A stretch of DNA of 64,000 nucleotides, taken from NCBI GenBank assembly GCA_038087875.1, contig CM075978.1, positions 175,274,001-175,338,000 of the forward strand. The letters are read 5' to 3'. Under the pieces are notes generated by a model. It did not search any database and was not told the origin of the DNA. It saw nothing but the letters and a program-made list of their open reading frames with translations. How positions within the stretch are numbered: position 1 is the stretch's first letter; every line of letters starts with the position of its first letter. The position numbers and the translations under genes are program-made. Shown here in pieces: positions 1-64,000 of this stretch. Source of the DNA: Malacoraja senta (Eukaryota).

Positions 1-718
1 CGAGTTAGGAAATGGATTATCGAGTAATGAAACTGTAAACAATAAAATAATGGTCAGTTGTAATATATTTATAGTGTTAATAATAGGACAGGCTATTATT
101 TCAAACGCATAATTCTGTCTTTGTTTATATCGAGTTGATGTCGACGGGAATAAACACACATGAACATTGCCCATGAACTCAATTGCTGTTTTTTTCATTT
201 TTGTCTCATGCTAGTTGTGTGTAAATAACATAATCAAAGAATCATCTAGGTGCAGAAGAACCAAATATTTTCCTGCAACCAATTCTAAACAGTATATAAG
301 TATGTAGCTTGGATATGTCGCAGAGCATAACAAGTAGTGATTTATAGCTGTGTCGGTACAACAAGTTTGTGGAATGTCCACGAATGGGAAGGGATAAAAA
401 GTTATATACTCTTCACCTTGTGATTCAACAGTGTGGCTGGAAAAAAATCTCCACCGTCATTGCGTTTTTTGGCGACCCTGGTGTGCTCGAGGCAGAATTA
501 CAGACGATGCAGTATTCGTGGAATATTGGGAATGTAATTAAGGAAGTTGAATTTTGCTGTGAAATCCGATCCCAAATCGAATAGAGGCTTTTAAATTAAT
601 TCCAAGAGAGTGGTAGGAAAATCGAAGGTAGATTTCGCTCGCTGCGACTGAACAGTGGAAATACCATTAGTGACAAATGAGGTGCTGTACAACACAGAAA
701 CACATAATCCTTTGTTTT

Positions 719-885
719 TTAAATCCAGAGTATCGATGGAAAACCGATTTTTTTGGAACCGTTCATTCTAATGATGTGCATGACCTCGTAGTCTACTTCC
801 AAAGGCGAATTGACGTCCGCAGTATTCAGGGTGGCACGGCGACTATCGAAAATCCATAGAGAACACAGACGAAAATGCTCCTTTC
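719..885 (-). CDS. Candidate downstream (cytoplasmic) exon
   Basis: Acceptor ttgatattctacag|. The phase-1 frame is open for 54 codons and includes EVDYEVM; no donor upstream could be linked to it with confidence. Confidence 0.2.
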
Positions 886-1530
886 CTGTAGAATATCAAT
901 GAGCTACCTGGAGGGGTTAGGCATGGCAGCAGATTCACGCTCTCTCCCTCAAACACAAGAAGCATTCCCTGAATGATTTTATTGATTTGCGGTAACGAAT
1001 CGATTAAATTTGTCAAGAGTCCTATTAACAGAGCTTTAGTGAAAGGACGCGCACATATCAATTTCTGACCTGTCTCGTAATCTTACTTCAAATGCATCAA
1101 ATGACAACTTACATGGGTCAGCTTTTATGTTTGGTTACAAGTTTTGTAAGAACCATAAACTGATTACTGCACAGGATCTTATTCCACCCACGCTTTCCAA
1201 TCCGATAATTGAAGAGCAACATCCTATATCCAGCTTGTTCTCTGTAAAACTCTCTTCGTTGCTTTCCTTCGTATGCCTTCTTGAAAGTTTGTTTATTGAT
1301 TAGTTGACTGGTTTCATTCTATGAGCGACAGCATTAATAACCAACATTTTGATTGAAGCTTTGTCGAATCTTTTTTATTCAAAACTCTTCATTGACGTCA
1401 GCTACTGCAATCATTCCTCAAAATTTCTTGTTACCTCTTTACAAAAGAAGTCTATCCAATATTTAGACAAACGCGAATTAATGTTATAACTTTTATAAGA
1501 AGAAAGTACAAATGCTGGATAAAACCGAAT

Positions 1531-1700
1531 AGACACAAAAAAACGCTAGTAACTCAGCGGAACAGGCAGCATCTCTGGAGGGAAGGAATGGGTGACGTTT
1601 CGGGTCGGGTCTGAAGAAAGGTCTCGACCCGAAACGTCACCCATTCCTTCGCTCCAGAGATGCTGCCTGTCCCGATGAGTTACTCCAGCTTTTTGTGTAT
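1531..1700. mobile_element. Palindromic (head-to-head) pair of Penelope-like terminal repeats with a hammerhead motif
   Basis: Arms 1531-1607 and 1625-1700 are reverse complements (about 90% identical) around a 17-nt loop. CTGAAGAAAGGTCTCGACCCGAAACGTC lies at 1611-1638. Confidence 0.8.
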
Positions 1701-2103
1701 ATCTTTAATTTTATAACTTGGTTGTTAGATTTTCTCCATTATGTACAAGTGTTTCCAATGTACAAGCAATGTTCATTATTCGGGCATGAAACAGCGTGTC
1801 CTCAAAATATTTTCAAAAATTCTGGCATTGATTTTCTAAAGCAGTTATTTTCTTAAATTATAACAATGGCAGATCAGGAAACGATGACAAAATGTTCAAA
1901 TGTCTCAGAGAATCAATTAAATTGAAACCATTTGATAGATTCGTTTACGCGTGGGAGGAACCTGCCATCTTTTTGCAAAGTACATTGGAATTCATTGCAA
2001 ATTGAATTCTAACAAATACTGTCAGTGATCTTGGAATTGCGTACCGTGATTCATTTAAAAAATGTCAATTATAACCAATGGTGCGAAATCTGCAAGCTTG
2101 GGA

Positions 2104-2243
2104 TTAAGGCTCGATGCAAAAAGTAAAATATGGAGAGGATAAAGGATCAAGAATAATGGCAATTAAGAGAAGGACACACAGCAGTACTTTGTGAAATGGT
2201 GTCTTCCATAGGTGAGGCCATATGAAGAAAGTAGAAGTGCCAT
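2104..2243 (-). CDS. Candidate transmembrane/terminal exon of the VJ-C1 gene
   Basis: After aaaacag| the phase-1 frame reads DGTSTFFIWPHLWKTPFHKVLLCVLLLIAIILDPLSSPYFTFCIEP*. The phase matches the C1 exon, but the acceptor is pyrimidine-poor and the hydrophobic core is only about 13 aa. Confidence 0.35.
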
Positions 2244-2807
2244 CTGTTTTATGTCTGTCCTATTTTATCTTACAAAAAATCAACACCGTGTTTAATTGAA
2301 TTAAACGCCATTTGTCATTCCTCAGCCCATTCGTCGACTTGACCAAGATCCCGTTGTAACTTTTGATAAATCTCTTCACAGTCCACTAAACCACCATTGT
2401 TTGTGCTATCCACAAACTACCCTTGCACGCACATCCAAATCGTTAATGTAAAAGAAAACAGACAGTGAACCCATCCCCGATCCCTGTGGCATACCACTCG
2501 TCAGAGACATTTAGTCATAAAATCCATCCTCTACCATCACTATCTTTAAGGCAATTTCCCATTTTCAAGGCAATTCCGTATCCAATTGGCTAGCTCGCCC
2601 TGGATCAAATACGAACTAACCCTTCAGAGTAGTCAACCAGAATCTTATCAAATGCCATGCTAAGGTAGGCACTACACCGCACTGTCCTCGTCAATGTTCA
2701 TGGTCACCGCTTCAAACCCCGTATTCAAATTCGTAAGACGCGAATTCACACGCACGAAGAAAATCTGACTATCCCCGGTCAGTCCACGCCTCTCCAAATG
2801 CATAGAT

Positions 2808-2990
2808 AGATACACAATGCTGGAGCAACTCAGCGGGATAGGCAGCATCTCTGGATAGAAGGAATGTATGACGTTTCGGGTCGAGATCCTTTTCCGGACT
2901 GAAGAATGGTCTCGACCCGAAACGTAACGCATTCCTTCTATCCAGAGATGCTGTCTGTCCAGCTGAGTTACTCCAGCATTTTGTGTCTCT
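2808..2990. mobile_element. Palindromic pair of Penelope-like terminal repeats with a hammerhead motif
   Basis: Same inverted layout as 1531-1700. CTGAAGAATGGTCTCGACCCGAAACGTA lies at 2899-2926. Confidence 0.8.
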
Positions 2991-3446
2991 CTTCGGTGTA
3001 AACCAGCATGTGCAATTCCTTTCTACACACCTCCCCAAATACATGCAGACCCGGTCTCTCGGAATGTGTAAATCCAATTACTCCAGATCTTACCTTAGCG
3101 TGGAGTTTTGGCACGAAAATATACTTTCATAATCAATCGATTGCCAGCGAAAATCTTCGCAGTATATTTGAGGCATCAGTTTGTTTCGTTCGTGATGATC
3201 TGGTGCTTAATTTATGGTTTAACCCGGACCATAATGCATAATGCATGATGGAACAGGTTGTAATAACGTTCATGAGACACACACAAGTATGGACGTTTGT
3301 CCTAACATCGCCCATTGTTGTGGTACACAACATGTCAACGGTTATACATGTGCTAAACGGACAATATAGTTTATTAACCACACATTTTCCTAAGGTAATC
3401 ATGCGTATGTGGCCAAATTGCATCGAAAATGTATCGTTATTCTTAC

Positions 3447-3749
3447 CTCGACTGTAGAAAGTATAACTGATATTGGTTGGATTCGGAAGAGAAATATGAG
3501 ATACCTGGCAGGTATAAACTGTCCCGCTCTCCACATGGCCTGTCTCGGTCAGGCAGCTCCAAGCTTCGTACAGTCCTGCTGTTGTCTGCGTTTTGTTTGG
3601 CTCAATCGTTTGTATAATATCTGACCCATTTTTGTACCAAGTAATATTCAGATCAAGAGGAAAGAACGTTGCTGTTTTACAAACGAGAATCAGAGTAACC
3701 GATGTGTTCTCCGGCAACATGGTGGTCAATCTCAGAGGAGTTGGGCGGT
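3447..3749 (-). CDS. Ig C1-set exon of the same gene
   Basis: 303-nt open exon reading (D)RPTPLRL..TLILVCKTATFFPLDLNITWYKNG..VYTCQVSHISLPNPTNISYTFYSR, with the C1 hallmarks C-x4-F-F-P, W and Y-x-C-x-V-x-H. Acceptor ttttattttccag| at 3750, donor G|gtaaga at 3446; phase 1-1, in frame with the V exon. Confidence 0.93.
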
Positions 3750-4717
3750 CTGGAAAATAAAACGATTTTTTTATTTCACCATTCCCGTAATTTTCGTGAC
3801 GAATCAAATTCCATTGCAACCTCGAAAAAAATCTTAATTGAACTATATTTGTTTACAGCCTAGTTTTATAACCAATGCACTTACAGTGATTTCAAACGGT
3901 TAAGTGTTTTCCTTGTTGTGGTATTATCTAACGACTAATTTCCTTCCTTTTAAATCTCATCGTCGTATGCCTTGATTTTACAATTGCGGTCTATTGTCCA
4001 ACAGTTACCTTACTTCATAAATATATCGTTTCCGTTTCTACTCGCAGCGCATGTAAATGATGCGTTCCGCTCTGTGCAGAGACATTAGGAGCCAAAGCAA
4101 TAACTTGATTTTTTTTTTAATCGTCTTCGCGATTTTGATTATAATTTTGTGTTAATTGTACAAAATGTAATCCATAATAACAGCTCGACTATCAAAATTT
4201 AACAAATATATTCTTTCTCGTTGTTCAAATAACTAACTCGGGCAGCAGATTTATTCAGAAGTAACTTGAGGTTTAAAAAAAAGCTTTAATTTTCATGGTC
4301 AGAAGAAAGTGTGTGCTTGTGTGAAAACATATTGTACATCTGGACCAGAGGGAACAGCTAGCTATTTAGAGTTCAATTAAGCACAGAAGAGAGTATTGCA
4401 TTACTTCGAGAACAATTATCCCAGCACCATCACATTGTCTTAAGAATTTTGGATGGTATGTAAAGGCCTCTGAGACGTTATCAATGACATTCATACATGA
4501 AAATGTCACTACCCCGTTCCATTTACAATAGCTCAAACAGTGATCAGCGTCTGCGTAAGCCACCCAAAATGTAGGCTTGAGATTCAAACTACAAGTACAT
4601 TTGCACCATTTAAAAACAAACCGTTTTCAATATCTATATGATCTTAATTCTATTTCCATTGCTGCTATCGCTATAACCATAAGTGGAAAGTTAACGGAAA
4701 ATATATGTTTATGTAAC

Positions 4718-4863
4718 AATGTGTAGGAAGGAACTAGAGATGCTGGTTTAAGCCGAAGGTAGATAAAATGCGGTAGTATTTTATCTACCTTCCGAGCGGG
4801 TCAGACAGCATCTCTGGATAAAATGATTAGTTGACGTTTCGGGTCGAGACCCTTCTTCAGACT
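4718..4863 (-). mobile_element. Penelope-like terminal repeat with an intact hammerhead core
   Basis: The reverse complement of 4833-4860 is CTGAAGAAGGGTCTCGACCCGAAACGTC, followed by the usual ..ccagagatgctg.. tail. Confidence 0.75.
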
Positions 4864-4984
4864 AAATGTAACAATACGGATATTTATCCCTCAATGATTG
4901 ACTAGCTTCACGGCTCCTAAATAATTTCAAGTAGCATCCGGGACAATCAGAAATGTGACGAAACTTATACTACGGATTAACATG

Positions 4985-5468
4985 GTACCAATTGAGCAAG
5001 TGCAAAAGAAGTTCTCCAGAATGTTGACTGAAATAGAGGGGCCTAGTTGTATCGAGACACAGATGATGAGTAAAAAACGAGACATTTGGTGAACTTGGTT
5101 TATTCTCAGTAGAACATCGGAGGCAGAGGAGTAACCTTGTAAAAGGTTATTTTTTAAATATCGTGGCCACACAGACGGAGTTTTTTCCCCCCAGAATAGT
5201 GGAATCACGCACTATGAGGCACGGTTTTTAGGTAAAAGTGGAAAATGTAAAAGAGGAAGGTTTGCACACCTGGAACATCTGCCACCGGAGAGGGTGCAGT
5301 ACAATATTAACATTTAAATTGCGTTAGACCCGTCATTACGCAGAAGAATTATAGAGGGATATGGGCCTAATGCAGGCAAACAGCATCAACATATACAAGT
5401 TGCACGGTCGGCAGAGACGACGTGGGCAGAACGGGCCAGTTGTTGTGTTGAATGATTCTATGATTCTG
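4985..5468 (+). mobile_element. Old CR1 LINE 3' fragment
   Basis: Degenerate similarity to the 3' end of CR1 RT and its UTR; ends in a gattctatgattct tail. Confidence 0.65.
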
Positions 5469-5845
5469 TAATTCCTTACAATTTAGATAAAAGAAGATGA
5501 CAGGTCCAAAGAAATCAATTAAAAAATCTCCTTGATCAGTACCACATTCGGAACCCTACATACTTTCACTCTCAACTACCTGTGCCGTGTGTCGATGGTT
5601 TCTGTAACTCCATTCCCTCTGCGTTGAAGCAATTCTAAAATATAAGCGAAAGGTGTTTTAATTCTGTCAAGCAGAAGATGTGGAAGGCGTCATTTACTCT
5701 CACAATCAGTCTATTCGGATTCGTTGGTAATTGCGTCAAAAATACTATCTAACCCATCACACAAATCATATTATTTCAAAGCACACAGATGATGAAGAAA
5801 GCGCAATTTCTTCAACGTGATTGAGTTAATCGCTTTGAGTTGGTG

Positions 5846-6143
5846 AATAGACAATAGACAATAAGCCCTTTGAGCAGCACCGCCATTCCATGTGATCATG
5901 GCTGACCATCTCCAATCAATACCCCGTTCCTGCCTTCTCCCCATATCCCCTGACTCTGCTATCTTTAAGATCCCTATTTTGCTCTCTCTTGAAAGTATCC
6001 AGAGAACCGGCCTCCACCACCCTCTGAGGCACAGAATTCCAGACTCACAACTCTCTGTGTGAAAAAGTATTTCCTCGTCTCCGTTCTAAATGGCTTTCCC
6101 CTTATTCTTAAACTGTGGCCCCTGGTTCTGGACTCCCCCCAAC
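5846..6143 (-). mobile_element. CR1 LINE 3' end in the V-C1 intron
   Basis: Reverse complement of the CR1 3' UTR with an (aatagac)n tail; matches 9820-10098. Confidence 0.85.
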
Positions 6144-6188
6144 AGTTGAAGTTGACCGATCTGGCTCACTCCTCTCCCCGAAACTCAC

Positions 6189-6500
6189 CGTAAACTACCA
6201 GCTTTGTACCAGTCCCGTTTAAAACGTTGGTACGTGTCAAGCTGCAAAAATAGAGCCCGGCGTCCTTCGCTCTCACGTCCTCCAGCCGTAAGACAGCGCT
6301 TCCCCCTCTCAGGAAATAAAACTGGATTCTTTTATCTGCACTCTCATCCAGGAATCTATTATCCCCATCTCTCCACCAATGCACTTTGTACGGCCTGTTG
6401 TCTGAGAAGATTGGATAAATGCAGTAAAGCACTGCCGAGTCACCCCGCATCAAAACAGCTTCTGGAACATGTGTTACGGTCAACGGGCCATCGTCACCAG
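6189..6500 (-). CDS. Ig V-set exon, germline-joined VJ type (non-rearranging receptor; NKp30/SIRP/VJ-C1-like)
   Basis: 312-nt open exon reading ..GDDGPLTVTHVPEAVLMRGDSAVLYC..VHWWRDG..LRLEDVRAKDAGLYFCSLTRTNVLNGTGTKLVVY. It has the B-strand Cys, C-strand Trp, D-x-G-x-Y-x-C and a J-like GxGTxLxV motif. Acceptor tttttcgtttcccgacag| at 6501, donor G|gtgagt at 6188; phase 1-1. Confidence 0.93.
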
Positions 6501-7577
6501 CTGTCGGGAAACGAAAAATCAAATTTAGGACTAAACTGAGGTATTGACCAAATTAATTGAAAATTGCACGAAAGGAGAATAAAAATAAAGATAAAGGATC
6601 AGCAAACTTATAAATTGATAATTAAGTTTCGGTCGGACTGTCTATAGTAAGAGTAAAATATACCGGCGCAGCTGACGTGAAGAACAATCAATTGCAGTAA
6701 GACACGTGTCATCACTCACGGCAAAACTGCATAGAACAGTCGAATGAAACAAGTGTCGAATAAATAGTGAGAGAGAAACACCGCGAGTATGCTTGGGTTC
6801 AGTGGGTGTGCCGGAAAGTGAATCTGCTCATGCTCATCTCATGCATGAGATGCCTCTCTGCGCATTGACGCGGATCAAAGGTGAAGTTAGTGGCTGCTCA
6901 CACATTTCCGAAAACTTCACAAAGCATTTGCTGAACAACTACAGAAATTCAATGCAGCTAAAAATTGCTGCCATTGCGCTTTTGCCCATGCTCTCTATTA
7001 AGCAATGTCCTCGTACTGATCGTCCCGAATATGCTGTCCACGGTCGACCTATGTGAAAATACAGTGACGTTTCGCAGATGCGCCCTGCTTTGATTGCGCC
7101 AATACTTTCCATTCAACACGCCATGATGCGAAGCAATTAATCAGCAAGTAAATGGAGCCGTTCCAGATACCATTCAGCCCCCTCCTCCACTCCATGCCCA
7201 GCCTTCGCTACAGTTTATTGCCGTATGACATGCAATGCGCCAGAGGGCCACACTGCTGAGTTCATTGGCGAATTGAAAGGGTCATTCGTGATTGGCGAGC
7301 GGCTCACATCATGGTCAAAACTGGCAATTAATCGAGGATGTACATAAGAGAGTATTTCTCTGTCATCCAAACAGACCTCAGATCGGCAAGATTTACAGCT
7401 CTGCGATCGTCCGCGTCCATCCGAGCTGAGGCAGGAGTGGGGTGTCAACCATAAATTCGCCTGGATGATGGGACCAATTTGACGCCATCCCTATTGTTAC
7501 AGAATTTTAAAAAAAAAAGATCGCTTTCGATTTGGGAACAACGGCAGGAATCAAAAGAACAAGAAAGAAAACTGAAG

Positions 7578-7915
7578 ATAGACACAACATGCTGGAGTAA
7601 CTCAGCGGGACAGGCAGCATCTCTAGGGAGAAGAAGGGGTTCGACCCGAAACGTCACCCATTGCTTCTCTCCAGAGATGCTGCCTAGCCCGCTGAGTTAA
7701 TCCAGCATTTTGTGTCTACCTTCGATTTGAACCAGCATCTGCAGTTCTTTCTGACACATTTTGTCCGCTCCACTGCCAAATCTCCTCAAGGTATGTCTAC
7801 TTTGAAGAAGTAAAACTGTCTGAAGAAGGGTCTCGACCCGAAACGTCACCCATCCCTTCTCTCCAGAGAGGCTGTTTGTCCCGCTTATTTACTCCGGATT
7901 TTTGTGTCTATCTTC
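7578..7915. mobile_element. Penelope-like cluster: palindromic repeat pair, spacer, then a second hammerhead-bearing repeat
   Basis: Inverted pair at about 7578-7720, spacer ..cctcaaggtatgtctactttgaagaag.. (same as the 19790-19860 spacer), and a perfect CTGAAGAAGGGTCTCGACCCGAAACGTC at 7820-7847. Confidence 0.8.
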
Positions 7916-8104
7916 CGCAAAATCAAAACGTTGGGAATAGGGAATATGCCATCTGAACACTCAAGGCTGCCCGCCTTTATGCAAATGTTTAATCCACCCT
8001 TGCCTCCATTCTCCTTCTGTGTCATTTCCCCATAGACTTCCATTCCTTGATATTTCAAACCAAATATCGGTCATCCCATTAAATACTTTCAATAATCTAC
8101 CTTC

Positions 8105-10098
8105 AAAGGTATAAAAATTAAAGCGAAGAACTACAACGTAGCAAAGATGAGCGGGAAGCAAGAGGATAGGGTAATGTTTAAAGAACAACAGAAGATAACC
8201 AAAAAGACAATACGGGGAGAAAAGATGAGGTACGAAGGTAAGCTAGCCAGGAATATAAAGTGGGACAGTAAAAGCTTCTTTAGGTATGTGAAGGGCAAAA
8301 AATTAGTTAAGACCAAAGTTGGACCCTTGAAAAACGAAAAAGGTGAATTCATTATGGGGAACAATGAAATGGCAGATGAGTCGAACAGGTACTTTGGATC
8401 TGTCTTCACTAAGGAGGACACAAACAATCTTCCTGATATAGTAGTGGCCAGAGGATCTGGGTGACAGAGGAACTGAAGGAAATCCACATTAGGCAGGAAA
8501 TGGTGTTGAATAGACTGATGGGACTGAAGGCTGATAAATCCCCAGGGCCCGATGGTCTGCATCCCAGGGTACTTAAGGAAGTGGCTCTAGAAATCGTGGA
8601 TGCATTGGTGATTATGTTCCAATGTTCTATAGACTGAGGATCAGTTCCTGTGGATTGGAGGGTAGCTAATGTTATCCCACTTTTTAAGAAAGGCAGGAGA
8701 GAGAAAACGGGGAATTATAGACCAGTTAGCCTGACATCGGTGGTGGGGAAGATGCTGGAGTCAATTATAAAAGATGAGATAGCCGCACATTTGGATAGCA
8801 GTAACAGGATCGGTCCGAGTCAGCATGGATTTACGAAGGGGAAATCATGCTTGACTAATCTTCTGGAATTTTTTGCAGATGTAACTAGGAAAATGTACAA
8901 GGGAGAGCCAGTGGATGTAGTGTACCTGGACTTTCAGAAAGCATTTGATAAGGTCCCACATAGGAGATTAGTGGGCAAAATTAGGGCACATGGTATTGAG
9001 GGTAGAGTGCTGACATGGATAGAGAAGTGGTTGGCAGACAGGAAACAAAGAGTAGGGATTAATGGGTCCCTTTCAGAATGGCAGGCAGTGACTAGTGGGG
9101 TACCGCAAGGCTCGGTGCTGGGACCGCAGCTATTTACAATATACATCAATGATTTGGATGAAGGGATTCAAAGTAGCATTAGCAAATTTGCAGATGACAC
9201 AAAGCTGGGTGGCAGTGTGAACTGTGAGGAGGATGCTATGAGAATGCAGGGTAACTTGGACAAGTTGGGGGGAGTGGGCAGATGCATGGCAGATGAAGAT
9301 TAATGCGGATAAATGTGAGGTTATCCACTTTGGTAGCAAAAACAGGAAGGCAGATTACAATCTAAATGGCGTCAAGTTGGGAAAGGGGGAAGTACAACGG
9401 GATCTTGGGGTCCTTGTACATCAGTCTATGAAAGTAAGCATGCAGGTACAGCAGGCAGAGAAGAAAGCGAATGGCATGTTGCCCTTTATAACAAGAGGAA
9501 TCGAATATAGGAGCAAAGAGGTCCTTCTGCAGTTGTACAGAGCCCTAGTGAGACCACACCTGGAGTATTGTGTGCAGTTTTGGTCCACTAATTTGAGGAA
9601 GGACATTCTTGCTATTGAGGGAGTGCAGCGTAGGTTTACAAGGTTAATTCCAGGGATGACGGGACTGTCATATGCTGAGAGAATGGAGCAGCTGGGCTTG
9701 TACACTCTGGAGTTTAGAAGGATGAGATGGAATCTTATTGAAACATATAAGATTGTTAAGGGTTTGGACACGCTGGAGGCAGGAAACATGTTCCCGATGT
9801 TGGGGGGAGTCCAGAACCAGGGGGCCACAGTTTAAGAATAAGGAGTAAGCCATTTAGAACGGAGACGAGGAAACACTTTTTTCTCACAGAGAGTGGTGAG
9901 TATGTGGAATTCTCTGCCTCAGAGGGCGGTGGAGGCAGGTTCTCTGGATGCCTTCAAGAGAGAGCTAGATAGGTCTCTTAACAATTGCGGTGTCAGGGGA
10001 TATGGGGAAAAGGCAGGAACGGGGTACTGATTTGGGATGATCAGCCATGATCACATTGAATGGTGGTGCTGGCTCGAAGGGCCAAATGGCCTACTCCT
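8105..10098 (+). mobile_element. 5'-truncated CR1/L3 LINE (ORF2 RT pseudogene)
   Basis: ORF pieces 8147-8464, 8650-9303 and 9293-9835 with GNYRPVSLTS, YLDFQKAFDKVPH, GVPQGSVLGP, KFADDTK and RPHLEYCVQFW; interrupted by stops and frameshifts; 3' tail (ctattgt)n. Confidence 0.95.
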
Positions 10099-10744
10099 GC
10101 ACCTATTGTCTATTGTCTAAAACTCCATGGGGAAAGAAGATTCAGCTCCTTCCGTGAAAAGCACTTCTTTGCGACTCGATTTTAAATAGCTGTCCCCTTT
10201 TCTTGAGACGGGGATCTTCGATTGAGCAGAGCAGACAGCACCTGTGGGATGTTAATATTTCACGTCGAAGCCTTTGGTCAGAACTGAGACGGCAACAGGA
10301 GAACTGGAGAAAGCAGAACTGTTAGTTTAGTTTAGTCACCTTTCTTCTCCAATGAAATCCTACCGACCCTGTCATTCTGCGGCGAAATCCGCCATTCTGC
10401 TGACATGAAATAATACCTCTTCTTCCATCTTCCAAGACTACAGTCTTCGACTTCCTTGCCCGCAGCAGAACAGGTCAGATCTGTAATGTTAATTCTCAAA
10501 TCACACTGTCAAATTTACTGAACATTCCCTGCACTTCTGTCGCACGTTTTCCAGCATTTATACGTTCCAGTCCTATTCGAAATGTCCCCTTTGCCTTTCT
10601 GGCCGTCCTAAATGTTCTGCAACTTGAAACTAAATACCTTTCCCTCTATGTCATTTTGCCATTGAGAATTAGACCGAGAGCGTTTTTTTTTTCATTTTCT
10701 CTCCACTGACGCTGCGAATGTTGAATGCCGAATGTTCTGGTTGT

Positions 10745-11090
10745 TGAAATATGTGGATGTTTTGGAGACGGTGCAGAAGAGGTTTACCCGAATACCGTCA
10801 GGAGTTGAGGGCATCAGCTTGAAGGATAGATAGGACAAACTTGGATTGTTTTCTCTCGAACGTCAGAAATTAAGGGGAGTCCTGACAGAAGTATACAGAA
10901 CTATGAGAGGTCTAGATAGGATAGTCAAGCAGTGCCTTTTTTTTACCAGGGTGGGACAGCCAGTCTAAGGGGTTCTAAGCTTTAAAGTGAGCGGACAAAG
11001 TTTAAAGATGAGCGGGGCAAATTGTTCACAGAGATGTTGTGTGTGCCTGGAATGCGCTGAGTGGGGTGGTGGACGCAGATACGATAGCAG
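10745..11090 (+). mobile_element. Old CR1 fragment
   Basis: Degenerate match to the CR1 3' RT region (gtgcagaagaggtttacc.., ggacaaacttggattgttttc). Confidence 0.6.
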
Positions 11091-11599
11091 GGGAGTTTAC
11101 CTTTGCTTTGGATCCCGAGTCACTGTTGTGACTGGTTCAGAGCTCAATTCTACGTTCTTCTCGTGATGACAGGTGGTGATCAACCATGGCATTATGTTCG
11201 GTGTAGATATTGTGAGTCAAGAGCTGTTCTTGAGCTGTACATTTCTGTGGTTTATGGTCTTAAAGAAAAGTTGTACAACCAGTCACTTATTTCCATTAGT
11301 TCAAACATAATTTATGCTAATGCGCAAGACTTATCGTTGTTCAATTTCAGGGAGCAGAATTCCAATCTTCAGAGATGTAGAGCCTTTGATCGTTCACGCT
11401 GACCTGTTAGATTGAATGATGCAGCGTAGTGGAAATGTAAATTGCAAGGGTTGTAATTTGCGATGTCACCACTGGATTACATTCCAATTCGTGCCAGACA
11501 CCGGAATTTCTCAAGAAAATAAGGGAACTGTTGAAAACGGCGCCAGTGTTAGTTTGCAATATATCTGGTGCCTTCTGCCCTCACCACTATCTTCCACCA

Positions 11600-11825
11600 A
11601 CAGTGGTCATATATTCCCTCACAGATCTTTGCTTCTCCTTTGCTCGCTTTCAAGAGTGAGTTAGATTTAGCTGTTATGGCTAAGGGAATCAAGGGATATG
11701 GGGGAAAAGTCGAACGGGGTACTGATTTTGGATGATCAGCCATGATCATATTGAATGGCGGTGCTGGCTCAAAGGCACGAATGGCCTACCCCTGCACCTA
11801 TTTTCTATGTTTCTATGTCCTATGC
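11600..11825 (+). mobile_element. CR1 3' UTR fragment
   Basis: ..gatgatcagccatgatcatattgaatggcggtgc.. ending in a ttctatgtttctatgt tail. Confidence 0.8.
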
Positions 11826-13147
11826 TTCTTTGAACCCGGAGGCGTAGTCAGCCAATTTAAAAGCAAAGGTCCCAGTGCATTGTTTTAGGTCGTGAGTCAT
11901 TGATGTGGTAGGTTCTGGGATCAGTTCCACGTTCTTCTGGTGATGACTGGTGGTGACCAGTTAATGGAGAAGAGTTCAAGAACAGAACCAATAACAAGGA
12001 TGGCTGAAGCAAAGTGAATGCAGAATTGAATGTTAAATAATCTACAACCAAGCTTCGTCAGTGGTGCCAGCGCATGGTCCACCTTAATTTCTTTCCTGAA
12101 ATCCGCGACAACCTGACAATTCCAATCATTCTGCGTGATATAAAGAAAAGGTTTAGTGCACATGATAGAGGAACCAGAAAACATCCAGTCTACAGTCCAA
12201 GGATTTGTAATCTGGAACTAATTACCTTTTGAATTAAATTGCATCTGTGCAGCCAAGTACTGGCATTTACCTTCCAATTGGAAAATAAATCCATTCTGCT
12301 CATTGGTCGATTTTCAATATGCTGTTTCCCAAACAGCGTATACCATATATAACGTACGTAACGTTACTTGCCTGTGCTGGGCTGACTACGTCACATCCAC
12401 CTCTGCAAGCCACAGAATACTTAACTTAAGTAGATTAAGGTTAGCCCATTGTCGTTATATCTAATTGCTGGAGCACCCAATAACACTATGACAACACTAT
12501 TAGCAGGACAGTTGTGATTTGTGTTTCAATGGTTCAATTGTTCTTTATTTTCACGTATGCATTGCAGTGAAATTATTTTTGCACAACTCACACACACAGT
12601 CACCATGTTTTGGCGCCTGTTACAAAAAGACAAAGCCGGAAGTCCACATGCTGGATGCATAGGAGCGCACCCGATCCAGATAAGGCTAAGTGAGCCCCAA
12701 TCTGTTGCAGTGCCTCCTCCATTGCCCTTGACGGGTTTGGTCGTGAACCGACGTCCATCCCTTCGCCCGACCCGCGGGCGCTTCCCGCAGCTGACCTTGA
12801 TGGTTAGGGATGGGCAATGAAATGGGCCTTGCAGTGAATCAACAACATTTAAAATCAATGGGTAAAATTAATTATCGCAAATTTCTGGTCACGAGGAGAA
12901 TAGAATCAAATGCTTTTAATTCCTTTAATTCCACCCTTTGTTGCTATTAGGCTGTGGGCCGAGGAGCTTTTTTGTGCAGTTTCGTGACCCAACTCATGGA
13001 ACTACATGACATTTTCACATATTGTGTAAAAATATTATATAAATCATCCCTGAAACTCGTCAAGAACAAAATTTGCACATTTTTATTAAATTAGAGAAAA
13101 AACGGAAAATCTTCGGGTATTTTTAGTCCAATCAAAGCACGTTTACA

Positions 13148-13266
13148 GGAATAAGTTAGGTGGATGTTACTAAAAGTACATCTACTGCTGTCAGCAGCAG
13201 CCCATTTGCTTCATCAGCCTTTCAAGAAGTAGATGTACTTTTAGTAACATCCACCTAACTTGTTCC
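13148..13266. repeat. 39-bp inverted repeat with a 41-bp spacer
   Basis: 13148-13186 ggaataagttaggtggatgttactaaaagtacatctact versus the reverse complement of 13228-13266; 38/39 identical. Confidence 0.9.
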
Positions 13267-13479
13267 TTCCCTGCTCTCATGGTTCAGATGGATTAAAAAA
13301 AAACTGGGAGGCTTTTATTGTAAGAAAAGAAAACTTTTCTCCGCTAAAAGAACTCTGCAACTATGATTGAGCACGCCCAGGAGTGACAGAGGTCACATCA
13401 ATGGGTAACCTTTTTAACCTAATCTTACCTTCCACTAACCTAATATTAACCTTTTTTCACTCAGTTTTATTCCACCAGG

Positions 13480-13760
13480 GAGGTCTTACCTTCCACTACC
13501 TGCAACCTCCGGTAACCACGTTCAACTAGCATCGCATCCGGCTTCGACTAAAAATGTACCTATTTTTAAAATGGCAACCTATTTTAAGTCGAGGCCGGTT
13601 TTGAATCTTTTGAAATAATCGCCGGAACATAGAAGAAGCGGTAACCACTTACGACCATTAGAGAGAGTGACAAAAACCTCCAGGAACCTCACGGAAACCT
13701 TGGGTGGGGCGCAAAGTCTCCAGAGGTTTCCGTTCAGGTTTCCTACGTGGGACAGGGGCT
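13480..13760. mobile_element. One end of a PIF/Harbinger-type non-autonomous element
   Basis: Ends ..gtgggacaggggct followed by TAA. The reverse complement agcccctgtcccac resembles the TIR of the 26369-28294 element; the partner end was not found. Confidence 0.55.
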
Positions 13761-13765
13761 TAAGG

Positions 13766-14386
13766 ATTTGAGTATAGGAGCAGGGAGGTTCTACTGCAGT
13801 TGTACAGGGTCTTGGTGAGACCACACCTGGAGTATTGCGTACAGTTTTGGTCTCCAAATCTGAGGAAGGACATTATTGCCATAGAGGGAGTGCAGAGAAG
13901 GTTCACCAGACTGATTCCTGGGATGTCAGGACTGTCTTATGAAGAAAGACTGGATAGACTTGGTTTATACTCTCTAGAATTTAGGAGATTGAGAGGGGAT
14001 CTTATAGAAACGTACAAAATTCTTAAGGGGTTGGACAGGCTAGATGCAGGAAGATTGCTCCCGATGTTGGGGAAGTCCAGGACAAGGGGTCACAGCTTAA
14101 GGATAAGGGGGAAATCCTTTAAAACTGAGATGAGAAGAACTTTTTTCACACAGAGAGTGGTGAATCTCTGGAACTCTCTGCCACAGAGGGTAGTCGAGGC
14201 CAGTTCATTGGCTATATTTAAGAGGGAGCTAGATGTGGCCCTTGTGGCTAAAGGGATCAGAGGGTATGGAGAGAAGGCAGGTACGGGATACTGAGTTGGA
14301 TGATCAGCCATGATCATATTGAATGGCGGTGCAGGCTCGAAGGGCCGAATGGCCTACTCCTGCACCTAATTTCTATGTTTCTATGT
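13766..14386 (+). mobile_element. Young CR1 3' fragment
   Basis: Open ORF 13800-14294 (RPHLEYCVQFWSP..FFTQRVVNLWNSLP) with a ttctatgtttctatgt tail, flanked by TAAGG at 13761-13765 and 14387-14391 (possible TSD). Confidence 0.95.
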
Positions 14387-14391
14387 TAAGG

Positions 14392-16994
14392 GTAAAAATA
14401 CCCTAATGGCACTTATCTACAGGCCCCCAAACAGTAGCCTGGACATTGGGTGCAAGTTGAATCAGGAGTTAAAATTGGCATGTAGCAAAGGTAATGCTGT
14501 GTTGTTATGGGAGATTTCAACTTGCAGGTAGACTGAAAAAAATCAGGTTGGTACTGGACCCCAAGAAAGGGACTTTGTTGAATGCCTTTGTGATGGATTC
14601 TTAGAGCAGCTTGTATTGGAGCCTACCAGGGAGAAGGCAATTCTGGATTTAGTGTTATGTAATGAACCGGATTTGATAAAGGAACTTGAGGTTAACGAGC
14701 CATTTGGAGGTAGTGACCATAACATGGTCAGGTTTAATCTACAATTGGAGAGGGAGAAGGGTAGATCAGAGGTGTCAGTGTTACAGTTGAATAAAGGGGA
14801 CTATGGGGCCATGAAGAGGAGCTGGCCAAAGTTAACGGGAAAGATACCCTAGCAGGGATGACAGTGGAACAACAATGGCAGGTATTTCCAGGAATAATGC
14901 AGAAGGTGCAGGATCAGTTCATTCCTAGGAGGAAGAAAGATTCCAAGGGGAGTAATGGGGTGACCGTGGCTGACAAGGGACATCAGGGACAGTATAAAAA
15001 TAAAAGAGAAGAAGTACAACATAGCATAGATGAGCTGGAAGCAAGAGGATTGGGTAATGTTTAAAGAGCAACAGAAGATAACTAAAAAGACAATACGGGG
15101 AGAAATGATGAGGTACGAAGGTAAGCTAGCCAAGAATATAATGGCGGATAGTAAAAGCTTCTTTAGATATGTGAAGAGGAAAAAATTAGTTAAGACCAAA
15201 GTTGGACCCTTGAAGACCGAAAAAGGTGAATTTATTATGGGGAGCAAGGAAATGGCAGATGAGTTCAACAGGTACTTTGGATCTTCAGGTCTTCACTAAG
15301 GAGGACACAAATAATCTTCCTGATATAGTAGTGCCCAGAGGATCTGGGGTGATGGAGGAACTGAAGGAAATGGTGTTGGGTAGACTGATGGGACTGAAGG
15401 CCGATAAATCCCCAGGGCCTGATGGTCTGCATCCCAGGGTACTTAAGGAAGTGGGTCTAGAAATCGTGGATGCATTGGTGATAATTTTCCAATGTTCTAT
15501 AGATTGAGGATCAGTTCCTGTGGATTGGAGGGTAGCTAATGTTATCCCACTTTTTAAGAAAGGCGGGAGAGAGAAAACAGGGAATTATAGACCAGTCAGC
15601 CTGACATCGGTGGTGGGGAAGATGCTGGAGTCAATTAAAAGATGAAATAGCCGCACATTTGGATAGAAGTAACAGGATCGGTCCGAGTCAGCATGGATTT
15701 ACGAAGGGGAAATCATGCTTGACGAATCTTCTGAAATTTTTTGAAGATGTAACTAGGAAAATGGACAAGGGGGAGCCAGTGGATGTAGTGTACCTGGACT
15801 TTCAGAAAGCATTTGATAAGGTCCCACATAGGAGATTAGTGTGTAAAATTATGGCACATGGTAGAGTGCTGCTGACATGAATAGAAAATTGGTTGGCAGA
15901 CAGGAAACAAAGAGTAGGGATTAACAGGTCCCTTTCAGAATGGCACGCAGTGACTAGTGGGGTACCGCATGGCTCGGTTCTGGGACCGCAGCTATTTACA
16001 ATATACATCAATGATTTGGATGAAGGGATTCAAAGTAACATTAGCAAATTTGCAGATGACACAAAGCTGGGTGGCAGTGTGAACTGTGAGGAGGATGCTA
16101 TGAGAATGCAGGGTGACTTGGACAGGTTGGGGGAGATGAAGTTTAATGTGGAAAAATGTGAGGTTATCCACTTTGGTATCAAAAACAGGAATGCAGATTA
16201 CTATCTAAATAGCGTCAAGTTGGGAAAAGGGGAAGTACAATGGGATCTGGGGGGGTCCTTGTTCATCAGTCTATGAAAGTAAGTATGCAGGTACAGCAGG
16301 CAGTGAAGAAAGCGAATGGCATGTTAGCCTTTATATCATGAGGAGTCAAGTATCGGAGCAAAGAGGTCCTTCTGCAGTTGCACTGGGCCCTAGTGAGACC
16401 ACACCTGGAGTATTGTGTGCAGTTTTTGTCCCCTAATTTGAGGAAGGACATTCTTGCTATTGAGGGAGTGCAGCGTAGGTTTACAAGGTTAATTCCCGGG
16501 ATGGCGGGACTGTCAAATGCTAAGAGAATGGAGCAGCTGGGCTTGTACACTCTGGAGTTTAGAAGAATGAGAGGGGATCTTATTGAAACGTAGAAGATTG
16601 TTAAGGGTTTGGACACGCTAGAGGCAGGAAACATGTTCCCGATGTTGGGGGAGTCCAGAACCAGGGGCCACAGTTTAAGAATAAGGGGTAAGCCAATTAG
16701 AATGGAAATGAGGAAACACTTTTTCTCACAGAGAGTTGTGAGTCTGTGGAATTCTCTGCCTCAGAAGGCAGTGGAGGCCGGTTCTCTGGATACTTTCAAG
16801 AGAGAGCTAGAGGTGAGGGAGGAATAAAGGAGAGGTGAGGGAGGATAGCTCTTAAAGATAGCAGAGTCAGGGGATATGGGGAGAAGGCAGGAACGGGGTA
16901 CTGATTGGGGATGATCAGCCATGATCACATTGAATGCCGGTGCTGGCTTGAAAGGCCGAATAGCCTACTCCTGCACCTATTGTCTATTGTCTAT
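14392..16994 (+). mobile_element. CR1 LINE ORF2 pseudogene (end of APE endonuclease through RT and 3' tail)
   Basis: ILDLVLCNEP..GGSDHNMVRF (endonuclease), YLDFQKAFDKVPH, KFADDTK and RPHLEYC; many stops and frameshifts; (ctattgt)n tail. Confidence 0.93.
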
Positions 16995-17931
16995 TCCCCA
17001 CTTCCTACCTCCCCCACTTCCCCCCTTCTCTACTCCCCCTTCTCTCCCTCCTCACCTCCACCCTCTTTTCCTTCTCCTCCTACCCTCCCCAATTCCTCCT
17101 TCACCTCTCCTTTCCCCTACCCTTAGTCACTCCCACCCTCCCTCCCTCCCTCCATTTCTCCCTCCATAACTCCTCCCCATCCCTACTTCCCTTCTCTCCC
17201 TCTATCCCCTCTCCTCCCCCAATCTCCCTCCCCACGATCTCGAGGTTGCTGCTCCTCTCCCTTCTTGCGTGCCCCGGAGGAGCATCAGCCATTGGCGTGG
17301 ACCCTCGCCTTGGCCCAGAAGCACCAGCAACTACGGCCAAGCAGGCGTCTGGGGGGAGGGGGGGGATGGAGAGCTCGGAGAAAAGACAGTGGAAGAGCCA
17401 TGGGGGAGAGGGGAGTATCACGGGGGAGGGGGACAGGAGCCAGCGAGGAGGACCAGAGGGGAAGTGGCTGGAGCTGCAGGGCATTATGATGGTGGTGCGT
17501 TATGATGGCGGTGCGTTTGGGACTCACAGTGCGCACTGGATGCTATCCTCCGCCGGGATCAGATTCTCCGCTTTCCGTTTGGCGACATCTCCCGGTCCGG
17601 GCCAGGCCGGGCCGCTTCCGGTCCCTCCGAAAATTATGTCCGGATCAAGACTTCCGCCGGCCACCCACAGCGTCCCTCAGCTCCAGTAAAGATGCAATGG
17701 TGCAGGAAGGGGCGGACCGTCCCAGAGAGTGACAGGAGAAGAGACTAATTTTAAGACTTTAAACCTCGCTAACTTTTACAATAAACCACCGATCGGAACG
17801 AAACCTGTTGCACTCGCAACACAGGAGAACGGTGAGTGAGGTGGCAAAAAATCGTAGTGCTATAGCGTACCGTTTTTGCGCAAATAGAAAAAACACGCAA
17901 ACTGGAAGAGCACAAGATCAGAGTTTTAGTT
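16995..17931 (-). mobile_element. Probable Helitron-like non-autonomous element, 5' end abutting the gap
   Basis: The minus strand starts aactaaaactctgatcttgtgctcttcc..aaaaacggtacgctatagc..ccgatcgg, then a GC-rich and a purine-rich interior. This resembles Helitron 5' ends, but no CTAG 3' end is visible, so the class call is tentative. Confidence 0.4.
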
Positions 17932-18098
17932 NNNNNNNNNNNNNNNNNNNNNNNNNNNNNNNNNNNNNNNNNNNNNNNNNNNNNNNNNNNNNNNNNNNNN
18001 NNNNNNNNNNNNNNNNNNNNNNNNNNNNNNNNNNNNNNNNNNNNNNNNNNNNNNNNNNNNNNNNNNNNNNNNNNNNNNNNNNNNNNNNNNNNNNNNNN
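17932..18098. other. Assembly gap (167 N)
   Basis: Run of N. Confidence 1.
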
Positions 18099-18759
18099 AA
18101 ACAGCTGTCTTAGTGTCTCCCCATACCATTCAACCTCTTGTAATTCAAATGTCCATCAGCCACACTTCCAGCATTAGCCATGACAGAGGATTTTATCGCA
18201 GAAGAGAGAAAATAGGGAGCTATTGTCCAGTTAGCTACACTTTACCTAACAGAGCACAATGAACATGGCAATAAAAAGTAACAATGGTTATCATTTTATC
18301 TGATCAAACTAAATTTATTAGAAGTAAGAACTCATGGTATTAGAGATGATTAATGAAAGATCAAATGTCAGAGCACAAGAATATTTTCGGAATTTCATAT
18401 TTGCAGACTTTGCAGAGATGTGTGACACTACAATCTGCATTGTGGTCTACAAACATATCCCAACCTACTGGTGATAGAGACCAGAGCCACAAAGGAGCCA
18501 AGGCTTTAGGAAGCAAAAAATTTGGACAATGTTGAAAGGCAAAACACGGTAGATGAAGCATATTGTGGGAACATTTTATTTTGATACGAAGAATAGAACA
18601 ACTCATTCTTTGGAAAAGATAATATTTGAAGCCAATGAATTTGGCCCAGTCTTTATGTATGAACATAATTTTGCATTCAATTTTAGCCGACCTTGGTTAC
18701 GTCCGGGGAAAGCCCTACCCATTGGGAAAATATAACGGACATTTCCCTGTGCAACTTAG

Positions 18760-20110
18760 AAACATGAAACAGTAGAGCACAAGAACAAACCCCACGGGAC
18801 ACACTGACTGTGGCAAGCGTGATGCCAAGATTGTCTCTTATCCACCTGTGCACATTTCTTATCCCTCCATTACCTGCACATCCATATGCCTGCCCAAAAG
18901 CATCTTAAATCCTACTATCATATCTGCCTCACCCAACAACACTGACGATGCATTCCAGACACTCACCACCCTCTGTGTAGAAAACATATATCCTTTGCAC
19001 TTCACCGTTTGCACCTTAAAGCTATGCCGTCTAGGTTTTTTTTCCATCCTGAGAAAAAGGTCTGCCTAACCTATCTGTGCCTCTCATAATTTTGTATACT
19101 TCTATCAAGTAGCCCTGTAATCTCTGGCACTACAGGGAAAACAATCCAAGTCTGCCTATCCTCTCCCTAATACCACCTAATCCAGGCAACATTCTGGTAA
19201 ACCTCCTCTGCACCCTTTCCAAAGCCTCCACATCCTTCCTGTAGCTTGACCAGAACTGCACACAATATTCCAAATGTGGTCTAATCAAAGTCCTATAAAA
19301 CTGCATCATGACACCCTGAGTCTTATACTGAATGCATCAACCTATGAATGCAAGCATCATACCAATCTATCTAATTGTGTTGCCACTTTTGGCGTGCTAC
19401 GGATGGACCCCAATATCCCTCAGTAGATCAACACTGTTGAGGGTCATGCCATTAATTTTTTTTTTCCCCTTATATTTGTAAAGTGCATCACCTTGCACTT
19501 ACTTAGATTAAACTCTATCTGCCATTTCTCCCCCCATTTCTACAGCTGATCTATATCCCACTGTATACATTGACAGCCTTTCTCACAGTCTGTGATGCCA
19601 GCAATCTTGGTGTCATCTGCAAACATTATTTACCAACTCATTTAGTGTACGTGTTAAAGAAGGAACTGCAGATGCTGGAAAAGCGAAGGTACACAAAAAT
19701 GCTGGAGAAACTCAGCAGGTGCAGCAGCATCTATGGAGCGAAGGAGATAGGCAACGCTTCGGGCCGAAACCCTTCTTCAGACTGCTGTCTCCGGAGGGAG
19801 GAGGAGAACTTCTTCAAAGTAGGCATACCTTGAGGGGATTTCGCAGAGGAGTAGACAACGTGTTAAAGAAGGAACTGCAGATGCTGGAAAATCGAAGGTA
19901 CACAAAAATGCTGGAGAAACTCAGCGGGTGCGGCAGCATCTATGGAGCGAAGGAGATAGGCAACGTTTCGGGCCGAAACCCTTCTTCAGACTGGTGTACG
20001 TATTTAGTGTACGTATATGTCCAAGTCATTTATATGTATCACAAATGGCAGAGGTCCTGACAAAGACCCATGTGAACTCCACTGGTCAGAGATCTCTAGC
20101 CTGAATGTTA
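18760..20110 (-). mobile_element. Old CR1 fragment interrupted by a Penelope-like insertion
   Basis: Reverse-complement CR1 RT/3' UTR similarity on both sides of 19653-20001. Confidence 0.7.
19653..20001 (-). mobile_element. Tandem Penelope-like terminal repeats (209-nt period), each with a hammerhead-like motif, and a 13-bp TSD
   Basis: Direct copies are offset by 209 nt (gcaacg at 19751 and 19960). ATTTAGTGTACGT flanks the insertion at 19640-19652 and 20002-20014. Confidence 0.8.
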
Positions 20111-21257
20111 CGCTTTACCACAAGATAACGTTTCTGAGGAAACATGGCGTTTAAAACTTTACATCAAATTTTTACATTTACAGAAAATTTTCAAAATTTA
20201 CATTCCTTTCCTAAATGTTCGAACAGATTACCAAGCCATTTAAATGCCTGTGGAAGTTCTTAAATTATTTGGAAACTAGCTATGAGGTTAGATAAACTTG
20301 GATTATTTTCCCTGGATTATCAGAACATGGTGCCAGGGGAAATGGGAGAAGCCGAAATGATCACCCAGTTTAAAAGGCATTTAGACAGGCATATGAACAG
20401 GCACAGAATGGAGTGATATGACCATGTACAGGCAGCTGGGATTAGTTTGAATTGATATCATTGTCTGTGCAGACATTGTAGGCTGAATGTACTGTTCCTG
20501 TGCTGAACTATGTTCTATGTAAAGTGCAGGCATTTGTTAATCTCCTCTGAATTTACTGAGCAGTGCAAGCTGACTGCGGGCTTGTCAATAGTTATGGGAG
20601 GGTAGAATCTGCTTCCAAACACACCATCTGATGCTTCCTTTGATGTTCTGATAATCCAGGGAAAACAATTATATTTTACCGTGAACATCTACAGATACAA
20701 GAAAGTTAAAATAACAACTGAAAACGCTGGAAATGTTTTCAGCATTTCTGTTTGTATTTCCTTCATGCTGCTGGGACGGTCATCTCGGAGAGCCTCCATG
20801 CTGAGGATGCAGTCAAACACTTCCAGCAAATTGCTGCTGTGGGAAATATAAAGACTTAATATATTGCAGAATTCAGGGTGGACGATTGCAAAATCCACAA
20901 TCTCTATAATCTCCAATTTTTTTACACTACAATTGTTACGCTCTATCATTTATGTATGATTTATTTAGTTCTAGTATGATTTCACTCGATCGTATGCAAA
21001 ATAGAGCATTTCATGGAATCTAGGGATACATGACAATAAAATAACTATTGACCTTTTGAACTAATGGAAAAATGGAGCGCATCCATGAACAAATAACAAG
21101 CAAATAATCTGAGGACAGAGTATGTGAGTTAGCAAGGTGGAGCTGTGTGTATTCAGAACACTTATCTGGGCACAAAGGACTGGAAATGCTGATTTGCAAA
21201 AAAAAATAAAAAATGCTGGAGTAACGCAACTGGACAGGCAGCATCTCTGGAGAACAC

Positions 21258-21570
21258 AGTGGTGGCATGGTGGCACAGCGGTAGAGTTGCTGCCTTACAG
21301 TGCCAGAGACCCGGGTTTGATTCTGATTATGGGTGCTGTCTGTACGGAGTTTGTATATTCTACCCGTGACTGAGTGGGTTTTCTCCAAGATTTTCGGTTT
21401 CTTCCCACACTCCAAAGACATATAGGTTTTTAGGTTAATTGACTTTGTTATAAATGTAAACTAAATTGTCCTCATGTGTGTAGCGTGGTGTTAACATGCT
21501 GGGATTGCTGGTCAGTGCGGACTTGGTGGGCTGATGGGCTTCTTTCCACGCTGTATCTCTAAACTAAACA
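21258..21570 (+). mobile_element. HE1-type V-SINE
   Basis: tRNA-like head (ggtggcacagcggtag..gggtttgattc), V-domain body, and a CR1-derived tail ending tgtatctctaaactaaac. Confidence 0.85.
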
Positions 21571-22054
21571 AAACATGAGTAGGCAACGTTTCGAGTTGGA
21601 ACGCATCTTCGGAGTGATTGTAGTAGGGGGATACATCTGGAAGTGAGGTATGGGCAGGACAAAGTCTGGCAAGTGATAGGCTGATAATCGTGAGATGGTT
21701 GGACAAAATTCAGAGATTAAAAATTGAAGGCTGTGAGATGAGAGATGTGAAACGTAAATCCAGAGGAGTGGAATCCTTCTGCCTTTTCGCTCCTCTCTTC
21801 CCTGCGAACCATTTGCACACCAATTTCTCCCACAATCCTCCCCCCTTTACCCAGCCCCTTCAACCTGTGTCCTTTCCTCCAGCTTCACATTTCACACGCC
21901 AATTTAGACCTCAAATTTCCCCATTGTCGTTTAAATGGATCGCTCGTGCAGCCGCATGCCAGTCTCCCCATTCCCATCATATAGTGGTAGGAGTAATTCG
22001 GAGACTACTGCTCTTGAATTCCTGTGCTAACCTTGTAATTTGAATATTACAAGA

Positions 22055-22815
22055 CATGCAGGTACAGCAAGCAGTGAAGAAAGCAAATGGCATGTTGGCC
22101 TTCATAGTGGGAGAATTTGAGTATAGGAGCAAGGAAGTCTTACTGCAGTTGTACAGGGCCCTGGTGAAACCATACCTGGAGTACTGTGTGCAGTTTTGGT
22201 CTCCTAATTTGAGGCAGGACATTCTTGCTATTGAAGATGTGCAGCGCAGGTTCACTAGGTTAATTCCCGGGAAGACGGGACTGGCATATGATGAAAGATT
22301 GGACCGACTAGGCTTATATTCACTGGAATTTAGAAGGATGAGAGGGCATCATATAGAAAAATATAAAATTCTTAAGAGATTGGACAAACTAGATGCAGCA
22401 AAAATGTTCCTGATATTGGGGAAGTCCAGAACCAGGGGTCACAGTTTAAGAATAAGGGGCAGGCTATTTAGGACTGAGATGAGGAAAAGCTTTTTCACCC
22501 AGGGAGTTGTGAATCTGTGGAATTATCTGCCACAGAAGGCAGTGGAGACCAATTCACTGGATGTTTTCCAGAGAGAGTTAGATATAGCTCTTAGGGCTAA
22601 ATGAATCAGGGGATATGGGGCAAAGCAGTAACGAGGTACTGATTTTGGATGATCAGCCATGATCACATTGAATGGCGGTGCTGGCTCGAAGGACCGAATG
22701 GCCTACTCCTGCACCTATTGTCTATTGACTATTGTCTATTGTCTATTGAATGGCGGAGTTGGCTCAAAGGGCTGAATGACCTACTCCTACACCTATTTTC
22801 TATGTTTCTATGTTA
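22055..22815 (+). mobile_element. CR1 3' fragment with a second 3' tail appended
   Basis: Open ORF 22056-22604 (KKANGMLAFI..HLEYCVQFW-like) and a (ctattgt)n tail, followed by a second UTR end with a ttctatgtttctatgtt tail. Confidence 0.92.
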
Positions 22816-24689
22816 CAGATATTTGCCTTTGTAGTGAGTGAAAAGCACACGTGGAAAATTTAAGACATTCTAAATGCTGGAAGTTACAAGCCTCTGTTCA
22901 GGACTGCAAAGATTTGCACTTGAACGTTGAGCAGATTCCAAAAGATCTTGAATGGATTGGAGGACATTACTTATCGGATGTAGTTGGCCAAAGGACCCAC
23001 TTCTGTGCTCCCCAGTCTATTCCAGTTTTCCTCTGAATGTTTCCACTTTGTTCATGCTGAACATCCTCCACTTGAAGGTGGTAGATGTAGGCTGCTGTAT
23101 CCAGACCCCCACTCCAGGGAACAGCCGATCCCCTGAATGTTTCAATCACCACTCCCTGGACTGCCCTGCCTGAGTGCTGGTAGCATTAAACTTGGACCGA
23201 GGATCGCCAGAAAGAAAATGCTTTGCCTTATTTTCAATGTTAAAATATACCTTAATTTTCAATGGTTCGATGGTAGTTTATTGCCACATATACCGAGGTA
23301 GAGTGAAATTCTCTTTCTGCTTCCAACAGCCCACTACACCATCGAGGTGCAATGCACTGCCTCCCATGCCCTTGCCCTCTTGGAGCAGCACCCAGCCTAG
23401 GCTGCTGCAGGCCTTCCAGCAGCCCACTTCACTGTTGAGGTTCACTGCACTGCCACCCGCAGCCATCTGCTTACTGGCCATTTGTTCCTTGTGTCCCCCG
23501 CCACAGTCATCTTGGATATCTTCTCCAGGCCTCAGGAATGAACAGGGAAGGGCTTAGCGGCTTGCCTCTTGGGGACGATGGGTGAACCAGGCCTTCTGCC
23601 AGAGGTTACACACGGCACCACAGTTTGCCGTGCAGCACCACAGTCACATATTTTCATTTGAATTATAGTGCAGAAACAGGACCTTGAGCCCACCAGGTCC
23701 CTGCCATCAATCATACATCCATTTACACCAATCCTACTTTACTCTCCCCACATTCCATCAAATCCTCCCACCCCCCAAATGTCACAAGTGTTTTAATGTC
23801 ATATGTCCCAGATCTTCTTCTTATCGAGTCCACACACAAGATTAGAAGTTGTTCAGCCAGAGCTGAATACACTTCTCGGCATCTGCCTACAATGGTGTCT
23901 GTCTTGTGCTTCTTGTGCGTGATGGTAGAAAGATTGGTGAAAACAGGGCCGCGATGTGAACGTTCTTTCCTTGACCCCATGTCCCAGATAGAACAATGAA
24001 ATTCTTACTTGCTCAAATGTTACTTCTCACCTTTATTCTCGAGGCAATGTACAGCAGTCAATTAATTTACTAACTCACGTCCTTGGGATGTGGGACAGAG
24101 GGAACTCACGCAGTTGCAGGGAAAGGTGCAAAGTCTGCACAAGCAGCACCCTAGGTCAGGATCAAACTCGGGTTGCTGTAGCTTTTAGGGAGCTACTTTA
24201 ATTGCGGTGACACTGCTTTCTACATAACTAATACTGTATACCATAGATTCTTGAGTCACATAAATTTCATCCCAGTTCAAATGGAAATAATTGCATACTC
24301 AAAGTTTTGGTTGAACCATCCGTTCTTACATGAGCAGCATGGTGCCATCTCACCATTCCTGTCACAAGTTTGCTTTCAATTTCTATATCTTCCTTTGAAC
24401 TGTTCTGATATTGAGTTAGTGACATGGATTCTGCTGTCACCGAGAAACAGAGGGAGGAGAGAGAGAGAGAAAGAGAAAGAGAAAGATTTTGGTACCAATG
24501 TCTAGTTTTTTCAGTCTTTTTATTTTCACTGCCTTGTAGAAGTTATGTGAAATTTTATATCATTTAAGTTTTTGTATGTTATCTGAGTCAACGTGCCTGT
24601 GATGCTGTTGAAAGCACGAGTTTCATTGCACATTTAGTTCACCGTACTCTCGCAAATACCAATAAACTCAGCTTGAAGACTTGAGGGAT

Positions 24690-24830
24690 ATGAGAAAAAC
24701 AGGGGGAAAAGTGAGAAAAAAAGAGATAGTGAAAGAAGAGAGAGAGACGAGAGAGGAGAAAAGCAAGAGGAGAGGGCACAGGGAGAGAGAGGGAGATAGA
24801 GAAAAAGCAAGAGGGAGAGAGAAGCAGAGA
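24690..24830. repeat. (GA)-rich low-complexity tract
   Basis: Near-pure purine gagagaga/gaaaaa runs. Confidence 0.8.
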
Positions 24831-25049
24831 ATGTTAATTCCATCACTGGTTTCTGCTGCCTCCTGGTGGTTGAAAATGTATCAGCTTCTTCAAAAGAGCT
24901 AGTTTATCCATATCTACTGACAATTAATCATCACAAAATCTATGACCTTTGTTTCAACATCTTGTGACCATTCCTGAGATTCATTATAAATATTTGTTCC
25001 ATTCTTTAAAAATGACTTGCTTTTAAAACAAACCTCTGTGAGGTTTGTA

Positions 25050-25265
25050 GAAACAAGGAACCTCAGATGCTGGTTTCCAAAAAAAGGTACAAAGTGCCGG
25101 ACTAACTCAGCGGGTCAGGCAACATCTCTGGAGAACATGGATGGGTGACATTTTGGGTCGGGGCCCAAAATAGTCTGAACAAACATCCCAATCTGAAACA
25201 TCACCTATCCGTGTAGTCCAGAGATGCTGCTGACCCGATGGTTTACTCCAGCACTTAGTGTATTT
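25050..25265. mobile_element. Degenerate palindromic pair of Penelope-like repeats
   Basis: ctaactcagcgggtcaggcaacatctctggag ... ccagagatgctgctgacccgatggtttactccagc in inverted orientation; the hammerhead cores have decayed. Confidence 0.65.
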
Positions 25266-26139
25266 TTTTTGTTTAAGAAGTCAATGTGCTGCTGTCACAG
25301 TCAACATATATCTGTGAGATTACCTATAATATTTGTTCAGTTTTCAGTCGCTGATGTTGCTAGACTTTCCAATCTGGTGAAGGAAAGTTTAATTCGCTTG
25401 GGTGAGCACATAGGGCAAAAAAAGCATCTGCTTCCTAAAATGGTGAACTGCACAAAATGTACAATCTAGATTCAGGAGAGTTCACACAACAATTGAGGCG
25501 AGGGCTGCAAGAACAGTTAGAGAGCAGACAGCAGCTCTTGGAATGCAGCAATAGCCAGTAGGAAAAATATCCAAGTTAGAAAAAAAAGGACAATTGCAAA
25601 GGTGAAATAATGAATTGGAAATTAAGAGAAAGGAGCCAACTATCAGAAAACCATGAACAAATGATGTTAGGCAGGAAACAGCAGTTCAGGAAATGTGTTG
25701 TGATGCTTACAAAAAAAACAGGAGGTTAACATTTCACATAAACTCTTGTACCAAACTGTGAGCGAATATTTTTGTTGGTCTGGGGCAGCGAAGAGAGCAG
25801 GGAGGGAAAAGAGATATATTTCTGACATTTCACTAACAAATTTGCCCTTTGTACTACTGGTTAAAACTGAGGGGGGTCAGTAACAGAATTCTAAATTATC
25901 AGTGAGGGTAAGAGAAGGATTCTGGATTAACAGAAGGATAAAAGTTATCTGTTCATATAATCATACATCCATTCAGTACAGAAACAGGGTATTCAGCTCA
26001 CCATATCTATGCTCATTCTGTGCTGTCTGACTCCATAACTCGAGGAACCACAGTTCTTTTATCTTTTCACATTTTATGAGATTTTTTGAAGTGGGGATGA
26101 ATATCTAATGAATAGATAAGCACCTAATACTGGAACAGT

Positions 26140-26250
26140 ACCTTCCCATCTCCACCTATTTCCGCCGACAGCAGAGACAGCTCCCTCCGCAATTCTTTGG
26201 CTCAGTCATCACTTCCCACCCAAACCGCCCCCTCCCCAGGTAGTTTCTCA
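26140..26250 (+). mobile_element. Penelope-like ORF remnant
   Basis: Translates to ..RDSSLRNSLAQSSLPTQTAPSPGSF, typical of the segment just upstream of the GIY-YIG domain in this family (from recall). Confidence 0.5.
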
Positions 26251-26915
26251 GGTGGATGTAACAGTGAAAGACATCAACACCATCCATGTCAAAGCAGCCC
26301 ATCTGATTGGTGCCACTTCCACAGCCATAGCCAAGCATTCCCTCCACCAATAGCACAATGTAACTATTGGGGCTGTCCCACCTCGTCGATTTTTTAGGCG
26401 ACTACAGGCGACTTGGCTGTCGCCACATGGTCGCCGGGATGTCGCCTGTATGGTTGTGAGTAGTCTCCTCAGTCGCACAAAGAGTCGTAGCGTCTTTCTG
26501 GTCGCTGCAAATTTTTCAACATGTTGAGAAATTTTTGGCGACAGTGTGTTTGACCCATATGAGTGTAACTTGAATTCTCATGATGTAAGTGCTATTGTAG
26601 GTTGTCGCCAGTGACGTATGTTCCCGCTGGTGCTGACTGGTGAATTTCATTGGCACATTGGAAAAACCCACAGCCCCAGCCACCACATGGGAGGGCTGTT
26701 GCCAACTTCCTGGCATTCTTGAATAGTGAGCTGCTGAAGATACTATTGTGGTCCAACTGCACCATGGCTCCCATGACGATGGTCCATAACTTCTCCCAGC
26801 CGTTAAATATTTAAACCAATTTTTGTGGAATTTAGGGAACATTGGATTTTAATATTTTACCTTTAAATTAATGTTTTTGATTGAAATATTCACAATGAAT
26901 TCATGTGTGTTGCAG

Positions 26916-27017
26916 ACTCTGCAGCTGATGGGACACATAGGACAGCAATAGATGGGACTGATGGGACCACCTCAACAGATGCCACTTATGGGACCACCAT
27001 ATCGGCCGGCATACCAG
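26916..27017 (+). pseudogene. Internal exon A of the Harbinger cargo
   Basis: tgtgttgcag| ... cag|gtatct, 102 nt. Phase 0 reads LQLMGHIGQQ*MGLMGPPQQMPLMGPPYRPAYQ; phase 1 is open and T/D/G-rich. Confidence 0.5.
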
Positions 27018-27136
27018 GTATCTAATTTCATAATACTTGTTGTGAATTGGACTTGAAATTCTTTGTCACACACAGCTTGTGAAAAGTTTTAATTTATTTG
27101 CCTTCCACTTAATATTGACAAGTTTCTGTGTTGCAG

Positions 27137-27400
27137 CCATAGTCACTGATGGGACCACCACAGATGCCACCACCAGTGATGTTATGCTCACCGATGGCCA
27201 CCTTACCAACGGCAAGGTCACCCTGTTCCAAAGCATAGCAGGTAGCCACTACTTCCACATAAACTGGCTGGCAGCCTGCAAAATCTAGTGGCTGCTCTGC
27301 ACTCTCATCTGCATTCAAAGACTACCCCAGCCATGACACGCCTGGACCTGCACCAGTGACAACAGGGGGTACCCCCACAACAGCACCTGAGTCTGGGTTT
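27137..27400 (+). pseudogene. Internal exon B (terminal) of the Harbinger cargo
   Basis: tttctgtgttgcag| acceptor. Phase 0 reads P*SLMGPPQMPPPVMLCSPM with stops; an AT-rich 3' region with AATAAA follows at about 27756 and 27869. Confidence 0.45.
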
Positions 27401-28399
27401 TACAGGATTAATGGACACAGATCACACATAAGTGTAATGTGTCCATAAATTATGTGAAGTCCTGTATGATTTTGTACTTGTATTATGTTTGAAGTATGAA
27501 GTTTATTGAAACACAATGACCCTTTTTGAGGTATTGGTGTACAATTTTATGTGATTATAATATCTTTGTATGCACAGTTGTATGTTTTTTATAATCTAAT
27601 AATGAATCTAACTTTCTTTGTTGTTAAATTTATGATTCTTCCTAGATTTATTATAGATAATTTCAATTTTAATGTGATTATAATATTTTTGTATGGACTG
27701 TTGTATGTTCTTATCAACTTTTTTTGTTGTAAAAACTTTTGTTTGTTTCGATATCAATAAAGGAAATGCTTGACATTTTGACAGCAAATTGATGTATGAA
27801 GATATTATATTTCAGATTAGTGTCTCGTGGCATTACTTTCAAATATTTAAATCTCATATTTTTTGATCAATAAAACAAACACAAACACAAGCATTGCACT
27901 GCATTGAAAAGCAAACTATTTTCCTATATTTTCATCATATACACAAACACAAGCATTGTACTGCATTGAAAATTATAGGAAAACTGTGATTCCATTATTT
28001 TAGAGGCTTCAGTTGTCGCCGACAGGGTCTTAGCTTGTCGTAGCTTGTTGCGGGAGGACACAGGTTGACTTCGGTTGTTGTCTGTGTTGTCGTGGGTGTC
28101 GTCGAAAGTTGTTGTAGGTGGACGTCCTAGTCGCGGAGATTGTGGTTGTCGGTAGCTTGCCGTCGACTAGGTGGTAGGTTGTTGCAGCTTGTCGTAGACA
28201 TTGTTGTGGGGTGGGGGGGTTCAGTCGCTGGTTTCTCGGTGACCTGCTACGACTATGACAGTCACCTAAAAAATCGCCTAAGTGGGACAGGCCCATTAGT
28301 GTGTAACATCCACAAAATGTATTGCATGCATACACACAGGCCATTCCAACAGCACCTCTGATACCCGCATCATTTGAGTGATCCCTCACACACTCAGGG

Positions 28400-29670
28400 A
28401 ATTAATGGGCGGAGAGTGTCATATCTGTTGGAGGGAAGCTATTAAAGGGGATTCTTTGGGATAGGATTTAGTTCCATTTGGATGGCCTAATGAGGGACAG
28501 TCAGCATGTTGTTGTACGTGGCTAGTCATGTCTTACTAAATTGATCAAGCTTTTGAGGTGAGGAAGGTGATTGATGAGGGTAGGGTGGTGGATTTTAGTA
28601 AGGCATTTGATTAAGTCTCTGGTCCAGAGGTTGATCCAGAGCATTAAGAGGCATGGGATCCATGGTGAGTTGATCAAATGTCTTCGGAACTAGCTTATAG
28701 AAGACAAGAGGGCTGTGGTGTAAGGGTAATATGCTGGCTGGAGGTCTGTGACCAGTAGTGTTCTGCTGGGATCTGCATTAGGACCTGCATTTGTGATATA
28801 CATAAATGACTTGGACACAAATATGGATGTGTTGGTTAGTAAGTTTGTAGTCAACACCAACATTTCTGCTGTTGAGGTAATCCGAACAAATGTGAGGTGT
28901 TACACTTTGGGAGGTCAAATGTAAGGGGAGGTATAACGTTGTTGCTGAGACCCTTAACAGCATAGATGGAGCATAGGGATCTTCAGGTCCAGATCCATAG
29001 CTCCCTGAAATGGCGACACAAGTAGATAGTGTGGTATAGAAGGCTCACAGTATGCTTGCTTTAGTCGGTTGGGGCATTGGGTATAAGAGTCAGGAGGTCA
29101 TGAAGCAATTCTATAAGACTTTGGTTAGACTGCCTTTGGAGTATTGTATGTAGTTCCGGTTGCACCATTCCAGGAAGTATGTGGCTATTTAGAGGGTGCA
29201 GAAAAGGTTTTCCAGAATGCGATTTGGATTAGGGAGTATTAGCTGAAATAAAAGATTCGAAAAACCTAGATTGATTTATTTGGAACGTTGGCAGTTGAAG
29301 GGTGACCTGATAGGCGTATATAAAATTATGGGAGGCATTGATTGAGTGACAGTGAATCTCTTTTCTAGGATGGAAAAATTAAATACTAGAGGGCATAGCT
29401 TTATGCTGAGAGGTACACAGTTTAAAGGAGATGCGCAGGACATGTTTCTTTTTTACACCAAGAGTGGTAGTTGCCTGTAGCGTGCTGCCAAGACTGGAGG
29501 CAGATACAATAGTGGTGTTTCAGAGATCGTTAGATAGGCACATGGATATGCAAGGAATGGAGGGGTATGGAAAATTTGCAGGCAGATGAGATTAGTTTAT
29601 CTTGGCATCATGCTTGGGACAGACATTTGTTTGGAGGTCTGTTCCTGTGCTGTCGTGTTCTATGTTCCAT
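28400..29670 (+). mobile_element. Old, highly decayed CR1
   Basis: Degenerate RT motifs (ggattttagtaaggcatttga.., ataagactttggttagac..) and a 3' UTR. Confidence 0.7.
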
Positions 29671-29869
29671 GAAACAAGGATCCAGCAAGGCACATTTGAT
29701 TGCAAGGCCCAGTCAGGTAAAGAGCCGCTTTATCAATGTTTACATTGATCCTCAGATGCTTCCAGGGGAATCCCTTGTTAAGCCGGGCTCTTGATGGAGG
29801 TCTGGTTTGGTTTAATGCCTGAGAAAAGCTGTCATGCTCAGCCTCTCACAGCAACTACCAGAAAGTGGG

Positions 29870-31915
29870 ATGCTGTTAAAAGTGTGCCAACCATTGTCCA
29901 GGATCTCCATGTTCCTGTTAGAGTGAAGGGCAAAGCAGGTAAGGAATCTTGGATAATGAGGGAAATTAAGGCACTAGTCAAAAGTAAAGAGGAGGTATGG
30001 GGCAGATACAGGCAGCTGGGATCAAGTGTCCCTGGAGGAGTTTTGGGAACTGAGAAGCACATTAAAAAAAGAAATCAGGAAATTAGGAGGGCAAAAAGGG
30101 GACAGGAAATAGCTCTGGCAGATAATATTAAGGATAATCCCTAGAGATTGTATGTACATTAAGGGAAAAGGGAATGGGCCCCTCAGCAAGAGAATGGCCC
30201 CTCATGAATCAAAGCGGTAAACTCCGCATGGAGCCACAGAAGATGGGAAAGGTCCTTGATGAGTATTTCTGCTCTGTTTTACCATGGAGAAAGATATGAG
30301 GATCGGGGAACTTAGGTCAGTCAATGGAAGTGTCTTGAGGATAGTCAGTATGACGGTCGTGGAGGTGTTGAAGCTCCGAACACTTATGAAGGTAGACAAA
30401 TCTCATGGGCCTGATGAGATATATCCAAGGACACTGTGGGAAGCTAGTGGAAATTGCAGGTGTCCTGGCTTTGATTTATGAGTCATTAAATATGGGTTAG
30501 GTGCCGGAAGACTGGAGGGTGGCTAGTAATGTGCCTCTTTTTAAAAAGGGCTGCACAGAAAAACAGGGAATTACAGGCCAGTGAGTCTAACATCTCTGGT
30601 CAGATAGTTACTAGATTATTCTAAGGGAAAAGATATACAGGCATCTAGGTGGACAGGGGCTGATTAGTAATAGTCAGCATGGTTTTGTATGTTGGAGTTC
30701 ATGTTTTATGAATCTGATTGAGTTTTTTGAAGATGTGACCCAAAACGGTTGATGGGGCAGAGCTGTTGATGTTGTATATATGGATTTCAGCAAAGTATTT
30801 GACAAGGTTCCACGTGGTAGGCTGCTCTGGCAGGTTAGCTCAGATCTGAGGAGAGCTCACCGACTGGATAGAAAATTGGCTTCATGGAAGGAAGGGTGAT
30901 GGTGTAAGGTTGTTTTTTCGGACTGTAATTCTGTGACCAGTGGTGTGCCTCAGGGTTTAGTGCTGGGCCCATTGCTGTTTGACATCTACATCAATAATCT
31001 GGATGAAAACGTACAAAACTTGATTAGTAAATTTGCAGATGACATTAAAGTGCGTGGTAAAGATAGCGAAGATAGTTGTCAAAAATTGTAGCAGGATCTT
31101 GATCCATTGAGGAGGTGGGTTGAGAAATGGTTAATGGAGTTTAATGCAGAGAAGTGCGAGGTGTTGTATTTAGGGAAGCCGAACATGGAAAGGACCTAAT
31201 CAGTGAATGGCAGGGCTCCGCGGAGTGTTGAAGAGCAGTGGGATCTAGACGTGCAGGTACATAGTTCCTTCAAAATGGCATCACAAGGAGATAGGGTGGT
31301 CATGAAGGCTTTCATCTCATTGGCCCTCATCTATCAGAGTATTAAATATGGAATTTGGGAGGTTGTGTTACAGTTGTACAAGACATTGGTCAGGCCACAT
31401 TTAGAGTATTGTGTTCAGTTTTGGTCATCATGTTATAGGAAAGATGTTCTTAAGCTGGAAAAGGTGCAGAAAAGATTTACAAGAATGTTATCAGGACTCG
31501 AGGGACTGAACTATAGGGAGAGGTTGAGCAGGCTAGGACTTTATTCTGTTGAAATTCAGGTAGATGAGGGGTGATCTTATAGAGGTGTTTAAGATCATGA
31601 GCAGAATAGATAGGGTATGGGCACAGATTTTTTTTACCCAGAGTTGGGGAAACAAGAACCAGAGGGCATAGATTTTAAGGTGACGGATGGAAGATTTAAT
31701 AGGAAGCTGAGTGGCAATTTTTTAAATGGTGGTAGGATATGGAACGAGCTGCTTGAGAAGGTAGTTGAGGCAGGTACTATCACAATGTTTAAGAAACATT
31801 TAGACAGGTACGTGGATAGGATAAGTTTAGAGGCATATGGGCCAAATGCAGACAGGTAGGATTAGTGTAGAAGGGCATGTTAGTTGGCATGGGCAATTTG
31901 GGCCAAAAGGCCTGG
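29870..31915 (+). mobile_element. Old CR1 ORF2 pseudogene
   Basis: Fragments including DKSHGPDEIYPRTLWE and LVRPHLEYCVQFWSSCYRKDV; multiple disruptions. Confidence 0.85.
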
Positions 31916-31929
31916 TATGACTTTATCCA

Positions 31930-32360
31930 TCCTCTTGAGTTTCTTGGCTCCTTGTCTACATTTCCTATCCCATGTCCACCTGACTCCAACTAGCCATCAT
32001 CCTACAATTATCTGGTTCCATCTAAAACCTTCCGACCTCTATCTCTACCTCACTCCTCCCTACCCCTACCTTGTTCCACCTGCCCATCATCCTCCCCCCA
32101 CTACCTGTTTCCACCTTACACCGACCAGCCCCTATGTTACCCCTCATTCTAACTTTATACTGGCTATATTCCCTCAAAACTCCCAGTCCTTGCTGAAATC
32201 CATTTCTACAATATCAATAGCACTACCCTAATCCTCCCATGTAGGGCCTTGACCCACAACATCAATCAGTCCTTTACTTCCAGATTCTGTCTGACCAGCT
32301 GATTTCCTTTGGCAGTTTGCTTTTGCTCAAGATTCCAACATCTGCAGTCTCTTCTGTTAC
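31930..32360 (+). mobile_element. Old Penelope-like 3' region and terminal repeat
   Basis: C/T-rich spacer followed by ..ctgaccagctgatttcc..ttccaacatctgcagtc, matching the Penelope-like tail. Confidence 0.45.
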
Positions 32361-33989
32361 CAGCTAACTTTTGTTGAGCAACGCTGGCCTCTGGTGGTTA
32401 ACTAGCAAAGTTCAGACATTTTAATAAACGGGTGCTTCTTCTTCTTCTTGCGAATGAAACATAAACCAAATGAATAGTTAGATCTCAAGCCGGGTGTTGA
32501 GCAGCCAGGTTGTTGTCCTCAACAGTCATCAACCAGGAACGTTAACTCCGTTTTTCTACAGACGCTGTCTGACCTGCTGAGTGCTTTCAGCATTTTCAGT
32601 CTATATTTCAGATTTTCCTCATCTGCAGTAATTTGCCGTTCAATTACTAATTTCACTGGCTGAATTTAATTTGCCTTTGAGCCAGTCATTGGTGTGACAT
32701 TGGACCTTTTTTTGTTTAAATTGATTGAAAGGTAAAGCATGGAAATAGACCCATCACACTAACCATTCACAATAGTTCCATGTTATCCCACTTTCACATC
32801 CACTCTATACACAAAATTTACAGAGGCCAATTAACCTACAAACCCACATGCTTATGGGAGGAAACTGGAGCACCTGGAGAAAACCGATGCATCACAAGAG
32901 CAACGTGGAACCTCCACATATAAAGCACCTGGTCAGGGTTTAACCAGGGTCTCCGCTGTTGTGAGCCAGCAGAGACCCTGTGCCCAATTTCGGTGCCCAA
33001 TTTCACTGGCACATTTAATTGTTTCTTTTAGGCAGACTAAAGTCAGATTTTAAGACTGAAGTGAAATACAGAGGGGTGCTGGAATCTGAAATAAACACAG
33101 GAAATGTTGCCGGTGTTGGGCAGGCCACATGACAATTGTGGTTGATTACAGCACGGGGGGGCATTTGGCCCATCATGTCCAGACCAACTCTCTACCAAAG
33201 CAACACAAGTTCCACCGTCAATTATGTCCCTCTTGCCATGCAAGCATTCAAAGTTAAAGTGGCCTTTCATCAGAACTGAAAGATGCTTTATCATGTAACG
33301 TGGCCCACTGGCCCTTCTCTGGCTTGCTGAGTGGATGCAGCATTTGCTCTTCCCAGCAAACACATTGGGATTTGTCACTGAGGCACAGCTTGATATCTTT
33401 ACTAGTTTTATCTTCAGTGAGCTCAGGAGAAACTCTGAGGACAGGCTTCCATATAGGGAGATGCTGGATAGAGGGAGAGACAACCTCTGGTGAGGAGGGC
33501 TTCCCATCCCCCAGGAGTAGCAGACCTAACTCCATGTCTCCGAGAAGCAATGTACCTGGGGCTGAGTTTCCAAGCACCTGAAAAGGCCACCTGCCTTGGG
33601 CAGAGCTCCGACCATGGACTCTGTCCAGATTGCTCTGGCCATGCAACGGAGGTCACACAGACACTGACATGCTTAGCATCATAGGGAGGCTTTACTGACA
33701 TCACTGCAGACCACAAGCTACACCACATTACCTTGGCACGATGATGGAAGTAGCTTCACCCTGTGCAGAGCATGTGGCATCATGACCATGGGCACACCCA
33801 GGGAGTGAATGTTCAGGGAGGCCTGAGCTGTGTGCAGGTACAGGCCATAGACTGCTGAGTTATTGATTAATAGATAACTCCATCTCTCTACAAGAGTGAA
33901 TGTAAAATGTGATCCTCACATTACATTCTGATGCTAAATGTCGCTTGTGTCAGAAATTCACATCAATTATTCTCTACGAGAATGTTCCC

Positions 33990-34410
33990 ACAGAGAATTT
34001 GCCTATTTGCAGAGTATGGATCCAGGCAAAGGGCAGATAGGTACAGAAAGTGACAATGGCCAGAGGTGAAAAGGAGACAAAAGGGTGAGGAGGAGTGAAA
34101 TTTACAGCCAGAGGGAGAAATGTGGATGGAAGGGAAAAGAGGAGGGGAAGGAGGGATGCTAAAAGGGTAGTGAGGACTCGGGGATGGGAGATGAGTATAC
34201 GGGGGGGAAAGCAGCAAGGTAACTTGGGGGAGGTGGGATACAGTGGGAGAATTGGGAGCGCAGTATGATGGGGGTGAGGAACAAGGAATGAAAAAGAGTT
34301 TAAAAGGCAGTTATCACTCGGAGTTAGAAAACTCAGTTCATACCATTTTATTGTAAGCTATACGTGGAATTTGTGGTGGTATTTCTCCAGTTTGTGTACA
34401 AAGCATAAGA
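33990..34410 (-). mobile_element. Old Penelope-like fragment
   Basis: 34315-34400 resembles the reverse complement of the GIY-YIG C-terminal coding end, followed by the purine-rich spacer. Confidence 0.45.
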
Positions 34411-34629
34411 ACTGGAGAAACATCACCACAAATGGAGGCAATGCAAGAAACCAAGTTCAAAAAGGTGTGTATGTGCATGGGAAGGAGAGCTAAAATGATT
34501 GGGAACAAGGAGATCCAGCAGGCCTCAGTGCAAGTATTCAGTGAAACTGTTGATTAGTTTATGTTTGGTCTTGCCAATGGAAAGGAAGTCACACTGAGAG
34601 CACCAAATGAAGTAGACTGCAGGATATTC

Positions 34630-35160
34630 AAGAGTCAAGAGTGTTTTATTGTCATATGTCCCGGATGGGACAATGACATTCTTACTTGCTGCAGCACAAC
34701 AGAAAATGTGAATATGTAAACATAGTACATAATGGGGGGAGAGAAAAAAAAAGAAAAAGTTCAATAAATAACAAATGTAGTGCAATAATAATATAGTCTT
34801 TTGTAGTTCAGAGCTCAGATCTTATTCGCTGTTGTGTTTAATAGCCTGATGGCTGTAGGGAAGCTGTTCCTGAACCTGGACATTACAGTTCTCAGGCTCC
34901 TGTATCTTCTTCCTGATGGCAATGATGAAATGAGTGTGTGGCCAGGATGGTGTGGGTCTTTGATGATTTTGGCTGCCTTTTTGAGGCAGTGACTACGATA
35001 GATCTCTTTGACGGTGGGGAGGGCAAAGCTGTGATTGACAGGGACTCCATCCGGACCAGTTACTTTCTGCGGATTCACTCTTAGGAAGGCCGATTTTACA
35101 ACTGCCAGCATTGATACAGGTGCACCCGAGACTGGCGGGGCGAATGGCATTCCAGCACTG
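34630..35160 (-). mobile_element. Internally deleted Rex1/Babar fragment
   Basis: AFLRVNPQKVTGPDGVP (RT start) is fused to SHCLKKAAKIIKDPHHPGH..LPSGRRYRSL (C-terminus); tail caagagtcaagagt. Confidence 0.7.
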
Positions 35161-35199
35161 AACTTCTGTTCAAAGCAGGAGGGTTTAAGAGGGCGCAGA

Positions 35200-35670
35200 A
35201 GAAGTTTATCAGAATATTGCCTGGATTAGATGGTATTAGTTATAAACTGAGGTTGGACACATTTAGATTCTTTTCTTTGAAGCTTTGGAAAGAATGGGGA
35301 GACCTGATAAAGGTATATAAAATTATGATAGGCATAGATAGGATAGGCAGTCAGAACCTTTTTCTCGGGATGGAAATATCAAAGACTAGATGACATAGCT
35401 TTAACGTGATAGGGGTAATGTTTAAAAGGGATGTGTGGGGCAAGTATTTCGCACAGAGAGAGATGAGTATATGGAACAAACTACCTGAGATGGTAGTGGA
35501 AGCAGATATGATAGTGGCATTTAAGAGGCTTTTAGATAGGCACATGGATATACAGGGAATGGATTTGAATCGCATGCAGGCTAAGTGGTTTAGTTTAACT
35601 TGGCATCATGTTCGGCACCGATATTGTAGGCTGAAGGGCCTATACCTCTGCTGTACTGCTCAATGTTCTG
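35200..35670 (+). mobile_element. Old CR1 3' fragment
   Basis: ..FAQREMSIWNKLPEMVVEADMIVAFKRLLDRHM.. followed by a UTR. Confidence 0.75.
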
Positions 35671-35974
35671 TAAAACTCAGTCTCTCTGCCCCAACTATCC
35701 CCGGCTGGTATCCCTACTTCCTCCTGCTCATTTCAATCCGAGGATCTTATGACCCATCTTCGGCTCTTTGATGCAATATTGAGTCACAGTTTGACATTTT
35801 TTGATGAAGAAGTTGAAGTATGAAAGACATGATTAATGTGAGGGGGATAGATGTAATGGGAACCTCATGGGCAACTTCATTACACAGAGAGTGATGGGTA
35901 AATGGCAGAAGCTGCCAGAGAAGGTAGTTTTGACATTTTACTATAGTTTACTTTGGTTTAGACATAAATCACGG

Positions 35975-36245
35975 AAACAGGCCCTTCAGAGCACCTAGTC
36001 CGCACTGACCAGCGATCACCCCGTACACTAGCACTATCTTACAAACTTGGGATAATTTACAATTTTTTCCGGAGCAAATAACCTATAAACCTGCACATCT
36101 TGGGAGTGTGGGAGGAAACCGGAAAACCCACGCAGTCACAGGGTGAAAGTACAAACCCCGCACAGACAACACCCCGAGTCAGGATCGGACCTGTGTTTCT
36201 GGCACTGTAAGGCAGCAGCTCTACCACTGCATCACTGTGCTGCCC
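35975..36245 (-). mobile_element. HE1-type V-SINE
   Basis: Reverse complement of the V-SINE head, body and tail. Confidence 0.8.
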
Positions 36246-36382
36246 CAAAAACATTTAAAAGTCATTTGGACAGATATATAGTTAGGAAAGGTTTAGAAGG
36301 ATATGGGCCAAATGCGTGCAGGTGGGACTAGCATAGATGGGGCATCTTGGTTGGCATAGGCAATTTGAGTGAAGGGCATGAT

Positions 36383-37690
36383 TCAAGTCAAGTCAAGTCA
36401 AGTTTTTTCGTCACATACACGGACGTGATGTGCAGTGAAATGAAAAGTGGCGATGCTCGCGAATTGTGCAAAAAAAAACAAACAAACAACCAAACAAACT
36501 ACAAACAGAATGGAACAGAATCACATATTCTTTTACATATTAAATATTGTGGGCGAAGGAAAAAGGGGAAAAAAACAGCAATTTAAAAAAAACAGTAGAA
36601 TGGTACAGTAAAATTAGTCCCTGGTGAGATAGGAGTTTACTGTCCTATTGGCCTCTGGGAAGAAACTCCTTCTCAACCTCTCCGTTCTCACAGCATGGCA
36701 ACGGAGGCGTTTGCCTGACCGTAGCAGCTGGAACAGTCTGTTGCTGGGGTGGAAGGGGTCTCCCATGATCTTATTGGCTCTGGAGTTGCACCTCCTGATG
36801 TATAGTTCCTGCAGAGGGGCGAGTGTAGTTCCCATAGTGCGTTCGGCCGAACGCACTACTCTCTGCAGAGCCTTCTTGTCCTGGGCAGAGCAATTCCCAA
36901 ACCAGATTGTGATATTTCCGGACAAGATGCTTTCCACAGCCGCTGAGTAGAAGCACTGGAGGATCCTCGGAGACATTCTGCATTTCCTCAATTGCCTGAG
37001 GTGGTAAAGGCACTGCCTTGACTTACTCACCAGTGCTGCAGCGTGTGATGTCCATGTCATATCCTCAGATATGTGGACTCCCAGGTATTTAAAACAGCTC
37101 ACCCTATCCACAGTATCCCCATTTATCCTCAATGGTGTGTATGTCCTTGGATGATGTGCCCTCCTAAAGTCCACGATCAGCTCCTTAGTTCTTTTGATGT
37201 TCAAGAGGAGGCTGTTGTCCTGACACCAGATTGCCAGATCAGCCAACTCCTCCCGGTAGGCCTTCTCATCGTTGTCTGAGATCAGGCCCACCACCACAGT
37301 GTCATCAGCAAACTTGATTATCGAGTTGGAGCTGAACTTAGCCACACAGTCATGTGTGTACAGGGAGTACAATAGGGGGCTGAGGACGCAACCCTGGGGG
37401 GATCCTGTGCTCAGGGTGAGGGACTTTGATGTATTCCCTCCCATCCTGACTACCTGGGGCCTGGCGGTGAGAAAGTCCAGGGCCCAGGCACACATGGGGG
37501 TGTTGAGCCCTAATTCCAGCAGCTTCTCAGCAAGTCTGGTGGGGACTATCGTGTTGAAGGCTGAACTGAAGTCTATGAACAGCATCCTCACATAGCCCCC
37601 CTTCTGGTTGTCACGATGAGAGAGAGTGGTGTGCAAAACCTGGGAGACCGCATCGTCCGTGGATCTGTTCGGATGGTATGCGAATTGCTG
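36383..37690 (-). mobile_element. 5'-truncated Rex1/Babar non-LTR retrotransposon
   Basis: (CTTGA)n 3' tail at 36383-36402; RT frame open from [16 protein letters not shown] to the stop; inserted into an old CR1 tail. Confidence 0.9.
36614..37690 (-). CDS. Reverse transcriptase (C-terminal part of the Rex1/Babar ORF), uninterrupted for about 358 codons
   Basis: [46 protein letters not shown] and FKYLGVHI. Confidence 0.9.
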
Positions 37691-40374
37691 TATGTTGTAT
37701 TACTCTATGACTCTATGTTGTTTGCATGTTTTCCCAAGAGACAATGAGTATTTGTGAAGAATCTTTACTATTATCACGAAGAAACATGTTATTAAATTGA
37801 TGCACAGCAAACTTGCACAACAACAATCAGGTAAATATGCCAAAACTTCCTTTGTGCAGGTTGAGTTATTGACAGACAGACTGAGAGATTATATTTCAAA
37901 AGGGAATGCCTGCTGCTGTCTTGCACTTCCTACTGCTGGTCTTCTACATGGTCTGTGGAGTGATGACCATTTGTTTGAACAGCTGGCTTGAATTGGCCAA
38001 AAGGCCAGGGAGTTATAATCAATTAGATCAAACTGGGACTATGTCTCAAATGTTTGCAAAGGTCTAACACTGCATTCTCAACAAGCTTGTTTTTGGCATC
38101 TTTTCAAGTCACTGATTTCTCCTGTGGCTAAATTCCAGGGAAAATCCAATCCCCTTTCACCCATAATGTGTGACAGGGCAGGAGGCAAAGACAGAGAAAC
38201 TTCCATTTTAACAACTTGCTTCAGCGCCAATGTTACCACATGTCAATCAGCTGGTTCTTTCACATGCGAACCATCTGATCTCTGCTCCATATTTTTCTGG
38301 CCACATGTTGCATTATAAATAACCCGTAGAATCCTTCAGGCATATCCCAGCTTTTGTCTCATTCTTGGAAATGTGTTATCCAATTAAATAAAGACGGTAA
38401 CTAAGACCAAATAAATATATATACAGAGAACACTAACTGAGGACATAATATTTTTTAGCATGGACCTTCCAATTTTACCTATCTCAATCAGTAGGAGCTG
38501 CATCACTTGCTCCAGTGCTTGGGGGGTATTTTTTTTAATTAAATGAAGGAGAATGGCTCAGAAATATTGCTTTTCTCCATTTCACTTAATATTTTCTGTT
38601 CTTTCCAAAAATAGAAGGTGCTTGGGGTCATGTTGTTTACTCGCACAAATTGCAGAACAATGTGCTAAACAATGAACTAATTAACCACACATCAACCAGC
38701 ATTCATTTGAAACATAAATGCACGATATCAATCTGGCCTGCAAACCACAAATGTTTCCTTTGGAACAGGCACTTATTGGGCTACACTCTGGCCTGTGTCT
38801 TGCAATACACCCCCACACTTTGTTATCTACCCCCCATTTCTGCAGAAAGCAGTTGCAAAACATTAATTTTAAGAACTGGCCAAACCTGTCTGTGCAACCA
38901 CATCTTTGCGGCTCCAAAAGGTGCTTGTTGCCAATGAGTAATTGCATCTAGATCTGTTAGATTTTTTTAAAAAGCTGTCATTTCTAATGAAATAAGTTTC
39001 CATTACCTTCCCTCAGTTAATGGTCAGGTTTTGCAGTGCATCTCACTGAATGAGCAAAACAACATCTTCAGTTTCTGAATTTCGTCATTGGAAATTTTTG
39101 TCCCCACTGAGGTCAGTGTTTGATACTCTGATTCTAAAGATAACCATTATTCACACAATCTTGGTGGAATTAAATAGAGAAGAAAAGATCTATTAACGTG
39201 AGATGGACAAAAGCAGGCAGTGAACAAGGGCCCGTTTCTATGTAATTCCATAAAGAAGGGTTTTCCGCTGTCCAACATCTCTCTCTGTCATCCTGGTCCA
39301 CATTTGATTGATGCCATTATAATTTGTACCAATTCAAGTAGATATAACCTAACAATTTCCACAATTTTCTGCACTTATGACCTCTGCACTCCCTCTTCTC
39401 TTCCTTCCCCTCCCCAACCAGCTCTTCCCCCTTCTTTACACAGAGAATGGTGTTTATCTGGAATGCGCTGCCATAGCATAGGTATGGTGATAGAAGCGGT
39501 ACGATAGTGGCGATTAAGATTAATACGGCAATTAGCATTGCAATTAATATTGCTAATTAACACATAGTGCTACAATTAATACTTTTGAATTAATACTGCC
39601 TATTGAAAACATGACAATTTTGTATCATAAGCATAGCAATCTATTTGTAAAGGGTAATGTGATAAGTTACCTGATACCTGCTCCTAGGGACAATTCCCAC
39701 AGTTTCCTTGACGTTGTATTACAGAAGCCTTTTTGCACTCCTGAGGGGGTAAATTTAAAGTACTGTCCAAACTGCACTGTTTCCATTAGAGCAGCACTTC
39801 CTTATTACTGTCTGGCTCGTGCCAGATAAGATACTGGTCTGTATGGGAATTGAAAGCACACACGGTTGACAGTGCAGAGGGGATATTGTAATATAATGCG
39901 TGCTAATTCTTTGGTTATGAAACAAATCACTGGACGTGTTTAAAATGGCTTTCAGGGTAGAGTTCTGGCACTGAGGGATGGGAGCAAACAGTTGCGTAGA
40001 AGGAACAGCGCATAACTCAGAAGAGGTTAGGCTGCGGAGGATCAGAGAACATGTCTTACAATAGAGCACAGAGAAAGGAATGTGAAGAATCAAGGGGATG
40101 TAGGAGGTGGGGAAGCAATTGAAAGAGGGGGAATTCGAGAGTTGTTGGAGGAGGTGAGGGAGTGGACACTGGTCCTTGGGTGCAGCCTCCATTTCGAAGG
40201 CAAGAAACTGAACGAGGAGTAAATTAAAATCACCAAACAGTTCAGCGTATGAAATGAAGGAATCGTCTGAGCAGGTATTCCCATCTCTGTAGCAATAAAG
40301 TAATGGGGTTGTTTCCCTTAGACAGTATTCAGGGAGATGTGAGAGAGGGACTTGTTCAGTGTGGAGTGCAGTTA

Positions 40375-40489
40375 CGACACGGTGGCACAGCAGTAGCATT
40401 GCTGCCTTACAGCATCAATGACCCTGGTTCGATCCTGACTACAGGTACAGCCTGTATGGAGTTTTTACATTCTCCATGTGACCGCATGT
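40375..40489 (+). mobile_element. V-SINE head, truncated (copy A)
   Basis: acacggtggcacagcagtagc..ggttcgatcc; orthologous to the SINEs at 46816 and 51003. Confidence 0.8.
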
Positions 40490-42672
40490 GACCTGCATCT
40501 AGCCTGTCCAACCCCATAAGAATTTTGTACGTTTCTATAAGATCCCCTCTCAATCTCCTAAATTCTAGCGAGTTTAAGCCAAGTCTATCCAGTCTTTCTT
40601 CATATGAAAGTCCTGACATCCCAGGAATCAGTCTGGTGAACCTTCTCTGCACTCCCTCTATGGCTATAATGTCCTTCCTCAGATTTGGAGACCAAAACTG
40701 TACGCAATACTCCAGGTGTGGTCTCACCAAGACCCTGTACAACTGCAGTAGAACCTCCCTGCTCCTATACTCAAATCCTCTTGCTATGAAGGCCAACATA
40801 CCATTCGCTTTCTTCACTGCCTACTGCACCTGCATGCCTACTTTCAATGACTGGTGTACCATGACACCCAGGTCTCGCTGCATCTCCCCATTTCCTAATC
40901 GGCCACCATTTAGATAATAGTCTGCCTTCCTGTTTTTACCACCAAAGTGGATAACCTCACATTTATCCACATTATACTGCATCTGCCAAACATTTGCCCA
41001 CTCACCCAGCCTATCCAAGTCACCTTGCAGTCTCCTAGCATCCTCCTCACAGCTAACACTGCCCCCCAGCTTAGTGTCATCCGCAAACTTGGAGATGTTG
41101 CTTTCAAGTCCCTCGTCCAGATCATTAATATAAATTGTAAATAGCTGGGGTCCCAGCACTGAGCCTTGCGGTACCCCACTAGTCACTGCCTGCCATTGTG
41201 AAAAGGACCCGTTTACTCCTACTCTTTGCTTCCTGTTTGCCAGCCAGTTCTCTATCCACATCAATACTGAACCCCCAATACCGTGTGATTTAAGTTTGTA
41301 TCCTAATCTCTTATGTGGTACCTTGTCGAAAGCCTTCTGAAAGTCCAGATACAACACATCCACTGGTTCTCCCCTATCCACTCTACTAGTTACATCCTCG
41401 AAAAATTCTATAAGATTCGTCAGACACGATTTACCTTTCGTAAATCCATGCTGACTTTGTCCAATGATTTCACCACTTTCCAAACGTGCTGCTATCCCAT
41501 CTTTAATAACTGACTCTAGCAGTTTCCCCACTAACTGGTTAGACTAACTGGTCTGTAATTCCCCGTTTGCTCTCTCCCTCCCTTCTTAAAAAGTGGGGTT
41601 ACGTTTGCTACCCTCCAATCCTCAGGAACTACTCCAGAATCTAAAGAGTTTTGAAAAATTATCACTAATGCATCCACTATTTCTGGAGCTACTTCCTTAA
41701 GTACTCTGGGATGCAGCCTATCTGGCCCTGGTGATTTATCGGACTTTAATCCATTCAATTTACCCAACACCACTTCCCGACTAACCTGGATTTCACTCAG
41801 TTCCTCCATCTCCTTTGACCCGCGGCCCCCTGCTATTTCCGGCAGATTATTTATGTCTTCCTTAGTGAAGACGGAACCAAAGTAGTTATTCAATTGGTCC
41901 GCCATATCCTTGTTCCCCATGATCAATTCACCTGTTTATGACTGCAATGGACCTACATTTGTTTTAACTAATCTCTTTCTCTTCACATATCTATAAAAAC
42001 TTTTGCAGTCAGTTTTTATGTTCCCTGCCAGTTTCCTTTCATAATCTATTTTCCCTTTCCTAATTAAGTCCTTTGTCCTCCTCTGCTGGTCTCTGAATTT
42101 CTCCCAGTCCTCTGGTATGCTGCTTTTTCTGGCTAATTTGTACGCATCATCTTTCGCTTTGATACTATCCCTGATTTCCCTTGTTATCCACGGATGCACT
42201 ACCTTCCCTGATTTATTTTTTGCCAAACTGGGATGAACAATTTTTGTAGTTCATCCATGCAGTCTTTAAATGCCTTCCATTGCATATCCACCGTCAACCC
42301 TTTTAGAACTAATTGCCAGTCAATCTTGGCCAATTCACGTCTCATACCCTCAAAGTTACCTTTCTTTAAGTTCAGAACCGTTGTTTCTGAATTAACAATG
42401 TCACTCTCCATCCTAATGAAGAACTCAACCATATTATGGTCACTCTTGCGCAAGGGGGCACGCACAACAAGACTGCTAACTAACCCTTCCTCATTACTCA
42501 ATACCCAGTCTAGAATAGCCTGCTCTCTCGTTGGTTCCTCTACATGTTGGTTTAGATAACTATCCCTCATACATTCCAAGAAATCCTCTTCCTCAGCACC
42601 CCTGCCAATTTGATTCACCAATCTATATGTAGATTGAAGTCACCCATTATAACTGTTTTGCCTTTGTTGCAC
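40490..42672 (-). mobile_element. CR1 ORF2 pseudogene (APE end through RT), truncated at both ends
   Basis: ORFs 42199-42621 (ILDWVLSN..KSDHNMVEF), 41936-42226, 41531-41926 and 40821-41531 (YLDFQKAF, KFADD), plus 40490-40817; no 3' UTR. Confidence 0.95.
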
Positions 42673-44418
42673 TGAGGAGGGTGAGTGACATCAGTGAGGT
42701 GAGGGCAATGCAAACGGGAAATGGGAAAGGTGAAGTGTGAGAGGATTTGGGGTAAGTGGAGATGAGGGGATAAGGGGGAAAGGGACCAGTGAAAAGGGTG
42801 GGACGTTAGTAAAGCCAGTGAAGATGTGAGTGAAGGGCTGAGGTAAAATGGCTGGATGTAGGGGATGAGGGATTAGGGGAATGGTGAGGGATTAGGGAAG
42901 TGATGATGAAAGAGGAGAGTGGTGTGGGGAGAGAAGAGGAAAGGGGGAAGAGGTAAGTGTTCAGGATAGTCGTGAGACAATTAGTGAGGGGTGACTGGTG
43001 AATGACATGGGGAGACAAGAGGAAATAAAGGAGTGGGGAGACATGAGGGAACGGGAAGAGGTGAGGAGATTGGGAGTGTCAAAGCGTGTGATGTGGGGAA
43101 TGGGGAGGGCAATTATTACTGGTCTATGTAAAGGGGAGTGGGTTATGGGGAGGAGTGAAGTGAGTGGGGACGGTTGCGGGGAGGGGGAAGTGAAGAGGAG
43201 TGGGGCGTGAGGTGAGGGGAGTGGAGAGTGGGAAGTCGAAGGTGGACAGGACAGGGATGGGGAGTGAGGAGGGAAGTGGGGAATCAGGAGGGGATGGGGA
43301 GAGTGTGGTGAGTGGGCAGGGGAATGGTGAGTGGAATGGGATAGGTTGAAGTGTGAAGAAAGTGGTGGGAGTAGAGAGCATGGAGGTGGTAGGGATGGGG
43401 AGGGTTGAGACAGGAGAGATATAAAGGTTGAGAGGAGTGGGGAGTAGGAAGGGGTGAAGTGGTTAGGGGTGAGGGGATGGAAAGTGAGGTGGGATTGGTG
43501 AGGACTGTTTTGGTGGTGATGAAGAGGTGAAGGGAGAGGATAGTTGGAAGGTGTGGGAAGTGCTGCAGGAAGTGAGGTATGGTGAGGGGAGTGGGATGTG
43601 GGAGTGGGGGTGAGGTTTGGGTGAGTGAGAGGTTTGGTGGTTTAGAGAAACAGGGGTTGAATGGAGGAGTGAGGGGAGTGTGAAGGGAGGGGTAATGTGT
43701 GAGGAGGGGTGAAAGGAGTGGGGAGGGGAGCGTGGAATGGTGAGGGGCGTGGAGAGTGGGGAGGGGAGTGCAGAGGGGAGCGGGTGAGGAGTGAGGGAGT
43801 AGGATGGTGCAGGGAGAGATGATTGGGGAGGGGTGAAGAGAGTGGGGCAGGGAGTGAGGATGGGTAAAGGAAGTGGAGAGTAGTGAAGGTAATGTTGAAG
43901 AGTGAGGGGACTGCGAAGTAGTAAGGGCGAGGGGAATGGAGATCAGGCACAGGTAAGGAGAATGGGAAGGGTTAAAAGGAGTGGAGTGGGAAGCTGAAGG
44001 GGGGGCGTGGACGGGGTGAAGAATGAGGGGAGTAGTGAGGAGCAGTGGAGAGTGGGGAAGGGGAATGGTGAGTTGGAAAGGGAATTGGGTGGAGGGTGAG
44101 GGAAGTGGGGAGTGAGGGTGTGGAGTGGAGATTAAGGAGTGGTGGGTGGCAAGTGGGGAGTCAGAAAGGGAGTTGGGAGTGAGGAAGGTGAGGCCAGTGG
44201 GGATTGGAGAGGTGTGAGGAGAATGGGGAGTGTTAAGGGGGAAGTGAGGAAGGATGAATGGAGGAGTTAAGTGAAGTGGGCAGCGGGTGGAGTGGTGTGA
44301 CGGGATAAGGAGAATGGAAAGAGAGTGAGGGAAATTTGTGAATTATGAGGAGATGAAGAGAGTGGTGAAGGGTTGTGGACAGTAGTGAGGGAGATAGGGT
44401 AGTGATCAAGGAAAGAGT
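42673..44418. repeat. G/A-rich low-complexity tract (copy A)
   Basis: About 1.75 kb of gagtgggg/gagg/gggaa motifs with very few C. Confidence 0.9.
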
Positions 44419-44745
44419 CTCCCTCGCCATTAAAACAGGCCATTTGGCTCAACTTGCCCACGCTGACTAACATGCCTCATCTATACTAGTCCCACCTGCC
44501 TGAATTTGGTGCATATCCCTTTAAACTTGTCCTATCCATGTACGTGTCCAAATGTTTCTTATCATTGCATTAGTACCTACCTCAACTACTTCCACCGGCA
44601 GCGTGATCCATACACCCACCACCCTTTGTGTAAAAAAAGTCATTCCTTGGGTTCTTATTAAATCTTTCTCCCCTCACCTTATACCCATGTACTCTAGTTC
44701 TCGATTCTACTATTCTGGGCATAAAACTCTGTGCATTTACGCTAT

Positions 44746-44945
44746 NNNNNNNNNNNNNNNNNNNNNNNNNNNNNNNNNNNNNNNNNNNNNNNNNNNNNNN
44801 NNNNNNNNNNNNNNNNNNNNNNNNNNNNNNNNNNNNNNNNNNNNNNNNNNNNNNNNNNNNNNNNNNNNNNNNNNNNNNNNNNNNNNNNNNNNNNNNNNNN
44901 NNNNNNNNNNNNNNNNNNNNNNNNNNNNNNNNNNNNNNNNNNNNN
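44746..44945. other. Assembly gap (200 N)
   Basis: Run of N. Confidence 1.
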
Positions 44946-45276
44946 AAAGTGGAAAGAAATAATAGAAATTGCATTCATTGCAATGTGTACAAAGAGTTGA
45001 GATACTGTATTATAATTTTGCTGCATGTCATTGTGGTATATATCATGTCTTGATTGGTGAATATGTTTAGTTTGTGACTTTATTTGAAGCAGAAATAATA
45101 TGTGAATGCTTCATTGAGCATAATTCCGATTGGTAACTACGCACTTCGTCCGAGCACATTATCGCACGCGTCATGCAAGCCGTCTTAAACGACCACCTAA
45201 CTGTCATTTGGCAACTTTAAAAGCTGCCAAGGTTGCCCGGTTCACAACAGAGAAAAAACATTAAGTGAGAGCCCGG
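44946..45276. mobile_element. Probable hAT-type DNA transposon end
   Basis: Ends ..ggttgcccggttcacaacagagaaaaaacattaagtgagagcccgg, close to a (CAGGGCTCTC..) hAT-like terminus; the other end is presumably in the gap. Confidence 0.4.
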
Positions 45277-45935
45277 CAAGGTGTATTTTGACACTGTCAT
45301 AGGCCTTTCTTACATATGCTGTCACAACGCACTGTAGTCTCTAAAGAACCTTTCAGTAATTTTCCTTGCCCTCTATTTCAGACAATAGTGTTTTAAGCCG
45401 ATAACTCGACACTAGCACTGGCAAGAAATAAAATAAATAAAAAAGTGCAGCTTTCCAGCCCCTGATCTCATTGGCCACGCTCAGCTGCTAATCGGTGTCA
45501 ATCTGGTGGACCATCTTCCTCTAGTCGTGGGGGTGGGTGGTTGGGAGGGGCCTCACAAGTTGAACAGCCTAGGCCCTCTCTTCATCTAAATCCGGCCCTG
45601 AGCCCTACCATTTACTGTTTATTCCTGTCCACGTTAGACTTCCCAAACAGCAACACCTCACATTTCTCTGTATAAATTCCATCAACCATTCCTCAGCCCA
45701 CGTGCCCAACTGATGAAGATCCTGCTGCAATTTTTGACAACTATCTTCACTGTCACTCCCTTTTGCGTCATTTTCAAATTTGCTAATCATGCCATGTAAG
45801 TTCTCATGATTTTATAGAGCTGACAAATAGCACACCACTAGCCACAGGCCTTCACCAACACCTCTCCATGACTGTGGGGAGGTGAGTGGGTGTGAAGTGC
45901 TGAGGGGTTGAGGGGACTGTCATGGGAATGTAGGA

Positions 45936-46540
45936 AACATAGAAACATAGAAACATAGAAAATAGGTGCAGGAGTAGCCAATTTGGCCCTTCGAGCCTGC
46001 ACCGCCATTTGATATGATCATGGCTGATCATCCAACTCAGTATCCCATCCCTGCCTTCTCTCCATACCCCCTGATCCCTTTAGCCACAAGGCCACATCTA
46101 ACTCCCTCTTAAATATAGCCAATGAACTGCCCTCAACTACCTTCTGTGGCAGAGAATTCCACAGATTCACCACTCTCTGTGTAAAAAATGATTTCCTCAT
46201 CTCGGTCCTAAAAGTCTTCCCTCTATCCTTAAAATGTGACCCCTATTTCTGGACTTCCCCAACATCGGGAATAATCTTCCGTGCATCTAGCCTGTCCCAA
46301 ACCCTTACGAATTTTGTAAGTTTCTATAAGATCCCCCCTCAGTCTTCTGAATTCCAACGTGTACAAGCCGAGTCTATCCAGTCTTTCCTCATATGAAAGT
46401 CCTGCCATCCAGGAATCAGTCTGGTGAACCTTCTCTGTACTCCCTCTATGGCAAGAATGTCTTTCCTCAGATTAGGAGACCAAAACTGTATGCAATACTC
46501 CAGTGTGGTCTCACCAAGACCCTGTACAACTGCAGTAAAA
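45936..46540 (-). mobile_element. Young CR1 3' fragment specific to copy B
   Basis: (aaacatag)3 tail; flanked by GTAGGAA on both sides (about 45929 and 46541); the site is empty in copies A and C. Confidence 0.92.
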
Positions 46541-46815
46541 GTAGGAAGTGGGGAAGAAATTGAAAGAGGGCGAATTCGAGAGTTGTTGGAATTGGTAAGG
46601 GAGTGGACACTGGTCCCGTGGGTGCAGCCACCATTTCGATGGCAAGTAAGCTGAAAGAGGAGTAAATTAAAATCACCAAACAGTTCAGCGTATGAAATCA
46701 AGGAATCGTCTGAGTAGGTATTTCAATATCTGTAGAAGTAAAGTAATGGGTTGTTTCCCTTAGACAGTAGTCAGGGAGATGTGGGAGAGGGACTTGTTCA
46801 GTGCAGAGTGCAGTT

Positions 46816-47260
46816 ACGACACGGTGGCACAGCAGTAGCTTTAGCACCAGTGACCCTGGTTTGATCCTGACTGTGGGTACTGCCTGTACGGAGTTTGTAC
46901 GTTCTCCATGTGACCGCTTGAGTTTTCTCCAGGTTCTCCGGTTTCCTACTACACTGCAAAGACGTACAGGTTATTGATGTGTGTGTATATATATATATAT
47001 ATATGGTCACATGATCTGATCTGTATTTATAACTCAAATATCCTGTTGTGCTGCAGCAATGCAAGAATTTCATTGTCCTATCTGGGACACATGACAATAA
47101 ACTCTCTTGAATCTTGAGGTTTGTAGGTTAATTTGGCTTCGGTAGAAATTGTAAATTGTCTCTAATTTGTAGGATAGTGTTAGTGTACGGGATTGCTGAT
47201 CGGTGTGGACTTGGTGGTCCGAAGGACCTGTTTATGCACTATATCTCTAAACTAAACTAC
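46816..47260 (+). mobile_element. V-SINE (copy B) with a roughly 150-bp internal insertion
   Basis: The SINE body is interrupted at about 46970-47120 by (TA)n plus a reversed Rex-like tail ending ctcttgaatcttga. Confidence 0.8.
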
Positions 47261-47639
47261 TCAGCAGCTGGCTGAGCCGAGAAAGGAATGCCTTTGAGTA
47301 TTAAATGCCAAGGACTGAGGAGAGAAAGGTAGGTTGGCAGACTTCCAGGGAAAGTGTTTAAATAGCAGGTATTTCCTCTGAACAAGCAGAGGTTTTAAAA
47401 AAATCAGAGCGGAGTTCAACAATATTGTTTGAAACCTATGTGAATTGGTTATATTAGCGACGAAATGAAAAACACAAAATGAGTGTTGGTAGGTTAATTG
47501 TCCACTTAAATTGAATCCCGGTGTATAGATGAGTGGTAGAATTTCGGTGAGTTGATATGAATGTAGCGAGAAACTAAACAGTTATTTTAAAATGAGTGTA
47601 AATTGGGTTGATGGTCGGTATGGTAATGGAGAGGTCTCT

Positions 47640-49765
47640 GGAGGTGAAGGGGTTGAAGAGGAAAGGAAAATGATGGGAGGATAGCGAGAGGTGACCATGA
47701 GAATGGTTAGAGGAGTTGGCAAAGAGGGAAGTTGGTGGGAAGAGCCAAAGTTGATGGAGTCATTGAGCGGCAGAGATTGAAGGCATGGATTGAGGGGAGA
47801 AAGAGGGTGGGAGCCCATGAGGGTGAGGAGAGTGCAGCACTGAGGAGGGAGAGTGAAATCAGTGAGGTGAGGACAATGCGAATGGGAAACGGGAAAGGTG
47901 AAGAGTGAGAGAATGTGGGGTAAGTGGAGATGAGGGGATAAGGGGAAAAGGGACCAGTAAGATAGGTAGGGCATTAGTAAAGCCAGTGAGGATGTGAGTG
48001 AAGGACTGAGGTAAGATGGCTGGATGTAGGGGATGAGGGATTAGGGGAATGGTGGGGGATTAGGGAAGTGGTGAGGGATTAGGGAAGTGATGAGGAAAGA
48101 GGAGAGTGGTGTGGGGAGAGAAGAGGAAAGGGGGAAGAGGTAAGTGTTCAGGATAGTGGTGAAGTGGTGAGACGATTAGTGAGGGGTGACTGGTGAATGA
48201 CATGGGGAGACAAGAGGGAAGAGAGGAGTGGGAAGGCATCAGGGAACGGGAAGAGGTGAGGAGATTGGGAATGTCAAAGAGTGTGATGTGGGGAATGCGG
48301 AGGGCAATGATGACTGGTCTATGTAAAGGGGAATGGGGAGGAATGAAGTGAGTGGGGAGGGTTGAGGGGAGGGTGGAGTGAGGAGGTGTGAGGGATGTGG
48401 TGAGGGGAGTGGAGAGTGGGAAGTGGAAGGTGAACAGGGGTGGGGAGTGAGGAGGGAAGTGTGGAATCAGGAGGGGATGGGGAGAGAGTGGTGAGTGGGC
48501 AGGGGAATGGTGAGTGGAATGTGATGGGTTGAAGTGTGAAAACAGTGGTGGGAGTAGAGAGCAGGGAGGTGGTGGGGATGGGGAGGGTTGAGACAGGAGA
48601 GATATAAAGGTTGAGAGGAGTGGGGAGTAGGAAGGGGAAAGTGGTTAGGGGTGAGGGGATGGAAAGTGAGGAGGGATTGGTGAGGAGAGTTTTGGTGGTA
48701 AAGAGGTGAAGGGAGAGGATAGTTGGAAGGAGTGGGAAGTGCTGCAGGAAGTGAGGTATTGTGAAGGGAGCGGGATGATTGAAGGGAGTGGGTGTGACAG
48801 GTTTGGGGGAGTGAGAGGTTTGGTGGTTTAGAGAAACGGGGGTTGAATGGAGGAGTGAGAGGAGTTTAAAGGGAGGGGTAATGTGTGAGGAGGGGTGAAA
48901 GGAGTGGGAAGGGGAGCATGGAATGGTGATGGGCCTGGAGAGTGGGGAAGGGAGTGCAGAGGGGAGCGGGTGAGGAGTGAGGGAGTAGGAGGGTGCAGGG
49001 AGTGATGATTGGGGCGGGGTGAAGAGAGTGGGGCAGGGAGTGAGGATGGGTAAAGGGAGTGGAGAGTAGTGAAGGTAGTGTTGAAGAGTGAGGGGACTGC
49101 GAAGTAGTAAGGGCGAGGGGAATGGAGATCAGGCACAGGTAAGGAGAATGGGAAGGGTTAAAAGGAGTGGAGTGGGAAGCTGAAGGGAGGGGGGGCATGG
49201 ACGGTGTGAAGAATGTGGGGAGTGGTGAGGAGCAGTGGAGAGTGGGGAAGGGGAATGGTGAGTTCGAAAGGGAATTGGGTGGAGGGTGAGGGAAGGGGGG
49301 AGTGAGGGTGTGGTGTGGGGATTGGGGAGTGGAGGGTGGCAAGTGGGGAGTCAGAAAGGGAGTTGGGTGAGGCCAGTGGGGATTGGAGAGGTGTGAGGAG
49401 ATTGGGGAGGGTTAAGGGGGGGGTGAAATGGGGAGGTAAATGGACAGGGGAGTGGGCAGGGTTGAGGGGCAGGGAGTGAAGTGGATGAAGGGTGATTGGA
49501 GAGGTGTATGAGAAGGGGTGTTGAAAAGGGAGTGGGGGTGAATGGATGGGAGTGGGAAGGAATGAGGGGAGAGGGGTAGGGAATAGAGTGGAAGTGAGGA
49601 AGAATGAATGGAGTTGAGTGGAGTGGGGAAAGGGGTGGAGTGGTGAGTGGTGACGGGATAAGGAGAATGGAAAGCGAATGAGGGAAAATTGTGAATGAGT
49701 GAGGAGATGAAGAGAGTGGTGAAGGGATGTGGACAGTAGTGAGGGTAGTGATCAAGGAAAGAGTC
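47640..49765. repeat. G/A-rich low-complexity tract (copy B)
   Basis: Paralogous to 42673-44418. Confidence 0.9.
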
Positions 49766-49769
49766 AATC

Positions 49770-50560
49770 ATACAGCATTAAAACAGGTCATTTGGCTCAA
49801 CTTGCCCACGCTGACTAACATGCCCCAACTTTACTAGTCCCACCTGCCTGTGTTTGACTCATATCCCTTTAAACTTGTCCTATTCATGTACATGTCCAAA
49901 TGTTTCTTATCATTGCATTAACACCTACCTCAACTACCTCCACCGGCAGCTTTTCCATACACCCACCACCCTTTGTGTAAAAAAAGTTATTCCTTGGGTT
50001 CTTATTAAATCTTTCCCTCCTCACCTTATACCCATGTCCTCTAGTTCTCGATTCAACTATTCTGGGCATAAGACTCTGTGCATTTACGCTATTTATTCCT
50101 CTCATGATTTTGTACACTTCTATAAGATCATTTCTCATCCTCATGCACTCAAGTTCTAGCCTGCTCAACCTCTCCTTATAAGCTCAGGCACTCGAGTCCT
50201 GGTACAATCCTTGTAGATCTTCTCTGCACCCTTTCCAGTTTGACAACATATTTTCTGTAACATGGTGACCAAAACTGAACACAATACTCGTCATCTGGCC
50301 TCACCAACGCCTTACAGTATATAACTGCAACATGACCTCCCAACTTCTATACTCAATACTCAAGCCCTACCATTTACTGTGTTAGTCCTGCCCATGTTAG
50401 ACTTCCAAATTGCAACACTTCACATTTCTCTGTATGAAATTCCATCAACCATTCCTCAGCCCACGTGCCCAACCTATGAAGATCCTGCTGCAATTTTTGA
50501 CAACCATCTTCACTGACACCCCTTTCATGTCATTTTCAAATTTGTTAATCATGCCATGTA
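49770..50560 (-). mobile_element. Old CR1 fragment spanning the B/C junction (paralogues at 44420-44745 and 45600-45800)
   Basis: MRNDLIEVYKIMRG..FFYTKGGGCMEKLP and MISKFENDAKGSDSEDSCQKLQQDL fragments. Confidence 0.75.
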
Positions 50561-51002
50561 AGTTCTCATGATTGACAGAGCTGACAAACAGCACACCACT
50601 AGCCACAGGCCTTCATCAACACCTCTCCACGACTGTGGGGAGGTGAGTGGGTGAGAAGTTGTGGGGGCGAGGGGACTGTCAAGGGGATGTAGGAGGTGGG
50701 AAAGCAACTGAAAGAGGGGGAATTCAAGAGATATTGGAGGGGGTAAGGGAGTGGACAATGGTCCCTGGGTGCAGCCTCCATTTCGATGGCAAGAAGCTGA
50801 AAGAGGAGTAAATTAAAATCACCAAACAGTTCAGCGTATGAAATCAAGGAATCGTCTGAGCTGGTATTCCAACCTCTGAAGCAGTAAAGTAATGGGGTTG
50901 TTTCCCTTAGACATTAGTCAGGGAGATGTGGGAGAGGGACTTGTTCAATGGGAAGGCAGAAGCAAGGTCTGTGGCAGCAGGACTGGGGGGCGGAGTGCAG
51001 TT

Positions 51003-51300
51003 ACGACACGGTGGCACACAAGTAGCGGTAGCGCCAGTGATCCGGGTTTGATCCTGACTATGGGTACTGCCTGTATGGAGTTTGTACGTTCTCCATGTGA
51101 CTGCATGGGTTTTCTCCAGGAACTCCGGTTTCCTACTACACTCCAAAGACATACAGGTTTGTCGGTTAATTTGGCTTCGGTAGAAATTGTAAATTGTCTC
51201 TAATGTGTAGGATAGTGTTAGTGTATGGGGATTGCTGATCGGTGTGGATTTGGTGGGCCGAAGGACCTGTTTACGCACTGTATCTCTAAACTAAACTACT
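51003..51300 (+). mobile_element. V-SINE (copy C)
   Basis: Full head-to-tail SINE ending tgtatctctaaactaaac. Confidence 0.85.
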
Positions 51301-51544
51301 GGACAGCTGGGCTGAGCCAAGAAAGGAATGCCTTTGGGTGTTAAATACAAAGGACTGAGAAGAGGAAGTTAGGTTGGCAGACTTCCAGGGAGAGTGCTTA
51401 AATGGCAGGTATTTCATCTAAACAAGCAGAGACAAAAAAATCAGCATTGGAGTTCAAACAATATTTGTTTGAAAACATATATGAATAGGTTATATTAGCG
51501 ACTAAATGAAAAACACAAAATCTCTGCCATTTGCACAATGAGTA

Positions 51545-51840
51545 GTGTTGCTGGTAGAGCCCCTCGCTCACAGCGCCAGGGACCTGGGTTCAATCCCGAC
51601 CTGGGGAGCTGACTGTGCGGAGTGTGCACGGGCTCGCTATGTGATTATCCGGCCACTGTGGTTTTCTCCCACGTCCCAAAGAAGTGCAGGTTGGTAGGTT
51701 AATTGTCCACTTAAATTGCCCCCCAGTGCATAGATGAGTGGTAGAATTTGTGTAAGTTTATATGAATGTGGCGAGAAACGAAAAAGTTATTCTAAGATGA
51801 GTGTAAATAGGGTTGATGGTCGGCACGTTAATGGAGAGGT
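51545..51840 (+). mobile_element. Older V-SINE
   Basis: ..cgctcacagcgccagggacctgggttcaatccc.. head plus body; a partial paralogue lies at about 47470-47620. Confidence 0.7.
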
Positions 51841-52561
51841 CTCTGCTGTCCCCTGCTGTTGGGGATTCAGTGGCGGAAGGATGCACTGAGGCGCAGAAGG
51901 CGGGCTGGTCGGTAGGGGGTTATCGGCAATAGAAGTGCTGTTGGAAGCAATAAATTAGCATAGTAGGCAAGGGAGGGCGACATAAAGTAGCAGAACGGAA
52001 GAAAGTGGGTTGATTTCTGCAGAGGTACTTTCTGTTTAGCAGACTGCTTTAATTTACAAATAAAGCCATATTTCACAGCAATTAGGGTTGTCAAATATGG
52101 CTTTATAAAAAATCTGCATATGTTGGATATGGGAAAAAAACAGTAAATGCTGGAAATGCTCAGCAGGTCAGACAGCAAGTGAGGTTGGAGTAACAGAGAT
52201 AACTATTTTTCAGAGGATATTTCTAGCATTTTCTACTTTTGTGGCTACAAACTATCCTGACAAGCAAGACCCCAGCTCCAAGGTAACACAGGCAACAGGG
52301 GCACCAGTTTCATCCAAGGGAGTTGAGCTTTGTGCACACAGACAAAAGCACTTCCCTGTCACCCTGAGGCGAATGGTAATGAGAGTGGTCAGCTTGGGCA
52401 GCAACACCTTCAAGGAATGAACAGCTGCTCAAGATCACCCATGGAAAATATCCACCCGAGTGAGATAGCAACGAGGTTACCAGCAGATTGAATGTTGCCC
52501 CCAGACAAATGGAGAATAAGAAAAGGGAGAGAAAAGAGCACATTCAGTATTTCAGAACCAT

Positions 52562-54300
52562 CATAGAAAATATACAAAATAGGTGCAGGAGGAGGCCATT
52601 CGGCCCTTCGAGCCCGCACCACCATTCATTGTGATCATGGCTGATCATCCACAGCTGATGACCCGTGTCTGCCTTCTCCCCATACCCCTCGATTCCACGA
52701 GCAGCAAGAGCTCTATCTAACTCTCTTTTAAATTTATCTCAGTTTTAAATGGCCTCCCCTTCATTCTTAGACTGTGGCCCCTGATTCTGGACTCCCCCAA
52801 CATTGGGAACATTTTTCCTGCATCTAGCTTGTCCAGTTCTTTTATAATTGTATATGTTTCTATAAGATTCCACCACATTCTTCTAAATTCCAGTGAATAC
52901 GGGCACCGTCTTTCCAATCTTTTCTCATATGACAGTGCCGCCATCCCAGGGATTAACCTCGTGAACCTTCCACAAATTAGGAGACCAAAACTGCACATAA
53001 TACTCCAGGTGTGATCTCATCAGGGCGCTGTACAATTCAGAAGGACCTCTTTACTCTACTACTCAAATCCTCTCGTTATGAAGGCCAACATGCCATTAGC
53101 TTTCAGTGACTGGTGTACAAGGACACCAAGGTCTCGTTGCACTTCCCTTTTTCCTAATCTGATACCACTGAGATAATAATCTGCCACCTTGCTCTTGCCG
53201 CCAATGTGGATAACCTCACATCTATCTACATTTTATTGCATCTGCCCACTCACTCAACCTGTCCTAGTCACCCTGCAACCTCCGAGCATCCTCATCGCAG
53301 TTCACACTGCCACCCAGCTTTGTGTCATCTGCAAATTTCCTAGTGTTACTTTTAATTCCATCATCCAAATCATTAATATTGTAAATAGTTGTGGCCCCAG
53401 CACCAAGCCTTGCGACACTCCACTCGCCACTGCCTGCCATTCTGACAGGGATCCGTTTATTCCTACTCTTTGTTTCCTGTCTGCCAACCAATTCTCTATC
53501 CATGTCAATACCCTACCTCCAATACCATGTGCTCTAATTTTTCCCACTAATCTCCTGTGTGGGATCTTATCAAAGGCTTTCTGAAAGTCCAGATACACTA
53601 TATCCACTGGCTCTCCTTCATCCAATTTACTTGTCACATCCTCAATAAATTCCAGAAGATTAGTCAAGCAGGATTACCCCATCATAAATCCGTGCTGACT
53701 TGGACCAATCCTTTTACTGCTATCCAAATGTGCCGTTATTACTTCTTTAATAATTAACTCCAGCATCTTCCCCACCACCAATGTCAGGCTAACTGGTCTA
53801 TAATTCCCCGTTTTTTCTCTCACTCCTTTCTTGAAAAGTAGGATAACATTAGCTAGCCTCCAATCCACAGGAACTGATCCTGAATCTATAGAACATTGGA
53901 AAATGATCTTCAATGCTTCAACGATTTCTAGAGCCACCTACTTGAGTACCCTGGGATGCAGACCATCAGGCCCTGAGGATTTATCAGTCCCATCAGTCTA
54001 CCCAATACTATTTCTCACCTAATGCAAATTTCTTTCAGATCCTTTATCTCCCTAGATCCTCTAGTACATCTGGGAGATTGTTTGTATCTTCATTAGTGAA
54101 GACAGAACCAAAATTCCTGTTCAATTCTTTGGCCATTTCCTTGTTCCCCACAATAATTTCACCTGTTTCTGCCTTCAAGGGACCCACATTTGTCGTTACT
54201 AATCTTTTTCTCTTAACATACCTGAAGAATCTTTAACTATCTCTTTATATTTTTGGCGAGCTTGCCTTCATACATCTTCTTTTCACCCTGCATTGCCCAT
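52562..54300 (-). mobile_element. CR1 ORF2 pseudogene with 3' tail
   Basis: GNYRPVSLT, YLDFQKAFDKIPH and KFADDTK fragments; deletions and frameshifts. Confidence 0.92.
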
Positions 54301-55008
54301 CAGTGAGACATCTTTCAACAATCTTAGCTCCATCAGTCCTGCAATCCTTGAGTTGATCTCCGCCTGGCACCATACATTGCACTGCGGTTTTACTGAAACA
54401 GTGAGTCACAGCTTGGCCAGTGTCTACTGGAATTTAAAAACAAAAACATTCTGTTAGTGATCTTCAGTGATTTTAAGGGCTGCAGAATTAGTAATGAGTT
54501 TGGAAAAAATCCCATTATTTCAATTGGTAAACTGAAACTCTCAGACCAATACAAGTGCCATTTAGCAAGGCAGAGGAACCTTCAGTGGGATGATTTAACA
54601 TGCCTTGGCTTCCCTGAGAAGGGCAATCACCACCTTGGGCTCAACAGCAACACATCTAGTAGAGCTGCTGCTTCACAACACTCGAGATACAGGTTCAATT
54701 CTAATTTGGACCCTGTCTATGTGGAGTTTGCACACTCTCCCTGTAATCATGTGGGTTTTCTCCTGATGCTCCAGTTTTCACCCACATCCCAAAGATGTGG
54801 CAGCAAGCGAGATTCCAGGATGGGGGTTACCTCCCTGGTGTCCAAAGTGTCTCAGAGCGGCTGTATGGCATTCTCAAAGGGGGGGGGGGGAGTCAGCAGC
54901 CGGAAGTTGTTGTGTATGTTGGCACAAATAACATAGGTAGGTACTCCAAAATAATTGTAGAGAGCTAGGCAAAAGGTTGAAAAGTAGGACCTGTAGGGTG
55001 GTGATGAA

Positions 55009-56153
55009 CAGGGCCGGCCTTAAGCCGATTTGGACCGATTTCTCCCAATTGGGCCCCACGCCTAGAGTTTTCCAAAGCTCCGCTCTAGGATCTTTGGAGT
55101 AATCTACTCTCGGCTCGGGTAGATCTACCCCGGGTGGAGGGGGGAGAGAGGGGTGGAGAGAGAGCAGAGGGATAGATGGGGAAGAAAGGGATAGATGGGG
55201 AGGGGGTGTGAGGGGGAATGGAGAAGAGGGTGAGGGAGAGGTCCCTCATGGTCCCAGGGCAGTGCTCCCACCCCTCCAGTTGCCGTGCTTCACGCACACA
55301 GCCCCAGCTCCACCCCTCTCCCTCCCCGGGGAGACGCGGTGAACAATACAGGGAGGGCCGGGCCGGGGTTTGGAGCAACGTTTACAAACCTCGGCCTCAG
55401 CTCACGCATTTGCCCGGACCCCGGCATCCGCTCCNNNNNNNNNNNNNNNNNNNNNNNNNNNNNNNNNNNNNNNNNNNNNNNNNNNNNNNNNNNNNNNNNN
55501 NNNNNNNNNNNNNNNNNNNNNNNNNNNNNNNNNNNNNNNNNNNNNNNNNNNNNNNNNNNNNNNNNNNNNNNNTCCTCCCTCCCTTCTTTCTCTACTTCCC
55601 TCACTCCCTTCTCTCCCTCCCTCCCTACTCTCCTTCCCTCCCACACACACTCACATAACGCACAGACAACTAACACACATAACGCACAGACAACTAACAC
55701 ACAAACATCATGCACAGACAACTAACACACACACACGCGAATGGGGTAGAATGGGGCTGAAGCCCCAAATTTAATGCCTGGACTGTTTTTTCGCCGAAAG
55801 TTATTGGTTTGCCAGGATCTAGTTAATTAAATTACTTTTTTTTCATTTCACAGTCACTAAATCAAGTGGTATTGTAACTATGTACTTTTCAGAGGTGATC
55901 TACACATTTTGTTTGTTACTTGTAGGTACATGTATGCAATTTTATATTAAAATGTAGCTTAGATCTGTTTGGTCCATTAACTCGCAGGCACTTTTTAAAA
56001 GCACATTTTGATTACTTTCTATTCTACCATAGAGATATAAAGTCTATAATAGCATTTATTTGTATTTCTATGATTCTACAGACCTTGGCTGGGAACCTGG
56101 GTCTCACCAAAATGGTTCCCAATTGGGCCCCGCACTTCCTAAGGCCGGCCCTG
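55009..56153. mobile_element. hAT-superfamily non-autonomous element (MITE-like)
   Basis: TIRs cagggccggcctta / taaggccggccctg and a perfect 8-bp TSD GTGATGAA at 55001-55008 and 56154-56161; subterminal cccaattgggcccc repeats; spans a gap. Confidence 0.92.
55435..55572. other. Assembly gap (138 N)
   Basis: Run of N. Confidence 1.
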
Positions 56154-56231
56154 GTGATGAATGTGTAGCTGAGGTGCTGATGCAGGTGGGGGGCAGGGAT
56201 TCAGACTTTGGGCCAATTGGGATCTCTCCTA

Positions 56232-56343
56232 GTCTTCTTCTTCTTCTTGCATATGGCATGCACAGCCTAAAGTTGTAGGACAACTTGTTCTATTTGATCT
56301 TATTTGATTATGCACGCCGTGTTTATTGCATTCGTGGAAACAG
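56232..56343 (-). mobile_element. Unclassified short retroposon with a (GAA)n tail (other copies 57649-57785 minus, 60028-60162 plus)
   Basis: Three copies of ..caatcaaataagatcaaatagaacaagttgtcctacaacttt.. ending aagaagaag. Confidence 0.7.
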
Positions 56344-57237
56344 GAGTGAAGATACAAGAGAGATGGGTTGCACACGAACTGGAGTGGAACCAATATTCTG
56401 GCAGGCAAATTTACTAGTGTTCCGCCAGTGGGTTTAACCTCGACTGTGGGCAGGTGGCATTTGCCTGTGTTTTGTTTGATTAACACATTGCACCTGCAGA
56501 TCAAAGGGTCCACCGAAAGCAGGCCAAATAAATTATATTAATTCCGGTTACTAGCCACAACTGCCGTGTAACCAGCTCGCATGCAGGCAAGCATAAGCAA
56601 AGGCCTGCTTACGCAATGCGTTATTGTGCGGAAAATTACTAGGAGCGTGCAATGATAATTACCGCACAGAACAGCAAACAAATGTGCTGCACACGAACAG
56701 GATGTTAATGATTCCTGTCAACGAAATGACTTGTGCACACACCCCATTGGTGGTGCGGGTACGCTTGCTTGTCTCCACCCTTTATTGATTTGCCGTCACA
56801 ATCCAGGCAGGGAACAGTGGCGGCGCTGCCTGGGTGCATGGACGCTCTAAGTCAGAATATGAATTATTAGCACTGATTGATTGCTCCAGCGGCTTCTCGC
56901 AGGACGCTGCTTTCACAGAGGGGTGACCGCTCCACGCTAAATACAAATTAGAAAAATACAAAAGCTCTCCCACACTAAATCCGCTTAAACCACCAGGCTG
57001 TCCCCCGGGTCACGGGGACAGAGCGGAACTGCCTTTTGCAGCCCGCCGCCTCGTCGGGACGTTCAGCACATTTGCAATGAAGCTGCCCGGGATTCCCACA
57101 CGATGCCGAGCGTGGTAGAAATCCGAATTGTATCCTAGATTGGGAAGGTCGTGTTTTAATTTGAGAACTATTGTAAATATTCCGAAACCTGTTTAAATCT
57201 CTTGTTTAAAAAAGAATACCAGTGGGGGCTCAGAACA

Positions 57238-58233
57238 GCAGGAAAGTTTTGGCTTTCAAAGTCCTTTTTGAAATGCATTCAATGCCAAAGCTAGAAACTA
57301 GTTTACATATTGCAAAGTCATGGTGATAAATATGTTTAAGTTATTGACTCGGATATAACCAGCGGCACTGTCTGTGCTCTTGCAAATTGCCCTTAGGAAT
57401 TTAGAAGACGATTTATGACTAGCTCAAGGCCCCGAGCGCCGGCCATTTCAGCGGAAGAAGCAGTTTAGTTACAAAACGTTATTATTAGTGTGAGTGAACT
57501 GAGTGTGAGGAATTAGAGTATGCGTTGTCAGAGTGTGAAGGCACTGAGTGTGAGAGGGGACCGAGTATGTGGAGTCAGAGTGTGAGTTGTCAGAATGTGA
57601 GTTCTAAGAGTGAGTTATCAGAGTTTGAGCAGTCAGAGTGTGAGGGGTCTTCTTGCGTATGCCGTACACAGCCGAAAGTTGTAGGACAACTTGTTCTATT
57701 TGATCTTATTTGATTGTGTACGCCGGGTTGATTGCATTCGTCGAAACAGGGCAGACCACGTAAAGGTTGCAATCTTCCACCCCAAGTATGAGGGGCGAGA
57801 GTGAAAGGACAAAATGTGAGGGGTTAGAATGAGGTCAATATGGTGAGGGGTCAAAGTGTAAGGGGTAAGAGTGTGAGGAGTGTAACAGAACAGCAGGAAT
57901 GTTTTGCCTTTCAAAGTCCTGTTTGAAACGCATTCAACGCCTTAAAGCTAGAAAGACAGCAGCTAGTTTACATATTGCAAAGTCATGGTGATAAATATAT
58001 GTTTAAGCAATTGACTCAGCGATAACCAACGGCACTACCCACTCTCCACAGCACAGGCAAAACATCCGAATATCTCAGATAATCTTGAGATAATTTTTAG
58101 GCAAATGCTTTTTCCTGACTGTGCTCTTGCAAATTACCCGTAGGATTTTGTAAGGACAGAAGACGATTTATGATCGTATCAAGGTCCCCAAGGCCTGGTC
58201 ATTTCAGCGTAAGACGCAGCTTAGTTACAAAAT
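57238..58233. repeat. Local direct duplication (57238-57478 vs 57894-58233)
   Basis: caggaa..ttcaaagtcct..ctagtttacatattgcaaagtcatggtgataaata..agaagacgatttatga..ttagttacaaaa occurs twice; the second copy has a roughly 90-bp insertion. Confidence 0.85.
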
Positions 58234-59139
58234 CTTCTTGGTTTAAAAAAAAAATTTTTTTTAATATACGCTTAAACATCTTCTAATCTCTTTACTAATA
58301 ACCACAATCTTCCCAAAACTATCAAGATTTCAAAAGTGCATTTCTCCCTTCCATTCTCTGCATTCGGCGAGTTCAACATTCCACATCCCTTCCTGTAATT
58401 GCCCATTTTGCATATCGAGTCTCTTCTGCTGTCATAAACCAAACTGCTGGAGGAACTCAACGGTCAGTTAGTATCCGTGGGGAGGGTTGGGGAAATAGAG
58501 ATGTGTTGTTTGAATTCCTCCAGCAATTGGTTTTTAACTCGGGATTCCTACATTTGCAGTATCTTGAAATTCTTCTGCTGTTTCATATTCATTTTGGGAT
58601 GTGACTTCCCTGAAGACCTTCCAGGGCATTTGGGAAGACAGTCATAGAGAGGGATGAGGAAAGCAATTTTCCTTCCTTGGACAAGGCTTCCAGATGGATC
58701 CTTGCTAGGATCAGGTGGCATTATGATCACTACTGTTGAAATTGACTTTTTAACCCAATTTATTTTTGACTCGCATGGTATGCAACAGGCACTTTGCCCT
58801 ATTAAACCCACCAAACAGCAAGCACACATTTACAGTTATTCTACACTAATCCAATTTTTCTTACCAGCACATCTTTAGAGGAAGGGGAATTATCTTTCCA
58901 GTGCCTTGTGGGCCTGCTGTATGAAATCCATGTGTTGGAGCCAATGAGGAGAGTGTGGATCACTCTGCTAGGTAGGCCATGCATTTGTACCTGGTCTGAG
59001 CTCTTGCTTTTAAATATTGATTCATCAATAGACTGAAAGCTATTCGGGCAGGAACGTGGAGACAGTAAAGTTGAGTTCAGTAAAATTACTGCTGATCTGA
59101 TTGTATTCTGAAGATAGAACCAAAATGCTGGTGCCTCCG

Positions 59140-59600
59140 GGGAAAAGGAGTAGGCGACGTTTTGGGTCAGTACCCTTCTTCAGACTGAAAGATAGAGAAG
59201 GCTAGATCAAACAGGGCAAGCAACGGACCACACCAGGAAGGGTGGAGTCCATTATAGCCTGTTGTTGGCTCGGGAAGATGTGCTAATGACAGGGATACAA
59301 AAATGCAAACAGTGGAACTAGTAGGATGACAGGAGGGGTGGAGAGAGGGGTGGACAAAATACAGAAATTACTTGAAATTAGAGGTGCTGTTCCCCCAATT
59401 TGCATGTGGCCCCACTCTGACAGTGGGGGAGGCCCAGGATAGGAAGGTCAGTATTGAAATGGGAACGGAGTTAAAATGTTTGGCAACTAGGAGATCGTGT
59501 AGGCCAAGGCGGATTGAGCGTAAGTGTTCAGCGAAACGATCCCCAAGTCTAGGCTTGGTCTCGCCGATATTTCTGCATTTGTTCCCCTCCTCCCCCACCA
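59140..59600 (-). mobile_element. Penelope-like element remnant: GIY-YIG endonuclease fragment plus terminal repeat
   Basis: NIGETKPRLGDRFAEHLRSIRL..LVAKHFNS, followed by a decayed hammerhead motif (ctgaagaagggtactgacccaaaacgtc) at about 59155-59185. Confidence 0.8.
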
Positions 59601-60889
59601 TCGTTATACGCTATTAGGACTGGGGCTTGGTTTGTCAATGAGGTGGATAATGCTGAGGGAACTGCAATCAAAAGGACATGGATTAACATAGAATGGGCAA
59701 ATTATTAGTGGGAGGTGCTTGAAGATCACATTATGGGGGAACAGTGCCTTAATAGGGTAAAGAATCAGGAATAGAGTTCTAATTCACCCACCATGAGATG
59801 TTGCACCACACGTTAGCAAGGCTACGCAAAAAGCAAACCAAATACATGGGTTCATTTTGAAAGGAGGAGAAATGAAAAGTAAATAAATTATGCTAAACCT
59901 GTATAAGAACCTTGGTTCTGCATGATGTGCCATAGAAAAATGCAGAAGCACATGAGAAAGTGTGGACGTGGTTCACCAGGATGTTGGAGATGTGAGTGTT
60001 TATGCATTGGGGGGGGGGGGGAGGGAGGGAGATTGCAACCTTCACGTGGTCCGCCCTGTTTCGTCGAATGCAATCAACCTGGCGTGCACAATCAAATAAG
60101 ATCAAATAGAACAAGTTGTCCTACAACTTTAGGCTGTTCACGCCATATGCAAGAAGAAGAAGATGCATTGGGGAACGATGGACCCACTGGACTTGGTTTC
60201 TCTTGGGAAATTGAAGCTGGAGGCTGAACAGGGAAGACTGAAACGCTAAAATTCTTTATCTCAGGGGTACCATTGTGCGGAACAGCATCACCAAAGGCTG
60301 TCAGTGTCGGGGTCTCCAGGATACCGATAGGAAATTCAGAGGAAACGTCTTCACCCACAGAGGGGTGAGGCTGTGGAACTCATGCCCAGAGTAACTGATG
60401 GAAGTGAAGAATGGGGGAGGCAAGGGATGGGAATAAAGGGTCATGCCGAGGCCTGGGGATTAGAGAGGGAGGGAATCGTTCAAGTAGAGCCACGTGGACT
60501 GGTAGGGCATAATGGTCGGTTTCTGTTCTTGTGTATAGGATTAGAGTCTAAGGTGACAGTGATTATCAGTGCGGTGGCTGAGTCTGTATGTGTGAAGGAT
60601 GTTTGAATGGGAGCAACAAACTCAGAGGTAAGGGGTCAGTCTCAGGGTTGACAGGTTGGTATCTGATCAAAAAGGTCGTACTGGTCACTGAATGTGGGGC
60701 CTTTCAATATGATGACATGAATATAGCAATTGTTTGCAAAGAGAGCTCAAATTGTGTGCTTTGGTAAATACCTGAAGGGTTGGAGTGACTGGTTCAGTGG
60801 GTAAGGTTCAAAGTGTGCTTTGGCCAGAGGGCTGGAGAATGAAAGGTCAGAGCATTAAAATTCGGTGTGAAGGGGTTAACGTGAAGGCT

Positions 60890-61490
60890 CACAGAAGAAG
60901 GGATCAGAGAGTGAGAGAACTGAGTGAGGAATGCGAGGGGTCAGTGTGAGAAGGGACAGGGTATGTGGAGTCAGAGTGTGAGTTGTCAGACTGAGTTTTA
61001 AGAGTGAGTTATCAGAGTTTGAGCAGTCAGAGTGTGAACAGAGTGTGAGGGGTGAGAGTGTGAAAGGACAAAGTGTGAGCGGTCAGTTTCAGTGGTGAAA
61101 GTGAGGGGTTAGAATGAGGTCAAGATGGTGAGGGGTCAAACTGAGTGGAGAAAGTGTAAGGGGTAAGAGTGTGAGGAGTGTAAAGAAACAGAACGTGATG
61201 GTCAAGAGTGTGAGGGGTCAGAGTGTGAGGGAACAGTGTGTGTTCAGAGTGCAGGGGATCAGAGTGAAGGGACAAAGTGTGAGGGGTCAGAGAGAGGGGT
61301 ATGAATGTGAAGAGTCAGAGTGTAAAGAGACAGAGTGAGACGGAAGTGTAAAACATCAAGAATGTGAGGGGTTAAAGACTGCCGGTTGTCAGAATGCCTG
61401 TTGTCAGAGTGGGAGAGGACAGAGTGGGAGTGCCAAGACATGTGAGGTCAGAGTACGAGGAGACAGACTGTGAGTGGTCAGAGTGTGCAG
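60890..61490. repeat. (GTCAGAGTGTGAGGG)-like degenerate minisatellite, paralogous to 57490-57645 and 57797-57892
   Basis: Shared blocks gtatgtggagtcagagtgtgagttgtcaga..ttatcagagtttgagcagtcagagtgtga and gaggggttagaatgaggtcaa. Confidence 0.75.
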
Positions 61491-62547
61491 GGTTAATGTT
61501 CAGGCATGTGTCCCATTCTTTTCTGTCAGCCTGTGGGGCTGCTTTTGTCCTCTGATACTCTCCTGACACTGCAAGCTCCCGGCTCATTCGTGCTGAGTCA
61601 CGCTCCCTCAGCAGCTTTGCCCGGCCCACCCCCCTGCTCAGGCTCCTCCCTGCTCCTGAAGCCTATGTTAACTCCAGCGACTGTCACGACTCCCGGGAGT
61701 GAGCAGTGTGGTGCCAGACTGTGAGCTGGGGAGCCCAGCCTTATGCACAGTAGCTGTCTCGGTGCCCGGCCCCAGCAGGTAAGGTCTTGATCTGCCTAGC
61801 ATCCAGCTACAACATCACCCTTTCCCACCGGAATGTTGAAGGGTAGAGGGGAGGTGTTGTCAGTCCTCGCCCCCTACAGGAGCCACTGGGTGGTGATTGG
61901 GAAACAATACCGCCTCCTATAACACCTCCCACCCACCAAGGCATCTCCACAGAACCCCTGTGAAAACTGGGGTCCAGCGGAGACCCATGAACCCCTGACC
62001 TGAAGAATCAGGGTGGAAGGGAGCTTTGGAATGACGTGCAGGGTAAGAGCTACCCTTCTAACATGACTCAGCTGTCTCCACCACTGTGCTCCCAGGAGAA
62101 TGAGCAAGGATGAGATAGCCACAGTTCTGTGGGATCCCCGGCACTTGCTCTCCATCGTTTCTCCACGGGCCCCCGAGGTTGTGGGCAGCCACAGCTAAGG
62201 CTCAGTAAGAAGGTTTCAAACCAACTGCTGTGTGTTGGCACAACAGGCTGAGCTGCAGTCAGCTGAGGAATGGAGCCAAGGGCCCTCACATTAGGGTTGA
62301 TAACTTTGCTCTTCCCACCCTTCCCTGGTGGGTTAATCCACATTCTTGGCTCTCGGTGGGGAAGGGCTTGGCAGTCCTGAAGGACCTGTGCATGTCATGT
62401 CTGTGCGTCAGCTGCTTTGCCTCCAGGTTCTTTCTGTCCACCATGTACTCTGCAGTTCACAGGTTCTTTACCTTCAGGAATCTATGGAGATGTTCCTCTT
62501 CCTTTGAAATTCATGATTACTTTGCTGCTGTACTCCCTGGTTCAAAG

Positions 62548-62700
62548 AAACATAGAAACTAGGTGCAGGAGTAGGCCATTCGGCCCTTCGAGCTAGCACC
62601 ACCATTCAATATGATCATGGCTGATCATCCAAAATTGGTACCCGTTCCTGCTTTTTCCCCATATCCCTTGATCCCGTTAGCCCTAAGAGCTAATTCTAAC
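62548..62700 (-). mobile_element. CR1 3' end
   Basis: aaacatagaaac tail and reversed UTR. Confidence 0.85.
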
Positions 62701-63009
62701 TCCCGAAGTCCCAACTACTGTGGTCGATGCCCTGACCAAGGAAGGCAAGAACACCAAACGCCTTCCCCCCCCATACTGTCTTCCTGTTTCACCGCTTTCA
62801 AGGAACTATCTACCTGTACCCACTGGTCTCTTACTCTGTTTGGGTAACAAAGTTTTACCCTGACTGAATTCACAAATAACTACCAAAATATCTGAGACAT
62901 GGAATATAAATTGGCTGCCAAGGAATTTATGTGTCAACTTTTGTTGTATTTTCAGTTCACATTTCTTGATGCATGGTATGGGTTCGCATTATGGAAAGTC
63001 ACAACAAGG

Positions 63010-63300
63010 CACGGGCAGCCCAGTGGTGCAGCGGTAGCATTGCTGCCTTACAGCATCAGAGACCCAGGTTCGATCCCGACTATGGGTGATGTCTGTGCAG
63101 AGTTTGTACTTTCTCCCTGTGACCTGTGTGGGGTTTCTCTGGGTGCTCAGGTTTTGTCCCACATTCCAAAGATGTGCAGATTTGTAGGTTATTTAGCTTC
63201 TGTAAATTGTTACGAGTGTGTAGAATGGAACTAGTGTATGGGTGCTCACTGGTCAGCGTGGACATGGTGGACCGAGGGGCCTGTTTCCACGATATATGCA
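63010..63300 (+). mobile_element. HE1-type V-SINE
   Basis: ggtgcagcggtagc..ccaggttcgatccc head, body and CR1-like tail. Confidence 0.85.
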
Positions 63301-63629
63301 TCCCTTCTGCCCCATAACATGTGGTTTGCTTGTATTAAGAAATAAGAATGGGGACAGGGTTTACAAGGTAAATGGTACAATTTTAAAGGTGTCCAGGCAG
63401 AGTGCACAGGTCCAAGTTTCAGAATACGTGTTGGGCTGAAGGGCCTGTTTACGCGCTGTAGAAAGTGGAAATTAATCTGAATAATTCACTTTACAATATT
63501 TGGTTTCTGCCGAAAGACAAAAGACATGGACATAATTTCTAATTATTAATCAGATTAGACTTTCAGCTGCGACTGGCAAAGTTGGTGCTTTACAGAAGGA
63601 GATGGGAGAATTTATAATTGAGAAGGGAC

Positions 63630-63912
63630 GGAACAGTGATGCAATGGTAGAGTTGTTGCCTTACAGCACTAGAGACCCAGGTTAGATGATGATTACGGGT
63701 GCTGTCTGTACGGAGTTTGTACGTTCTCCTGTGACTGGGTGTATTTTCTCTGGGTGCTCTGATTTCCTCCCAAACTCCAAAGACATATAGGTTTGTAAGT
63801 TCATTGGCTTTGGTAAGTTGGAAAATTGTCCCTCATGTGTATAGGCTAGTTTAAAGGGTGATCACTGGTCAGTGTGGAGTCAGTGGGTCTGTTTGCGCAT
63901 TGTATTTCTAAA
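63630..63912 (+). mobile_element. HE1-type V-SINE
   Basis: Head ..gcaatggtagagttgttgccttacagc.., body, and tail tgtatttctaaa. Confidence 0.8.
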
Positions 63913-64000
63913 GGAAGAAGAAAAAGGCAGAGAAATTAAACAATTGCATTGTGTTTGTCTTCATGGAAGAAACCGCAAAAGATCTGTAAGAAACACCAAT

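What the first reader, a model, noticed from the sequence alone, without database searches (positions are those of the whole stretch)
3447..6500. Non-rearranging, germline-joined VJ + C1 receptor gene with the architecture of an antigen-receptor chain but no RSS
Seen: one exon encodes both the V framework and a J-like G strand (YFC-SLTRTNVL-NGTGTKLVV). It splices in phase 1 to a C1-set exon. No heptamer is visible at the V/J seam, and the C strand reads WWRDG rather than the WYQQ of Ig light chains. Established: C1-set domains are largely confined to Ig, TCR, MHC/B2M, tapasin, SIRP and B7-H6-like proteins; single-exon VJ-C1 genes (PRARP/VJC1 families, with NKp30 as the VJ-only relative) are discussed as remnants of the pre-RAG antigen-receptor ancestor. 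Inference: this may be a lineage-specific chondrichthyan member of that class. It is the strongest biological signal in the window.
Basis: partly seen in the sequence, partly recalled or inferred. Interest (0 to 1): 0.75.

Follow-up and report, generated by a model that had tools for sequence, protein, structure and literature searches.

The report
Skate non-rearranging V-C1 immune receptor gene
This is a real, apparently intact skate gene for a cell-surface immune receptor whose outer part looks like one antibody chain but never rearranges; it belongs to a large shark, ray and chimaera gene family that is already in public catalogues under a jumble of wrong names, so it is a good but not new kind of gene.

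Summary
On the minus strand, a V exon with a fused J-like G strand (6500-6189) joins in phase 1 to a C1-set exon (3749-3447), and there is no RSS. I added a split leader exon (6712-6664) and the start of a stalk/transmembrane exon (32-1, running off the window).

The little skate has a collinear orthologous locus. Its exons are 95-96% identical, its splice sites are conserved and dN/dS is below 1. Downstream it carries an uncharged transmembrane exon and a tyrosine-motif exon.

The gene belongs to a large family found here only in cartilaginous fish. Members have a V(J)-C1-TM layout with inhibitory-type tyrosine tails or charged-TM, activating-type variants. NCBI labels them inconsistently (SIRP-alpha-like, Ig lambda-like, tapasin-related-like, NCR3LG1-like). 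Within the family this gene sits in a conserved orthologue clade from chimaera to skate (support 100/99).

It is not IgL, tapasin, B7-H6, NKp30, UrIg or a canonical SIRP. It most likely works like SIRP-alpha. No RNA evidence for the splice could be obtained.

The scan had already found this family on other DNA of the same genome (s1-140183, s1-140140, s1-141208). Note s1-140492 is probably this gene's tail.

The parts
6664..6712 (-). Leader exon: ATG at 6712, 16 codons plus 1 base of a split codon; hydrophobic signal peptide MTRVLLQLIVLHVSCA; donor G|gtatat
   Evidence: Scan for an ATG, a hydrophobic core and a phase-1 donor; joined translation is open; 47 of 49 nt identical, with the same donor, in the little skate
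6501..6663 (-). Leader intron, 163 nt (split-leader arrangement)
   Evidence: Bounded by the leader donor and the V acceptor
6189..6500 (-). V exon with fused J-like G strand (NGTGTKLVV); canonical Cys26-Trp41-Cys85; C strand HWWRDG; no RSS
   Evidence: V-set E 5.5e-8; no RSS; AF2 model, pLDDT 80, V-type strands; 95.2% nt identity to the little skate, dN/dS 0.59
3750..6188 (-). V-C1 intron (2439 nt); holds very high-copy repeats at about 4704-4937 and 5874-6224, and a 303-nt insertion at 5844-6146 that is absent from another copy in public reads
3447..3749 (-). C1-set exon (LNITWYKNGS .. YTCQVSH), five N-glycosylation sequons, phase 1 at both ends
   Evidence: C1-set E 6.1e-12; AF2 pLDDT 89; nearest folds are MHC class II beta2, beta2-microglobulin-type and TAPBPR C1 domains; 95.7% nt identity, dN/dS 0.35
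33..3446 (-). C1-TM intron; repeat-rich, with no second Ig exon
   Evidence: tblastn with family proteins finds nothing here; collinear with the little-skate intron
1..32 (-). First 32 nt of the stalk/transmembrane exon (acceptor ..gtttacag|, then V-SLLDNPFPNS); the rest lies beyond the window start
   Evidence: aligns with the little-skate exon at L001 18322-18434, (V)PLPDNTFHNWIFGCIGAGLIPLIIIIFIVKRK, and with the Amblyraja model P0002

Best explanation
This is an intact, germline-joined (never rearranging) gene of a skate for a type I membrane glycoprotein. Its layout is split leader, one V domain whose G strand carries a J-like NGTGTKLVV motif, one C1-set domain, a short stalk and a transmembrane segment.

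It belongs to a large family of V(J)-C1 receptors seen here only in cartilaginous fish. The family comes in inhibitory-type forms (uncharged TM, tails with LxYxxL / TxYxxI-like tyrosine motifs) and activating-type forms (charged TM, short tail).

This gene lies in a slowly evolving orthologue lineage that runs from chimaeras to skates, and all complete members of that lineage are of the inhibitory type. The most likely mechanism is as follows: the V domain binds a conserved, probably endogenous, cell-surface ligand; tail tyrosines are then phosphorylated and recruit SH2 phosphatases (SHP-1/2 type), damping the cell. That is how SIRP-alpha works.

Shown: exon structure, domain types, absence of an RSS, orthology, purifying selection, family range, and TM plus tyrosine-motif exons in the little-skate orthologue.

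Inferred: expression, the V-C1 splice in this species, the tail of this particular copy, phosphatase recruitment, and the ligand.
For: - Exons, phases and open joined frame.
- Pfam V-set and C1-set. No RSS.
- Orthologous collinear locus in Leucoraja erinacea at 91-94% nt identity, with exons at 95-96%, all splice sites conserved, and dN/dS 0.59 (V) and 0.35 (C1).
- Downstream in that locus: an uncharged TM exon and an exon carrying AIVYSDF..STIYTQ, with 23 residues between the tyrosines, as in the Heterodontus orthologue.
- Full-length orthologues in Mobula, Heterodontus and Heptranchias are V-C1-TM with tyrosine-motif tails.
- Family size and range: 111 representatives at E<=1e-30. Every family member whose name was looked up is a cartilaginous fish, including Callorhinchus.
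- Of the 77 models with a TM, 44 have tyrosine-motif tails and 15 have a charged TM without such a tail.
- Tree: the window gene with the Leucoraja, Mobula, Heterodontus, Heptranchias and Callorhinchus sequences forms a clade at 100/99, with the species-tree topology.
- For a full-length orthologue, the nearest named clusters by protein-language-model features are SIRP-alpha (0.96).
Against: - No RNA evidence. The only public runs that hold the locus behave as DNA, with flat depth over introns and no 6189/3749 joint.
- The TM and tail of this copy lie outside the window.
- The little-skate tyrosine motifs are not canonical: IVYSDF has F at +3.
- NCBI's models of the two closest orthologues are truncated or read into introns, so those models do not document the correct V-C1-TM splicing pattern in skates.
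- The ligand and the expressing cell type are unknown.
Confidence: 0.8

Rival explanations
1. The family is the cartilaginous-fish counterpart (co-orthologue) of the SIRP family proper. This gene would then be a SIRP-alpha homologue that has one C1 domain instead of two.
For: - The first non-chondrichthyan hits of the family profile are SIRP-type proteins of duck and lungfish.
- The nearest named Atlas clusters for a full-length orthologue are SIRP-alpha.
- The family has paired inhibitory and charged-TM forms, as SIRP-alpha and SIRP-beta do.
- One Amblyraja member (P0014) has a V-C1-C1 layout.
- The alternating LxYxxL.. / TEYAxL.. tails recall the SIRP-alpha tail (this comparison is from memory).
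Against: - SIRP V domains score only 14-16 bits against the V profile of this gene's subfamily (alignment A2), where other members of the chondrichthyan family score 40 or more.
- SIRP does not appear among the top V-domain fold or sequence matches.
- The SIRP profile hits owe their score to several summed C1 domains.
- Synteny with the human 20p13 SIRP cluster was not tested.
Confidence: 0.25
2. It is a relic of the pre-RAG antigen-receptor precursor (PRARP- or UrIg-like), specifically related to Ig/TCR chains.
For: - Single-exon VJ, C1 domain, phase-1 exons and split leader match the layout discussed for such relics.
- The nearest Atlas clusters for the V exon alone are labelled 'putative antigen receptor (fragment)' (0.95).
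- The lineage is old, reaching from chimaera to skate.
Against: - V-domain searches do not place it nearer Ig/TCR than NKp30, pIgR, TREM-like or I-set domains.
- The C strand lacks the WYQQ-type interface, reading HWWRDG instead.
- An N-glycosylation sequon sits on the J-like strand.
- UrIg and UrIg2 have three or more C domains, whereas this gene has one.
- The protein is a TM receptor with a signalling tail, part of a birth-and-death paired-receptor family.
Confidence: 0.1
3. It is an unexpressed or decaying copy (a young pseudogene) in a birth-and-death cluster.
For: - No RNA evidence.
- Public gene models of the skate orthologues are incomplete.
- Near-identical extra copies seem to exist.
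- V-exon dN/dS of 0.59 is only moderately constrained.
Against: - All three complete exons are open, the first 32 nt of the TM exon are open too, and all splice sites are consensus-like.
- The same holds in the little skate after about 8% neutral divergence, and exons are more conserved than introns.
- Orthologues are retained across all cartilaginous-fish lineages.
Confidence: 0.1
4. It is a germline-joined immunoglobulin light-chain gene, as NCBI's label 'Ig lambda-1 light chain-like' for relatives suggests.
For: Cartilaginous fish do have germline-joined IgL genes (established knowledge). The V(J)-intron-C1 layout is the same.
Against: - A stalk/TM exon follows C1 in the window and in the little skate.
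- Orthologues have cytoplasmic tyrosine-motif tails.
- No bona fide IgL appeared among the 68 chondrichthyan hits at E<1e-14.
Confidence: 0.01

Closest known systems
SIRP family (SIRP-alpha inhibitory, SIRP-beta activating)
   Same: V domain with a J-like G strand followed by C1-set domain(s), a TM and a tyrosine-motif inhibitory tail. Paired inhibitory and charged-TM forms occur within one family. SIRP is the nearest named family for whole-protein features and the first non-chondrichthyan profile hit.
   Different: There is one C1 domain instead of two. The V sequence is not SIRP-like (14-16 bits). The ligand is unknown and orthology is untested.
NKp30 (NCR3)
   Same: A non-rearranging VJ-type V domain. 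NKp30 gives the highest sequence identity among solved or reviewed V domains aligned over their full length (28-31%), and a single-domain PDB hit at 32 bits.
   Different: NKp30 has no C1 domain and has an activating-type charged TM. Here a C1 exon follows V, and the orthologues' TM is uncharged. The E-values do not single NKp30 out.
PRARP genes of bony vertebrates (Fu et al. 2019, cited in PMC10751288)
   Same: A non-rearranging VJ plus C1 membrane protein, cited as a possible relic of the antigen-receptor precursor.
   Different: No bony-vertebrate protein of this layout appeared in the searches.
UrIg / UrIg2 of elasmobranchs (PMC12227049)
   Same: Non-rearranging single-exon VJ, split leader and C1-type domains, all in elasmobranchs.
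   Different: By the paper's account, UrIg and UrIg2 carry several C domains (nurse shark UrIg2 has nine) and UrIg2's N-terminal domains form homodimers whose C2-C3 part resembles IgG Fc. This gene has one C1 domain, and its orthologues have an inhibitory-type tail. UrIg2 V is not among the top V matches.
Germline-joined IgL of cartilaginous fish
   Same: V and J fused in the germline, an intron, then a C1 exon.
   Different: A TM exon and a signalling tail are present, and the WYQQ-type V interface is absent. This is not an Ig chain.

Membership tests
Unnamed chondrichthyan V(J)-C1 paired-receptor family (NCBI: 'PTPNS1/SIRP-like', 'Ig lambda-1-like', 'tapasin-related-like', 'NCR3LG1-like') | Leader, single-exon V with a GxGxxLxV G strand, and one C1-set exon, all in phase 1 | tested here: met
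Unnamed chondrichthyan V(J)-C1 paired-receptor family | Groups inside the family in a V+C1 tree, with named orthologues | tested here: met
   Clade with the Leucoraja, Mobula, Heterodontus, Heptranchias and Callorhinchus sequences at 100/99
Unnamed chondrichthyan V(J)-C1 paired-receptor family | TM segment plus either a tyrosine-motif tail or a charged TM | tested here: inconclusive
   Only 32 nt of the TM exon lie in the window. The little-skate orthologue has an uncharged TM and a tyrosine-motif exon.
SIRP | V-C1-C1 ectodomain | tested here: not met
   One C1 exon only. No second Ig exon lies between C1 and the TM exon.
SIRP | SIRP-type V domain sequence | tested here: not met
   Duck and lungfish SIRP V domains score 13.8-15.5 bits against this subfamily's V profile (A2), where other family members score 40 or more
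SIRP | Binds CD47; tail recruits SHP-1/2 | not testable with these tools
   Needs binding and phosphopeptide assays
NKp30 (NCR3) | Single V domain directly followed by stalk and TM | tested here: not met
   A C1 exon lies at 3749-3447
NKp30 (NCR3) | Charged TM residue for adaptor pairing | tested here: not met
   The TM of the orthologues is uncharged. The window copy's TM is off-window.
PRARP | Orthology to PRARPA/PRARPB of bony vertebrates | not testable with these tools
   The paper and sequences are not held
UrIg / UrIg2 | VJ followed by three or more C domains | tested here: not met
   Single C1 domain; UrIg2 description
Immunoglobulin light chain (germline-joined) | Secreted V-J-C chain without TM | tested here: not met
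   A stalk/TM exon follows C1
Tapasin / TAPBPR | Large N-terminal non-Ig domain before the Ig domains; no J-like strand | tested here: not met
   The V exon follows the leader directly and a J-like strand is present

The most novel reading that the evidence does not exclude
This slowly evolving lineage, with one-to-one orthologues from chimaera to skate, may represent an ancestral VJ-C1 inhibitory receptor. NKp30 (V only) and the SIRPs (V-C1-C1) could both descend from it, or it could be the missing cartilaginous-fish orthologue of the PRARP genes. Either would make it a direct living relative of the non-rearranging precursor of antigen receptors.
Probability: 0.12. Interest if true: 0.65.

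Novelty: new member of a known kind. Interest (0 to 1): 0.35.

Why it matters
Non-rearranging VJ-C1 genes are central to current arguments about how antibodies and T-cell receptors arose (UrIg and UrIg2 papers, 2023-2025).

This family is large, seen here only in cartilaginous fish, and apparently undescribed in the literature I could search. Public annotation hides it under at least ten unrelated names.

Two points may be useful to comparative immunologists. One subfamily, which includes this gene, is conserved one-to-one from chimaeras to skates and so probably has a conserved ligand. The family as a whole is a paired inhibitory/activating system like the SIRPs.

For this particular locus the result is ordinary: one more correctly recognised member, already met elsewhere in this genome by the scan.

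Tried and rejected
- **RNA support.** Both run searches returned only DNA-like runs. Laying them gave flat depth over introns and no V-C1 joint, so the splice remains unobserved.
- **V domain against solved structures.** Sequence and profile searches and Foldseek against PDB and Swiss-Prot models list hundreds of Ig domains at similar scores. They do not discriminate between families.
- **Key papers.** PRARP, shark NKp30/B7H6, the first UrIg paper and the Ohta reviews are not held. Literature searches found no description of this family.
- **Weak tblastn hit at 50135-50410.** Rejected, because every frame has stops.
- **Hydrophobic stretch at 2259-2107 as a candidate TM exon.** Rejected in favour of the conserved exon starting at 32.
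- **Four-codon 'MQFC' mini-leader near 6730.** Rejected in favour of the conserved hydrophobic leader at 6712-6664.
- **NCBI's 'turtle SIRP-alpha isoform X2' (P0120).** Not usable as a SIRP reference. It has no V-domain match to the A2 profile, its hydrophobic segment lies in mid-chain, and it ends without a cytoplasmic tail.
- **Joined V+C1 protein.** Not sent to remote tools, because it has no single reference. The domains were analysed separately, and joined only inside scripts.
Full report
**What is in the sequence**

The gene lies on the minus strand. The V exon runs from 6500 to 6189 (312 nt). It follows an AG acceptor (..cccgacag|) and ends at G|gtgagt. It encodes a complete V-type domain with the canonical Cys-Trp-Cys triad, a C strand reading HWWRDG, the F strand DAGLYFC, a short CDR3-like loop and a J-like G strand, NGTGTKLVV.

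The C1 exon runs from 3749 to 3447 (303 nt), with acceptor ttttccag| and donor G|gtaaga. Both exons are phase 1. Joined, they stay open: the split codon G+AC gives Asp.

Pfam calls the first exon V-set (E 5.5e-8, above the curated cut-off) and the second C1-set (E 6.1e-12; C2-set models only reach 0.04-0.07). No recombination-signal heptamer lies in the exon or at the V/J seam. The single one-mismatch heptamer, at 6117, is inside an intronic repeat and has no nonamer.

A scan for an ATG, a hydrophobic core and a phase-1 donor upstream of the V exon gave one outstanding candidate. It is 6712-6664, MTRVLLQLIVLHVSCA plus one base, with donor G|gtatat. It joins the V exon in frame through a 163-nt intron, which is the classical split leader.

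At the other end, the last 32 bases of the window (32-1) follow a ..gtttacag acceptor. They continue the C1 exon's phase as V-SLLDNPFPNS. This matches the stalk that precedes the transmembrane segment in the Amblyraja model P0002. The gene therefore runs off the window start. The scan's note s1-140492 covers 5.6 kb ending at position 32 and calls itself a minus-strand receptor gene. It is most likely this gene's TM and tail; I could not read that DNA.

tblastn with family proteins finds no other V or C1 exon in the 64 kb. The rest of the window is largely LINE reverse-transcriptase debris.

**Is it a real, constrained gene?**

The closest public protein, P0001 of Leucoraja erinacea, led to its locus, L001. 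That locus is collinear with the window over leader, V, C1, introns and flanks, at 91-94% nucleotide identity. It is therefore the orthologous locus of a closely related skate.

- The three exons are 95-96% identical, against about 91% for the surrounding non-coding DNA.
- Every splice site is conserved.
- dN/dS is 0.59 for V and 0.35 for C1.

Downstream, the little-skate locus has three further exons:
- a stalk/TM exon, (V)PLPDNTFHNWIFGCIGAGLIPLIIIIFIVKRK, uncharged, which starts exactly where window position 32 aligns;
- a small basic exon;
- an exon encoding ..AIVYSDF..(23 residues tyrosine to tyrosine)..STIYTQ.

The Heterodontus orthologue has the same 23-residue spacing between IVYATADF and AVYAQL.

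NCBI's skate models miss these exons. P0001 starts at an internal Met and reads into the C1 intron. P0002 reads into the intron after the basic exon.

**The family**

A profile of the orthologues searched against 1.8 billion representatives gave 111 proteins at E<=1e-30. Dozens of them are 200-400-residue proteins matched end to end.

Every family member whose name I looked up comes from a shark, ray, skate or chimaera. A second profile search with names gave 68 hits below 1e-14, all chondrichthyan. The next hits were turtle MHC class II beta chains at about 4e-9, matching on C1 only.

The automatic names are a jumble:
- SIRP-alpha-like or SIRP-beta-like;
- Ig lambda-1 light chain-like;
- tapasin-related-like;
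- NCR3LG1-like;
- PD-L1-like;
- MHC class I-like or class II-like;
- TCR beta-like;
- FcRn-like.

Family members of one species share a chromosome-scale contig. In the little skate, P0067 is on the same chromosome as P0001.

Of the 77 models with a recognisable TM:
- 44 have tails with [ILVST]xYxx[ILVF] motifs, typically LTYAxL followed by TEYAxL/I;
- 15 have a charged residue in the TM and no such tail;
- 18 have neither.

This is a paired inhibitory/activating receptor family.

**Place of this gene in the family**

I built a V+C1 maximum-likelihood tree (56 rows, LG+C20, rooted on a lungfish SIRP-like protein). The window gene pairs with the little-skate protein (100/99), then with Mobula (100/98), then with Heterodontus plus Heptranchias (98/92), then with Callorhinchus P0011 (100/99). 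The order follows the species tree and the branches are short.

This is therefore a conserved orthologue lineage, not one of the fast-duplicating branches. V identity to the shark orthologues is 52-58%, against 25-40% to other family members. All complete members of the lineage have an uncharged TM and tyrosine-motif tails.

**Comparison with known families**

- **IgL.** Excluded by the TM exon.
- **Tapasin and TAPBPR.** Excluded because the V exon follows the leader directly and carries a J-like strand.
- **UrIg and UrIg2.** These have several C domains, and UrIg2's N-terminal domains form homodimers whose C2-C3 part resembles IgG Fc.
- **NKp30.** It has no C1 domain. It does give the highest identity among V domains aligned over their full length (28-31%), but the E-values do not separate it from TCR, pIgR, TREM-like or I-set domains.
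- **SIRP.** SIRP-type proteins (duck SIRP-beta, lungfish SIRP-like) are the first hits outside cartilaginous fish. SIRP-alpha clusters are the nearest named neighbours of a full-length orthologue by language-model features (0.96). However, SIRP V domains score only 14-16 bits against the V profile of this gene's subfamily (alignment A2), and this gene has one C1 domain, not two.
- **PRARP.** Could not be tested, because neither the paper nor the sequences were available.

The C1 model (pLDDT 89) has the strand pattern of a C1-set domain, including a D strand. It is nearest to MHC class II beta2 and related C1 domains. The V model (pLDDT 80) is an ordinary V fold with a confident G strand.

**How it most likely works**

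The protein is a glycosylated type I membrane receptor, with six N-x-S/T sequons in V plus C1. One of these, NGT, lies on the J-like strand itself.

The Gln-rich WYQQ interface of Ig/TCR V domains is replaced by HWWRDG. The sequon sits where Ig/TCR chains have the F/W-G-x-G bulge. I therefore infer that the V domain does not pair like an antibody V domain.

The slow evolution of the lineage argues for a conserved, probably self, ligand. Signalling is inferred to be inhibitory, through phosphorylated tail tyrosines that recruit SHP-type phosphatases, as in SIRP-alpha. For this copy the inference rests on the little-skate orthologue's exons and on the shark and ray orthologues. Its own tail was not seen.

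**Reads**

The only public runs holding the locus (X1, X2; same organism code) show even depth across introns and no spliced joint, so they behave as DNA.

They do reveal a second, nearly identical version of both exons at roughly twice the depth of the flanking introns. It has 5 differences in V (3 change the amino acid) and 11 in C1 (5 change it). All five V variants, and four of the eleven C1 variants, match the little-skate base. This version is linked to an intron that lacks the 303-nt insertion at 5844-6146.

The simplest reading is one or two very recent paralogous copies, or a divergent haplotype. I could not separate the two.

**Verdict**

The gene is not a new kind of thing. The family is already in public catalogues, though misnamed and, as far as I could find, undescribed. 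This scan has reported it on other DNA of the same genome (s1-140183, s1-140140, s1-141208).

Nothing shows a special relation to the antigen-receptor ancestor. The protein is best understood as a SIRP-alpha-like inhibitory receptor with an NKp30-like tip.

Noticed in passing
window 5844-6146: A 303-nt insertion in the V-C1 intron belongs to a very high-copy repeat (word depth 1e5-1e7 in all runs). Contigs in X1 and X2 join 5843 directly to 6147, so another copy or haplotype lacks it.
   Followed up: partly
window 3447-3749 and 6189-6500: Public DNA contigs of the same organism carry a variant of both exons at about twice the intron depth: 11 differences in C1 and 5 in V, 8 of them amino-acid changes. 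Adjacent intron contigs are identical to the window. This suggests near-identical paralogue(s), gene conversion or a divergent haplotype. All five V variants and four of the eleven C1 variants match the little-skate base.
   Followed up: partly
L001 (Leucoraja erinacea CM054023.1, 19.88 Mb) and proteins P0001, P0002: NCBI's models of the skate orthologues are wrong. P0001 lacks the leader exon and reads through the C1 donor into the intron. P0002 starts inside C1 and ends by reading into an intron after a small cytoplasmic exon. The TM and tyrosine-motif exons exist in the DNA but are not modelled together.
   Followed up: yes
window 8650-9303 (+), 36614-37636 (-), 40821-41531 (-): Reverse-transcriptase (RVT_1) fragments of LINE-type retrotransposons (E 3e-30 to 7e-18). 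Most of the window outside the receptor gene looks like repeat debris.
   Followed up: partly
window 4704-4937 and 5874-6224: Two short intronic stretches with enormous summed depth in every run laid, including runs of other organism codes. They are SINE-like elements widespread in related genomes.
   Followed up: no
C1 exon, window about 3545-3560 (AWSCLTE): A third cysteine in the C1 domain is shared by the window gene, the little skate, Mobula and Hypanus, but not by Amblyraja (Y) or the sharks (K/Y/N). It could be a batoid-specific free or inter-chain cysteine.
   Followed up: no
window 17932-18098, 44746-44945, 55435-55572: Three runs of N (assembly gaps or masking); left untouched.
   Followed up: no
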